Notes under the pieces: model-generated
Database searches by the model: none
What the model was told of the DNA's origin: nothing
Seen by the model: the letters and a program-made list of their open reading frames with translations, nothing else
Translations under genes and position numbers: made by a program
In this document: piece by piece, positions 1 through 64,000 of the stretch
How positions within the stretch are numbered: the first letter of the stretch is position 1
Layout of the letters: each line of letters opens with the position of its first letter
NCBI GenBank assembly: GCA_030390025.1
Contig: CM059431.1
Location: forward strand, 156,552,001 to 156,616,000
DNA from: Squalus acanthias
Taxonomy: Eukaryota
DNA length: 64,000 nucleotides
Direction of reading: 5' to 3'

Positions 1-3000
1 TTGGACATTGCAACCGGTTCTGGGGGAGGTGGGAGCAGTACAAACGGGACGGTCTGCACCTGGGCAGGGCCGAGGCGATGTCCTAGGGGGAGTGTTTGCA
101 AGTGCTGTTGGGGAGGGTTTAAACTAAAGTGGCAGTGGGTTGGGAACCTGAGCAGGGAGACAGAGGAAAGGGAAATAAGGACAAAAGCTAAAGACAGGAA
201 GGAGAAAAAACAAAAGTAGAAGGCAAATAACTCAACGGTTTAAATCAAACATGTCACAGTAAATAATAATTCATATAGGTCTGAGAGCGTTAAAAAAAAA
301 GCCTGAAGGCTTTGTGTCATAATGCAAGGAGCATTCGGAACAAGGTGGATGAATTAGCTGCGCAAATAGAGGTAAATGAATACGATTTGATTGGGATTAC
401 AGCAACATGGCTCCAGGGTGGCCAAGGCTGGGAACTCAACATCCAGGTTTATTCAATATTTAGGAAAGATAGGCAAAAAAGAAAGGGAGGTGGGGTAGCA
501 TTGCTGGTTAAAGAGAGGATTAACACAATTGAAAGGAAGGATATTAGCTCTTATGATGTGGAATCTGTATGGGTAGAACTGAGAAATAACAAGGGGCAGA
601 AAACGTTAGTGGGAGTGGTATATAGACCTCCAAACAGTAATACGGAGGTTGGGGACCGCATTAAAAGGGAAATTAGAGAAGCATGCAGTAAGGGCACAGA
701 AGTCATCATGGGTGACTTTAATTTACATATAGATTGGGCTAACCAAATTAGTAAAAATACTGTGGAGGAGGAATTCCTAGAATGTTTACGAGATGGTTTT
801 CTGGAACAATATGCCGAGGAACCAACCAGAGGTCAGGCGATCTTAGACTGGGTATTATGCAACGAGAAAGGATTAATTAGCAATCTTGTTGTACGAGGCC
901 CCTTGGGTCAGAGTGATCATAGTATGATAGAATTCTTCATTAGGATGGAGAGTGAAGTAGTTGAATCAGAGACTGGGGTCCTGAATTTAAATAAAGGAAA
1001 CTACGATGGTATGAGGCGCGAATTGGGTAGGATTGATTGGGGAATGTCACTCAAGGGGTTGACGGTGGATAGGCAATGGCAAACATTTAAAGACAGCATG
1101 GATGAACTACAGAATTTGTACATCCCAGATTGGCATAAGAATAAAACAAAATGTGACTCAACCGTGGCTAACAAGGGAAATTAGAGACAGCATAAGATCC
1201 AAGGAGAGGGCATATAAATTGGCCAGAAAAAGCGGTAACCCTGAGGATTGGGGGCAGTTTAGGATTCAACAAAGGAGGACAAAGGGATTAATTAAGAAGG
1301 GGAAAATAGAATATGAAAGTAAGCTTGCTGGGAACATAAAAACTGACTGTAAGAGCTTTTATAGATATGTGAAGAGAAAAAGATTTGTATAATCAAGTGT
1401 AGGTCCCTTGCAGTCAGAAGCGCGGGAAGTTATAATGGGGAACAAAGAAATGGCAGCCCAATTAAATGCATATTTTGGTTCTGTCTTCACAAAGGAGGAC
1501 ACAAATAACCTCCCAGAGATGTTGGAGAACATGCGGTCTGCTGAAAGGGAGGAACTGAAAGAAATCAGTATTTGCAGGGAAATGGTGTTAGGGAAATTGA
1601 CGGTATTGAAGGCCGATAAATCCCCAGGGCCTGATAATCTACATCCTAGGGTACTTAAGGAAGTGGCCCTAGAAATAGTAGATGCATTGCTGATCATCTT
1701 CCAATATTCGATGGAATCTGGAACTGTTACCATGGATTGGAGGGTAACTAATGTTACCCCACTATTCAAAAAGGGTGGTAGAGAGAAAGCGGGGAATTAC
1801 AGACCGGTAAGCCAGACATCGGTAGTGGGGAAAATGCTAGAGTCCATTATAAAGGATGTAATAGCTGAGCATTTGAAAAACAGTGATAGGATCGGACAAA
1901 GTCAACATGGATTTACAAAAGGTAAATCGTGCTTGACTAATCTACTGGAATTTTTTGAGGATGTAACTGGGAAAATAGATAAGGGAGAACCAGTAGATGT
2001 GTTGTATTTGGACTTTCAAAAGGCTTTCGATAAGGTCCCGCATAAGAGATTACCGGGTAAAGTTAAGGCACATGGCATTGGGGGCAAGGTATTGACTTGG
2101 ATAGAGAACTGGTTGGAGAACAGAAAGCAGAGAGTAGGAATTAATGGGTCTTTTTCCGAGTGGCAAGCAGTGACTAGTGGGGTACCGCAGGGATCGGTCC
2201 TTGGATCCCAGCTATTCACAATGTACATTAATGATCTAGATAAGGGAATTAAATGTAATATCTCCAAGTTTTCAGATGACACAAAGCTGGGTGGGAGAGT
2301 GTGCAGCGAGGAGGATAGCGCAAAACTCCAGGATGGTCAGGACAGGTTGGGTGAGAGGGCAGAAGCGTGGCAGATGCAATATAACGTGGATAAGTGCGAG
2401 GTTATCCACTTTGGTGTCAAAAACAGAAAGGCAGACTATTATCTGAATGGCAATAGATTGGGAGAAGGGGAACTGCAACGAAACCTGGGTGTCCTTGTGC
2501 ACCAGTCGCTGAAAGTAAGCATGCAGGTGCAGCAGGCGGTGAAGAAGGCAAATGGTATGTCGGCCTTCATAGCGAAAGGGTTTGAGTATAGGAACAGGGA
2601 TGTCCTGCTGCAGTTGTAGAGGGCATTGGTGAGACCACACCTTGAGTACTGTGTGCAGTTTTGGTCGCCTTATTTGAGGAAGGATGTTCTTGCCATGGAA
2701 GGACTTCAGCGAAGATTCACAAGGCTGATACCTGGGATGGCAGGAATGACATACGAGGAGAGATTGGGGCGATTGGGCTTATACTCAATGGAGTATAGAA
2801 GAATGAGAGGGGATCTCATCGAAACATATATAATTCTGACAGGTCTGGACAAACTAGATGCAGGATGAATGTTCCCGATGGTCGGCGAGTCCAGAACCAG
2901 GGGTCATAATCTACGGATAACGGGTAAACCATTTAGGACAGAAATGAGGAAGAATTTCTTCACCCAGGGAGTGGTGAACCTGTGGAATTCTCTACCTCAG

Positions 3001-3208
3001 AAGGTAGTTGAGGCGAAGTCATTAAATATATTCAAGGTTGAGTTAGATATATTTCTTAAAGCTAAAGGTATCAAGAGATAGGGGGAGAAGGCAGGTACAG
3101 GGGACTGAGTTGAGATGATCAGCCATGATCTCATCGAATGGTGGAGCAGGCTCGAAGGGCCGAATGGCCTACTCCTGCTCCTATCTTCTATGTTTCTATG
3201 TTTCTATG
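1..3208 (+). mobile_element. CR1 LINE (ORF1 tail, disrupted APE+RT ORF2, 3' tail); runs off the window's left edge
   Basis: APE motifs (NARSIRNK, GVVYRPP, MGDFN, SDH) and RT motifs (YLDFQKAFDKVPH, GVPQGSVLG, FSDDTKL) are spread over frameshifted ORFs 312-3081. The 3' stem-loop GCAGGCTCGAAGGGCCGAATGGCCTACTCCTGCTCC is followed by a (TTTCTATG)n tail ending ~3208. Confidence 0.95.
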
Positions 3209-4050
3209 ATGCAAAGGGATATAGACACTTAAAGTGAGTGGTAAATAACATGGCAGATGGAATATTACGTGGAGAAATGTGAAGTTATCCACTTTTGTAT
3301 GAAAAATAGAAAAACACATCGGGAAATGTTGGGATTCAGAGGGAAGTGGGTGTCCTTGTACACGGCAAGTTAGCATGTAGGTGCAACAAGAAATTGGAAA
3401 CCAAATGGTATGTTAGCTTTATTTTTTTTTAAAGATTGGAGTACAAGAGTAAATAAGTCGTACTGCAATCATATCAGACATTGCTGATACCACATCTGGA
3501 GCACTCTGTAAAGTTTTGGTATCCTTATCTAAGGAAGGATATATTTGCATTATAGTGAGTGCAACGAAGGTCCAACAGACTGATTGCTTGAGATGAATGG
3601 ATTGTCCTATGAGGAGAGAATGAGGAGACTAGTCCCATATTCAGTAGAATTTAGAAGAATGAGAGGGGATCTCGTTGAAACATATAACCTTATTACAGGG
3701 CTTGTCAGGTTGGATGTTGGGAGAGGTTTCCACCGGCTGGGGAGTCTAGAAACAGGAGTCACATTCTCAGAAATAGCGGTCGGCCATTTAGGATGAGATG
3801 ATGAGGAATTTCTTCATTTAGATGTTTGTGAATCTTTGGAATTCTCTTCACCAGAAGATTGTGGGTGCTCAATCGTTGAGTATATTCAAGACATAGTTCA
3901 GTAGATTTTTGGATATTAACGGAATCAAGGGATATGAAGTTAGTGCTGGAGGGTGGAGTTGAGGTAGAAGATCAGCCATGATCTCATTGAATGATGGAGC
4001 AGGCTCTAGGGCCCGTATGGCCTTCCCCTGCTCGTAATTCTTATGTTCTT
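3209..4050 (+). mobile_element. Older degenerate CR1 3' fragment
   Basis: Decayed RT C-terminus (YEERMRRL..EFRRMRGDL) and a CR1-type 3' stem-loop ending TTCTTATGTTCTT. Confidence 0.85.
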
Positions 4051-5550
4051 AAATACAGCTTAGAGGGCACGAATCGTAGTCATTACTGGGAAATGTTGTA
4101 ATCTGGTCAAGATTGGGAGTTAAAAATTCCATGTTATAAATTCTGTAGAAAGTATAGGGAATCTGTAACAGGAGGATGGGTACCCTTAGTGATAAAAGTT
4201 ATATTACAGCATTAGTGAGAGAGGATACAGCTAAGGGGATTTACCAGGCGTAAGGTGTTAAGGGATTTCAGCGGGCGGAGATTCTGCATGAAGCGGAACG
4301 CTCCAACCTGAGAGGCCCTTCTCCAGGGCAGCCGGAGGATCTGTCACGCGAATTCGTGACAGATCGGAATTGCCGGTTTTCAGCGTAAGCCTGAAACCGG
4401 CATTTGTGCGGTCCCTACGGGTGTGTACACAGCTCGTACCCACCCGTCGGGATCGGAAAATGTGAGCCATTTAATATGCTAATTCAGAGATTATAGAGGA
4501 TTGTAGCAAAAGCAGAGTAGTTTTATTTTGACACTTTAGCTTTCAGCTAGAATATGAAGGGCAAGTAGCTCAAGTCCAAAAGCTAGTGAATTTATTGAGT
4601 CGATTCAAGATAGGTTTCTGGAGCAATATGTTGAAGAACCAAAAAGAGGGCAGGCCAAAGTAGATTTAGTAATGTGTAATGAGCCAATCTTATTATTAAT
4701 CTAACAGTAAGATAACAGTATCTAACAGTGAGCAAAATATAATCGAATGCAATGCTAGATTCTAAAGGAAAAAACGTAACACAATTTTAAGATCCTACAT
4801 TTTGGTAAAGCTAACTTTAACGGGAAGAGACAGATACTGACAACAGCAAGCTGGTCAAATCTATTATCGGGTAAGACTACAGGTGAACAGTGGGAGGTAT
4901 TCAAAAATAATTTATGTAATACAGGATCAGTATATAACCCTTAAGGGCAAGAGCTCTACTTACCAATTAAGCAAGTAAGCAGTATCATAAAAAATAATGG
5001 CACTAAAGTCTGACAGATCCTCAGGACCTGATAGATTCCACCACAGACATTTGAAGGAAGTAGGTGAGTAAATTGAACATGCTTTAGCCATAATCTCCAA
5101 AAGCTCTCGATTCAGGAATTATCCTTTTAGATTGATAAGTTACAAATGTAACTCCACTATTTAGGAAAGGTGACAGAGAGATTGACGGAAATTATAAACC
5201 CTTCTGTCTAATATCTGTTGCAGGGAAGTTAATGGCATCTATAATTAAAGACAGCGTGACTGAACACTTCGACATTATTGAGCTAATTAGAGAGAGCCAA
5301 CATGGATTTGTGAATATTAGCTCATGTATAACAAACCTATGTGAATGTTTTTGAGGAAATAACTAAAGTGGTACAGAGGGAAATGTATGGGGATGTAACT
5401 TATATGGAATCCAAGAAGGCAGTCGATAGGATTCCACATAAGAGACTGTTCAGTCAAAATTAAAGTTCATGAAATTGAAGGCAAATTATTGACGTGGTTA
5501 TTATACTGGTTGGGCGGTAGAAGAGAGAGTAGGGTTTATTAGTACATACT

Positions 5551-5936
5551 ACTCGGTGCTCCGACACGGCAAGAGAGCCCCAGTTGGGCAAAGGAAACGC
5601 TTCAATGACACGCTGAAAGCCTCCTTGAAAAAGTGCAACATCCCCACCGACACCTGGGAATCCCTGGCCGAACACCGCACAAAGTGGAGGACAAACATCC
5701 GGGAAGACGGCAACCACTTCGAGTCTCTTCGCCAGACACAAGCGGATGCCAAGCACAAAGAGCGGAAGGAGCGCACGCCAACCCAAGCACCCCAACCATC
5801 CGCCCCTTCAACCACCGTCTGCCCCACCTGTGACAGAGACTGTAGGTACCGTATTGCACTCATCAGTCACCTGAAAACTCATTTTTAGTGTGGAAGCATG
5901 TCATCCTCGGTTCGAAGGAACTGCCTAAGAAGAAAA
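5551..5936 (+). mobile_element. RTE-clade LINE 3' fragment
   Basis: ORF 5556-5888 reads GKR..GQRKRFNDTLKASLK..WE..A..R..WR with a C-terminal CPTC...SHLKTH knuckle. It ends in an (AAG)-like tail and is flanked by a degenerate 27-bp direct repeat. Confidence 0.75.
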
Positions 5937-6659
5937 AGAGAGTACGGATAATCAGTATATACTCGCATTGGAAGGAAGTGACTAGTGGTTTCCCACAAGG
6001 ATCTGTGCTGCTCTTAAACAAATTACATTATTTTTTTTGACTTAGATAACAAAATAGAGAGTCATATATCCAAGTTTGCCGATGAAACAAAGGTTGGTGT
6101 TACAGTAAGTAATGTAAACGGGAACATAACATTACGCAGAGTCATTTATACATTAAGTGAATGGAAAAACTTTGACAGATGGATTTCAATTAAGGTAAAT
6201 GAGTGGATACACATCTTGGATCAAAATAATGATGTATCTGAGTATTTTGAATGACGGAAAGATAGGAACAGTGGAGATGCTAACAGATTTAGGGGTCCAT
6301 GTACACAGATTATTAAAATCTATTAGTCAAATACAAAATAATCAAAACGGCTCATGGAATATTAGCATTTATAACTAGAGGGCTATCAGTTAAAGGGTAG
6401 AATGTTTTGCTACAGTTATACAAAACCCTGCTAAAACCACATCTGGAATACTTTTTACTATTGTTGGAAACGCAACTCAGAAAGGATATATTGGCTTTGG
6501 AGGATTACTGCGCAGGTTCACCAGAGTGTTACCAGGGCTCCAATGGTTAGACTATAAGGAGAGATTACATGAACTAGTTCTTTCACACATTAAACTTCTA
6601 TATTGGAATATAGAAGGTTAATAGGTGAAAAAAATTACGGTTTTTTTAGGATTTTGAAA

Positions 6660-7992
6660 GGACTAATCCGGGACAAAATTAACAGTGACCTGGACAAGTG
6701 TGGATTAATTAAGGGAAGCCAGCACGGATTTGTTAAAGGCAAATCTTGTTTAACTAACTTGATTGAATTTTTTGTTCAGGTAACCGACAGGGTTGATGAG
6801 CGCAATGCCGTTGATATGGTGTACATGGACTTCCAAAAGGCGATTGATAAAGTGTCATATAATAGGGTTGCCCGCAAAGTTGAAGCCCATGGAATAATAG
6901 GGGCAGTGGCAGCATGGATATGAAATTAGCTAAGTGACAGGAAACAGAGAGTAGTGGTGAACAGCTGATTTTTCGGACTGGAATAATGTACACCGTGGTA
7001 TTCCTATGGGTTGAGTGCTACGGCCAGTGCTTTTCTTGATGTAGATTAAAGATTTCGATTTGGGTGTACAGGGCCCAATTTCAAGATTTGCGGATGATGT
7101 AACTTGGAAGAAGAGAGAACAGTGAGGAGGATAGGGATAGACTTCAAGAGGACATGCGCAGACTGCTGGAATGGGCAGATTAAGTTTAACACAGAAAAGT
7201 GCGAAGTGATACATTATGGTAGAAAGAATGATGAGAGGCAATATGTACTAAAGGGTACATCTAAAGTGGGTGCAGGAACAGAGGGACATGGGGGTACATG
7301 TGCACAAATCGGTGAATGTGTCAGTGCAGATTGAGAAAGTGGTTAAAAAAGTATTCGGGATACTGCACTTTATAAATAGCGTCATAGTGTACAAAAGCAA
7401 TTAATATATGATGAACCTTTATAAAAGCACTGGTTCGGCCACAACTGGATTATTGTGTCCAATTCTGGGCACCGCACTTTAGGAAGGATGTGAAGGCTTT
7501 AGAGAGGGTGTCGAACATATTTACAAGAATATTTCCAGCGATGAGGGATTGCAGTTACGTGTATAGACTGGAGAAGCTGGGGTTTCTTCTCCTTAGAGCA
7601 GAGATGTTTGAGAGGAGATTTGGCAGAGGTGTTCAAAATCATGAGGGGGCTAGACAGAATAGAGAGTAACTGTTCCTATTAGCAGAAGGGTCGAAAACCA
7701 GAGGACTCAGATTTAAGGTGATTGGCAGAAGATCCAAAGGCGAAATGAAGAAAAACTTGTTTTACTCAGCGAGTGGTTATGATCTGGGATGCACTGCCTG
7801 AAAGTATTTTGCAGGCAGATTCAATCGTGGCTATCAAAAGGGAGTTGGATAAGTACCTGAAGGGAAAAAAAAGCAGGGCTACGGGGAATGTGTGGGGAAG
7901 GGGGACTAGCTGAAGTGCTCTTGCACAGAGCTAGAACAGCTCGACGGGGCAAATGGCCTCCTACTGTGCTGTAACGCTTCTATGTATCTATG
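6660..7992 (+). mobile_element. CR1 RT/3' fragment of a different subfamily, nested in the older CR1
   Basis: SQHGFVKGKSCLTNLIEFF..YMDFQKA; the tail reads GGCCTCCTACTGTGCTGTAACGCTTCTATGTATCTATG. Confidence 0.85.
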
Positions 7993-8431
7993 ACATGGTA
8001 GGGAGAAATATTTTCCGCTATCGGGCGAGTCTAGGACAGGGAACATAAACATAAAATCAGAGCAAGGCCTTTCAGGAGTGTGGTTAGGAAATACTTCTTC
8101 ACGAAAATGATTGTGGAAGTTTGGAACTCTCTCCCACAAAATGCAGAAGGTGCTAACGAAATTAATTATTTTAAATCGGATATCGGTAGGTTTTTGCTAG
8201 CCATGGGTATTAAGGTACATGGCGTGAATGCGGATTGATATAGTTAGGGTAGAGTTCATCCCTGATCTAATTGAATGGTGTAGCAGGCTCAAGGGTCATA
8301 GGTCCACCCCTGTTCCTATGGTTCTATGCTAAACATACACTACCTCCATCACTGATGTACCGTTTCTACAATGGGTACTAACTAAAAGATGAACTTCAGC
8401 AACTCGGCAAGGCTTATTTATCTTTTTTTAA

Positions 8432-8962
8432 ATTTGTTTATGGGATCAGGGCGTCGCTGGCAATGCCAGCATTTATTGCCCATCCCTAATTACCCTTGAG
8501 AAGGTGGCGGTGAGCCGGCTCCTTGAACTGCTGCAGTTCGTGTGGTGAAGGTACTCCCACAGTGCTGTTAGGGAGGGAGTTCCAGGATTTTGACCTAGCG
8601 ACGATGAAGGATTGGCGATATACTTCAAAGTCAGGATGGTGGGTGACTTGGAGGGGAACTTGGATGTGGTGATGTTCCCATTCGCCTGCTGACGTTGTCC
8701 TTCTATGTGGAAGAGGTCGAGGGTTTGGGGGGTGCTGCCGAAGAAGCCTTGGCGAGTTGCTGCATTGCATCTTCCAGATGGTACACACTGCAGCCACGGT
8801 ACGCCGGTGTTGGAGGGAGTGAACGGAGTGCCAATCAAGCGGGCTGCTTTGTCCTGGATACTGTCGAGTTTCTTGTGCTGTTGGAGCTGCACTCATCCAG
8901 GCAAGTGGAGAGTATTCCATCACACTCCTTACTTGTGCCTTGTAGATGGTGGAAAGGCTTGG
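8432..8962 (-). mobile_element. 3' fragment of a second non-LTR family (CR1/L2 superclade)
   Basis: TIYKAQVRSVMEYSPLAW..LDSIQDKAARLI..HSLQHRRTVAAVC..KSWNSLP; the tail reads AGGGATGGGCAATAAATGCTGG. Confidence 0.8.
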
Positions 8963-8967
8963 AAAGC

Positions 8968-9262
8968 CCCTTCCGAACCGGCAATCACTACCACCGAGTA
9001 GGACAAGAACAGCAGACGCGTGAGAACGCCCACCTTCCAATTCAAGTCACACAGCATCCTGACTGGGACATATATCACCGTTCCTTCATTGTCACTGGGT
9101 CCAAATCTTGGAAATCCCTACCTAACAACACTGAGGGAGCAAGTGTTCCATATGGGCTGCAGCGTTTTAAGATGACAGCTCACAGCACCTGCATAAGTGC
9201 AATTAGTTTGGGCAATAAATGCTGGCCTTGTCAGTGAAGCCCGTTTCCGAAGAATTAATTCA
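8968..9262 (+). mobile_element. More diverged 3' fragment of the same non-LTR family, opposite orientation
   Basis: HRSFIVTGSKSWKSLPN and the GGGCAATAAATGCTGGCCTTG tail. Confidence 0.7.
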
Positions 9263-9384
9263 AAAATCGGTGCAAGTTTTCCTATTTATACCCATGTTAT
9301 TTCATTGCAAACACGAGGTTGACGTTCATTGATTTATATTAGCAATCGCAAATTAGGAATTTGAGCTGATCCTTGCAATTTTTG

Positions 9385-9925
9385 GATCAAGGCTGTACAG
9401 AGGTCTGGACCCGAGTGGTCCTGGCAGAACACAAATTAAGCATCGGTGAGGAGGTTATTGATGAGTAAGTGTTGCTTGATAGCACTGTCGACGACACCTT
9501 CCATCATTTTGCTGATGAATGAGAGTAGGCTGATGGGGCGGTAATTGGCCTGATTGGATTTGTCCTTATTTTTGTGGACATGACATACCTGGGCAGTTTT
9601 CCACATTGTCGGGTCGATGCCAGTATTGTAGCTGTACAAGAACGTCTTGGTAGAGGCGCGGCCAATTCTGGAGCACAAGTATTCAGCACGACAGCCGGAA
9701 TGTAGTCGGGGCCCATAGCCTTTTGCTGTATTCAGTGCGCTCAGCCCTTTCTTCATATAACGTGCAGTGAATTTAATTGGCTGAAGACTGGATTCTATGA
9801 TGGTGGGGAGTTCAGGAGGAGGCCGAGATGGTTCATCCACTCGGTAGTTCTTGCTGCAAATTGCAGCAAACGCTTCCGCCTTGCCGTTTGCACTTGTCTT
9901 TTGGGCTCCCCCATCATTTCAACAA
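9385..9925 (-). mobile_element. RT N-terminal fragment, probably of the same non-LTR family
   Basis: GPDYIPAVVL..CAPELAAPL..WKTAQVCHVHK..NYRPISLLSFISKMMEG. Confidence 0.75.
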
Positions 9926-11039
9926 AGAGCGACCGACACTTGGAGCGGACTCCCAGGTAGATCAGTGGAGGGGAAACTCTGGAAACATTGAATAAATGAT
10001 TGATGCTGCGAGTGAGATCAGTTTGGAATGAAGCCACACGGTCTCGATCACCTGCGAGGTCTGGAACTGCGCCTGAATTTTTCCTCCCCTACTGTTGGCG
10101 CTCGGCTATGACAGGAATCACGACTGGGCGGTGTGGGGTAAGGGTGGGGGGGAGGGTATTGGGGAGGTGCTGTTGACCTGGGCAGTGGAAATGGGCGGGA
10201 CTGCAAAACTCGGCCTTTTAATTGAATACCAGGTATCCAATTGTTAAACCCGACAAACCGAAGACTGTTGAAAAACAGGGCGCAGACAGAGCAGGCGCAG
10301 TGCAGTGAGTCATAAACCATTCGGTCCCTTCCTGCCCTCTCAGAAGAACCAGTCTCCGGAATGATTACTACTGGCCGGCTTATTAACAGCATACAACCTG
10401 CGGGATAATGATCCCCAATGGAAAACCTTAAAGCTGCAAAACCCACAGCTTTAAAGGGTCCGTTTTCCTTCCCTCCCAGGCCCAGTGTTTCTGCTCAGCC
10501 TGTCAGAAAAGTGAATTGAAAAACCTCCCAAATTGGTATTAAGCTCCCACAGACAAACACACCATCAACTGCATTGAATGACGGAGAAATTCAGATACAT
10601 TCTGTATTCATTTCACACTCACTCACACAGCCTTTGAACAAATTGTGCAACATGAGAAACTTACTCCACATTAAACTGCCCCACATTGCCGCCCTCACTC
10701 ATTGGATGGACCCAACCCTTCTCTGGATGCAATGTTCGCCATTATTTTCCGACTTCTATTTGCTCTCTCCTATAAATGTCTTTTGTTAATTTCGTTCAGC
10801 TCATCTGTGTAAAAATCAGCACTAGCATTTCGGGCTCTTCATTCACTCGTCGGCTCTTAAGATTCCCGTTGATATGTGCTCTCGATCACCTCTCTTTAAT
10901 GTACTTTCCCTGACAGAGCTTGCCGTCTCTGCTCCACCCAGGTGATGATTGATTCAGACTGTACAGACAGAGTGACAGGGATCAACAGACAGGGATTGTT
11001 TATTACATTTATGCTTTTGTTACTATTCCAATACTCTCC

Positions 11040-11575
11040 TGGCCGTCCCCCCATCATCCATACTCTGTCAACGTCAGCTCATACAAAACTCTGCTGCCCG
11101 TGTCCTAACTCGCACCAAGTTCCGTTCGCGCATCACCTCCTCTGCTCGCTGACTAACATTAGGTCCCAGTCCAGCAACAACTCGATTTAAATTTCTTGTG
11201 TTCAATCCATCCATGGATCGCCTATCCCTATCTCGGTCACCTCCGAAAGCCCAAAAATCTTCTTAGAACTCTGCCTTCATCAGATTCTGCCACGTTCCGA
11301 AACCCTATTTCCTTCGCTTCAACATTGTCGGCCGTGCCTTCAGACGTCTGGCCCCTACGCTCCGGCCATCCCTCCCTACACCTCTCCACGCTTCACCTCT
11401 CTATCCGCATTGAAGACGCGGCTTAAGTCCTTCCTCTTTGCCCGAGCTTTTGGTCACTTGTACTAACATCTCCACGTGTGCCTCGGTGTCAAATTACGTG
11501 CACTATCGCTCCTGTGAAACGACTTGTGAGGCTTCACTACGTTAAAGTCACTATATCAATGCAAAATGCTTTTGC
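11040..11575 (+). mobile_element. L2 LINE 3' fragment
   Basis: CAAAACTCTGCTGCCCGTGTCCTAACTCGCACCAAG (NSAARVLTRT motif) and an L2-type tail ...ACTACGTTAAAGTCACTATATCAATGCAA. Confidence 0.7.
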
Positions 11576-12419
11576 TGATGAGAAGCAAAGCGACAGAGCG
11601 ATGGAGCAATAGTGAGAGAGAGATGCTAGGCGAGAGAGAAAAACAGACAGAAACAGACAGAGAGAAGAAATAGACTGACATATATAGAGGGAATTTGGAG
11701 CAAAAGAGTGCTCCTGTGTGCGTGTCAGAGAGACTTCCAATCCTTTGAATTTGATCCATTCGCCCTGTGACACTTGAGCGTACTGGGTCCTGTGGAGAGG
11801 GACGCGGATGGAACAGCGAAAGTCTGCTGCTCTGTCTGACTCAGGAGTTTCTATATCAAATGACGTTCCCTTGTAAAATGATCATAGACTGAATTCTGGT
11901 ACCAGAAATCAATTTGTACCACATAATAACACAAACAAAACTAAAATGCTTCTCCTGGCGGAGCGATAATAACATGGTGGACGCAGATGAAGGCCTCGCC
12001 TGAACTTTGTGAAGAAAACAGTTGTACCCCAAACTGTAAGAGGAATCAAGTGTGAGGTTATCGCGCTCCCTGTCCCTTGATCCATTATTTTTCCTTGCAC
12101 CGTTATCACACGACTTGGACAGGTCGCTCCGGCACTGGGCTGGTGGTGCGCCGGCTGCACCGGTTGTCTTGTCACTCTCCGATCTGTAAGTAAATCTTTT
12201 CATGAGGATCTATTGCAGGGTATGTCTTGGGCCAGCAGCCGCCGTAATTCCATCTGCAATAGACTATATTAAAGCTGCTGCAGTTAAAAAGCTGGGAGTT
12301 GGATCATGGGATGGATCTGCTGCTTGGCAGTGAGACAAGCGACCTCCTGTCACAGCCCTGGCCTCTGAGCATTCCCTTGATGCTCTTAGCTGAACATGTG
12401 AACAAAGGAACTTTTTGCA

Positions 12420-15010
12420 GGATTAGGCCATACGTCCACTCGAGCCTACTCCGCCATTCAATAAGATCATGGCTGAGCTTCGACCTCAACTGTACTTTTC
12501 CGCCCGATCTCCATATCACACGATTCCCCTCGAGTCCAAAAATCATCTATCTCAGCCTTGAAGAAAAACAATGATTCAGCCTCCACAGCTCTCCGTGGTA
12601 GAGAATTACGAAGATTCACAACCTTCTCTGTGAAGAAATTCCTCCTCACCTCAGTTTTAAATAGCCGAGTCATTATGCTGTGATTATTAATATAGATTGT
12701 AAATAGCTGAGGCCCAAGCAACCATCCTTGTGGCACCCCACTAGTTAAAACGTGCGAACCATAAAATTGGTACCGTTTTTATCTCTACACTCTTTTTTCT
12801 GTCTGGTAACCAATCCTCTATCCACGCTAATATATTACTCCAACCCTATGGGCCGTTATATTGCGTAGCCATCTGTTATGTGGCACCTTATCAAATGCCT
12901 TTTGGAAATCCAAATATATCACATCTACCGGTTTCCCTTTATCTACACAGTTAGTTGCATTTTCAAAATACACTAATAAACACTATATCCCTTTGCAGAC
13001 TTTGTTTTCTCCTCGCAGCTTACTGTCTCACCGAGCTTTGTATCGTCAGCAAACCTGGATACATTACAGTTGGTCCCTTCATCTAGGTCATTAATATAGA
13101 TTGTAAATAACTTAGGCCCCAACACTGATCCTTGCGACAACCCACTAGTTACAGTCTGCAACCTGAAAATGATACGTTTATCCCTACTCTCTGTTTTCTG
13201 TCCGTTAACCAATCCTCCATAAAAGCTATTGGATTACCCCCAATCACGTGAGCCCTAATCTTGTGCAATAACCTTCTTTGTGGCACCTTATCGAATGCCT
13301 TTTGGAAATCCAAATATACTACATCAACTGGTTGCCCTTTATCTACCCTGCTTGTTACATCCTCAAAAAACTCTAATAAAACTGTCAAACAGCTTTCATA
13401 ATACCATGTTGACTGTGCCTGATGATATTATAATTTTCTAACTGCCCTGTCACAACTTCCTTATGAATGGATTCCAGCATTTTCCCGACGACTGATGTCA
13501 GGCTAACTTGCCTCTGTTCCCTATATTTTCTCTCCCCCCCCCCTTTCCTGAAAAGCAGGGTTACATTTGCTGCCTTCGAATTCGCTGGGAGCGTACCCGA
13601 AAAAAGGGAATTTTGGAAGATCACAAGCAATGCATCCATTATCTCTGCAGCTACATATTTTAGAAACCTAGGATGTAGGAATTCTAAGGATAAGGTGTAA
13701 GCCATTTTGGACAGAAATGAGGAAGAATTTCTTCACCCAGAGAGAGGTGAAACTGTGGAATTCTCTACCACAGAAGGTAGTTGAGGCCAAGTCATTAACT
13801 GTATTCAAGAATGAGTTAGATATATTTCTTAAAGCTAAAGTTATCAAGGCTTTTGGGGAGAAGGCAGGTACAGGGTACTGAGTTTGGATGATCAGCCATG
13901 AGCTCATCGAATGGCGGAGCAGGCTCGAGGGGCAGAATGGCCGACTCCTGCTCCTACCTTCTATATTTCTATGTTTCTATGTTTAGGCCATCAGGTCCAG
14001 GGGATCTGTTGGCTTTTACTCCCATTAGTTTCTCAAGTATTTTTTCTTTACCAATATTAATTACTTTACGAGCCTCCACAGCTCTGTGGGGCAGAGAATT
14101 CCACAGATTTACGACCGTCTGAGAGAAGAAATTGCTCCCCATCTCAGTTCCAAAAGGGCGACCCTTTAAACTAAAACTGTCCGGCGCGTTCTAGATTTCG
14201 CCCCGAGGGGAAACATCCTCTCTGCCTCTACCTTTGTCGAGCCCCCTCCGTATCTTATATTTTTCAATAAGTTCACCTCTCATTCTTCGAAATTGCAATG
14301 AGTATAGGCCCAGCCTGCTCAAGCTTTCCTCATAATTCAACCCCCTCATCTCTGGAATTAACCTACTGAATCGTCTCTGAACTGCCTTCAATGCAAGTAT
14401 ATGCTTCCTTAAATAAGGACACCAACACTGTACGCAGTACTCAAGGTGTGGTCTCACCAATACCTTATCCAGTTGTAGCAGGACTTCCCTACTTTTATAT
14501 TCCGACCCCTTTCAAATAAAGGCCTTTTTGATTACTTGCTGTACCTGCATGCTAACTGTTTGTGTTTTATGCACAAGGACCGCCAGGTCCCTCTGAACTG
14601 TAGAATTTTGTAATCTCTCTCCATTTAAATAATGATTTCCTTTTTTCTTTTTCCTGCCTTAGTGTATAACCTCGCACTTTCCCACATTATACTCCATCTG
14701 CCAAATGTTTGCCCACTCACTTAGCCTGATTATATGCCATTGCAAGTTCTTTGAGTCCTCTGCATAAGTTGCTTTCCCACCCATCTTTGTATCGTCTGCA
14801 AACTTGGTTACATTACACTCGGTCCCTTCATACAAATCATTGATGTAGATTGTAAATAGTTGAGGCCCCAGTACCGTTCCCTGCGGCACTCCAATAGTTA
14901 CCGTTTGCAAACCGGAAAACGACCCATTTATCCCGACGCACTGCTTTCTGTTAGTTAGCAAATTATCTATCCATGCGAATATATAAGCCCCAACCCCGTG
15001 AGCTCTTATC
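12420..15010 (-). mobile_element. Cluster of nested minus-strand CR1 fragments
   Basis: Several minus-strand RT ORF pieces (VYLDFQKAFDKVP, GVPQGTVLGPQLF, VRPHLEYCVQ) and a reversed 3' stem-loop at ~12425-12480. Confidence 0.85.
13680..13983 (+). mobile_element. Short 5'-truncated young CR1 insertion inside a minus-strand CR1
   Basis: Closely matches the 3' end of the 1-3208 element. The host sequence GGATGTAGG|CCATCAGG is split, with TAGG duplicated. Confidence 0.85.
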
Positions 15011-15039
15011 TTTAGCCAAGCAATAGTACATCAAGCTGC

Positions 15040-15240
15040 CATTTACTGCCAGGGCACGAGAGAAACACAATGACTGATATCATGTGAGCGAGTCTTTGGG
15101 ATGTATAAATCTAACGGGTAGAATTTGGACCATTGAATATTTGGGTCCTCATATTTGGAGGATGAGACGGATAATTCGTTAAGGGCAATTTTGTGTGGTT
15201 GTGCGCCCTGCCTGGGAATCGCACTACATGATAACTGAGT
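15040..15240 (+). mobile_element. Possible highly decayed PIF/Harbinger transposase C-terminal relic
   Basis: Translates with stops to ERVFGMYKS..NLDH and contains TTGTGTGGTTGTGCGCCCTGC, recalling the ERxFGxLKxRFRCLD..IVVCCALHN motif. Confidence 0.3.
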
Positions 15241-16606
15241 CGGAGACTGGACTGAATGCACAACATGTATTCATTCCCAGTGAGACTGCACAGCAGGAGC
15301 AGGGCATGGTCGTGCGACCCTGTGACACCTCGACTGGGCGGAGCTCCGGCTGCTTTGCGACATTGTTACTGACTGTTGTATGTTTGGATGGCTGGCTCCT
15401 TTATGATGTTACCTGAAGACAGGTCCCGGCCCCTGGTTACGAAACAGCAGGGCTGTGTTACAGGAGGCGGAGCTGCAGTTTGCAGCAGATATGGAGAGTG
15501 AGTATAGCCCCTTTAAATAGGGGCTGGGAAAGAAAACAACAAATTAAAATTAATGTAAGTAATTCAATCCACTGTCATTAATTGTCAATATATTGAAATT
15601 AAATATATTCAGAGTCGCAAAATTATTCCATTGTTTTCGAGTAACAAATTCTAGAAGTAGAATGAATTATTTTTATGTTAAAATATTCTCGGATGGAGAA
15701 CATTGTCACAGGAAGTTGCAAAGAGTAAAATAGAATCAGCACCACTCTAACTTGTACCAGCGAAAGGTTGCTGGTTTCACACAGGAGATCTTTTGGGACC
15801 AAATCTTCTATTCAACAAGACGGGATAACACAGGAAGCTTCATCAATGATTGGAAAGGTGAAGAGCTTCAATGAGAATCCTACCAGTGCAGCATTTTTTC
15901 GAGGCGAGAGTAAACAAGCAATTGGGAACCGTTTAAATTCTGGCAACATTCCGACATTTGAAGCGGGATTCAGGCTTGCTCCACAGTTCAAGTTGGTCTC
16001 TGACCGTGGAACGACAGTCATCTGTACCTGGCACGGAGCCAGAGGGGCCAGGAGATGGTGAGGTACTGTGGAGCCACCCAGGGCCCATACCCTCCCCTTC
16101 CACTAGCTGACACAGCGCAAGTTCCTCCTTCTCCTCCATCTCACTTACTGCTCCCACTGCATCTGTTACCCTTCCCCAATGCACTCTGCAGCCGCAGACT
16201 CAACACACTAGTTATCCCGTGTGTGAGAAGGAAGCTGTCCACCTGTGGGAAGGAAACATTAAACATTTACAAAGGTGAAGCATTATCTGCCACAACACAG
16301 AAGCTGATATTCAACACACAGCTAACAGTTTGAAACATATGGCTGGCCAGACCAACTCACCTTTCCTTATCCCAATGTCTGATTGGGCAGCAGGCACTGT
16401 ACAGACACTACTGATTACAAGCAGCTGCTCGACCCTTTTCTCATGCTCTGATAAATCCCTGAGTGTGAGTACACCACCGCCTGTCAATGCAGGTTCTCTG
16501 GCGTTGTTAACAATTTTACTCTAAAATGAAAGCAGAAAATGTGAAAAATCATGAAACAGCAGTATTTTCTGCAGAGACCATTCGCCTGCCTTCGAGAGAG
16601 GGACAT

Positions 16607-16879
16607 CAGCGTCGACAGCGGGGGAGGAGGAGCCTTTCTTTCTTTCTCTCTCCCACAGAGCGGTCGGCAGCGGGGAAGGAGGAGCGGACCTGGTTGGAGC
16701 GGCAGAGGCCTGAGGTGAGTCAATAAAGGGAGGCCCGAGGCTCAGGTAGGCCTCAGACCAGCGTCGACAGCGGGGGAGGAGGAGCCTTTCTTTCTTTCTC
16801 TCTCCCACAGAGCGGTCGGCAGCGGGGAAGGAGGAGCGGACCTGGTTGGAGCGGCAGAGGCCTGAGGTGAGTCAATAAA
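16607..16879 (+). repeat. Two identical 121-bp units (152-bp period) in the CR1 5' region
   Basis: 16607-16727 equals 16759-16879 (CAGCGTCGACAGCG...GAGGTGAGTCAATAAA). Confidence 0.9.
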
Positions 16880-16937
16880 CTCACCTACGTGGCCTTTTTC
16901 CCCAGCGGGGAAAGAGCTTCGCGGGCTTTTTCAAAGG

Positions 16938-16976
16938 CAGGGGGCGGGGCCAATTCATTGGTACCCGTATATAGGT
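16938..16976 (+). promoter_or_regulatory. Candidate Pol II core promoter (GC box, CCAAT, TATA-like)
   Basis: GGGGCGGGGC is immediately followed by CAAT (forming CCAAT), then GTATATAG ~15 bp later, ~190 bp upstream of the ORF1 ATG. Confidence 0.5.
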
Positions 16977-17156
16977 GGAGCGGTTGCTAAACCCGAGACA
17001 CTACACTAGTAGTGACTCCCACCTCCTCTAACCTTTAGGGGTAGAGGGAATTTAAAAGGTAGGTTCGATTTTATATTTTGTTTTCAGGGACTTAACTCCT
17101 GGACCTAAGATAAATAAGTTTAAATTTTAGTAATAAAGTAACATAAGGGTTAAGTC

Positions 17157-18102
17157 ATGACAGGAAGTCTCGGACCCGTTTCATGCTTCTCCTGTGCCAT
17201 GTGGGAAACCAGGGACACTTCCAGTGCCCCTGACAACTATGTGTGCGGGAAGTGTGTCCAACTGCAGCTCCTGACAGCCCGCATGGCGGTGCTGGAGCTG
17301 CGGGTGGACTCACTCATGGAGCATGCACGATGCCGAGAACTCGGTGAATCGCTCATTTAGTGAGTTGTCCACACCGCAGGTAAAGGCTAGGACAGACAGT
17401 GAATGGGTGACCAAGAAGCAGGGCAATATCAGGTAGGTAGTGCAGGAGTCCCCCGTGGTCATCTCCCTCCAAAACAGGTATGCCGCTTTGGATACTGTTG
17501 GGGGAGATGGCCTTCCAGGGGTAGGCACTAGCAGCCAGGTTCATGGCACCATGGCTGGCTCTGCTGCACAGCAGGGCGGGAAAAAGAGTGGTAGGGCTAT
17601 AGTGATAGGGGACTCAATTGTAAGGGGAATAGACAGGAGTTTCTGTGGCCGCAACCGAGATTCCAGGATGGTATGTTGCCTCCCTGGTGCAAGGGTCAAG
17701 GATGTCTCAGAGCGGCTGCAGAACATTCTGAAGAGGGAGGGTGAACAGCCAGCTGTCGTGGTGCATGTAGGTACCAACGATATAGGTAAAAAGCGGGAAG
17801 AGGTCCTACAAGCAGAATTTAGGGAGCTAGGAGCTAAATTAAAAAGTAGGACCTCTAAGGTAGTAATCTCTGGATTGCTACCAGGGCCACGTGCTAATCG
17901 GAATAGAGAGAACAGGATAGTGAGATTGAATACGTGGCTTGAGCAGTGGTGCAGGAGGGAGGGATTCAAATTCCTGAGGAATTGGAACCAGTTCTGGGGG
18001 AAGTGGGACCTGTACAAAAGGGACGGTCTGCACTTGGGCAGGCCTGGAACCGATGTCCTCGGGGTAATATTTGCTAAAGCAGTTCGGGAGGATTTATACT
18101 AA
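17157..18102 (+). pseudogene. CR1 ORF1 (CxxC..CxxC zinc finger, leucine zipper, SGNH esterase), disrupted
   Basis: CFSCAMWE..YVCGKC..LELRVDSL; IVIGDSIVRG, VVHVGTNDIG, DGLHL; broken between 17360 and 17440. Confidence 0.9.
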
Positions 18103-18149
18103 TATGGCAGGGGAATGGGAACCTATGTAGCGAAACAGGGGGAAGTAAT

Positions 18150-21067
18150 ATGCAGTCAGAAACAAATGTTAGAAGGGTGAGAAACAATAGGGGAAGACCG
18201 AGTAAACAAAGGCAAGAAACACAAAGGGCCATACTAAATCATAAGTCTAAAAGGACAAAAGATGTTAATAAAACAAGCCTAAAGGCTCTGTGTCTTAATG
18301 CAAGGAGTATCCGTAATAAGGTGGATGAATTGACTGTGCAAATAGATGTTAACGGATACGATGTGATTGGGATTACAGAGACGTGGCTCCAGAACAATCA
18401 AGGCTGGGAACTGAACATCCAGGGGTATTCAACATTCGGAAAGGATAGAATAAAAGGAAAAGGGGGAGGGGTAGCTTTGCTGGTGAAAGAGGAGATTAAT
18501 GCAATAGCTAGGAAGGACATCAGCTTGGAGGATGTGGAATCAATATGGGTTGAGCTGCAGAACACCAAAGGGCAGAAAACGTTAGTGGGAGTTGTGTACA
18601 GACCTCCAAACAGCAGTAGTGAGGTGGGGGAGGGTATGAAACAGGAAATCAGAGGTGCGTGCAAAAAAGGCACGGCAGTTATCATGGGTGACTTTAATAT
18701 GCATATAGATTGGGCTACTCAAACTGGAAGCAATACGGTGGAGGAGGATTTCCTGGAGTGTTTAAGGGATGGTTTCCTAAACCAATATGTTGAGGAACCA
18801 ACTCGAGGGGAGGCCATCCTGGACTGGGTGTTGTGTAATGAGGAAGGACTAATCAGCAATCTAGTGGTACGAGGCCCCTTGGGGAAGAGTGACCATAGTA
18901 TGGTGGAGTTCTACATTAGGATGGAGAAGGAAACAGTTAAGTCAGAGACCATGGTCCAGAACTTAAATAAGGGCAACTTTGAGGGTATGAGGCGTGAATT
19001 GGCGAGGTTAAATTGGCAAGCGATATTTAAGGGGCTATCAGTGGAAGGGCAATGGCAGACATTTAGAGATCGCATGGATGAACTACAACAATTGTACATC
19101 CCGGTCTGGCGTAAAAATAAAAAAGGGAAGGTGGCTCAACCATGGCTAACAAGGGAAATCAGGGATAGTATTAAAACCAAGGAAGTTGCATACAAATTGG
19201 CCAGAAGTAGCAGCAAACCCGGGGACTGGGAGAACTTCAAAACTCAGCAGAGGAGGACGAAGGGTTTGATTAGGGCAGGGAAAATAAAATATGAAAGGAA
19301 GCTTGCAGAGAACATTAAAATGGACTGCAAAAGCTTCTATAAATATGTAAAAAGAAAGAGGTTAGTAAAAACAAACGTAGGTCCCCTGCAGTCGGAAACA
19401 GGGGAAGTCGTAATGGGGAACAAGGAAATGGCGGATCAATTGAACAAGTACTTTGGTTCGGTGTTTACTGTGGAGGACACACACAACCTGCCGGAAATAA
19501 AAGAGGATCTGGGAAGAGGGAGGAGCTGAGGGAAATCCTTATTAGTCGGGAAAAGGTATTGGTGAAATTGATGGGACTGAAGGCTGAAAAATCCCCGGGG
19601 CCTGATGGTCTGCATCCCAGAGTACTTAAGGAGGTGGCCTTGGAAATAGTGGATGCATTGACGATCATTTTCCAACATTCCTTAGACTCTGGATCATTTG
19701 CGATGGAGTGGAGGGTGGCCAATGTAACACCTCTTTTTAAAAAAGGAGGGAGGGAGAAAGCAGGGAATTATAGACCGTTCAGCCTGACATCGGTCGTGGG
19801 TAAAATGATGGAAGCAATTATTAAAGATGTCATAACAGACCATTTGTAAAGTGGCGACATGATAGGTCCAAGTCAGCATGGATTTGTGAAAGGGAAATCA
19901 TGCTTGACAAATCATCTGGAATTTTTGGAGGATGTTTCCAATAGGGTGGACAGGGGGGAACCAGTAGATGTGGTGTATTTGGACTTTCAGAAGGCCTTCG
20001 ACAAGGTCCCACACAAGAGATTGGTGAGCAAAGTTAAAGCACATGGGATTGGGGGTAATGTGTTGACGTGGATTGAGAACTGGTTGGCACACAGGAAACA
20101 AAGAGTAGGAGTAAATGGGTACTTTTCAGAATGGCAGGCAGTGACCAGCGGGGTAACGCAGGGTTCGGTGCTGGGACCCCAGCTGTTTACATTATATATT
20201 AATGATTTGGACGAAGGGATTAAATGTAATATCTCCAAATTTGCGGATGACACTAAATTGGGAGTCAGTGTGAACAATGAGGAGGATGCTAGGAGGCTAC
20301 AGAGTGACTTGGACAGGTTGGGTGAATGGGCAAATGTATGGCAGATGAAGTACAATGTGGATAAATGTGAGGTTATCCACTTTGGTGATAAAAATACAGA
20401 GGCGGAATATTACCTGAATGGTGGCAGATTAGGGAAAGGGGAGGTGCAACGAGACCTGGGCATCATGGTACATCAGTCACTGAAGGTGGGAATGCAAGTG
20501 CAGCAGGCAGTCAAGAAAGCAAACGGAATGATGGCCTTCATAGTAAGGGGATTTGAGTACAGGAGTAGGGAGGTGATGCTGCAGTTCTACAGGGCCTTGG
20601 TGAGGCCACACCTGGAGTATTGTGCGCAGTTTTGGTCTCCTAACTTAAGGAAGGACATTCTTGCTATTGAGGGAGTGCAGCGAAGGTTCACTAGATTGAT
20701 TCCTGGGATGGCCGGACTGACATATCAAGAAAGATTGGGTCAACTGAACTTGTATCCTCTGGAGTTCAGAAGAATGAGGGGGGATCTTATAGAGACATTT
20801 AAAATCCTGACTGGTTTAGACAAATTAGATGCGGGCAGAATGTTCCCAATGGTAGGGAAAACTAGATCCAGGGGTCACAGTCTGAGGATTAAGGGGAAGC
20901 CATTTAGGACTGAGCTGAGGAGGAACATCTTCACCCAGAGAGTGGTGAATCTATGGAATTATCTTCCACAGAAGGTTGTTGAGGCCAGTTCGCTAAATAT
21001 ATCCAAAAGGGAGTTAGATATAACACTCACAACTAAGGGGATCAAGGGGTATGGCGAGAAAGCATGA
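18150..21067 (+). pseudogene. CR1 ORF2 (APE endonuclease + reverse transcriptase) with one frameshift (~19525) and one in-frame stop (19847-19849)
   Basis: ORFs 18150-19529, 19559-19849 and 19859-21067 join into a complete ORF2 including FADDTKL. Confidence 0.92.
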
Positions 21068-24000
21068 ATGGGGTAATGAGGTAGCATGTTTAGCCATGAA
21101 CGCATTGAATGGCGGTGCAGGCTCGAAGGACCGAATGGTCTACTCCTGTACCTATTTTCTATGTTTCTATGTTTCTATGACACAAGCTGCTTTGGAGACA
21201 GGGTTTTTTTTAACTCACTAATTGAAATATTACAACTCAAACCTGTGGAGTCAAGATAAATCTGCAGTCTCGCCAATCCAGTATCCTGGGTAATTCGGAC
21301 AGTAACGTGTCAGAGTACCCTTGACTATGCAGAGGGTCAGTGTAACCTGGGGTACAGAGAAGTTTGGATTGCTGCTGTGCTATTGAATCTGTGGCGGCTT
21401 AGAGTACACTGAGCTATTGGGCATTTAGAGGGTCAGAGATCCTAGGCTATTGAGTCTGTAGAGGGCCAGCGCTATGTAGATTTTTGGAGTACCTTGGGCG
21501 ATTGAATCTGTATAGGGTCAGAGTATGTAGGCTATTGAGTCTGTAGAGGTTCAGACTATCCTGCGCAATTAGATTTGTAGATGGTGAAAGTGCCCGGGAC
21601 TGTTGTGCCTCCAAAGGTTCAGATTACTTTGCACTACTAATAATGTAGAGCGTCAGTGTATTCTGGGCTATTGGTCCAGTAAAGGGACATATTACCCTCG
21701 GCTATTTAGAGAGTCAGAGTACTCTGGGCTATACAGAGGGTCAGAGCAAACTGTGCTATATAGAGGGTTAGAGTATCCTGGGCTACACAGAGTGTCAGGG
21801 CACCCTGGGCGATAAAGTGTGTCAAAGTATGCTGGGCTATACCGAGGGTCAGAGCAAACTGGGATATACAGAGGGTCAGATCACCCTGGGCTACACAGAT
21901 TTCAGAGTAACCTTGGCTACACAGAGTGTCAGTAACCCTGAGCTACACAGAGGGTCAGAGTAACCTGGGCTGTGCAGAGGGTCAGAGTACCCTGGGCAAC
22001 ACAGAGTTTCAGAGTGCCCCGGCCTATACAGAGGAGCAGACTGCCCCGGGCTATACAGAGGGTCACAGCACCCTGTGCAATAAAACGGGAGGGAGTACCC
22101 TGGGCTACAAAGAGTGTCAGAATACCCTGGGTACACAGAGTTTCAGTTTACCATGGGCTATACAGAGTGTCAGTGTACCCTGGTCAATAGAGAGTGGCAG
22201 AGTACCCTGGGCTATACGGAGTGTCAGAGCACCCTGGGCTACAAAGAATGTCAGTGTACATTGGGCTATACAGAGTGTCAGAGAATTTGCGCTACACAGA
22301 GTGTCAGATGAGCTGGGCAACACAATGTGTAAGAGTACCCTGGGCTATACAGTGTGTCAGATACACTGGGCTAAACAGAGGGCCGGAGCACCGATGGCTA
22401 TAGAGAGTGTCAGAGTATTCTGGGTTACACAGAGTGTCAGAGTAACCTGGGCTGTACAGAGTGTCAGATAAACCTGGGCTACACAGAGTGTCAGATTACG
22501 CTTGGCTACACAGAGAGTCAGAGTAACCTGGTACACACAGAGTGTCAGAGTATCCTGGGCTATACTGTGTCAGACTAACCTGGGTAAACATAGTGTCAGA
22601 ATATCCTGGGCTATACAGAGTGTCAGCGTACCCTCGGCTACACAGAGTGTCGGAGTACCCTGGGCTACACAGAGTGTCAGACTAACCTGGGCTACACAGA
22701 GTGTCTAATTAGCCTGGGCTATACATGAGTGTCAGATTACACTGGGCAATAAAGAGTGTCAGAGTACCCTGAGCTACAGACAGTGTCAGATACCTGTACT
22801 ACACAAAGGGTCCGAGTATCCTTGGCTATACTGATGGTCAGATTATCCTGGGCTACACAGAGTGCCAGAGTACCCAGGGCTATACAGAGAGCCAGCGTAG
22901 CTTTGCTACACAGAGTGGCAGAGTTCACTAGGCAACACAGAGGATCAGAATACCCTGGACTTTGGAAAATTTGTCAGAGTAGCATGGGGTATAGAGCTTC
23001 TCGGACTACATGGGACATACAGAGTGCCAGAGTACCCAAGGCAACACAGAGTGTCAGACTACCCTGGGTTAAATAGACTGTCAAAATACCCTGCGCTACA
23101 GAGAGTGTCAGAGCACCCTGGGCTAAACAGAGTGTCAGAATACCCTGGGCAAAACAGATTGTCAGATTACACTTAGCTATAATTATTGTAAGAGTATCCT
23201 GGGCTATACAGAGTGTCAGAGTACCCTGGGATGTCCAAAGGGTCAGAGTACCCTGGGCTATACAAACTGTCAGCGTACTTTGGGCTTTACAGAGTGCCAG
23301 CTAACCTTTGTCTATAAAGACGGTCAGAATAAAATGGGCTATAAGGGATGTACAGAGTATTCTGGGCTTTTCAGAGGGTCAGAGTACCATGAGCTACGAT
23401 GAGAGTCATAATGCCCTGGGCTAAATAGAGTGTCAGCGGAACCTATGCGACACAGAGTGTCAGAGTACCCTGCGCCTAACAGAGTAACAGAGTACCCTGG
23501 GCTACACAGAGTGTCAGAATATCCTGGGCAATACAGAGTGTCAGCGTATCCTGGGCTACCCATAGTGTCTCAGTATGCTGAGCTACACAGAGGGTCAGAC
23601 TACCCTCGGCTACACAGAGTGGCAGATTACCCTGGGCTACACAGTGTGGCAGATTACCCTGAGCTACACAGAGTGGCAGATTAACCTGGGCTACAGAGAG
23701 TGGCAGATTACACTTGGCTATACAGAGTGTCAGACTAACCCTGGGCTACAGAGATTCTTAAATAACCTCGGCTACACAGAGGGTACGAGCATCCTGGGCT
23801 TCAGAGTCTGTCAGAGTAGCCAGAACTATACAGAGTGCCAGAGTAACCTGGGCTACACAGAGTGGCAGAGTTACCTAGGCTGCTCAGTGTGTCAGAATAT
23901 CTTGGGCTATAGAGAGGGTCAGAGTAACCTGGTCTATAGAGAGTGTCGGAGTACCTGGGCAACAGAGAGTGTCAGAATATCCTGGGCTATACAGAGCGCC

Positions 24001-24560
24001 AGAGTACCCTGGGCTACACAGAGTGTCAGAATACCCTGGGCTGTAGAGATGTTCAGAATATCCTGGGCTACACAGAGTGTCAGAGTACCCTGGGTTAAAC
24101 AGAGTGTCAGAATACACTGGGCTTTAGAGTAGGTCAGAGTTTGCTGGGCTACACAGCATGTCAGAATACCTCGGCTACACAGCGTGTCAGAGTACCCTGG
24201 TCTACAAAGAGTGTCAGAATATCCTGGGCTAAACAGATTGTCAGATTACCCTGGGATATACAGAGTGTAAGTGTATCCTGGGCTGTACAGAATGTCAGAT
24301 ACCCTGGGCCACACAGGGTGTCAGATACCCTGGGCTACATAGAGTGTCAGAGTACCTTGGGCTGAAAAGAGGGTCAGAGTATCTTGATGACACAGACTGT
24401 CAGTGTGCCCTGGGCTATACAGAGCGTCAGAGCAACCTGGCCTATACAGAGCGTCAGATTAACCTGGGTTACAAAGAGTGTCAGAGTAACCTTCGCTATA
24501 AAGAGTGTTAGAGTAGACTGAGCTGCACAGAGTACCAGAATCACCCTGGGCTACACAGAG

Positions 24561-25050
24561 CAGCGGGAGCCCAGGAGAGCGCGAGACTTCGGCGTTAGTA
24601 AACAGCAGCGGGACCCCAGGAGAGCGCGAGACTTCGGCTGCTGCGGGAGCTCAGGAGAGGGTGAGATTGGCGGCAGCAAACAGCAGCGGCAGCACAGGAG
24701 AGCACGAGACTTCGGCTGCAGCGGGAGCCCAGGAGAACACGAGACTTTGGCGGCAGTAAACAGCAGCGGGAGCACAGGAGAAACGGCTACAATGAGTGTA
24801 AAGAAGTAAAAATAAATCGAAGTGTGACGTCAACAGAAAGCAGGTATGTGATTGGTTGATGAGTATTTCTCTACTGCTCGCTTTTTCCAAAATTTGGCAT
24901 CTAAATTTAAGTGCCTTAGTGTAGTTTAAAAGATATACGTGTTCAAAAGTGACACCGGTGCAGGGGAAGAAGCTGATTGGTGAGTAGTGTTTGAGTGCTT
25001 TTTTTTTCTTCAATTTTATGTATATTTTTTTTTAATGTACTTCATAGTTA
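24561..25050 (+). mobile_element. Probable CR1-type 5'UTR/promoter fragment with short GC-rich tandem repeats
   Basis: Repeats of CAGCGGGAGCCCAGGAGAGCGCGAGACTTCGGC, a CRE (TGACGTCA, 24825-24832), ATTGG boxes at 24851 and 24976 and GT donor-like sites, followed by T-rich sequence. The layout resembles the CR1 5' region at 16.6-17.1 kb. Confidence 0.5.
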
Positions 25051-25108
25051 CGTTAAATGTGAGAAGTCGCACAACAATAGGTTATAGTCCAACAGCTTTA
25101 TTTGAAAT

Positions 25109-25143
25109 CACAAGGTTTCGGAGCGCTGCTCCTTCATCAGGTG
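25109..25143 (-). ncRNA. Minimal type I hammerhead ribozyme motif (stem III mutated)
   Basis: CAC-CTGATGA-A-GGAGC-agc-GCTCC-GAAA-CC-TT-GTG. Confidence 0.65.
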
Positions 25144-25490
25144 AAGTGAAGAGATGCATATAGGCACAGCATATATAGTCAGAGAACACTGCCAGGTGAC
25201 CATAGTTAATCTTACCAACTGCCCTTTATCACACCTCGGCAGAGAGATAATCACGGCAATCAAAGGTGTGGATGGCGGACAAATAGGTCCGTCAGGAAAA
25301 CATTTCATCAAAGACAATGTGGCAGATGCTGGGATCTGTATGGAAAACAAGAAACGTTTTTTGCTGGAAATCACACCAAGACCGGCCACATCTGTGTAGA
25401 GAGAACAAGCCAACGATGACTCGAGTCTGGATGACTCTATGTCAGGTGGGGTTACATGTAGCGTGGCATGAACCCAAGATCCCGGTTGAG

Positions 25491-25512
25491 GGTTAGGGTT
25501 AGGGTTAGGGTT
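25491..25512 (+). repeat. Short interstitial telomeric tract GG(TTAGGG)3TT
   Basis: Exact TTAGGG at 25493, 25499 and 25505. Confidence 0.9.
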
Positions 25513-25787
25513 CGTCGTTGGCTTGTTCTCTCTACACAGATGTGGCCGGATCTGGTGTGATTTCCAGCAAAAAAAGTTTTTTCTTTTCCATACAGACCCA
25601 AACATCTGCCACATTGTCGTTGATGTAATGTTTTCCTGACTGACCTGTTTGGACACCATCCACAGCTTTGATTGCCGTGATTATCTCTCTGCCGAGGTGT
25701 GATAAATGGCAGTCAGAAAGATTAATTGTAATCATCTGGCTGTGTTCTCTGACTATATATGCTGTGCCTACATGCATCTCTTCTCAT

Positions 25788-25822
25788 TACCTGACGAAAG
25801 AGCAGCGCTCTGAAAGCTTGTG
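25788..25822 (+). ncRNA. Minimal type I hammerhead ribozyme motif
   Basis: TAC-CTGACGA-A-AGAGC-agc-GCTCT-GAAA-GC-TT-GTG, with palindromic AAGCTT at stem III. Confidence 0.65.
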
Positions 25823-25910
25823 ATTTCAAATAAAGCTGTTGGACCATAACCTGGTGTTGTGCGACTTCTCACATTTGTCCCCCCCAATCCAACACCGGCA
25901 TCTCCACATC

Positions 25911-26538
25911 ATGGCTTCATTAGCCGAGGCTTAGAATATAAGAGCAGGGAGGTTATGATGGAGCTGTACAAAACGCTAGTTAGGCCACAGCTGGAATACT
26001 ATGTGCAGTTCTGGTCACCACACTATAGGAGGGATGTGATTGCATTGGAGAGGCTGCAGAGGAGATTCACCAGGATGTTGCCTGGGCTGGAGCGCTTCAT
26101 CTATGAAGAGAGAATGGAGAGGCTGGTGTTGTTTTCCTTAGAGCAGAGAAGGCTGAGGGGGGACCTGATTGAGGTGTACAAAATTATGAGGGGCATAGAT
26201 AGGGGAGATTGAAAGGAACGCTTCCCCTTAGTCGTGGGGTCAATACCCAAGGGGCGTAGTTTCAAGGTAAGGGGCAGGAGGTTTAGAGGGGATTTGAGCA
26301 AAACTATTTCACCCAGAGGATGGTTGGAATCTGGAACTCACTGCCTGAAAGGGTGGTAGAGGCAGTAATCCTCACAACATGCACGAAGCATTTTGATGAG
26401 CACTTGAAACGCCATAGCATACAAGGCTACGGAGCAAGTGCTGGAAAATAAGATTAGTAAAGACAGGGCTTGATGGCCGGCGCGGACACGGTGTGCGGAA
26501 GGGCCTCTTACTGTGCTGTTTAAATCTATGACTCTATG
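25911..26538 (+). mobile_element. CR1 3' fragment
   Basis: GFISRGLEYKSREVMMELYKTLVRPQLEY..LRGDLIEVYKIM; the tail reads ...CTGTGCTGTTTAAATCTATGACTCTATG. Confidence 0.9.
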
Positions 26539-27856
26539 AGAGTGTCAGAGTACCCCGGGCTTTAAAGAATGTCAGAGTATCCTGTGCTACACAACCCGTC
26601 AGACACCCTGGGTTACACAGAGGGACGGAGCAACGTAGTTTATGGAGAGTGTCAGAGTACCCTGGGCTATACAGAGTGTCAGAGTATCCCGTGTTAACAG
26701 AGTGTCAGAGTACCTTGCGCTACAAAGAGTGTCAATGTACCCTGGGCAATATGAGGTTCAGAGTGCACTGGGCTGCCCAGAGGGTCAGAGTACTTTGGGC
26801 TACACAGAGTGTCAAAGTACCTGTGCTAAACAGAGTGTCAGAGTAACCTGCGCTATAGAGCCTGTCAGATACACTGGGCTACACAGAGTGTCAGAGTACC
26901 CGGGGCTATAATGCGTGTCAGATTAACCTGGGCTATACAAAGTGTCAGAGTTCCCTGGGCTATACAGAGTGTCAGATTAACCTGGGCTTTATAGAGAGTC
27001 AACGTACCCTGGGCTCTACAGAGGGTCAGAGTAACCTGGATTATAAAGAGGTGCAGAGTACCCTGGGTAATACAGATTGTCAGATAAACCTAGGCTATAA
27101 TGTGTGTCAGAATACCCTGGGCTACACAGAGTGCCAGCGTTCCCTGTGCTCCACAGTGTGTCCGAGTAGCCTGGGCTAAAGAGAGTGTCAGTGTACCCTG
27201 GGCAACACAGAGTGTCAGAGAATCATGGGCTATACAGAGGGTCAGACTACCATGAGCTACACAGAGTGTCAGATTACCCTGGTCTATACTGAGAGACAGC
27301 GTACCCTGGGCTTTAGAGAGTGTCAGAGTAACCTGGGCTACAAAGAGGTTCGGAGTACCCTGGGATAGAGAGAGTGTCATAGTCACCTGGGCAACAGAGA
27401 GTGTCAGATTTATCTGGGCTATACAGGGTGTCTGATTAACCTGGGCTACACAGAGTGTCAGATATCCTGGGCTACACAGAGTGTCAGATATCCTGGGCTA
27501 CACAGAGGGTCCGAGTATCCTGGGCTGTACAGAGGATTAGAGTAACCAGGGCTACAGAGATTGTGAGTGTACACTGGGCGATACAGAGTGCCAGTGTACC
27601 CTGGGCTACACAGAGTGTCAGTGTACCCTGGGCTATAGAGGTTATTGGAGTACCTGGGATATACAGAGTGTCAGATTACCCTGGGCTGCACAGAGTGTCA
27701 GCATAAACTGGGCTACACAGAGCGTCAGAGTATCCCAGGCGACACAGAGTGTCACAGTACCGTATACTACACAGAGTGTCAGAGTATCCTGGGATACACA
27801 GCGTGTCAGAGTACCATGGGCTAAACAGAGTGTCACAGCACCGTGGGCTACACAGA

Positions 27857-30230
27857 TGTTTACGGGATGGTTTTCTGGAACAATATGTCGAGGAAGAAAC
27901 CTTAGATAAGGCCATCTTAGACTGGATATTATGTAACGAGAAAGGATTAATAAGCAATCTTGTTGTAAGAGGCCCCTTGGGTCAGAGTGATCATAATATG
28001 ATAGAATTCTTCATTAGGATGGAGAGTGAAGTAGTTGAATCAGAGACTGGGGTCCTGAATTTAAATAAAGGAATCTACGATGGTATGAGGCACGAATTGG
28101 GTAGGATTGATTTGGCAATGTCACCCATAGGGTTGACGGTGGCTAGGGAATGGCAAACATTGAAAGACTGTATGGATGAACAAAAGAATTTGTTCATCCC
28201 AGTGCGGCATAAGAATAAAACAAAAAGGGTGACCCAACCGTGGCTCACAAGAGAAATTAGAGATAGCATACGATTCAAGGACAGGGCATATAAATTGGCC
28301 AGAAAAAGCGGTAACCCTGAGGATTGGGAGCAGTTTAGGATTCACCAAAGGAAGACAAAGGGATTAATTAAGAAGGGGAAAATTTAATATGAAAGTAAGC
28401 TTGCTGGGAACATAAAAACTGATGTAAGAGCTTTTACAGATATGCGAAGAGAAAAAGATTTTCGAAATCAAGTGTAGGTCCACTCCATTCAGAAGCGGGG
28501 GAAGTTATAATGGGGAACAAAGAAATGGTGGACCAATTACATGCATATTTTGGTACTGTCTTCACAATGGTGGACACAAATAACCTCCCAGAGATGTTGG
28601 AGAACATACGCTCTGATGAAAGGGAGGAACTGAAATAAATCAGTATTTGCAGGGAAATGGTGTTAGGGAAATTGACGTGATTGAAAGCCGATAAATCCCC
28701 AGGGCCTGATAATCAATATCCCAGTGCACTTAAGGATGTGGCCCTGCAAATACTAAATGCATTGCTGATCATCTTCCAACATTCGATGGAATCTGGAACT
28801 GTTTCCATGGATTGGAGGGTAGCTAATGTTACCCCACTATTCAAAAAGGGTGGTAGAGAGAAAGCGGGGAATTACAGACCGGTAAGCCTGACATCGGTAG
28901 TGGGGAAAATGCTAGATTCCATTATAAAGGATGTAATAGCTGAGCACTTGAAAAACAGTGACTGGATCGGACAAAGTCAACATGGATTTACAAAAGGTAA
29001 ATCGTGCTTGACTAATCTACTGGAATTTTTTGAGGATGTAACTGGGAAAATAGATAAGGGAGAAATAGTAGATGTGGTGTATTTGGACTTTCAAAAGGCT
29101 TTTGATAAGGTCCCGCATAAGAGATTAGCGTGTAAAAATAAGGCACATGGGATTGGGGGCACTGTATTGACTTGGATAGAGAACTGGTTGGCGGACAGAA
29201 AGCAGAGATTAGTAATTAATGGGTCTTTTTCCGAGTGGCAAGCACTGACTAGTGGGGTACCGCAGGGATCGGTCCTTGGACCCCAGCTTTCACAATATAC
29301 ATTAATGACCTAGATAAGGGAACTAAATGTAATATCTCCAAGTTTGCAGATGACACAAAGCTGGGTGGGAGTGTGTGGTGCGAGGAGGATACCGACAACC
29401 TCCAGGATGATTTGGACAGGTTGGGTGAGTGGGCAGAAGCGTGGCAGATGCAATATAACGTGGATAAATGCGAGGTTATCCACTTTGGTGTCAAAAACAG
29501 AAAGGCAGACTATAATCTGAATAGCAATAGATTGGGAGAAGGCGAAGTGCAACGAGACCTGGGTATCCTTGTGCACCAGTCGCTGAAGGTTAGCATGCAG
29601 GTGCAGCAGGCGTTGAAGAAGGCTAATGGTATGTCGGCCTTCATAGCGAAAGGGTATGAGTATAGGAACAGGGATGTCCTGCTGCAGTTGTACAGGGCTT
29701 TGGTGAGACCACACCTTGAGTACTGCGTGCAGTTTTGGTCGCCTTATCTGAGGAAGGATGTTCTTGCCATGGAAGGAGTTCAGCGAAGATTCACAAGGCT
29801 GATACCTGGGATGGCAGGAATGACATATGAGGAGAGATTGGGTCGATTGGGCTTATACTTGCTGGGGTATAGAAGAATGAGAGGGGATTTCATCGAAACA
29901 TATAACATTCTGACAGGGCTGGAAAGACTGGATGCTGGAAGAATGTTCCCGATGGTCGGAGAGTCCAGAACCATGGGACATAATCTAAGCATAAGGGGTA
30001 AGCCATTTAAGACAGAAATTAGGAAGAATTTCTTCACCCAGAGCGTGGTGAACCTATGTAATTTTCTACCACAGAAGGTAGTTGAGGCCAAATCATTAAA
30101 TATATTCAAGAATGAGTTAGATATATTTCTTAAAGCTAAAGGTATCAAGGGATATGGGGAGAAGGCAGGTACAGGGTACTGAGTTTGGTGGATCAGCCAT
30201 GATCTCATAGAATGGTGGAGCAGGCTCGAG
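27857..30230 (+). mobile_element. 5'-truncated CR1 (same subfamily as 1-3208) whose 3' tail is cut at GCAGGCTCGAG
   Basis: ORFs 27749, 28681 and 29373 closely match the 1-3208 copy. Confidence 0.93.
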
Positions 30231-30640
30231 GTGGCATAGTGGCATAGTGGTTAGCACTGGTGCCTCACAGCGCCAGAGACCCGGGTTCGAATCTTACCTC
30301 GGGTGACTGTCTGTGTGGAGTTTGCACATTCTCCCCGTGTCTGCGTGGGTTTCCTCCGGGTGCTCCGGTTTCCTCCCACAGTCCAAAAATGTGTGGGTTA
30401 GGTTGATTTGGCTATGATAAATTGACCCTTAGTGTTAGGGGGGATTAAATATGTGGGGTTATGGGGATAGGATGGGATATGTTAGGGGGAATTAAATACG
30501 TGGGGTTACGGGGGTAGGGTGGGATATGTGTACTGTGGGGATTAAAGCAGGGATGATCAGCCATGATCATATTGAATGGCGGAGCAGGCTCGATGGGCCG
30601 AATGACCTACTCCTGCTCCTTTCTTCTATCTATCTATGTT
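30231..30640 (+). mobile_element. tRNA-derived V-SINE (HE1-like) with CR1-derived 3' tail
   Basis: A box TGGCATAGTGG (30240-30250), B box GGTTCGAATC (30284-30293), V-domain TGTGTGGAGTTTGCACATTCTCCCCGTGTCTGCGTGGGTTTCCTCCGGGTGCTCCGGTTTCCTCCCACAGTCC, and CR1 tail GATCAGCCATGATC..GCAGGCTCG..CCTACTCCTGCTCC. Confidence 0.9.
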
Positions 30641-31761
30641 TAAGTACCCTGGGCTATAAATTGTGTCAGTGTACACTGGGCTACACAGAGTTTCAGAATA
30701 CCCTGGGCTATACAGATGTTTAGCTTAGCCTGGTCTACACAGAGCGTCAGAGCACCCTGGGCTACACAGAGTGTCAGAGTACCCTGTCCTACACAATGTG
30801 TCAGATTACCCTGGGCTAAACAGAGTGTCAGAGTACCTGGACTACACAGAGTGACACATTACCCTGGGCTACCCAAAGGGTCAGTGTACTTTGTTTTTAT
30901 ACAGAGTGTCAGAACGTCCTGGGCAATACAGCGGGTCGGAATAACCTGGGCTACACATGTTGTTAGAATATACTCAGCTATACAGAGGATCAGATCACCC
31001 TGGGCTGAACATAGTGCCAGAGATCCCTGGACTAAACAGAGTTTCAGTGCAACCTGGGCTACAGAGTGTCAGTGCAACCTGGGCTACAGAGTGCCAGTGC
31101 AACCTGGGCCACAGAGTGTCAGAGTACCCTGAGATACACAGAGTGTTTGAGTATCCTCAGCTATGCAGAGGGTCAGAGCACCTAGGGCTGAACAGAGTGT
31201 CAGAGCTCCCTGGGCAACACAGAGTGTCAGTGTACCCTGGGCAAAACAGAGCGTCACAGTAGCCTGGGTAATAGAGATTGTTAGAGAAGTAATGGCTACA
31301 CAGAGTGCCACAATACCCTTGCCTATACAGAGTGTTAGAGATGCCTGGGCTACACAGGGTGTCAGAGTACGTGGGCTACACAGAGTCAGAGTAGGGTGGG
31401 CTGCACAGAGCGGCAGAGTACCCTGGGCTACACAGAGTGCCACGGTTGCCTGGGCGACAGAGAGTGTCAGAGTACGTGGGCTACACAGAGTTTCAGAACA
31501 GCCTGAACTATACAGTGTTTTAGATTAGCCTGGGCTGCACATAGTGTTATAATTAATCTGCGCTACACACAGTGTCAGAGTGCCCTGGGCTATACAGGGT
31601 GTCAGAGTACCCTGGGTAACAAAGTGTGGCAGTTTTTCCTGGTCTTTACATTGGGTCAGATTACATTGGTTTACACAGAGGGTAAGTGTACCCTGGGCTA
31701 CACAGAGTGTCAGAGTACCTGGGCGACACAGTCTATCAGAGTACCAGGCCTACAAAGAATG

Positions 31762-32096
31762 CCCCCCCCCCACCTTTTTTTTTTCCTCCTAGAAGCTGGC
31801 AGCTGTCCTTCATTCTGCCAGTGGATTTCACGCTTCTTTCAGCCTTAATCTGTCACATTTACACCACCTCTAGCCTTGCATATCTCTTAATGTCTCTTAA
31901 TGTCTCTTCATCTCCCCCTTTGTTCTTTTATCCCCTCCCCCCTTTTCCCAGCTTTACTCTGGCCTTAAATCTATTTGATTTGCGGCTCTTCACAGTTCTG
32001 ATGAAAGGTCATCGACCTGAAACGTTAACTCTCTTTCTCTCTCCACGGATGCTGCCTGGCCTGCTGAGTTTTTCCAGCGTTTTCTGTTGTTATTTC
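31762..32096 (+). mobile_element. Penelope-like 3' terminal fragment (second family) flanked by AGAATG duplication
   Basis: Pyrimidine-rich UTR, hammerhead motif, then GATGCTGCCTGGCCTGCTGAGTTTTTCCAGC. AGAATG occurs at 31756-31761 and 32097-32102. Confidence 0.75.
31994..32030 (+). ncRNA. Intact-looking minimal type I hammerhead ribozyme
   Basis: AGTT-CTGATGA-A-AGGTC-atc-GACCT-GAAA-CG-TT-AACT: stems I and II are perfect, stem III is palindromic AACGTT, and the cleavage triplet is GUU. Confidence 0.75.
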
Positions 32097-35000
32097 AGAA
32101 TGTCAGAATACCCTGGCTATACGGAGGGTCAGAGTAACCTGGGCTACACACAGTGTCAGAGTATCCTGGGCTATACAGAGTGCCAGTGAACCCTGGGGTA
32201 AAAAGAATGGGAGAGAACGGTGAACTACACAGAGGGGCAGAATACCCTGGACTACACAGAGTGGCAGAGTCCCCTGGGCTACAAAGAGTGTCAGATTACC
32301 CTGGGAAATAGAGAGGGTCAGAGCACCCCGGGCAATACAGAGTGTTAGAGTACCGTGGGCTACAGAGAGTGGTAGTGTTCCCTCGGCCATAAAGAATGTC
32401 AAAGTACGTGGGGTACACATAGTGTCAGATTTCCCAGGGCTACACAGAGTGTCAGAATAACCTGGGCTGCACAGAGTTTCAGAGTACCCTGGACTACACA
32501 GAGTGTAAGCGAATCCTGGGCTAAACAGTGTCAGATACAGTGTTCTACACAGAGGGTCATACCACCTTGGGCTACAGAGAGTGTCATAGTACACTGGGCT
32601 GCACAGATTGTCAGAGTAGCCTGGGATACACAGAGTGTCAGAATACCTTGAGCTACAAATAGTGTCAGAATATCCTGGGCTATACAGAGTGTCAGAGTAT
32701 CCTGTGATTTACAGAGAGTCAGAGCACGCTGAGATATACAGAGTGTCATGGTACCGTGGTCTATACTGTGTTTCAAATTACCCTGGGCTATACAGATGGT
32801 CAGAGTACCCTGGGCTATCCAAAGGTACAGTGTATCCTGGGCTATATAGTGTGTCAGAGTAACCTGGGCTACACAGAGTGTTGGAGTATCCTGAGCTAGA
32901 CAGAGGGCCAGTGCACCCTGGGCTATAGAGAGTGCCATAGTATCCTGGGCTAGAGAGATTGACAGAGTATACTGGGATACACAGAGTGTCAGAATACCTT
33001 GGGCTAGACAGTGTCAGAATACCCAGGGCTATACAGAGTGTCAGAGTAGCCTAGACTATAATGAGTGTCAGTGTACCCTTGGCTATACAGAGAGTCAAAA
33101 TACGCTGAGATATAAAGAGTGTCAGGGTACACTGGGCTATATGAATTTCTGAATACCCTGGGCTATACAGAGGGTCAGAGCACCCTTGGCTATGCAGAAG
33201 TACAGAGTGCCCGTGGCAATACAGAGTGTCAGAGGACCCTGGGCAAAAATGAATTTCAGACTACCTTCGGCTACACGGATTTTCAGAGTACCCTGGGATA
33301 CACCGAGTGTCAGAGTATCATGGGCTATGCTGTGTCAGAGTAACCTGGGCTACACAGAGTATCATAGTGCCCTGGGCTATATAGAGTGTTCGTGCACCCT
33401 GGGCTACACAGAATGTCAGGGAACAGTGAGCTGCACAGATGGTCAGACTACCCTGGGATACACAGAATGTCAGTTTACCCTGGGCTATACACAGTGTCAG
33501 AGTAAACTGGGCTATACAGAGTGGCAGAGTATCCTGGGCTATACAGAGTATCAGAGTATCCTGGGCTATACAGTTTCAGATTAACCTGGGCTACAAAGAG
33601 TGTCAGAGTACCCAGCGTGAAACACAGCGTCTGAGTGCCCCGGACTGCTCAGAGTGTCAGAGTATCCAGCAATAGTCAGAGCTCCAGATTATCCTGGGCT
33701 ATACAGAGTGGCAGAGCACCCTGGACTGCATTGAGTGTCAGACTAACCCGGGAAATGAATAGTGTCAGATTACCTTGGGCTAAACAGAGGAGAAGAGCAC
33801 CCAGGTCTATACACATAATCAGAGTACCTTAGGCTATACACACACTCAGAATACCTGGGCGACACAGTCTGTCAGAGTAAAAGGGCTACAAAGAATGTCA
33901 GAATACCCTGGCTATAGGCAGTGTCAGAGCATCCTGGGCTACACAGTGTGTCAGAGTAACCTGGGCTACACACAGTGTCAGAGTATCCTGGGCTATACAG
34001 AGTGCCAGTAAACAGAATGTGAGAGAACGGTGAACTACACAGAGGGGCAGAATACCCTGGACTACACAGAGTGGCAGAGTCCCCTGGGCTACAAAGAGTG
34101 GCAGAGTCCCCTGGGCTACAAAGAGTGGCAGATTACCCTGGGCTATAGAGAGGTTCAGAGCACCCCGGGCTATACAGAGGGTTAGAGTACCGTGGGCTAC
34201 AAAGAGTGGCAGTGTTCCCTCGGCTATACAGAGTGACAGAGTACGTGGGGTACACATAGTGTCAGATTTCCCAGGGCTGCACAGAGTGTCAGAATAACCT
34301 GGGCTGCACAGAGTGTCAGATTACCCTGGACTTCACAGAGTGTAAGCGAATCCTGGGCTACACAGTGTGTCAGAGTACCGTGGGCAGTACACAGTGTCAG
34401 TTACCGTTGTCTACACAGAGGGTCAGACCACCCTGGGCTACAGAGAGTGTCATAGTACACTGGGCTGCACAGATTGTCAGAGTAGCCTGGGATACACAGA
34501 GTGTCAGAATACCTTGGGCTACACATAGTGTCAGAATATCCTGTGCTATACAGAGTGTCAGAGTACCCTTGGCTATAAAGAGAGTCAGAATACGCTGAGA
34601 TATAAAGAGTGCCAGGGTGCACTGGGCTATATGAATTTCAGAATAGCCTGGGCTATACAGAGGGTCAGAGCACCCTTGGCTATACAGAAGTACAGAGTAC
34701 CCTGGGTTATACAGAGTGTCAGAGTACCCTGGGCAAAAATGAAATTCAGACTACAATCGGCGACACGGATTTTCTGAATACCCTGGGATACACCGAGTGT
34801 CAGAGTATCATGGGCTATACTGTGTCAGAGTAACCTGGGCTACACGGAGTATCATAGTGCCCTGGGCGATACAGAGCATCAGAGTGCCCTGGGCTATATA
34901 GAGTGTCAGTGCACCCTGGGCTACACAGAGTGTCAGGGAACAGTGGCTACACAGATGGTCAGACTACCCTGGGATACAAAGAATGTCAGATTACCCTGGG

Positions 35001-37134
35001 CAATACACAGTTTCAGAGTAACTGGGCTATACAGATTGGCAGAGTATCCTGGGTTATACAGAGTATCAGAGTATCCTGGGCTATACAGTTTCAGATTAAC
35101 CTGGGCTACAAATAGTGTCAGAGTACCCAGCGCGAAACACAACATCAGATAGCCCCGGACTGCACAGCGTGTCAGAGTATCCTGCAATAGACAGAGCTCC
35201 AGATTATCCTGGGCTATACAGAGTGGCAGAGCACCCTGGACTGCATAGAGTGTCAGACTATCCCGGGAAATAAATAGTGTCAGATTAACTTGGGCTAAAC
35301 AGAGGGGAAGAGCACCCAGGTCTATACACAGCGTCAGAGTACCTGAGGCTATACACACACTCAGAGTACCCCGGGTTACAGAGATTGTCAGTGTAACCTG
35401 GGCTACACAGATTGTCAGAGTAACCTGGACTACACAGAGGGTATGAATACCCTAGGCTACATTAAGTGTCAGGGCACCCTGGACTTTTCAGAGTGCCAGA
35501 ATTTCCTGAGCTATAGAGAGTGTCAGATTATCCTGGGCAAAAGAGATTATCGGAGTAGCTGGGCTACACAGAGTGCCAGATTACTCTGGGCTAAACCGAG
35601 GGTCAGGGTACCCTGGGCTACACAGAGGATGAGAGTATCCTGGGCTATACAGAGTGTCAGAGTACCCTGGGCTACCCAGAGTGTCACAGGTATTTGGGCT
35701 ATTCAGATGGTCAGAATAACCTGATCTATAGAGTATACAAGAGTACCCTGGGCTACACAGATGGTCAGAGTACCCAGGCTACAGAGAGTGTCAGAGTACA
35801 ATGGGCTAAACAGAGTGTCAGAGTATCCTGGGCTACACAGAGGGTTAGAGTACCCTGGGCTACACAGAGGTTCAGAGTACTCTGGGCTACACAGAGGGTC
35901 AGAGTACCCTGGGCTATAAAGTGTGTCAGTGTACACTGGGCTACACAAAGTGTCAGAATAACCTGGTCTTTACAGAAGTTTAGATTAGCCTGGGCTACAC
36001 AGAGTGTCAGAGTAGTCTAGGCAAGAGAGAGAGACAGAATACACATGGGTCACAAAGAGTGTCAGAATAACCTGGGCTATTCAGTGTGTCAGAATACCCT
36101 GGGCTACACAGAGTGTCACAGTACTCTGGGCTACACAGAGGATCAGTGTATCCTGGGCTATACAGAGCGCCATAGTACCTGGGTTACCCAGAGGGTCAGA
36201 GTTCTTTTGGGTATACAGAGGTTCAGAGCAACCTGGCCAATACAGCGGGTAGGAGTACCCTGGGCTACACAATGTGTCAGAATATACTGGGCTGCACAGA
36301 TTGTCAGAATAGCTTGGGCTATACAGAGGGTTAGACAAGCCTGTGCTACACAGAGTTTCAGAATAAACTGGGCCACACAGAGGGTTAGAGCGCCGTGGGC
36401 TATACAGCGGGTCGGAGTACCCTGGGATAGAAAGAGTTTCAGAGTACACTGGGCTACACAGAGTGTCAGAACACCCTGTACTATAGAGAGTGTCAGAGTA
36501 TCCTGGGCTATTAAGAGGTTCAGAATAACCTGAGCTATAGAGAGGGGCAGATTATCCTGGGCTATAGAGAGTATCGGAGTACCTGGGCTACACAGAGTGT
36601 CAGAATACCCTGAGCTATACAGACTGCCAGAATATCCTGGGCTATACAGAGTGTCAGAGCATCCTGGGTTATACAAAGTTTCACAGTATCCTGGGCTATA
36701 CTGTTTCAGATTAACCCAGGCTACACAGAGTGCCAGAATACCCTGAGCGACGCAGAGTGTCAGAGTACCATGGACTGCACAGAGTGTCAGAGTATCCTGC
36801 GATATACAGATTTTCAGATTAACCTGGGTTATACAGAGTGGCAGAGCACACTGAGCTATACACAGGGTCAAAGTACCCTGAGCTACTCAGAGTGTCAGAG
36901 TACCCTGGACTGCATAGAATGTCAGAATATCCTCGGAAATAAAGAGTGTCAGATTACACTGGGCTAAACAGAGGGGAAGATCATCCTCAGCTATACACAG
37001 TGACAGAGTACCTTAGGCTATACACAATCTCAGAGTACCCTGGGCTATACAGATTGTCAGAAGAACCTGGGCTACACAGAGGGTCTGATTACCCTGGGAT
37101 ACACAGAGTTGCATAGTACACTGGGCAACACAAA

Positions 37135-40100
37135 GGTCTAAATTGTTATGGTTATAGTTTCTAAAGTCTCTGTTTTGTAACGGGGAGTGCTAGTAAACAA
37201 GGGACCTTGAGTATATCATTTAATTGTAGTGTACTTCTTGGCATTGATTTGATTTAATTTAACTTAAATTAATTAAAGGGTATGTCATGGAAGCACAGCT
37301 CGTCCCCGTGGTATGCTCCTCCTGCACTATGTGGGAAATCAGAGAGACTTGCTTTGTCCCGGACGACCATGTGTGCGGGAAGTGTATCCAACTACAGGTA
37401 CTGGCAGACCGCCTTGCAGCGCTGGAGCTGCGAATGGATACATACTGGAGCATTCACGATGCTGAGGACGTCATGGATATCACGTTTAATCAGTTGGTCA
37501 CACCGCAGGTATAGGCAGCACAGGGAGGAAGGGAATGGGTGACCGCCAGAGTGAGTAATAGGCGCAGCCAGGTTGTCCAGGGGTACACTGTGGCCATCCC
37601 CCTCTCTAAAAGATTTACCGCTTTGGATATTGTTGAGGGGGTTAGCTTAGCGGGGGAAGGCAGCAGCAGCCAACTTCCTGCTACCATGGGTGGTTCTGCA
37701 GCACAGGACGGGAGGAAAAAGAATGGGAGAGCTATAGTGATAGTGGACTCTATTGTAAGGGGAATAGATAGGCGTTTCTGCGACCGCAAACGAGACTCCA
37801 GGATGGTATGTTGCCTCCTTGGTGCAATAGTCAATGATGTCTCGGAGCGGCTGCAGGGAAATCGGAAGGGGAAGCGTAAACAGCCGGTTGTCGTGGTGCA
37901 TATAGGTAACAACGATATAGGTAAAAACCGGGATGAAGACCTAAAAGCTGAATATAGGGTTTTAGGAGGTAAATTAAAAAATAGGTCCTCAAAGGTGCCA
38001 GTGCCACGTGCTAGTCAGAGTAGAATTAGAAGGATATTTCAAATGAATACGTGGCTAGAGGAATGTTGCAAGGTGGAGGGATTCAATTTCCTGTGACATT
38101 GGAACCGGTTCTGGGGGAGGTGGGACCAGTACAAACTGGAGGGTTTACACCTGGGCAGGACCGGGACCGATGTCCGAGCGGGAGTGTTTGCTAGTACTGT
38201 TGGCGAGGTTTTGAACTAAAATGGCAGGTGTTTGGGAACCTGTGCAGGGAGACAGAGGAAAGGGAAGCAAGGATAGAAGCAAAAGAGAGGAAGGAGAAAA
38301 GCAAAAGTGGTAGTCAGAGAAATCAAGTGTGTAAATCAAACATCGCCACAGTAAATAATAATTCTAAAAGATCTAAGAGTGTTAAAAAAACAAGCCTGAA
38401 GGCTTTGTGTCTTAATGCGAGGTACATTTTTAATAAGTTGGATGAATTAGCTGCGCAAATAGATGCAAACGGATATGATATAATTGGGATTACGGAGACA
38501 GGGCTCCAAGGTGACCAAGGTGGGAATTCAACATCCAGTGGTATTCAATATTCCGGTAAGATAGGAAAAAAGGAAAATGAGGTATGATAGCATTGTTGGT
38601 TAAAGAGGAGAGTAACATAATAGTAAGGAAGGATATTAGCTCTGATGATGTGGAATCTGTATAGGGAGAGCTGAGAAATACCAAGTGGCATAAAACGTTC
38701 GTGGAAGTTGTATACAAATACCAAACAATAATGCTGTGGTTGGGGATTTCATTAAACGGGAAATTAGAGACGCGTGCAATAAGGGCACAGCAGTTATCAT
38801 GGGTGACTTTAATCTACATATAGATTGGTCGAACCAAATTAGTAACAATACTGTGGAGGAGGAATTACTAGAGTGTATACGGGATGGTTTCCTGGACCAA
38901 TATGTCGAGGAACCAACTGGAGACCAGGCCATCTTAGACTGTGTATTATGTAAAGACAAAGGATTAATTAGCAATCTTGTTGTGCGAGGCCCCTTGGGGC
39001 GGAGCGATCATAATGTGATAGAATTCTTAATTAAGATGGAGAATGAAATAGTTGACTCAGAGACTAGGGTCCTGAATTTAAATAAAGGAAACTACGATGG
39101 TATCAGGCGCGAGCTGGATAGGATGGATTGGGGAATGTTACTCAAATGGTTGAGGTGGATAGGCAATGGCAAACATTCAAAGATCCCATGGATGAACTAC
39201 AGGATTTGTTCATCCCTGTCTGGCATAAAGATAAAACAAAAAAGGTGACTCAACCGTGGCTGAAAAGGGAAATCAGGGATAGCATAAAATACAAGGAGAG
39301 GACATATAAATTGGCCCGAAAAAGCAGTAAACCTGAGGATTGGGAGCAGTTCAGGATTCAGCAAAGGAGGACAAAGGGATTAATTAAGTGGGGGAAAATA
39401 GGGTATGAGCGTAAGCTTGCAGGGAACATAAAAACTGACTCTAAAAGATTTTATAAATATGTGAAGAGAAAAAGATTGGTGAAGTCAAGCGTAGGTCCCT
39501 TGCAGTCAGAATCAGGGGAATTTATAATGGGGAACAACGAAATGGCAGACCAATTAAATACATACATTGGCACTGTCTTCAAAAAGGAGAACACACATAA
39601 CCTCCCAGAGCTGTCGGGGAACATAGGGTCTAATGAGAGGGAGGAACTGAATTAAATCTGTATTTATGGGAAATCGTGTTAGGGAAATTGACGGCATTAA
39701 AGTCCGATAAATCCCCAGGGTCTGATAATCTACATCCTAGGGCACTTAAGGAAGTGGCCCTAGAATTAATAGATATATTGCTGGTCATCTTCCAAAATTC
39801 TATAGTCTCTCGAAGAGTTCCCATGGATTGGAGCGTATCTAATGTTACACCACTGTTCAAAAAAGGTGGTAAAGATAAAACGAAGAATTATAGATCGGTT
39901 ATCCTGACATCGGTTGGGGGAAAATGCTGGAGTCCATTATAAAAGATGTACTAGCAGAGCACTTGGAAAACAGTGACTTGATTGGACAAAGTCAACATGG
40001 ATTTACAAAAGGTAAATCGTGCTTGACTAATCTACTGGAAATTTTTGAGGACGTAACTGATAGAATAGATAAGGGAGAACCACTGGATGCGGTGTATTTG

Positions 40101-41298
40101 GACTTTCAGACGGCTTTCGATAAGTTCCCGCATAAGAGATTAGAGTGTAAAGTTAAGGCACATGGGATTGGGGGCAAGGTATTGACTTGGATAGAGAACA
40201 GGTTGGCAGACAGGAAGCAAAGAGTTGGAATAAACGGGTCTTTTTCCGAGTGGCAGGCAGTGACTAATGGTGTTCGGCAGGGATCGGTCCTAGGACCCCA
40301 GCTTTTCACTATCTATATTAATGATCTAGACGAGGGAAATAGATGTAATATCTCCAAGTTTGCAGATGACACAAAGCTGGATGGGAGTGTGTGCTGCGAG
40401 GAGGATGCTGAGAATCTACAGTATGATTTGGAAAAGTTGGGTGATTTGGCAGAAGCATGGCAGATGCAGTATATTGCGGATAAATGCGAGGTTTACCACT
40501 TTGGTGGCAAAAACAGAAAGGCAGATTATTATCTGAACCGCAATAGATTGGGAGAAGGGGAAGTGCAACGAGACCTGGGAGTCCTTGTGCACCAGTCGCT
40601 GAAGGTAAGCATGCAGGTACGGCAGGCGATTAAGAAGGCAAATGGCATGTTGGCCTTCGTAGCGAGAGGGTTTGAGTACAGGAACAAGGATGTCTTGCTG
40701 CAGTTGTACAGGGCCTTCGTGAGACATCACCTTGAGTATTGTGTGCAGGTTTGGTCGCCTTATCTGAGGAAGGATGTTCTTGCCATGGAGGGTGTGCAGC
40801 GAAGATTCACCAGACTGATACCTGGGATGGCAGGAATGACGCACGAGGAGAGATTGGGTCGACTGGGTTGAAACTCGCTGGAGTTTAGAAGAATGAGAGG
40901 AGATCTCATTGAAACTTATAAAATTCTAACAGGACTAGACAGACTAGCTGCAGGAAGGCTGTTCCCGATGACGGGTGAGTCCAGAACAAGAGGTCACAGT
41001 CTAAAGATAAGTGTTAAGTCATTTAGGACTGACATGAGGAGGAATTTCTTCACCCAGAGAGTGGTGAACATATGGAATTCTCTACCACAGAAGGCAGTTG
41101 AGGCCAAGTGAGTAAATATATTCAAGAAGGAGTTAGATATATTTCTTAAGGCTAAAGTTATCAAGGGATATGGGGAGAAGGCAGGGACAGAGTACTGAGT
41201 TTGCATGATCAGCAATGATCTCATCGAATGGCGGAGCAGGCTCGAAGGGTGGAATGGCGTACTCCTGCTCCTATCTTCTATGTTTCTATGTTTCTATG
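37135..41298 (+). mobile_element. Nearly full-length but multiply disrupted CR1 (partial 5'UTR, ORF1, ORF2, tail)
   Basis: ORF1 CSSCTMWE..VCGKC plus esterase (37287 to ~38218); ORF2 fragments 38228-41111; (TTTCTATG)n tail ending 41298. Confidence 0.93.
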
Positions 41299-42204
41299 AG
41301 TGTCAGAGTATCCTGGGCTATACAGAATGTAAGACTAAACTGGGCTATTCAGAGTGTCACTGTACCCTGCGTTATACAGAGTATCAGGGTAACCAGGGCT
41401 ATATAGAGCGTCAGAGAACCCTGTTCTATTCAGAATGTAAGAGTAAACTGGGCTATACAGAGTGTCAGAGAACTCAGGTCTATGCAGAGGTTCAGATTAC
41501 CATGGACTACAGAGAATGTGAGAGAACCCTGGGCTACAAAGATTGTCGAAGTACCCTGAGCTATAGAGTGTGTCAGAGTACCCAGGGCTATACTGAAGTT
41601 CAGGGTACCCTAGGCTATACAGAGTGTCAGAGCACCCTGGGTTATAGAGAGCGTCAAAGTACCCAATGGCTATACAGAGTGTCAGAGGACCATGGGCTGT
41701 ACATAGTCTCCGAGTACACTGGGCTCTACATAGTGTCAGAGTACACTAGGCTGCACCGAATGTCAGTGTACCCTAGGCTATACAGAGTGTCAGATTAATC
41801 CGGGCTAAAGAGAGGTTCAGGGTATCCTGGGCTACAAAGAGTGTCATGGCACCATGGGCTGTACATAGGGTCCGAATACCCTGGGTTATAAATAGTGTCA
41901 GTGTACGCTGGGCTATAAAGAATATCAGTGTAACTTGGGCTATACAAAGTGTCAAAGTAAACTGGTCTATACAGGGGTTCAGAGTACCCTGGGCTATACA
42001 GAGGGTCCGAGCACCCTGGGCTATAAAGACTGTCAAAGTGCGTTGGGCTACGCAGCATGTCAGAAGAACCAGGGCTATACAGAATATCAGTGTACCCTGG
42101 GCAAAACAGAGTGTCAGAGTATCCTGGGCTATACAGAGGCTCAGATTACCCTCGGCTATACAAAGTGTCAGAGCACCATGGGATACACAGAGTATCAGAG
42201 TATT

Positions 42205-44772
42205 CAAAGATGAGTTCATTGAGTGTATTAGGGATGGCGTTGTTGAACAGTATTTAACTGAACCGACCAGGGGGCAATCAACCTTTTATCTGGTCCTGTG
42301 TAACGAGACATGATTAATTAAAAATGTCCTAGTAAAGGATCCCCTTGGAATGAGTGACCATAACATGGTTGAATTCCATATTCAATTAGAGGGTGAGAAG
42401 GTTGGATCTCAAACAAGCGTGTTAAGCTGGAATAAAGGAGTCTATGAAGGTATGCAAGCAGAATTGAGTAGAGTGGATCGGGAAATAGATTAAAGGGTAA
42501 GACGATACATGATCAGTGGTGTACATTTAATGAGTTATTTTACAACTTCCAAAAAAAAATATTCCACTGAGAAGAAAAGAGTGTAAAAGAAAAGACAGTC
42601 ATCCGTGGCTAAGTAAAGAAATTAATGATAGTATTCGACTAAAAACAAGGTCATATAAGGTTGTCAAATCTAGTGGGAGGATAGAGGATTGGGAAAACTT
42701 TAAAAAACAGCAAAAAATAAGAAAAAGATGGATTAAGAAAGGGAAGATAGATTATGAAAGTAAATTATCAAGAAATATTAAAATAGATAGTAAGAGTTTT
42801 TATCGTTATATAAAAAGAAAAAGGGTGGCTAACGTAAATGTTGTTCCATTAGAGGATGAGTCCCGGAAATTAATGGTGGGAAATATGGAGATGGCAAAAA
42901 CACTGAATGAATATTTTGTATCAGTCTTTACAGTAGAGGACACTAAGAATATCCCAACACTGGACAAACAGTGGGCTATAGGGATGGAGGAGCTAAACAC
43001 GATCAAAATCACTAAGGAAGTGGTACTCGGTAAAATAAAGGGTCTCAAGGCGAATAAATCACCTGGACCTGATGGCTTACATCCTAGGGTCTTGAGGGAA
43101 GTGACGGTAGGGATTGTGGATGCATTGGTAATAATTGTCCAATACTCCCTGGACTCAGCAAAGATCCCGGTAGACTGAAAAAACTGCTAATGTAACACTC
43201 TTCTTTAAAAAGGGCAGTACAGAGAAGGCTGGAATCTATAGACCGGTTAGCCTAACATCTGTGGTAGGTAAAATTTTGGAGTCCATTATTAAGGAGACAG
43301 TAACGGGACATTTGGGTAATCATAATTTAATAGGACAAATTCAGCACGGCTTTATGAAGGGAAAGTCATGTTTGACAAATTTGCTGGAGTTCTTTGAGGG
43401 AGTAACATACAGGGTGGATAAAGGGGAACCAGTGGATGTAGTGTATTTAGACTTCCAAAAGGCATTTGACAAGTTGCCACACAAAAGATTATTGCTTAAG
43501 ATACAAATTCACGGGATTGGGGATAATATTCTGGCATGGATAGATGATTGGCTATCTAACAGTTTGCAGAGAGTTGGGATAAATGGTTCATTCTCAGACT
43601 GGCAATCACTAACTAGTGGTGTTCCGCAAGGGTCAGTGCAGGGTCTCCAATTCTTTACAATCTATATTAACGATTTGGAGGAGGGCACCGAGTGTAACAT
43701 ATCAAAGTTTGCAGATGATACTGAGATGGGAGGGAAAGTAGTGAGTGAGGAGGACATAAAAAATCTGCAAGGGAACTTAGACATGCTAAGTAAGTGGGCA
43801 GAGATTTGGCAGATGGAATACAATACTGGAAAGTGTGAGGTTATGCACTTTGGCAGGGAAAATAGTAGAGCAAGATATTATCTAAATGGCAAGAAACTGG
43901 AAAGTACTGAAGTACAAAGGGATCTGGGGGTCCTCGTGCACGAAACTCAAAAGGTTAGTATGCAGGTGCAGCAAGTGATTAAGAAGGCCAATGGAATGCT
44001 GGCTTTCATTGCTAGAGGGATAGAATATAAAAAAGGGAGGCATTGCTTCAGTTGTACAATGTATTGGTGAGACCGCACCTGGAATACTCCATTCAGTTTT
44101 GGGATCCATACTTAAGAAAATACATACTTGCTCTCGAGTCAGTACAAAGAAGGTTCACTCGGTTAATCCCGGGGATGAGGGGATGGACATATGAGGAGAG
44201 GTTGGGTAGATTTGGACTCTACTCATGGGAGTTCAGAAGAATGAGAGGCGATCTTATTGAACATATAAGATAGTGAAATGGTTGGATCTGGTGGATGCGG
44301 GGAGGATGCTCCCGATGATTGGTGAAACTAGAACTAGGGGGCATACTCTTAGAATAAGGGGCTGCTCTTTCAAAACTGACATGAGGAGAAATTACTTCAC
44401 TCAGAGGGTGGTAGGTCCATGGAATATGCTGCCCCAAAAAGCTGTAGAAGCTACATCATTACATAAATTTAAAACAGAAATAGACAGTTTCCTAGAAGTA
44501 AAGGGAATTAAGGGTTACTGGGAGCGGGCAGTAATTTGGACATGAGTTTAGATTCGGATCGGTCATGGCCCTGTGGGTAGCGTAGCGGGCCCAGGGGCCG
44601 TGTAGCCTGATCCTGCTCCTATTTCGTGTGTCCAATTATGTTATATTCAGGAGATGGCTCTGTGATAGTAGATTGGCGGTTAGGATGAGATCAGCCATGA
44701 TATTATTGAATGGCGGAGCAGGCTCGAGGGGCCAATTGGTCTAATCCTGCTTCTATTTCTAATCATCTTGTG
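42205..44772 (+). mobile_element. 5'-truncated CR1 of a distinct subfamily with doubled 3' tail
   Basis: RT ORFs 42825, 43261, 44043 and 44273; two successive tail stem-loops at ~44550-44640 and ~44680-44772. Confidence 0.9.
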
Positions 44773-45385
44773 CTATTATTACCCTGGGCTATAGAGAGTG
44801 TCAGAGTAACCTGAGCTATACAGTGCGTCAGAGTACCCGTGGCTGCACGGAATGTCAGAGTAATCTGGGCTAAAAAGAGTGTCAGATTTCCCAAGGGCTG
44901 TACAGAGGGTGAGAGCTCCCTGGGCTATACAGAGGTTCAGAGTACCCTGGTCTACACAGAATGCCAGTGTACCCTGGGCAATACAGAGAGCCAGGTTAAC
45001 CTGGACTAAAGAGAGGTTGAGGGTACCCTGGGTTACAAAGAGTTGTCAGAGCACCATGGGCTGTACATTGGGTCCGAGTTCCCTGGGCTATACATATTGT
45101 CAGATTAACCTGGACTAAAGAGAGGTTCAGGGTACTCTGGGCTCTGCAGAGTGTCAGATTAACCTGGACTAAAGAGAGGTTTAGGGTAACCTGGGCTACA
45201 AAGAGGAGTCAGAGCACCATGGGCTGCACATTGGGTCCAAGTACCCTGTGCTATACATAATGTCAGAATACCCTGGGCTATATAGAATGTCAGTGTACCT
45301 TGGGCTGTACAGAGTGTCAAAGTAAACTGGGCTATACAGGGCCTCAGAGTATCATGAACTATACAGAAGGTCAGATTATCCTGGG

Positions 45386-46285
45386 ATAGAAACATAGCAA
45401 CGTAGAAGATAGGAGCAGGAGTCGGCCATTCGGCCCCTCGAGTCTGCTCCGCCATTTAGTAAGATCATGGCTGATTATCCAAATTCAGTACCCTGTCCCT
45501 GCTTTCTCCCCATATCCCTTGATCCCTTCAGCCTTAAGAAATATATCTAACTCCTTCTTGAATATAATTAATTAATTGGCCTCAACTGCCTTCTGTGGTA
45601 GAGAATTCCACAGGTTCACCACTCTCTGGGTGAAGAAAATCCTCCTCAACTCAATCGTAAATGGCTTACCCCTTATCCTCAGACTGTGACCCCTTGTTCT
45701 GGACTCCCCCGCCATCGGGAACATCCTTCCTGCATCTAGTCTGTCTAGTTCCTCTAGAATATTATAAGTTTCAATGAGATCCCCTCTCATTCTTCTAAAC
45801 TCTAGCGAATACAAGCCCAATCGTCCCGATCTGTCTCCATCCGTCATTCCTGCAATCCCATGTATCAGTCTGGTGAATCTTCGCTGCACTCCCTCCATGG
45901 CAAGAACATGCTTCCTCTGATAAGGCGACCAAAACTGCATACAATACTTAAGGTGTGGTCTCACCAAGGCCCTGTAAAACTGCGGCAAGACATTGTTGCT
46001 CCTGTACTCGAATCCTCTCGCTATGAAGGCCAACATACCATTTGCCTTCTCAACCGCCTGCTGAACCTGCATGCTTACCTTCAACGACTGGTGCACAAGG
46101 ACTCCCAGGTCTCGTTGCACTTCCCCTTTTACCAATCTATTGCCGTTCAGATAATAATCTGCCTTCCTGTTTTTGCCACCAAAGTGAATTACCTCGCATG
46201 TATCCACATTATACTGCATCTGCCATGCATCTGCCCAATCACCCAACTTGTCCAAATCATACTGGACTTTCTCTGCATCTTGTTT
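45386..46285 (-). mobile_element. 5'-truncated CR1, minus strand, inside the satellite
   Basis: RT C-terminus in ORF 45572-46450(-); reversed tail ATAGAAACATAG at 45386. Confidence 0.92.
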
Positions 46286-49200
46286 ACAGAGAATATACAG
46301 AGTGTCAGAGTCTCCTGGGCTACATAGAGTGTCAGTGTACCCTGGGCTATACAGAGGGTCAGAGTACACTGGGCTACACAGAGTGTCAGAGTACCCTTGG
46401 CTACATAGAGTGTCAGTGTACCCTGGGCTATACAGTGGGTCAGAGTACACTGGGCGACACAGAGAGTCAGAGAACCCTTGTCTACAAAGAGTCTCAGAGT
46501 ACCTGGGCTACACAGAGTGTCTGAATACCATGGGCTACACAAAGCGTCAGATTAGCCTGTGATATACAGAGTGTCAGAGCACCCTGCGCTTTAGAGAGTG
46601 TCAGAGTACCCTGGACTATACAGAGTGTCAGTGTACCCTGGCCTGCACAGAGTGTCAGAGCAACCTGAGCTTTAGAGCGTGTCAGAGTACCCTGGACTAT
46701 ACACAGTGTCAGAGTACCCGGGCCTACACAGAGTGTCAGAGTACCCTGAGCTTTAGAGAGTGTCAGAGTACCCTGGACTATACAGTGTCAGAGTACCCTG
46801 GCCTACACAGAAAGTCAGAGCACCCTGCGCTTTACAGAGTTTCAGAGTACCCTGGCCTACACAGAGTGTCAGAGCACCCTGAGCTTTAGAGAGTGTCAGA
46901 GTACCCTGGCCTACACAGAGTGTCAGAGCACTATGGTCTATACAGAATATCAGAGTATCCTGGGCTGCAGAGAATGTCAGTGTACCAAGGGCTATACAGA
47001 GTGTCAGATTAACCTGGACTAAAGAGATGTTCAGGATACCCTGGGCTATAAAGAGTTGTCACAGCACCATGGGCTGTACATTGGGTCCAAGTACCCTGTG
47101 CTTTACGTAGTTTCCGAGTACACTGTGCTATATACAATGCCAGTGTAACTTGGGCTATACACAGTGTGAAAGTAAACTGGGCTATACAGAGGTTCATAGT
47201 TCCCTGGGCAACACATAGGGTCATAGTTCACTGGGATATACAGAGTGTTACAGTACCTGGGCTACACAGAGTGTCAGAATAACATGGGCTACAAAGAGAG
47301 TCAGATAAACCTGTGCTGTACAGAGTGTCAGTGTACCCTAGCCTACACAGAGGGTCAGAGCACCCTGGTCTATAGAGAGTGTCAGAGTACCCTGGGCTTT
47401 ACAGAGCTTCAGAATACCCTGGGCTATACAAATTTTCAGATTATCCTGGACTAAACAGCGTGTCAGAGGACCCTGGTCGACACAGAGTGTCTAGAGCACG
47501 CTGGGCTATAGAGAGTGTCCAAGTAACCTGGGCTATAGAGAGCGTCAGAGTACCCTTGGTTACACAGAATGTTAAGTACCCTGGGATAAACAGAGTGTCA
47601 GAGTATTCTGGGATAAATAGAGTGTCAGATTACCCTGGGCTATACAGAGGGTGAGAGCACCCTGGGCTTTACAGTATGTCAGCGCACACATGGGCTTTAA
47701 AAGTTTTCAGAGTAGCTTGGGCAACACAAAATGTCAGTGTACTCTGGGCTATACAGATTGTCAGAATAACCTAGGCTTTGCAGTGGGTCAGAGCACCATG
47801 GGCTGTACATAGTGTCCGAATAACCTGGGCTATACATAGTGTCAGAGTACCCTTGACTACACAGAATGTAATTCTACCCTGGGCTACACAGAATGTCTTT
47901 CTACCCTGGGCTGTACAGAGTGTCAGATTAACCTGGACTAAAGAGTGGTTCAGGGTACCCTGGGCTACAAAGAGCTATCAGAGAACCATGGGCTGTACAT
48001 AGGGTCCGAGTACCCTGTACTATAGATAGTGTCAGACATCCCTGGGCTATATAGAATATCAATGTACCTTGGGCTATGCAGAATGTCAAATAAACTGTGC
48101 TGTACAGGGCTTCAGAGAATCCTGAGCTATACAAACTGTCAGAGTACTCTGGGCTAGGCAGAGTGTAAGTGTACCGTGGGCTACAAAGTGTTTCAGAGTA
48201 CCCTGGGCTATACAGAGTGTCAGAGTACCCTCGGCTACACAGAGGGTCAGAGTACCCTGGGCTACACAGCGTATCAGAGTAGCCTGGGCTACACCGAATG
48301 TCAGTTTACCCTGGGTTACACAGAGTGACAGAACACACTGGGCTATAGAGAATGTCAGTGTACCCTGTGCTATACAGAGGGTCAGAGTACTCTGCGCTAT
48401 ACAGATTTTCAGAGTAACCTGGGTATATAGAGCGTCAGAGTACCCTGGTCTATTCAGAAAACCAGAGTAAACTAGGCTATACAGATTGTCAGAGAACCCT
48501 CGGCTACACAGCGTATCAGAGTACCATGGGCTATACAGAATGTGAGAGAAAACTGGGCAAAACAGAATTTCGAATCATCCTGGGCTATACAATGGGTCAG
48601 AGTACCCTGGGCTATAAAGATTGTCAGAGCAGACTGGGCTATACCGAGGGTCAGTGTACCTGGGCTACAAAGAGTGTCAGATGACCATGGCTGTACATAT
48701 ATTCCGAGTACACTGGGCTGTACATAGTGTCAGAGTACCGTGTGCTACACCGAACGTCAGTGTACCCTGGGCTATAAAGAGAGACAGATTAACCTAGACT
48801 AAAGTGAGGTTCAGGGTACTCTGGTCTGAAAAGAGTGTCTGAGCACCATGGGCTGTACATAGGGTCCGAATACCCAAGGCTATACATAGTGTCAGAGTAC
48901 CCTGGGCTATATAGAATGTCAGTGTACCTTGGACTATACAGAGTGTCAAAGTAAACTGGGCTATACAGGGGTTCAAAGTACCCTGGGCTATACAGAGGGT
49001 CAGAACAACCTGGGCTATAGAGAGTCTCAGAGTACCCTCGGCTACACAGAGGGTCAGAGTACCCTAGGCTAATCAGAGTGTCAGAGCGCCTTGGGCTACA
49101 CAGAATTAAAGTGTGCCCTGGGATACAAAGAGTGTCAAAGTAACCTGGGATACACAGAGTTACAGAGCACACTGGGCTATAGATAGTGTCAATTTGCCCT

Positions 49201-52164
49201 GGGCTATAAAGAGGTTAGAGTACCAAGGGCTATACAGACTGTCAGAGTACACTGGTCTACACAGCGGGACAGAGTACCCAGGGCTATACAGAATGTCAGT
49301 GTACCCTGGGCTAAACAGAGTGTCAGAGTACCCTGGGCTATACAGAGGATCAGATCACCCTCGGCTATAACAATGTGTCAGAATACCATTGGATACACAG
49401 AGTGTCAGTGTATTCTGCGCTAAAAAGCGTGTCAGATTACCCTGGATTATACAGAGGGTCAGAGCACCTTGGGCTGTACAAAGTGTCAGAGCATCCTGGG
49501 CAATACAGAGTGCCAAAGTACCCTGGGCTACACAGAGTTTCATTGTACCCTGTGCGACACTGAGTGTCAGAGTGGCCTGGGCTACACAGACTGTTAGAGT
49601 CCCCTGGGCTAAACAGAGTGTCAGAGCAGCCTGGGCTATACAGACGGTTAGCGTCAACTGGGCTACACAGAGTGTCAGAGTAACCTGAGCTACACAGAAT
49701 TAAATGGCACCCTGGGCTATAGAGAGTGTCAGTGTACCCTGGGCTATAGAGAACGTCAGAGTATCCTGGGCTATAGAAAGTGTCAGATCATCCTTGGCTA
49801 TACAGAGTGTCAGGGTACCCTTTGCTATGCAGAGGTTCAGCGTACCCTGTGATACACAATGTATCTGAGTATTCTATGCCAAAATGAGTGTCAGATTACC
49901 CTGGGTTATACAGAGGGTCAGAGCATTTTGGGCTATTCAAAGAATCAGATTAACCTGGGCAATACAGAGTGTCAGAGAACCTTGCCTACACAGAGTGTCA
50001 GAGTACCCTGGGTTACAAAGATTGTCAGAATACCCTGGGCTAAACAGAATGCCAGTGTACCCTGGGCTATAGAGAGTGTGAGAGTAACCTGGGCTACACA
50101 GAGTGTCAAAGCACCCTGGGCTATAGAGACTCTCACATTCCCTGGGCTATACAGTGGGTCAGAGTACCATGGGCTACACACAGTGTCGGAGCACCCTTTG
50201 TTATACAGAGTGTCAGAGTACCCTGGGATCCACAGCGTGTCAGAGTATTCTGGGCTAAATAAAATGTAGATAAGCCTGGGATATAGAGAGAGTCAGAGCA
50301 CCTTGAGCTATAAAGAGTGACAGAGCACACTGTGCTTTTCCGAGTGACAGAGTATCCTGGGCTACACTGTGTGTCAGAGTATCCTGGGCTACACTGTGTG
50401 TCAGAGTACGCTGGGCTACACAGAGTGTCAGAGTACGCTGGGCTACACAGAGTGTCAGAGCACACTGGGCGACACTGAGTGTCAGAGCATACTGGGCAAT
50501 ACAGAGTATCAGTGTACCCTGAGCTATACACAGTGTCAGTGTATCCTGGGCTATACAGAGAGTCAGAGTACCCTGCACTGTACAGAGATTCAGATTATCC
50601 TGAGCTACACAGAGTGCCAGGGTATCCTGGGCTACACAGACGGTCAGAGCACCCTGGGCTACACAGAGGATCAGAGATCCCTGAGCAACACAGAGTGCCA
50701 GTGTACCCTGGGCAAAACAGAGTTTCAGAGTATCCTGGGCTATACAGCGGGTCGGAGTTCTCTGGGCTGCAAAGAGTTTCAGAGTACCCTGGGCAACACA
50801 GCGTGTCACAGTATCCTCGTCTATAAAGAGTGTCACAGTACCCTGTGCTACACAGAGTGTCAGAGTACCCTGGGCTACACAGAGGGTCAAAATAGCCTGA
50901 GCTATACAGAGTGTCACAATCACTGGGTACACTGAGTGTCGGAGTAGCCTGGTCTATACAGTGTTTAACCGTATCCTGGGATACACCGAGTGTCAGAATA
51001 CCCTAGGCTATACAGAGTGTCAGAATACCCTGTGCGACGCAGAGTGTCAGAGAATTCTGTGCTACACAGAGTACTAGAGTATTCTGGGATATCCAGAAGG
51101 TCAGAGTACCCTGGGCTACACAGAGTGTCAGAGTATCCTGGGCTACACAGAATTTCAGGTTATCCTGGTTTTGCACAGTGTCAGAGCACCCTGGGCTACA
51201 CAGAGGTTCAGAGCACCCCGTGGAAAACAGAGTGTCAGTGCAACCTGGGCTACACAGCGTGTCAGATTACCTGGGATACACAGAGTGTCAGAGTATCCTT
51301 GGCTATACAGAGTGTCAGTGTACCCTGCGCTATACAAAGAGTCAGATTAAGCTGTCTGTACAGAGTCTCAGCGTACCATGGGCTATACTGAGTATCAGAG
51401 AACCCTGGGCTATAGAGAGCTTCAGATTAATATAGGCTTTACAGAGGTACAGATTACCCTTGGGTCTACAGAGTGTCAGAGCACCCTGGGCTACACAGAG
51501 TGTCAGAACGCCCTGGGCTACACAGAGTTTCAGAGTACACTGGCTATACAGAGTGTCAGATAAATCTGTGCTACACAGAAAGCCAGAGTATCCTGGGCTA
51601 TTCAGACGGTCAGAGCACCCTGGGCTAAACAGTGTGTCAGAGTTCCCTGGGCTACAGAGAGTGTCAGAATAGCCTGGGTTACACAGAGAGTCAGATTACC
51701 CTGGGCTACACTGAGTGTCAGAGTATCCTAGGCTACACAGAATGTCACAGCACCCTGGGCTACACAGTGTGTCAGAGTACACTTATATATACAGGGGCCA
51801 GAGTAACCTGGGCTACATAGAGGTTCAGAGACCCTTGGGCTACACAGATTGTCAGAGAACTCTAGGCAATACAGAGGGTCAGTGTACCCAGGGCTATTGA
51901 GAGTGTCAGAGTATCCTAGGCTACACACAGTGTCAGATTTCCCTCGGCTAAACAGAGTGTCATAGTATTCTTGGCCACAAAGAGCGTCAGAGTACCCTGG
52001 GCTACACAGAGTGTCAGAGTACCCTGGGCTACACAGAGATTCAGAGTACCCACGGCTACATAGAGTGTCAGTGAATCCTTCGCTCAACAGAGTGTCACGG
52101 TACCCTGGGCTAAATAGAGTTTCAGAATAGCCTGGGCTACACAGTGTGTCAGAGAATCCTGGGC

Positions 52165-52273
52165 TTCAGAGAGCTTTGCCGATATTCCAAGTTCTGAACA
52201 CGTCTTTTGACATTTTCTGCGAGCCAATCCGGCACACACGGGAATGCTTCAGAATTAAATTCCCCCAATTCTC
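52165..52273 (-). pseudogene. Continuation of the NLR NACHT exon beyond the CR1 insertion
   Basis: Reads (QLE)RELGEFNSEAFPCVPDWLAENVKRRVQNLEYRQSSLK in frame once the CR1 and one TTTCA copy are removed. It fits the LxxxLGxF..V.DW..E.V segment expected after the NACHT winged helix. Confidence 0.7.
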
Positions 52274-52276
52274 TTT

Positions 52277-54581
52277 CATAAGAACATAAGAACATAAGAA
52301 ATAGGAGCAGGAGTAGGCCAAATGGTCCCTCGAGCCTGCTCCGCCATTCAATAAGATCATGGCTGATCTGATCCTCACCTCAAATCTAAAGAACACAAGA
52401 ACTAGGAGCAGGATCCGGCCACTCAGCCACTGGGCCCGCTCCACCACCCACAGGGTCTTGACCGATCCGAAATCAGCCGCATGTCCAATTTCCTGCCCGC
52501 TCCCCATAACCCCTAATTCCCGTAACTTCTAGGAAACTGTCTAATTCTGTTTTAAATTTATTTAATGATGTAGCTTCCGCAGTTTACTGGGGCAGCAAAT
52601 TCCACAGACCTACTACCCTCTGAATGAAGCAGTTTCTACTCATCCCATTTGAAAGAGCAGCCCCTTATTCTAAGATTATGCCCCCTAGTTCTAGTTTCAC
52701 CCATCCTTGGGAACATCCTTACTGCATTCACCCGATCAAGCCCCTTCACAATCTTATATGTTTCAATAAGATCGCCTCTCATTCTTCTGAACTCCAATGA
52801 GTAGAGTCCCAATCTACTGAACCTTTCCTCATATGTCCACCCCCTCATCCCCGGGATTAACCGAGTGAACCTTCTTTGTACTGCCTCGAGAGCAAGTATG
52901 TCTTTTCTTAAGTATGGACAACAAAACTGTATGCAGTATTCCAGGTACGATCTCACAAATAACTTCTATAACTGCAGCAATACCTCCCTGTTTTTAAAAT
53001 CTATCCCCCTAGCAATATTAGCCAACATTCCGTTGGCCTTCTTGATCACCTGCTGCACCTGCATAGTAACTTTTTGATTTTCGTGCACTAGGACCCCCAG
53101 ATCCCTTTGTACTGCAGTACTTTCCAGTTTCTCGCCATTAAGATAATAAAATGCTCTCTGATTTTTACTGCCAAAGTGCATAAACCTCAAATTTTCCAAT
53201 ATTGTATTGCATCTGCCAAATCTCCGCACACGCACACAGACTGTCTATATCCCCTTGAAGATTTTTTATGTCCTCTTCACTTTCTACTTTCCGTCTCATC
53301 TTTGTATCATCTGCAAACTTTGATCTGTTACACTTGGTCCCCTCCTCCAAATCGTTAATATAGATTGTAAAGAGTTGGGGACCAAGCACCGACACCTGCG
53401 GGACACCACTGGCTACTGGTTGCCAGTCCGAGAATGAACCATGTATCCCAACTCTCTGCTTCCTTTTAGATAACTAATCCTCAAACCATGCCAGAATATT
53501 ACCCCCAATCCAGTGATTTTTTATCTTGAGCAATAATCTTTTATGTGGCACCTTGTCGAATGCATCTGGAAGTCTAAATACACTACGTCCATTGGTACCC
53601 CTTTATCGACCCTGTACGTTATGTCCTCAAAAACTGAAGCACATTTGTCAGACATGACTTCCCCTTCATAAAGCCATGCTGACATTGTCCTATTAAATAA
53701 TGTTTATCTAAATGTTCAGTTACTGTCTCCTTAATAATAGACTCCAAAATTTTACCCAGTACAGATGTTTGGCTGTCTGGTCTATAATTTCCAGCCTTCT
53801 GCCTACTACCCTTTTTAAATAAGCGTATTACAATAGCAGTTTTCCAAACTGCCGAGCGCTTTGCTGAGTCCAGGGAATTTTGGAAAATTATCACCAAAGC
53901 ATCCACAATCCCTACTGCCCCTTCCCTCAAGACCCTAGGATGTAAGCTATGAGTTCCAGGGGATTTATCCGCCTTGAGTCCAATTATTTTACTGAGTACC
54001 AATTCCTTAGTGATTTTAATCGTATTTAGCTCCTCCCCACCTAGAGCCTCCTGTTTGTCCAGTGTTGGGATAGTCTTAGTGCCCTCTACCGTAAAGATTG
54101 AAACAAAATATTTGTTCAGCATTTTCGCCATCTGCATGTTTCCCACCATTAATTTCCCGGTCTCATCCTCTAAGGGACCTACGTTTGCCTTAACCACCCT
54201 TGTTCTTTTTTATATAACTATAGAAACACTTGCTATCTGTTTTTTTTTTTGCTAATTTATTTTCATAATCTATCTTCCCTTTCTTAATCAATCCTTTAGT
54301 TACTTTTTGCTGTCTTTTGAAGACTTCCCAATCTTCAATCCTCCCACTAAGTTTGGCTACCTTATATGTCCTTGTTTTTAGTCGGATACTTTCCTTAATT
54401 TCTTTATTTAGCCACGGATGGCTGTCATTTCTTTTACACCCTTTTTTCCTCAGTGGAATATATATTATTTGAAATTTGTAAAATAACACCTTAAATGAAC
54501 ACCACTGCACATGTACCATCTTACCCTTTAATCTATTTTCCCAGTCCACTTTAATCAATTCCGCTCTCATCCCATCATAGT
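52277..54581 (-). mobile_element. 5'-truncated CR1 (subfamily of 42205-44772) inserted into the NACHT exon
   Basis: Minus-strand ORFs 54190, 53619, 53165, 52966 and 52636; reversed (TTCTTATG)n tail; TTTCA at both junctions (52274-52278 and 54581-54585). Confidence 0.92.
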
Positions 54582-55919
54582 TTCAAGCTGATCAGTTGAA
54601 TTCCTTGAGGGGAGACCGAAAGAAAACGTCCAAGTAATTTGAATGTCTCGTCAATGCACGTCTACCCTTCATTGAGCAATACTGGCAGTCCCCATCCTGG
54701 TGTACTTAGACTTTTCATAAGTGCAGCGACAAAATCCTGCTGAACGGAGTGAATGAACGTGTAGTCAACACTACACAGATCTTTGCCTCGAATCTTCATT
54801 ATAAACGCAGAGATAACATTGTAAAGTTCGAGTCTGTGGCGAATGATTTGCTTTTCATTTAACCCAACGGTTTTGTTGCAAAAACTCCCTTGTAGGCTAA
54901 CTCGCCCAGTTTCAGCAACATGTCGCGAGAGGTTTCTCTCTAAAAGGTGTGTGACGTACGCGAAGAACACCTGTGTGCTGGTTGTGATGGACAATGGTCT
55001 CTCCCGCGCTCCTTGTGTCCTGTGTGATTCTAATAATGAAGCGAGGACCGAGCAGTACAGAGGATTATAGCACATGGTGTACAATGTCTCATTCTGCTCA
55101 ATGTACTCGATTACATCTGTCAGAAACAGCTCATCTCCAAAATAATGGCGAAAATATTGTGTTATTTTCTCAGAGGTGAAACACATGATTCGAGCGATTG
55201 ATTTATGTTTGCTTTTCCCACAGACTCCATTTTCCAGGGGCGGCTTGTGATCAGTACTGAGCAGCTCCCCCTTTAGGACGCAGCGCACCATGTGTGACAC
55301 ATCACAGTAGCACTCGGGATCGAAAGACTTGTTCTGGGGGTCGGTGTTTCTCTGATTATCTGTGAAATAGATGGTTTGCCGGAATTCGTCCGAATCATCA
55401 AATATAAACAATTTATTTCCGGGTTGTTTCCACACAAGTTCCAACTCATTTTCGAAATCGGGGTAGGAATCCAGGATCAGGCTATTTAGACAAGTTTTTC
55501 CTTTAATTACACTTAAGTTTCGAACCTTAAAATGAAAGACAACTTTAAACTATTTCTATATTTTCTCTGCGGCCCTGTTACTGATTATCTTCTGTATCAA
55601 GGTACATGTCCCAGTCACTGCGGCCCCAATTACTGCACTTGTCCTCGACCTGCCTGTTTTAGCGAAACTCTCAATTGAACCAGCTGAATCTCATCCAGCT
55701 CATTCTCGATGTTTTTCCTCTGTAATTCTTCACGCTCTCTACCTCGGGCATTCAGTTCATTTTCTACCAGCCTCCGTTCACGCAGGGAAGCAACAATCGT
55801 TACTTTAGTATATTTTTCATTCAGAAAAAATCTTCGAGATCTTTCTTTTTCTGCAGCATATTTGACTGTTATTTTCTCGTACTGTTTGCGGAGAGTGTCG
55901 TTGTGCTGTAGTTCAATCT
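54582..55919 (-). pseudogene. NLR (NACHT-domain, NLRP3/NLRC3-like fish-type) pseudogene, large central exon
   Basis: Pre-NACHT segment ELQHNDTLRKQ..KYTKVTIV..RRLVENELNARGRE; decayed Walker A (VIGAAVTGTCT); FKVVFHFKVRNL; Walker B LFIFDDSDE; ETLYTMCYNPLYC; YTFIHSVQQDFVAAL. Contains stops and frameshifts. Confidence 0.88.
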
Positions 55920-57074
55920 CTTGAATATCAACAACGTCATTGGTGTAGTCATTGTAAATCAGGAGACAAATATTTAACAGATCAGTTCTATGAAGGAGAA
56001 ACTAATCGTCAAGAAATAAAATGTCTAAAAATGTTCTGAACAATGAGTCAGCCTGCAGTTATGTTACACTTTATTGCTCAGACATCCATAGAAAGAACAC
56101 AATAGCCGTAAACATCATACATTTCTGAAGTACAAGGAAAGAAACTTGAGGATTGTGGGCCGTTTGCTTTTCGATCTTGAGCTTCTGCTAATGAAGATTT
56201 CCAAATTACGACAATAAATACAGAAGTCGATCTTCGTAAATTGCTGGTATTTTTTGTTCACAGGTCAATATGGGCTTTGAATGACCCCTGCTTTCGTCTT
56301 GTAACAAACAATGTTGTTATGTGACGAGTCTGGCCAGCAATTAACCATCTTCATTTTATTCTAACCCCGGGGATTCCATTTGTTTTATTCTGATGCTCAA
56401 TGCTTTAACCGTCAGAAACATTTTAGTGGTCAGCAGAGATCGCAGGAGACTCTGGGGTCGGAGCAATGGGGAGAGTCCCAGAGACCCAGGGTTTGAGAGA
56501 CGAAGGAAATCCATTATTTTACTGTATGTTATCTCTTTGAATTTGATATTCTTATGATCAATCTTTATGATGTATTCTACATGGAGGCGAATTCGGTTTT
56601 AATGGTACAAGTTTGCATTATTACCTAGTTTTGTCCAAAAAATGCTATTCCCTTCATAATTTACAAATATATGTTATATATATATATATATATATATCTG
56701 CACATACATCAACACATACATAAAACATTATATATGTATATAAGTAAAAAGCACAGAAATACACATATTTTTAATCAAAATTTAAAAATGCCATATTTGG
56801 GACTGAAGTGGAGAGTTCTTACACACACGAATACCAGTAATGTGCATATTGAAAACTCTGCTGCAAATAGTTAAACACATCAGAAGCCCAGAACACGACA
56901 CAAACTGCACCAACTTCAAGCCGCTCGATACTCAGTTCTATTGGTCAATGGAAGGCAACATGGACCGAGCGCACAACGGGCGGCAGATGTGACACGGCCC
57001 GTTTTACTTCCCGCCAAATTCGATTTTCACCCATATTGTGTTAATCTAACTAATTCCATAATACATCCCGCTCA

Positions 57075-57158
57075 GTCACCCAACTTCTCAAGGGCAATTT
57101 GGGATGGGCAATAAATGCTGGCCTTGACAGCGACTACCACCTCCCTTTGAAAGAATAA
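57075..57158 (+). mobile_element. Short 3' tail of the non-LTR family seen at 8.4-9.3 kb
   Basis: CTTCTCAAGGGCAATTTGGGATGGGCAATAAATGCTGGCCTTG. Confidence 0.7.
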
Positions 57159-57381
57159 ATATATATATGTATATATATATATATTTATATTTATGCGTAT
57201 GTCCATAAAATTAACCTATAACTCTTCCAGACGATGATCTGAGACTCCAGATTACATTCAATGCCTTGGAATCAGCAGATGCTGTTGAAAAATTAACATT
57301 AGCTTTGACATGCATATGTTTGCCTAAAGAGCTATTTTATAATGTATAGAGATTCAAAGAATGAATCAGTAAATGAAGTTC

Positions 57382-57510
<129 letters not shown>

Positions 57511-57924
57511 CTCCTTCTTTCTTTCTTTGTTCCTTTCTTTCTGGCTTTCTTTTTTCTGTCTTTCTTTCTGTCTTTCTTCCTTACTGTCTTTCTTCCTTTA
57601 ATCTTTCTTTATTTTTTTCTTTCTTTAATCTTTCTTTCTTTCTCACAAAGAAAACTAAATTTGGATAAGGTCACCAAATTTTGAAATCTTTTGTAGTCAA
57701 TGTTACTCACAATAAACGTTATGGATATCAATACCCCGGGTACAAGAAAACAACATTTGGGTAATAGTTATTGATATCATTAGTTAAAAATCAAGCAATC
57801 ACCAATAATGTAATGTTAGCCTTTAAAAAATCCACATTTGAGTGTACCTGAGAACAGAACTCAAACGAATGGGATGGAAAAGGCGTGAGGGATAGTTTTA
57901 TTAAAGAAACACAATTTCCCAGCA

Positions 57925-58150
57925 ATAGCAAAAACTTGCATGTTTTATGGCGCCTTCAGCTTGAAGAAGTAAATAATCCAAGGCGCCTGCAGTGCATTTT
58001 AATGAGGCAGGAGCACACACACATCCGGACCATTGAAAAATATAATAACAGTGTCGTCAAAAAAGTAGGTTTCAAGCAGACGCTTAAGGGTTGTTAGCGG
58101 TTGCAGGAGTGGAGGCGTTTCGTGAGGGAATTCCAGGGTGTCGGGCATCC
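57925..58150 (-). mobile_element. Degenerate L2-like 3' end
   Basis: AACTTGCATGTTTTATGGCGCCTT..CCAAGGCGC resembles the reverse complement of the L2 tail at ~11550. Confidence 0.45.
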
Positions 58151-59224
58151 ACCTCTTGCTCCACCTGAAATGCGCCTGCTTTTTACAATAGGTGCGGATT
58201 ATAATGCGAAACATCACAATTTCACTGCGACAGCTGCTCGCTTCTGTCACCAGGTGACGCTGCTTAGCTGAAGCTGCACATTCCCAATTTTAATAAATTA
58301 ACCTCAGTGTCATTTGAAGTCAGTTTAGTCTTTTAAACGTATAGTTAGAAACATCTTGTGGCGTTAGATATTTCAACTTAACTGTCCATCGGTATTCTGT
58401 GATTAATTCGGCCAGTATATTTAAATCCGTGCATTACCGGCATTTTGGTAATCCTTGTTCGAATATTAAGTACTTCCATTAAAATATCCGTCATACAAAT
58501 ATACGAATTGAAACACAATCATAACAAATAACGCCAATCCTATCAACAGTGGATTCAGCTTTACCATAATTTAATTGGATTCGAATAAGTGAGGAACTGG
58601 GATACTTTGATTCCGCATCGCTGGAGTCTGTAAACGATGCATCGCGTATAAACTCTCGTAAATAAAAAAAATAATGTTGCAGATAAAAATCAGATTTCAA
58701 GCACTTTGTCGTGTCTGGTACTTAATGAAATTTCTCATTATTTATTAGTGCTAGATACAGAATACAGAAAGTAGCATCCCTGAAAATGAGGGACAGCATT
58801 AGGGCTTTACCCATGGCGAGATTATGAGACGCTCTGTTCACTCTCCGTCAAATATACAGTTGTTCTATAATAAGCCACGCTCTTCATCGTTCCGTTCGTC
58901 ATTGCAGCACAGTCGCAGCTTATCAACACCATCTTCATTCACAATTCGCTCTCCATCGTTTCCCGTATCATAACCTACTTCCTCCAGGTTTCTGCACACA
59001 TCAATTTATTATCATTCTGCAAACCATGCTTCATTCCCTCATTATAATTTGCACTGCTATTGCTTTTCACGCCTTTCTCCACTTAAGCACCGAATCGTCA
59101 TCTTGACTTTCATCGCTTTACTGGGACCGTGCTGTGATTTGCCAGAACTTAATAAAAGTGATTTTTTACATTTATTGGCAGGGATGGTGCGCTGAAATTT
59201 TACGGGGGAGGCCGATCCAATAGC

Positions 59225-60738
59225 ATTGCTGATCATCTTCCAACATTCGATGGAATCTGGAATTGTACCCATGGATTGGAGGGTAGCTAATGTTAACCCA
59301 CTATTCAAAAAGGGTGGTACAGAGAAAGCGGGGAACTACAGACCGATAAGCCTGACATCGGTGTTGGGGAAAATGCTGGAGTCCATTATAAAGGATGTAA
59401 TAGCTGAGCACTTGAAAAACAGTGACAGTATCGGACAAAGTCAACATGGATTTACAAAAGGTAAATCGTGCTTGACTAATCTACTGGAATTTTTTGAGGA
59501 TGTAACTCGGAAAATAGCCATGGGAGAACCAGTAGATGTGGTGTATTTGGACTTTCAAAAGGCTTTGATAAGGTCCCGCATAAGAGATTAGCGTGTAAAG
59601 TTAAGGCACATGGGATTGGGGGAAAGGTATTGACTTGGATACAGAACTGGTTCGTGGACAGAAAGCAGTGAGTAGGAATTAATGGGTCTTTTTCAGAGTG
59701 GCAAGCAGTGACTAGTGGGGTACCGCAGGGATCGGTCCTTGGACCCCAGCTATTCACAATATACATTAATGATCTAGATAAGGGAACTAAATGTAATATC
59801 TCGAAGTTTGCAGATGACACAAAGCTGGGTGGGAGTGTGTGCTGCGAGGAGGATACCGAGAAACTCCAGGATGATTTGGGCAGGTTGGGTGAGTGGGCAG
59901 AAGCGTGGCAGATGCAATATAACGTGGATAAATGCGAGGTTATCAACTTTGGTGTCAAAAACAGAAAGGCACATTATTATCTGAATTGCAATAGATTGGG
60001 AGAAGGGGAAGAGCAACGAGACCTGGGTGTCCTTGTGCACCAGTCGCTGAAGGTAAGCTTGCAGGTGCAGCAGGCGGTGAAGAAGTCAAATGGTATTTTG
60101 GCCTTCTTAGCGAAAGGGTTTGAGTATAGGTAAAGGGATGTCCTGCTGCAGTTTTACAGGGCCTTGGTGAGACCACGCCTTTACTACTGTGTGCAGTTTT
60201 GGTCGCCTTATCTCAGGAAGGATGTTCTTGCCATGGAAGGAGTTCAGCGAAGATTCACAAGGCTGATACCTGGGATGGCAGGAATGCGATATGAGGAGAG
60301 ATTGGGTCGATTAGGCTTATACTCGCTGGAGTATAGAAGAATGAGAGGGGATTTCATTGAAAAATATAAAATTTTGACGGGTCTGCACAAACTAGATGCA
60401 GGAAGAATGTTCCCGATGATCGGAGATTCCAGAACCAGTGGTCACAATCTAAGGATAAGGGGTAAGCCATTTAGGACAGAAATGAGGAAGAATTTCTTCA
60501 CCCAGAGCGTGGTGAACCTGTGGAATTCTCTACCACAGAATGTAGTTGAAGCCAAGTCATTAAATATATTCAAGAATGAGTTAGATATATTTCTTAAATC
60601 TAAAGGTATCAACGGATATGGGGAGAAGGCAGGTACAGGGTACTGCGTTTGGATGATCAGCCATGATCTCATCGAATGGCGGAGCAGGCTCGAGGAGCCG
60701 AATGGCCTACTCCTGCTCCTAGCTTCTTAGTTTCTATG
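59225..60738 (+). mobile_element. 5'-truncated CR1 (subfamily of 1-3208)
   Basis: ORFs 59226, 59708 and 60164, plus 3' stem-loop and tail. Confidence 0.93.
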
Positions 60739-60834
60739 TAGCCACGTGCTCATTTTCCTGGTCTGTTTGTCCCGTTGCTGTTTAGCACGTGGCTCCGTTA
60801 ATAACACTAAAATTAATACCCATCATATTTGTTT

Positions 60835-61140
60835 TACTCGTTTATGTGATGCGGGCGTCGCTGGTAAGGTCAGCATTTATCCCCCATCCCTAATTGACCT
60901 TGAGAAGGTGGTGATGAGCTGCCTTCTTGATCCGCTCCAGTACGTGTGGTGAAGGTACTCCCACAGTGCTGTGAGTTAGGGATTTCCACGATTTTGACCC
61001 AGCGACGATGAAGAATCAGCGATATACATCGAAGACAGAATGGTATGTGACTTGGAGGGGAACTTGGAGGTGATGGTGTTCCCATCTGCCTGCTGCACTT
61101 GTCCTTCTAGGTGGAAGAGATCGCGAGTTTGGAAGGTGCG
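60835..61140 (-). mobile_element. 3' fragment of the non-LTR family seen at 8432-8962
   Basis: Closely parallels 8440-8730 (GGGCGTCGCTGG..CAGCATTTAT..CCCATCCCTAATT..CTTGAGAAGGTGG). Confidence 0.8.
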
Positions 61141-62050
61141 TTTTAATTTAGCTCCGAAGTCCTGATACTTCCTGTGCAGGAATTTGTACACTTTCTATGT
61201 CATTGGTGACGTCATAGACCGCAACAACTGGATCTTGCCCTTACTTTCCAAATTCCTTTCCAGACACATGGACCGATCACTTACCATGGCATCATGTACA
61301 CAACACATTCTTCGGGACTCTAGATCGAGGCTACAGAGGATACAATCTATCCCCCTAATTTTGACTCCCTTATAACAACTAAGTTTCGAATCTGCTCCAC
61401 CGATCTGCCTAGATCAGCATTGTGGCTGTACTCCCAGCAGACTTTCTCCTTATCCTGACAGGTATCAAGTGCATCGTACACGTTGCATTGGACCAGTGTC
61501 GGGGGGGCCGTCCTCCTCCATCGCCTCTTAGTTCCCCCTACCCTGCTGGAAGTCACACTCACCCCTTCCTACACCTGTGCTTTCATCTGAGATGTGATTA
61601 TGTACGGTCACTGCCACTTGTAGTTTTCATCACAAAATAATGTAGTACGTAAGCAGGCCATTCGTCCCATCGTGTTTGTGCCAGCTATTTGTTAGAGATT
61701 TCCATTTATCCCATTCCACGTCTCTATCAGCATAGCCCTGTATTATTTCCCTAAAGTTATTTATCCAATTCCTTTGAGAAGGTCACAATGTAATCTTCTT
61801 CCAACTCACTTTCAGACAGTGCATTCAAGATCGCAATAAATCACTGCATAAAAACACATTTCCTCATGCAGCCTCTACTTTTTGCCTATGATCTGAAACT
61901 GTTTCTTCTGCTCATCAACCACTCTGTCACTGCAATTACTTTCACCTTATTTATACTATCAAAACAGTTCATTATTTTGAACACTTCTGTCAAATTCCCT
62001 TGGAACATTCTCTGGTCGAAGGGGATAAACCTTAGCTTCTACAATACATT
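61141..62050 (-). mobile_element. Old minus-strand CR1 remnants (ORF1 esterase piece ~61141-61560; 3' end ~61640-62050)
   Basis: NVYDALDT..VVIRES..RRMCC parallels CR1 ORF1 (NRYAALDT..IVIGDS..SRMVCC); reversed tail GCAGGCCATTCGTCCCATCG. Confidence 0.55.
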
Positions 62051-62069
62051 ATTGTGAATCTGACAGACG

Positions 62070-62870
62070 TTGATGGTGATTCACAGACAATCTGGAATTC
62101 TGCTAGGTGTGCATGTGGCTCCACAGTTGATCGGTATTCTTCCAGGTACTGCTGGGGTTTCACAGTGTGTTAGGATTCTACCAGGTGACTATGTGGATTC
62201 AGAGTGTATCAGCATCCGTCCAGGTGTGTATGGGTTTTCACAGCATATCAGGACCCTTATATGTGTGTATGGGTTTTCAGATAATCATGATCCTGCCAGG
62301 TGTGTCTGGGGTTTCACAGTGTATCAGGATCCTGCCAGGTGTGTACCAGGTTTCACAGTGTATTCGGTTCCTGCCAGGTGTGTATTGGGTTTCCCAGTTT
62401 ATCGGTATCCTGCCAGGTGTGCAAGGGTTTCATAGTGTATCGGGATCCTGACAGGTGTGTGTGGGTTTTCTCATTGCATCAGGATCCTTCCAGGTGTGTA
62501 TGGGATTTCACAGTGTATCGGGATCCTGCCAGGTGTGCAAGGGTTTCACAGTGTATCAGGATCTTACCAGGTGTGAAGGTGGTTTCAAAGTTTTTCAGGA
62601 TCCTGCCATGTGTGTATGGGATTTCACAGTGCATCAGGATCCTGTCTGGTGTGCAAAGGCTTCGCAGTGTATCAGGATCCTGCCAGGTGTGTATGGTGTT
62701 CAACTGTGTATCAGGATCCCGTCAGGTGTGTATGGGATTTCATAAGATAACTGATACCTGCAAGAAATGTATGGGGTTTTAGTGTATATTAGGATTCTGA
62801 CAGTTGTGTATGAAGATTCGGATTCTATCGAACCCTGCCAGGTTTGTATGGGGTCTCACTGTTTATCAGA
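62070..62870. repeat. ~39-bp minisatellite (CACAGTGTATCAGGATCCTGCCAGGTGTGTATGGGGTTT)
   Basis: Tandem units are visible and give the 13-aa periodic ORF VSQCIRILPGVYG. Confidence 0.92.
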
Positions 62871-62874
62871 ACCC

Positions 62875-63188
62875 AATCATTTTCTGCCCCTGCCAAAATA
62901 CAGAAACGGCTATTATCAAAATCACAAAATACATCTTTTGTGACTGTAGCAAATGTAAACTATCTCTCCTTGTTCTTCTCGACCTGTCTGCAGCCTTTGA
63001 CACTGTTGACCTCTCCTTATAAAACGCCTCTCCACCGTCGTCCAGCTGGGTGGGACTGCACTCGACCGATAACATTCTTATCTCTCTAATCGAAGACAGA
63101 GAAACACCTGCAATGGCTGTTCTTCCCGCTCCCGCACCGTTACCTCTGGTGCAGCCCCCTCCCAGGGATTTATCGCTGGCCCCCTCCT
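62875..63188 (+). mobile_element. L2 LINE RT fragment
   Basis: TETAIIKITK..CKLSLLVLLDLSAAFDTVD followed by decayed SYLSNR..TVTSG..PQG..GPLL. Confidence 0.8.
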
Positions 63189-64000
63189 CATAGAGTCATA
63201 GATTCATAACGGCACAGAACGAGGCCGTTCGGCCCATCGAGACCGTGCCGTCTCTCTGTATATCAATTCATTCACTCCCATTACCCCGCTCTATCCCCAT
63301 GGCCCTGCAAGCTTATTTCCCTCAAGTGCCGATCAAATTTACCCTGAAAAACATTGAGTGTCTCCGCTTCCAACACTTCCGTCGGCAACGATTTCCAGGC
63401 CCTCACCAATCGCTGTGTAAAAAAGTTTTTCCCACATCACCCCTGTAACTCATGCCCACAACCTTGAATCTGTGTCCCCTAGTCCTTGTATCCACTAATA
63501 GTTGAAACAGCCTTTTCCCGTCTAACCTATCCAAAACCGTCATAATCTTGTACACCTCCAACAAATCAACTCTTTCCTCCTTTGCTCTAATGAAAACAAA
63601 TCCAACTTTTCCAACCTGTCCTTGTAGCTCACATACCCCTTCCCCGGAACCATTCTAGTAAATCTCTTCTGCACCCTCTCAAGGGCATTCACATCCTTCA
63701 TAATGTGAGGTGAACAGAACTGGACACAATACTCCAGTTGTGGCAGGACCAGCGCTTTATAAAGATTCAGCATAACTTCTTTACTTTGTACTGAATACCT
63801 CTGTTTATGAAGAGCAAGATTCCATGTACTTTGTACACAACTCTCTCAATATGTCCCGCCACCTTCAGGGACCAATTCACATTAACTCCCAGGTCCTTCT
63901 ATCCCTGCACACTCTTAAAAATTGTGCCATTAAGTATATATTGCCTCTCTCTGTGTCTTCTGCCACAATACATCACCTCACACTTTTCTGTATCAAATTC
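63189..64000 (-). mobile_element. CR1 3' portion, minus strand; runs off the window
   Basis: Reversed tail CATAGAGTCATAGATTCATA; ORF 63540-63773(-) LYKALVLPQLEYCVQF. Confidence 0.88.

What the first reader, a model, noticed from the sequence alone, without database searches (positions are those of the whole stretch)
25055..25876. Penelope foldback with telomeric repeats at its inversion junction and hammerhead motifs at both ends
Seen: two ~365-bp inverted arms (25055-25419 / 25512-25876). The left copy continues on the minus strand into an ORF end (LNRDLGFMPRYM*, 25490-25452) and stops at GGTTGAGG. GTTAGGGTTAGGGTTAGGGTT follows at once, then the second arm begins. Known: Penelope-like elements (PLEs) form tandem and inverted terminal copies, carry minimal hammerheads, and have RTs related to telomerase RT; endonuclease-less PLEs associate with telomeres. 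Inference: the + strand of the left arm is the PLE first-strand cDNA, so the G-rich repeats lie exactly on the 3' end of a truncated cDNA ending in a telomere-like seed. That is the polarity expected if telomerase extended the cDNA, or if the PLE RT switched to telomerase RNA, before fold-back or second priming. A transcript would form a long dsRNA hairpin with a telomeric loop. Each strand would carry one sense hammerhead near its 3' end.
Basis: partly seen in the sequence, partly recalled or inferred. Interest (0 to 1): 0.8.

Follow-up and report, generated by a model that had tools for sequence, protein, structure and literature searches.

The report
Telomere-repeat repair scar in Penelope foldback
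Two back-to-back broken copies of a Penelope-like jumping gene are joined by 20 bases of telomere repeat, and a sister copy elsewhere in the genome that keeps 737 more bases and has no such repeat indicates that this is likely an ordinary chromosome break-repair scar, not a product of the element's own copying.

Summary
There are two inverted arms of 365 nt at 89% identity (25055-25419 / 25512-25876). The left copy runs into a Penelope-like element (PLE) ORF end. GTTAGGGTTAGGGTTAGGGT (25492-25511) lies exactly between the two 5'-truncated copies. The junction is unique in the 3.7-Gb genome.

The proposed timing does not hold. A sister locus (C2044) shares the left flank and both arms. Each arm shares private variants only with its own counterpart (A-A 5-7, B-B 8, crosswise 0). 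There the two copies are joined directly, with 737 more bases and no telomeric repeat. A third locus (C8) keeps the same direct junction. So the foldback existed first, was duplicated, and the window copy then most likely lost its centre and gained the repeat.

The break end ...TTGAGG has 3 nt in register with the repeat. This matches short interstitial telomeric sequences inserted during double-strand-break repair in vertebrates, sharks included.

None of 26 other head-to-head PLE junctions sampled carries telomeric repeats. The hammerhead-like core boxes are present in both arms, but no Rfam model matches.

Verdict: a new instance of a known kind of scar, of low interest.

By-product: at least three PLE lineages occupy the same nucleotide position of one host repeat. 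This is unexplained.

The parts
24760..25054 (.). End of a high-copy host repeat into which the PLE pair was inserted. The last 10 nt (about 25046-25055, AGTTACGTTA) correspond to the target-site duplication AGTTAAGGTA.
   Evidence: at least 2536 candidate copies, and most matches end at window 25050; 8 of 12 loci examined show the uninterrupted site CATAGTTAAGGTAGTTCGGGAG.
25055..25491 (-). PLE copy A: 5'-truncated 3' end of a subfamily-1 Penelope-like element, without the terminal tail. It holds the last 13 codons of the ORF (25490-25452, LNRDLGFMPRYM*) and the 3' untranslated part.
   Evidence: It is 93-95% identical to the 40 best of at least 2343 candidate copies. 32 of 33 other copies run on upstream into the ORF.
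25108..25144 (-). Hammerhead-like motif of copy A: UCAC CUGAUGA A GGAGC-AGC-GCUCC GAAA CCUU GUGA. The AGCU palindrome of the family is broken here (ACCU).
   Evidence: Read directly. The fold shows helix I and helix II. No Rfam match.
25489..25491 (+). AGG: the last three bases of copy A, in register with the telomeric run (the putative primer end for telomerase).
   Evidence: C2044 reads ...GGTTGAGG|CCGTCC here and the window reads ...GGTTGAGG|GTTAGGG.
25492..25511 (+). Telomeric filler GTTAGGGTTAGGGTTAGGGT (20 nt, no mismatch). With the in-register AGG before it and T after it, the run is 24 nt, or four hexamers.
   Evidence: It is absent from 33 of 33 other family copies at this position and from the sister locus C2044.
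25512..25912 (+). PLE copy B: 5'-truncated 3' end of the same subfamily, with the 36-nt terminal tail (25877-25912, GTCC...CATCAT).
   Evidence: It is 95% identical to C2044:369470-369071 and shares 8 derived variants with that copy only.
25787..25823 (+). Hammerhead-like motif of copy B: UUAC CUGACGA A AGAGC-AGC-GCUCU GAAA GCUU GUGA.
   Evidence: Read directly. No Rfam match. The minimum-energy fold of this arm does not show the hammerhead helices.
25913..26535 (+). 5'-truncated CR1-like LINE fragment that abuts the end of copy B, where the sister locus has the target-site duplication and the rest of the host repeat. It is a second rearrangement at this locus.
   Evidence: the frame reads ...GFISRGLEYKSREVMMELYKTLVRPQLEY.... 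The CR1 name is from recall, and Pfam found nothing; homology to C2044 stops at 25912.

Best explanation
An old head-to-head pair of 5'-truncated Penelope-like element ends is inferred to have lost 737 bp across its inversion junction after integration and duplication, and the 20 nt of TTAGGG repeat that now seal the gap were likely added by telomerase to the broken 3' end ...TTGAGG before the two ends were rejoined. Shown: the pair, the filler, its uniqueness, the sister loci with a direct junction, and the arm-specific shared variants. Inferred: the direction of change (loss rather than gain, because 737 bp of colinear PLE sequence cannot be regained), that a double-strand break was the cause, and that telomerase rather than captured telomeric DNA supplied the repeats (about 2 to 1 in my estimate). 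It is only a guess that the inverted repeat provoked the break. The result is a short interstitial telomeric sequence: a repair scar with no function of its own.
For: (1) The repeat is not part of the family. 32 of 33 other copies in 29 loci read on through the point where copy A stops (...GAGGACGGCCTCAACCGG). The remaining copy is truncated 2 nt away and joined directly to an inverted PLE piece. (2) Sister locus C2044. Window 24718-25491 matches C2044:370967-370208 at 92.5%, and window 25512-25912 matches 369470-369071 at 95%. There copy A reaches family position 1424 and copy B reaches 913, joined with an overlap of at most 1 nt and no filler. The window lacks 737 nt of this. (3) Common descent after the foldback formed. 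Window A and C2044 A share 5 derived variants within the element (7 when 40 nt of shared flank are included). Window B and C2044 B share 8. Crosswise they share 0 and 0. By contrast the maximum shared with any of 31 family copies is 3 for the A copies and 1 for the B copies. (4) C8:93.517 Mb aligns without a break over 657 nt (88%) across the same direct junction. (5) In-register microhomology is AGG on the A side and T on the B side. Three in-register bases have a chance of about 1/64 (my arithmetic). (6) Known precedent: short telomeric runs inserted at break sites. About half come with deletion of flanks (65 of 130 rodent loci, 13 of 25 primate loci), and 67-80% show in-register microhomology (PMC2246262, passages read). 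Such loci are also found in a shark (PMC8537989, passages read). (7) 0 of 26 other head-to-head PLE junctions in 52 loci hold telomeric repeats, and 20 of the 26 are joined with 0-4 nt between the copies.
Against: No read-level check of the junction was possible: public contigs of 4 low-coverage runs left 25494-25514 uncovered. No orthologous locus from another species could be examined, so the polarity of change rests on paralogues within one genome. Homology to C2044 stops at the outer end of copy B (25912), so the two loci are not colinear on that side. Nothing separates telomerase from capture or templated copying of telomeric DNA. There is no TERC-derived flank, which would have pointed to telomerase RNA. 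The ancestral inverted repeat had a 511-nt spacer, which makes cruciform extrusion a weak reason for the break. I did not show that TTAGGG is this organism's terminal repeat: 0 of 4 contig starts carry it, although long arrays exist in the genome (11,711 overlapping matches to 8 units, control 0).
Confidence: 0.8

Rival explanations
1. Same post-integration deletion, but the 20 nt were not made by telomerase. Instead they would be a captured fragment of telomeric or interstitial TTAGGG DNA, or were copied from such an array by microhomology-mediated template switching during repair or replication restart. This is nested within the class of the best explanation and differs only in the source of the repeats.
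For: The genome holds many long TTAGGG arrays that could serve as donors. Microhomology at both sides (AGG, T) is also expected for template switching. PMC2246262 names capture of telomeric fragments as the alternative (passage read).
Against: The in-register 3' end is what telomerase priming predicts, and the authors of PMC2246262 use it as their argument for telomerase. The run is exact and short.
Confidence: 0.27
2. One reading: the repeats were added during retrotransposition. Either telomerase extended the truncated first-strand cDNA, or the PLE reverse transcriptase switched to telomerase RNA, before fold-back or second priming.
For: The polarity fits: the G-strand continues from the 3' end of the antisense strand of copy A, which ends in a telomere-like TTGAGG. 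PLE RTs are the closest relatives of telomerase RT, and endonuclease-less PLEs attach to telomeres (PMC8557442, abstract and introduction passages).
Against: C2044 and C8 keep a direct A/B junction without repeats. C2044 shares arm-specific post-insertion variants with the window, so the foldback predates the repeat. 0 of 26 other head-to-head junctions carry repeats. The junction word is unique in the genome. The family is of the endonuclease-bearing type: the ORF end has a GIY-YIG-like motif by eye, and the nearest Atlas clusters carry PF01541 in 22-35% of members.
Confidence: 0.04
3. Two independent PLE insertions landed on either side of a pre-existing short telomeric run.
For: PLE insertions recur at this host-repeat position, so repeated hits nearby are conceivable.
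Against: The empty host site has no telomeric run in the 8 of 12 loci examined that show it. Both arms descend from the arms of one foldback that was joined directly. The 5'-truncated ends, not the 3' integration ends, face the run.
Confidence: 0.02
4. Assembly artefact: a chimeric or palindromic long read, or a collapse, created the junction.
For: PLE tandem and inverted structures are known to trouble assemblies (PMC8557442, passage read). I could not lay reads across the junction.
Against: The arms differ at 11% of positions, and each carries variants shared only with its counterpart in C2044. Read-level palindrome artefacts give identical arms. No artefact is known to me that writes an exact telomeric run, in register with the flank, at a deletion.
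Confidence: 0.03

Closest known systems
Short interstitial telomeric sequences inserted during double-strand-break repair (Nergadze et al. 2007, PMC2246262; vertebrate survey PMC8537989)
   Same: It is a short exact TTAGGG run at an internal site that is absent from a related empty locus. It is accompanied by deletion of flanking sequence. [quoted passage not shown] It lies inside a repetitive element.
   Different: The comparison here is with paralogues in one genome, not orthologues in sister species. The break removed the junction of an inverted pair of Penelope-like element copies. There is no telomerase-RNA-derived flank, so it is not of the TERC-ITS subclass. At 20 nt it lies at the short end of the range.
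Canonical endonuclease-bearing Penelope-like elements with an inverted 5'-truncated copy and a one-sided 30-40-bp tail (Craig et al. 2021, PMC8557442)
   Same: The arms are exactly this: an inverted 5'-truncated copy next to a longer 5'-truncated copy, a 36-nt tail at one end only, a target-site duplication of about 10 bp, and a hammerhead-like motif in the terminal part.
   Different: In the window the original inversion junction has been deleted and replaced by telomeric repeats. The other 26 sampled junctions carry no telomeric repeats, and 20 of them are joined with 0-4 nt between the copies.
Endonuclease-less, telomere-attached PLEs (Athena, Coprina; Gladyshev and Arkhipova 2007, as cited in PMC8557442)
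   Same: A PLE sequence adjoins telomeric repeats, with a hammerhead motif nearby.
   Different: Those elements carry reverse-complement telomeric repeats at their 3' end and sit at chromosome ends. Here the repeats lie between two 5'-truncated ends, 3.2 Mb from the contig end, and the family has an endonuclease-type ORF end.
Minimal type I hammerhead ribozymes of PLEs (Cervera and de la Pena 2014; Lunse et al. 2017; as summarised in PMC7761336)
   Same: CUGANGA and GAAA boxes, a short helix II, and almost no helix III. The family form has a palindromic AGCU that would allow a dimeric helix III.
   Different: There is no match to any Rfam hammerhead model and an extra A between the CUGANGA box and helix II. 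The window's own two copies carry mutations. Cleavage is untested.

Membership tests
Penelope-like element, endonuclease-bearing | Reverse transcriptase domain in the single ORF | tested here: met
   Family copy L005 gives Pfam RVT_1 at E 4.5e-9, 36.8 bits, cut-off 29.6. The window's own copies are too truncated to hold it.
Penelope-like element, endonuclease-bearing | C-terminal GIY-YIG endonuclease | tested here: inconclusive
   No Pfam hit at E up to 10 for two family ORF ends. The nearest ESM Atlas clusters (score 0.97) carry PF01541 GIY-YIG in 22-35% and PF26215 in 45-76% of members. The motif ...VVYLIRC...AWYIGET...R...H is read by eye.
Penelope-like element, endonuclease-bearing | Inverted 5'-truncated copy next to the main copy, and frequent 5' truncation | tested here: met
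   Seen in the window and in C2044. 26 head-to-head pairs were found in 52 other loci. Some are duplicates of one another, for example L065 and L067.
Penelope-like element, endonuclease-bearing | [quoted passage not shown] | tested here: met
   A 36-nt GTCC...CATCAT tail follows copy B only, in the window, in C2044 and at C7:159.137 Mb.
Penelope-like element, endonuclease-bearing | Hammerhead ribozyme motif in the terminal repeat | tested here: inconclusive
   The core boxes are read by eye and are conserved in three PLE lineages, with one compensatory pair in helix I (C-G to U-A) and one G-C to G-U change in helix II. There is no Rfam match at E up to 10, and fold z-scores range from -0.85 to +0.23.
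Short interstitial telomeric sequence from break repair | Exact telomeric hexamers at an internal site, absent from a related empty locus | tested here: met
   The empty state is also seen at C8. The comparison loci are paralogues, not orthologues.
Short interstitial telomeric sequence from break repair | Modification of the break site (deletion, addition or duplication) | tested here: met
   737-nt deletion relative to C2044.
Short interstitial telomeric sequence from break repair | [quoted passage not shown] | tested here: met
   AGG, 3 nt.
TERC-ITS subclass | Fragment retrotranscribed from telomerase RNA beside the repeats | tested here: not met
   The 20 nt are pure repeat. Both neighbours are PLE sequence colinear with C2044.
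Endonuclease-less telomeric PLEs (Athena/Coprina) | Reverse-complement telomeric repeats at the element's 3' end, and location at chromosome termini | tested here: not met
   The repeats lie at the 5'-truncated ends. The locus is 3.2 Mb from the end of a 159.8-Mb contig.
Hammerhead ribozyme (Rfam families) | Score above noise against a curated covariance model | tested here: not met
   cmscan of 24000-27000 at E up to 10 gave one unrelated weak miRNA match and no hammerhead.
Hammerhead ribozyme (Rfam families) | Self-cleavage | not testable with these tools
   Needs in vitro transcription of monomeric and dimeric constructs.

The most novel reading that the evidence does not exclude
The filler was written not by telomerase but by a Penelope-like reverse transcriptase, telomerase RT's closest relative, copying telomerase RNA or a telomeric transcript onto a chromosomal break end inside its own dead copy. 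In that case PLE enzymes would take part in break repair and seed interstitial telomeric repeats.
Probability: 0.03. Interest if true: 0.7.

Novelty: new member of a known kind. Interest (0 to 1): 0.22.

Why it matters
As it stands this is one more example of a telomere-repeat repair scar, here in a repeat-rich distal region of a large chromosome. It adds a cautionary case: the polarity of telomeric repeats at a retroelement truncation point cannot by itself tell a cDNA event from a chromosomal break. Paralogues that keep the older state can date the event. A mechanistic link between Penelope-like elements and telomerase would have been of real interest, but it is not supported at this locus. 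The more intriguing result is the side observation that three PLE lineages occupy one and the same nucleotide position of a host repeat. This bears on how PLE endonucleases choose or re-cut targets.

Tried and rejected
**Rfam.** No hammerhead family matched 24000-27000 at E up to 10.

**Sequencing runs.** No run holds more than 27% of the sampled words, and no RNA holder is listed. Contigs of X1, X3, X5 and X6 laid at 97% left 25494-25514 without cover. They are short repeat-family pieces, so there is no verdict on the assembly, on polymorphism or on expression.

**Recurrent central deletions.** I first read the different centres at C5:108.379 Mb and C10:65.745 Mb as repeated deletions of one ancestral foldback. 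I dropped this reading because their arms belong to another, younger PLE subfamily. They are separate insertions, and their truncation points may be original.

**Same insertion site as proof of paralogy.** I dropped this for the same reason. Paralogy of the window and C2044 rests on arm-specific variants and the shared flank instead.

**GIY-YIG by Pfam.** No hit.

**Terminal telomere repeats.** 0 of 4 contig starts carry TTAGGG.

**Earlier notes of the scan.** Nothing on this genome near the locus. Notes on other genomes did not move my reading.

**Target-site duplication for the window's right side.** The CTTCAT shared by the left flank and 25915-25920 is part of the CR1-like coding sequence, not a duplication.

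**Correction to my notebook.** Entry 2 says 9 of 12 empty sites. The count is 8 of 12: 3 loci carry a PLE and 1 ends earlier.

Full report
**What is there.** Between 25055 and 25912 lie two copies of the 3' end of one retroelement family, head to head.
- Copy A (25055-25491, minus strand) holds the last 13 codons of an ORF (LNRDLGFMPRYM*, 25490-25452) and about 400 nt of untranslated tail.
- Copy B (25512-25912, plus strand) starts 72 nt further into the element. It ends with an extra 36-nt tail (25877-25912) that copy A lacks.
- The shared part forms inverted arms of 365 nt at 89% identity. As single-stranded DNA it would fold at -373 kcal/mol, against -101 +/- 6 for shuffles.
- Between the copies stands GTTAGGGTTAGGGTTAGGGT (25492-25511).
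- This is the only run of two or more TTAGGG units in the window. The junction word is unique in the 3.7-Gb genome.

**What the element is.** The own genome holds at least 2343 candidate copies, and the 40 best are 93-95% identical to copy A. Upstream of the point where copy A stops, 32 of 33 other copies in 29 loci continue with ...GAGGACGGCCTCAACCGG and an ORF.
- That ORF contains a reverse transcriptase (Pfam RVT_1, E 4.5e-9).
- Its C-terminal part has no Pfam hit. Its nearest Atlas clusters carry GIY-YIG in 22-35% of members.
- Other features match canonical endonuclease-bearing Penelope-like elements as described in PMC8557442 (passages read). These are inverted 5'-truncated partner copies (26 head-to-head pairs in 52 other loci), a one-sided tail of about 35 nt, and target-site duplications of 9-14 bp.
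- A hammerhead-like motif (CUGAYGA, 5-bp helix II, GAAA, palindromic AGCU, 4-bp helix I) sits about 55-90 nt from the end of each arm that is shared with its partner.
- The motif is conserved in three PLE lineages of this genome, with one compensatory change in helix I.
- No Rfam model matches it, and its folds are no better than shuffles. I therefore call it a motif, not a ribozyme.

**The decisive comparison.** Contig C2044 holds a sister locus.
- It shares the left flank and copy A (window 24718-25491, 92.5%) and copy B (25512-25912, 95%). It also shares larger blocks further left.
- In C2044, copy A reaches family position 1424 and copy B reaches 913. They are joined directly with an overlap of at most 1 nt.
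- The window lacks 737 nt of this: 77 from A and 660 from B, including the whole 511-nt stretch present only in B. It has the 20-nt telomeric run instead.

**Are the two loci one insertion or two?** They are one.
- Relative to the majority base of 31 other copies, window A and C2044 A share 5 derived variants within the element (7 if 40 nt of flank are counted).
- Window B and C2044 B share 8.
- A and B share none crosswise, and one within the window.
- No family copy shares more than 3 variants with an A copy or more than 1 with a B copy.
- Variants private to one arm, yet shared between loci, must have arisen after the foldback formed and before it was duplicated.
- A third locus, C8:93.517 Mb, aligns without a break over 657 nt across the same direct junction.
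- Colinear PLE sequence cannot be regained, so the direct junction is the older state and the telomeric junction is the derived one.

**Mechanism.**
- The A-side break end on the plus strand is ...GGTTGAGG-3'. Its last three bases are in register with the run that follows.
- One base (T) is in register on the B side.
[quoted passage not shown] About half of those loci show deletion of flanks, and 67-80% show in-register microhomology, which is taken as evidence for telomerase (PMC2246262, passages read).
- Related loci occur in a shark (PMC8537989, passages read).
- I therefore read the run as a break-repair scar, with telomerase the likelier source and capture or templated copying of telomeric DNA as the alternative.
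- That the inverted repeat caused the break is a guess. With a 511-nt spacer it was not a strong cruciform former.

The polarity argument is correct but not diagnostic, because a chromosomal 3' end gives the same picture.
- The repeat is absent from the family at this position.
- It is absent from the older state of this very foldback.
- It is absent from all 26 other head-to-head junctions sampled, 20 of which are joined with 0-4 nt. That sample was chosen by similarity, and some pairs are duplicates of one another.

**Limits.**
- The junction could not be checked against reads.
- Only paralogues were available, not orthologues.
- Homology with C2044 ends at 25912, where a CR1-like LINE fragment abuts copy B in place of the target-site duplication. 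The locus has therefore been rearranged more than once.
- I did not show that TTAGGG caps this organism's chromosomes, although long arrays exist.

**By-product.** The left flank belongs to a host repeat with at least 2536 candidate copies, and 8 of 12 loci examined show the empty site CATAGTTAAGGTAGTTCGGGAG. PLE inverted pairs sit at exactly this position, with the duplication AGTTAAGGTA, in three lineages:
- the window and C2044 (subfamily 1);
- C5:108.379 Mb and C10:65.745 Mb (subfamily 2; the C10 arm is 99-100% identical to 40 copies elsewhere);
- C7:159.137 Mb (a 205-nt non-autonomous family, 99% identical to copies elsewhere).

Ten other foldback insertions have unrelated targets. So at least three lineages have hit one nucleotide position, which is not explained.

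**Verdict.** The identity as a PLE foldback with a telomeric run at its centre is confirmed. The proposed retrotransposition-time origin is not supported. This is a new instance of a known kind of repair scar.

Noticed in passing
window 25046-25055; loci L035 (C2044), L036 (C7:159.137 Mb), L059 (C5:108.379 Mb), L061 (C10:65.745 Mb): At least three PLE lineages (an old subfamily, a young 99-100% identical subfamily, and a 205-nt non-autonomous family) are inserted as inverted pairs at the same nucleotide position of different copies of one host repeat. All have the same 10-bp duplication AGTTAAGGTA, whereas ten other foldback insertions have unrelated targets. Possible causes are target preference, re-cutting of the regenerated target, or conversion of an old occupant. 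This is not resolved.
   Followed up: partly
window 25913-26535: A 5'-truncated CR1-like LINE fragment starts exactly at the outer end of PLE copy B and runs to the start of the 27-bp satellite at 26539. It replaces the target-site duplication and the rest of the host repeat seen in C2044. This is a second break or rearrangement at the same locus.
   Followed up: partly
window 21179-24560, 26539-27859, 30663-31761, 32096-36000 and beyond: Kilobase blocks of a 27-bp tandem repeat (unit like AGAGTGTCAGAGTACCCTGGG...) lie next to a 45-bp repeat at 24549-24800. These blocks and neighbouring modules recur several times in the window and in C2044, which indicates a higher-order repeat region.
   Followed up: no
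L056, L057 and many places listed: A roughly 205-nt non-autonomous PLE-tail element has at least 1490 candidate copies at 94-100% identity. It carries the hammerhead-like motif and the tail, so it looks like a young, short PLE-dependent element. Four further loci (L047-L050) hold it as an inverted pair.
   Followed up: partly
L011 (C1:178.729 Mb), positions 1194-1933: Another subfamily-1 copy is 5'-truncated only 2 nt from the point where the window's copy A stops. It is joined directly to an inverted PLE fragment without any filler, so this position is not tied to telomeric repeats.
   Followed up: no
G000 C1:127.09 Mb, C2:17.78 Mb, C3:86.52 Mb: Long internal arrays of exact TTAGGG repeats span kilobases (11,711 overlapping matches to eight units genome-wide, strongly biased to one strand of the assembly: 10,331 against 1,380).
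   Followed up: no
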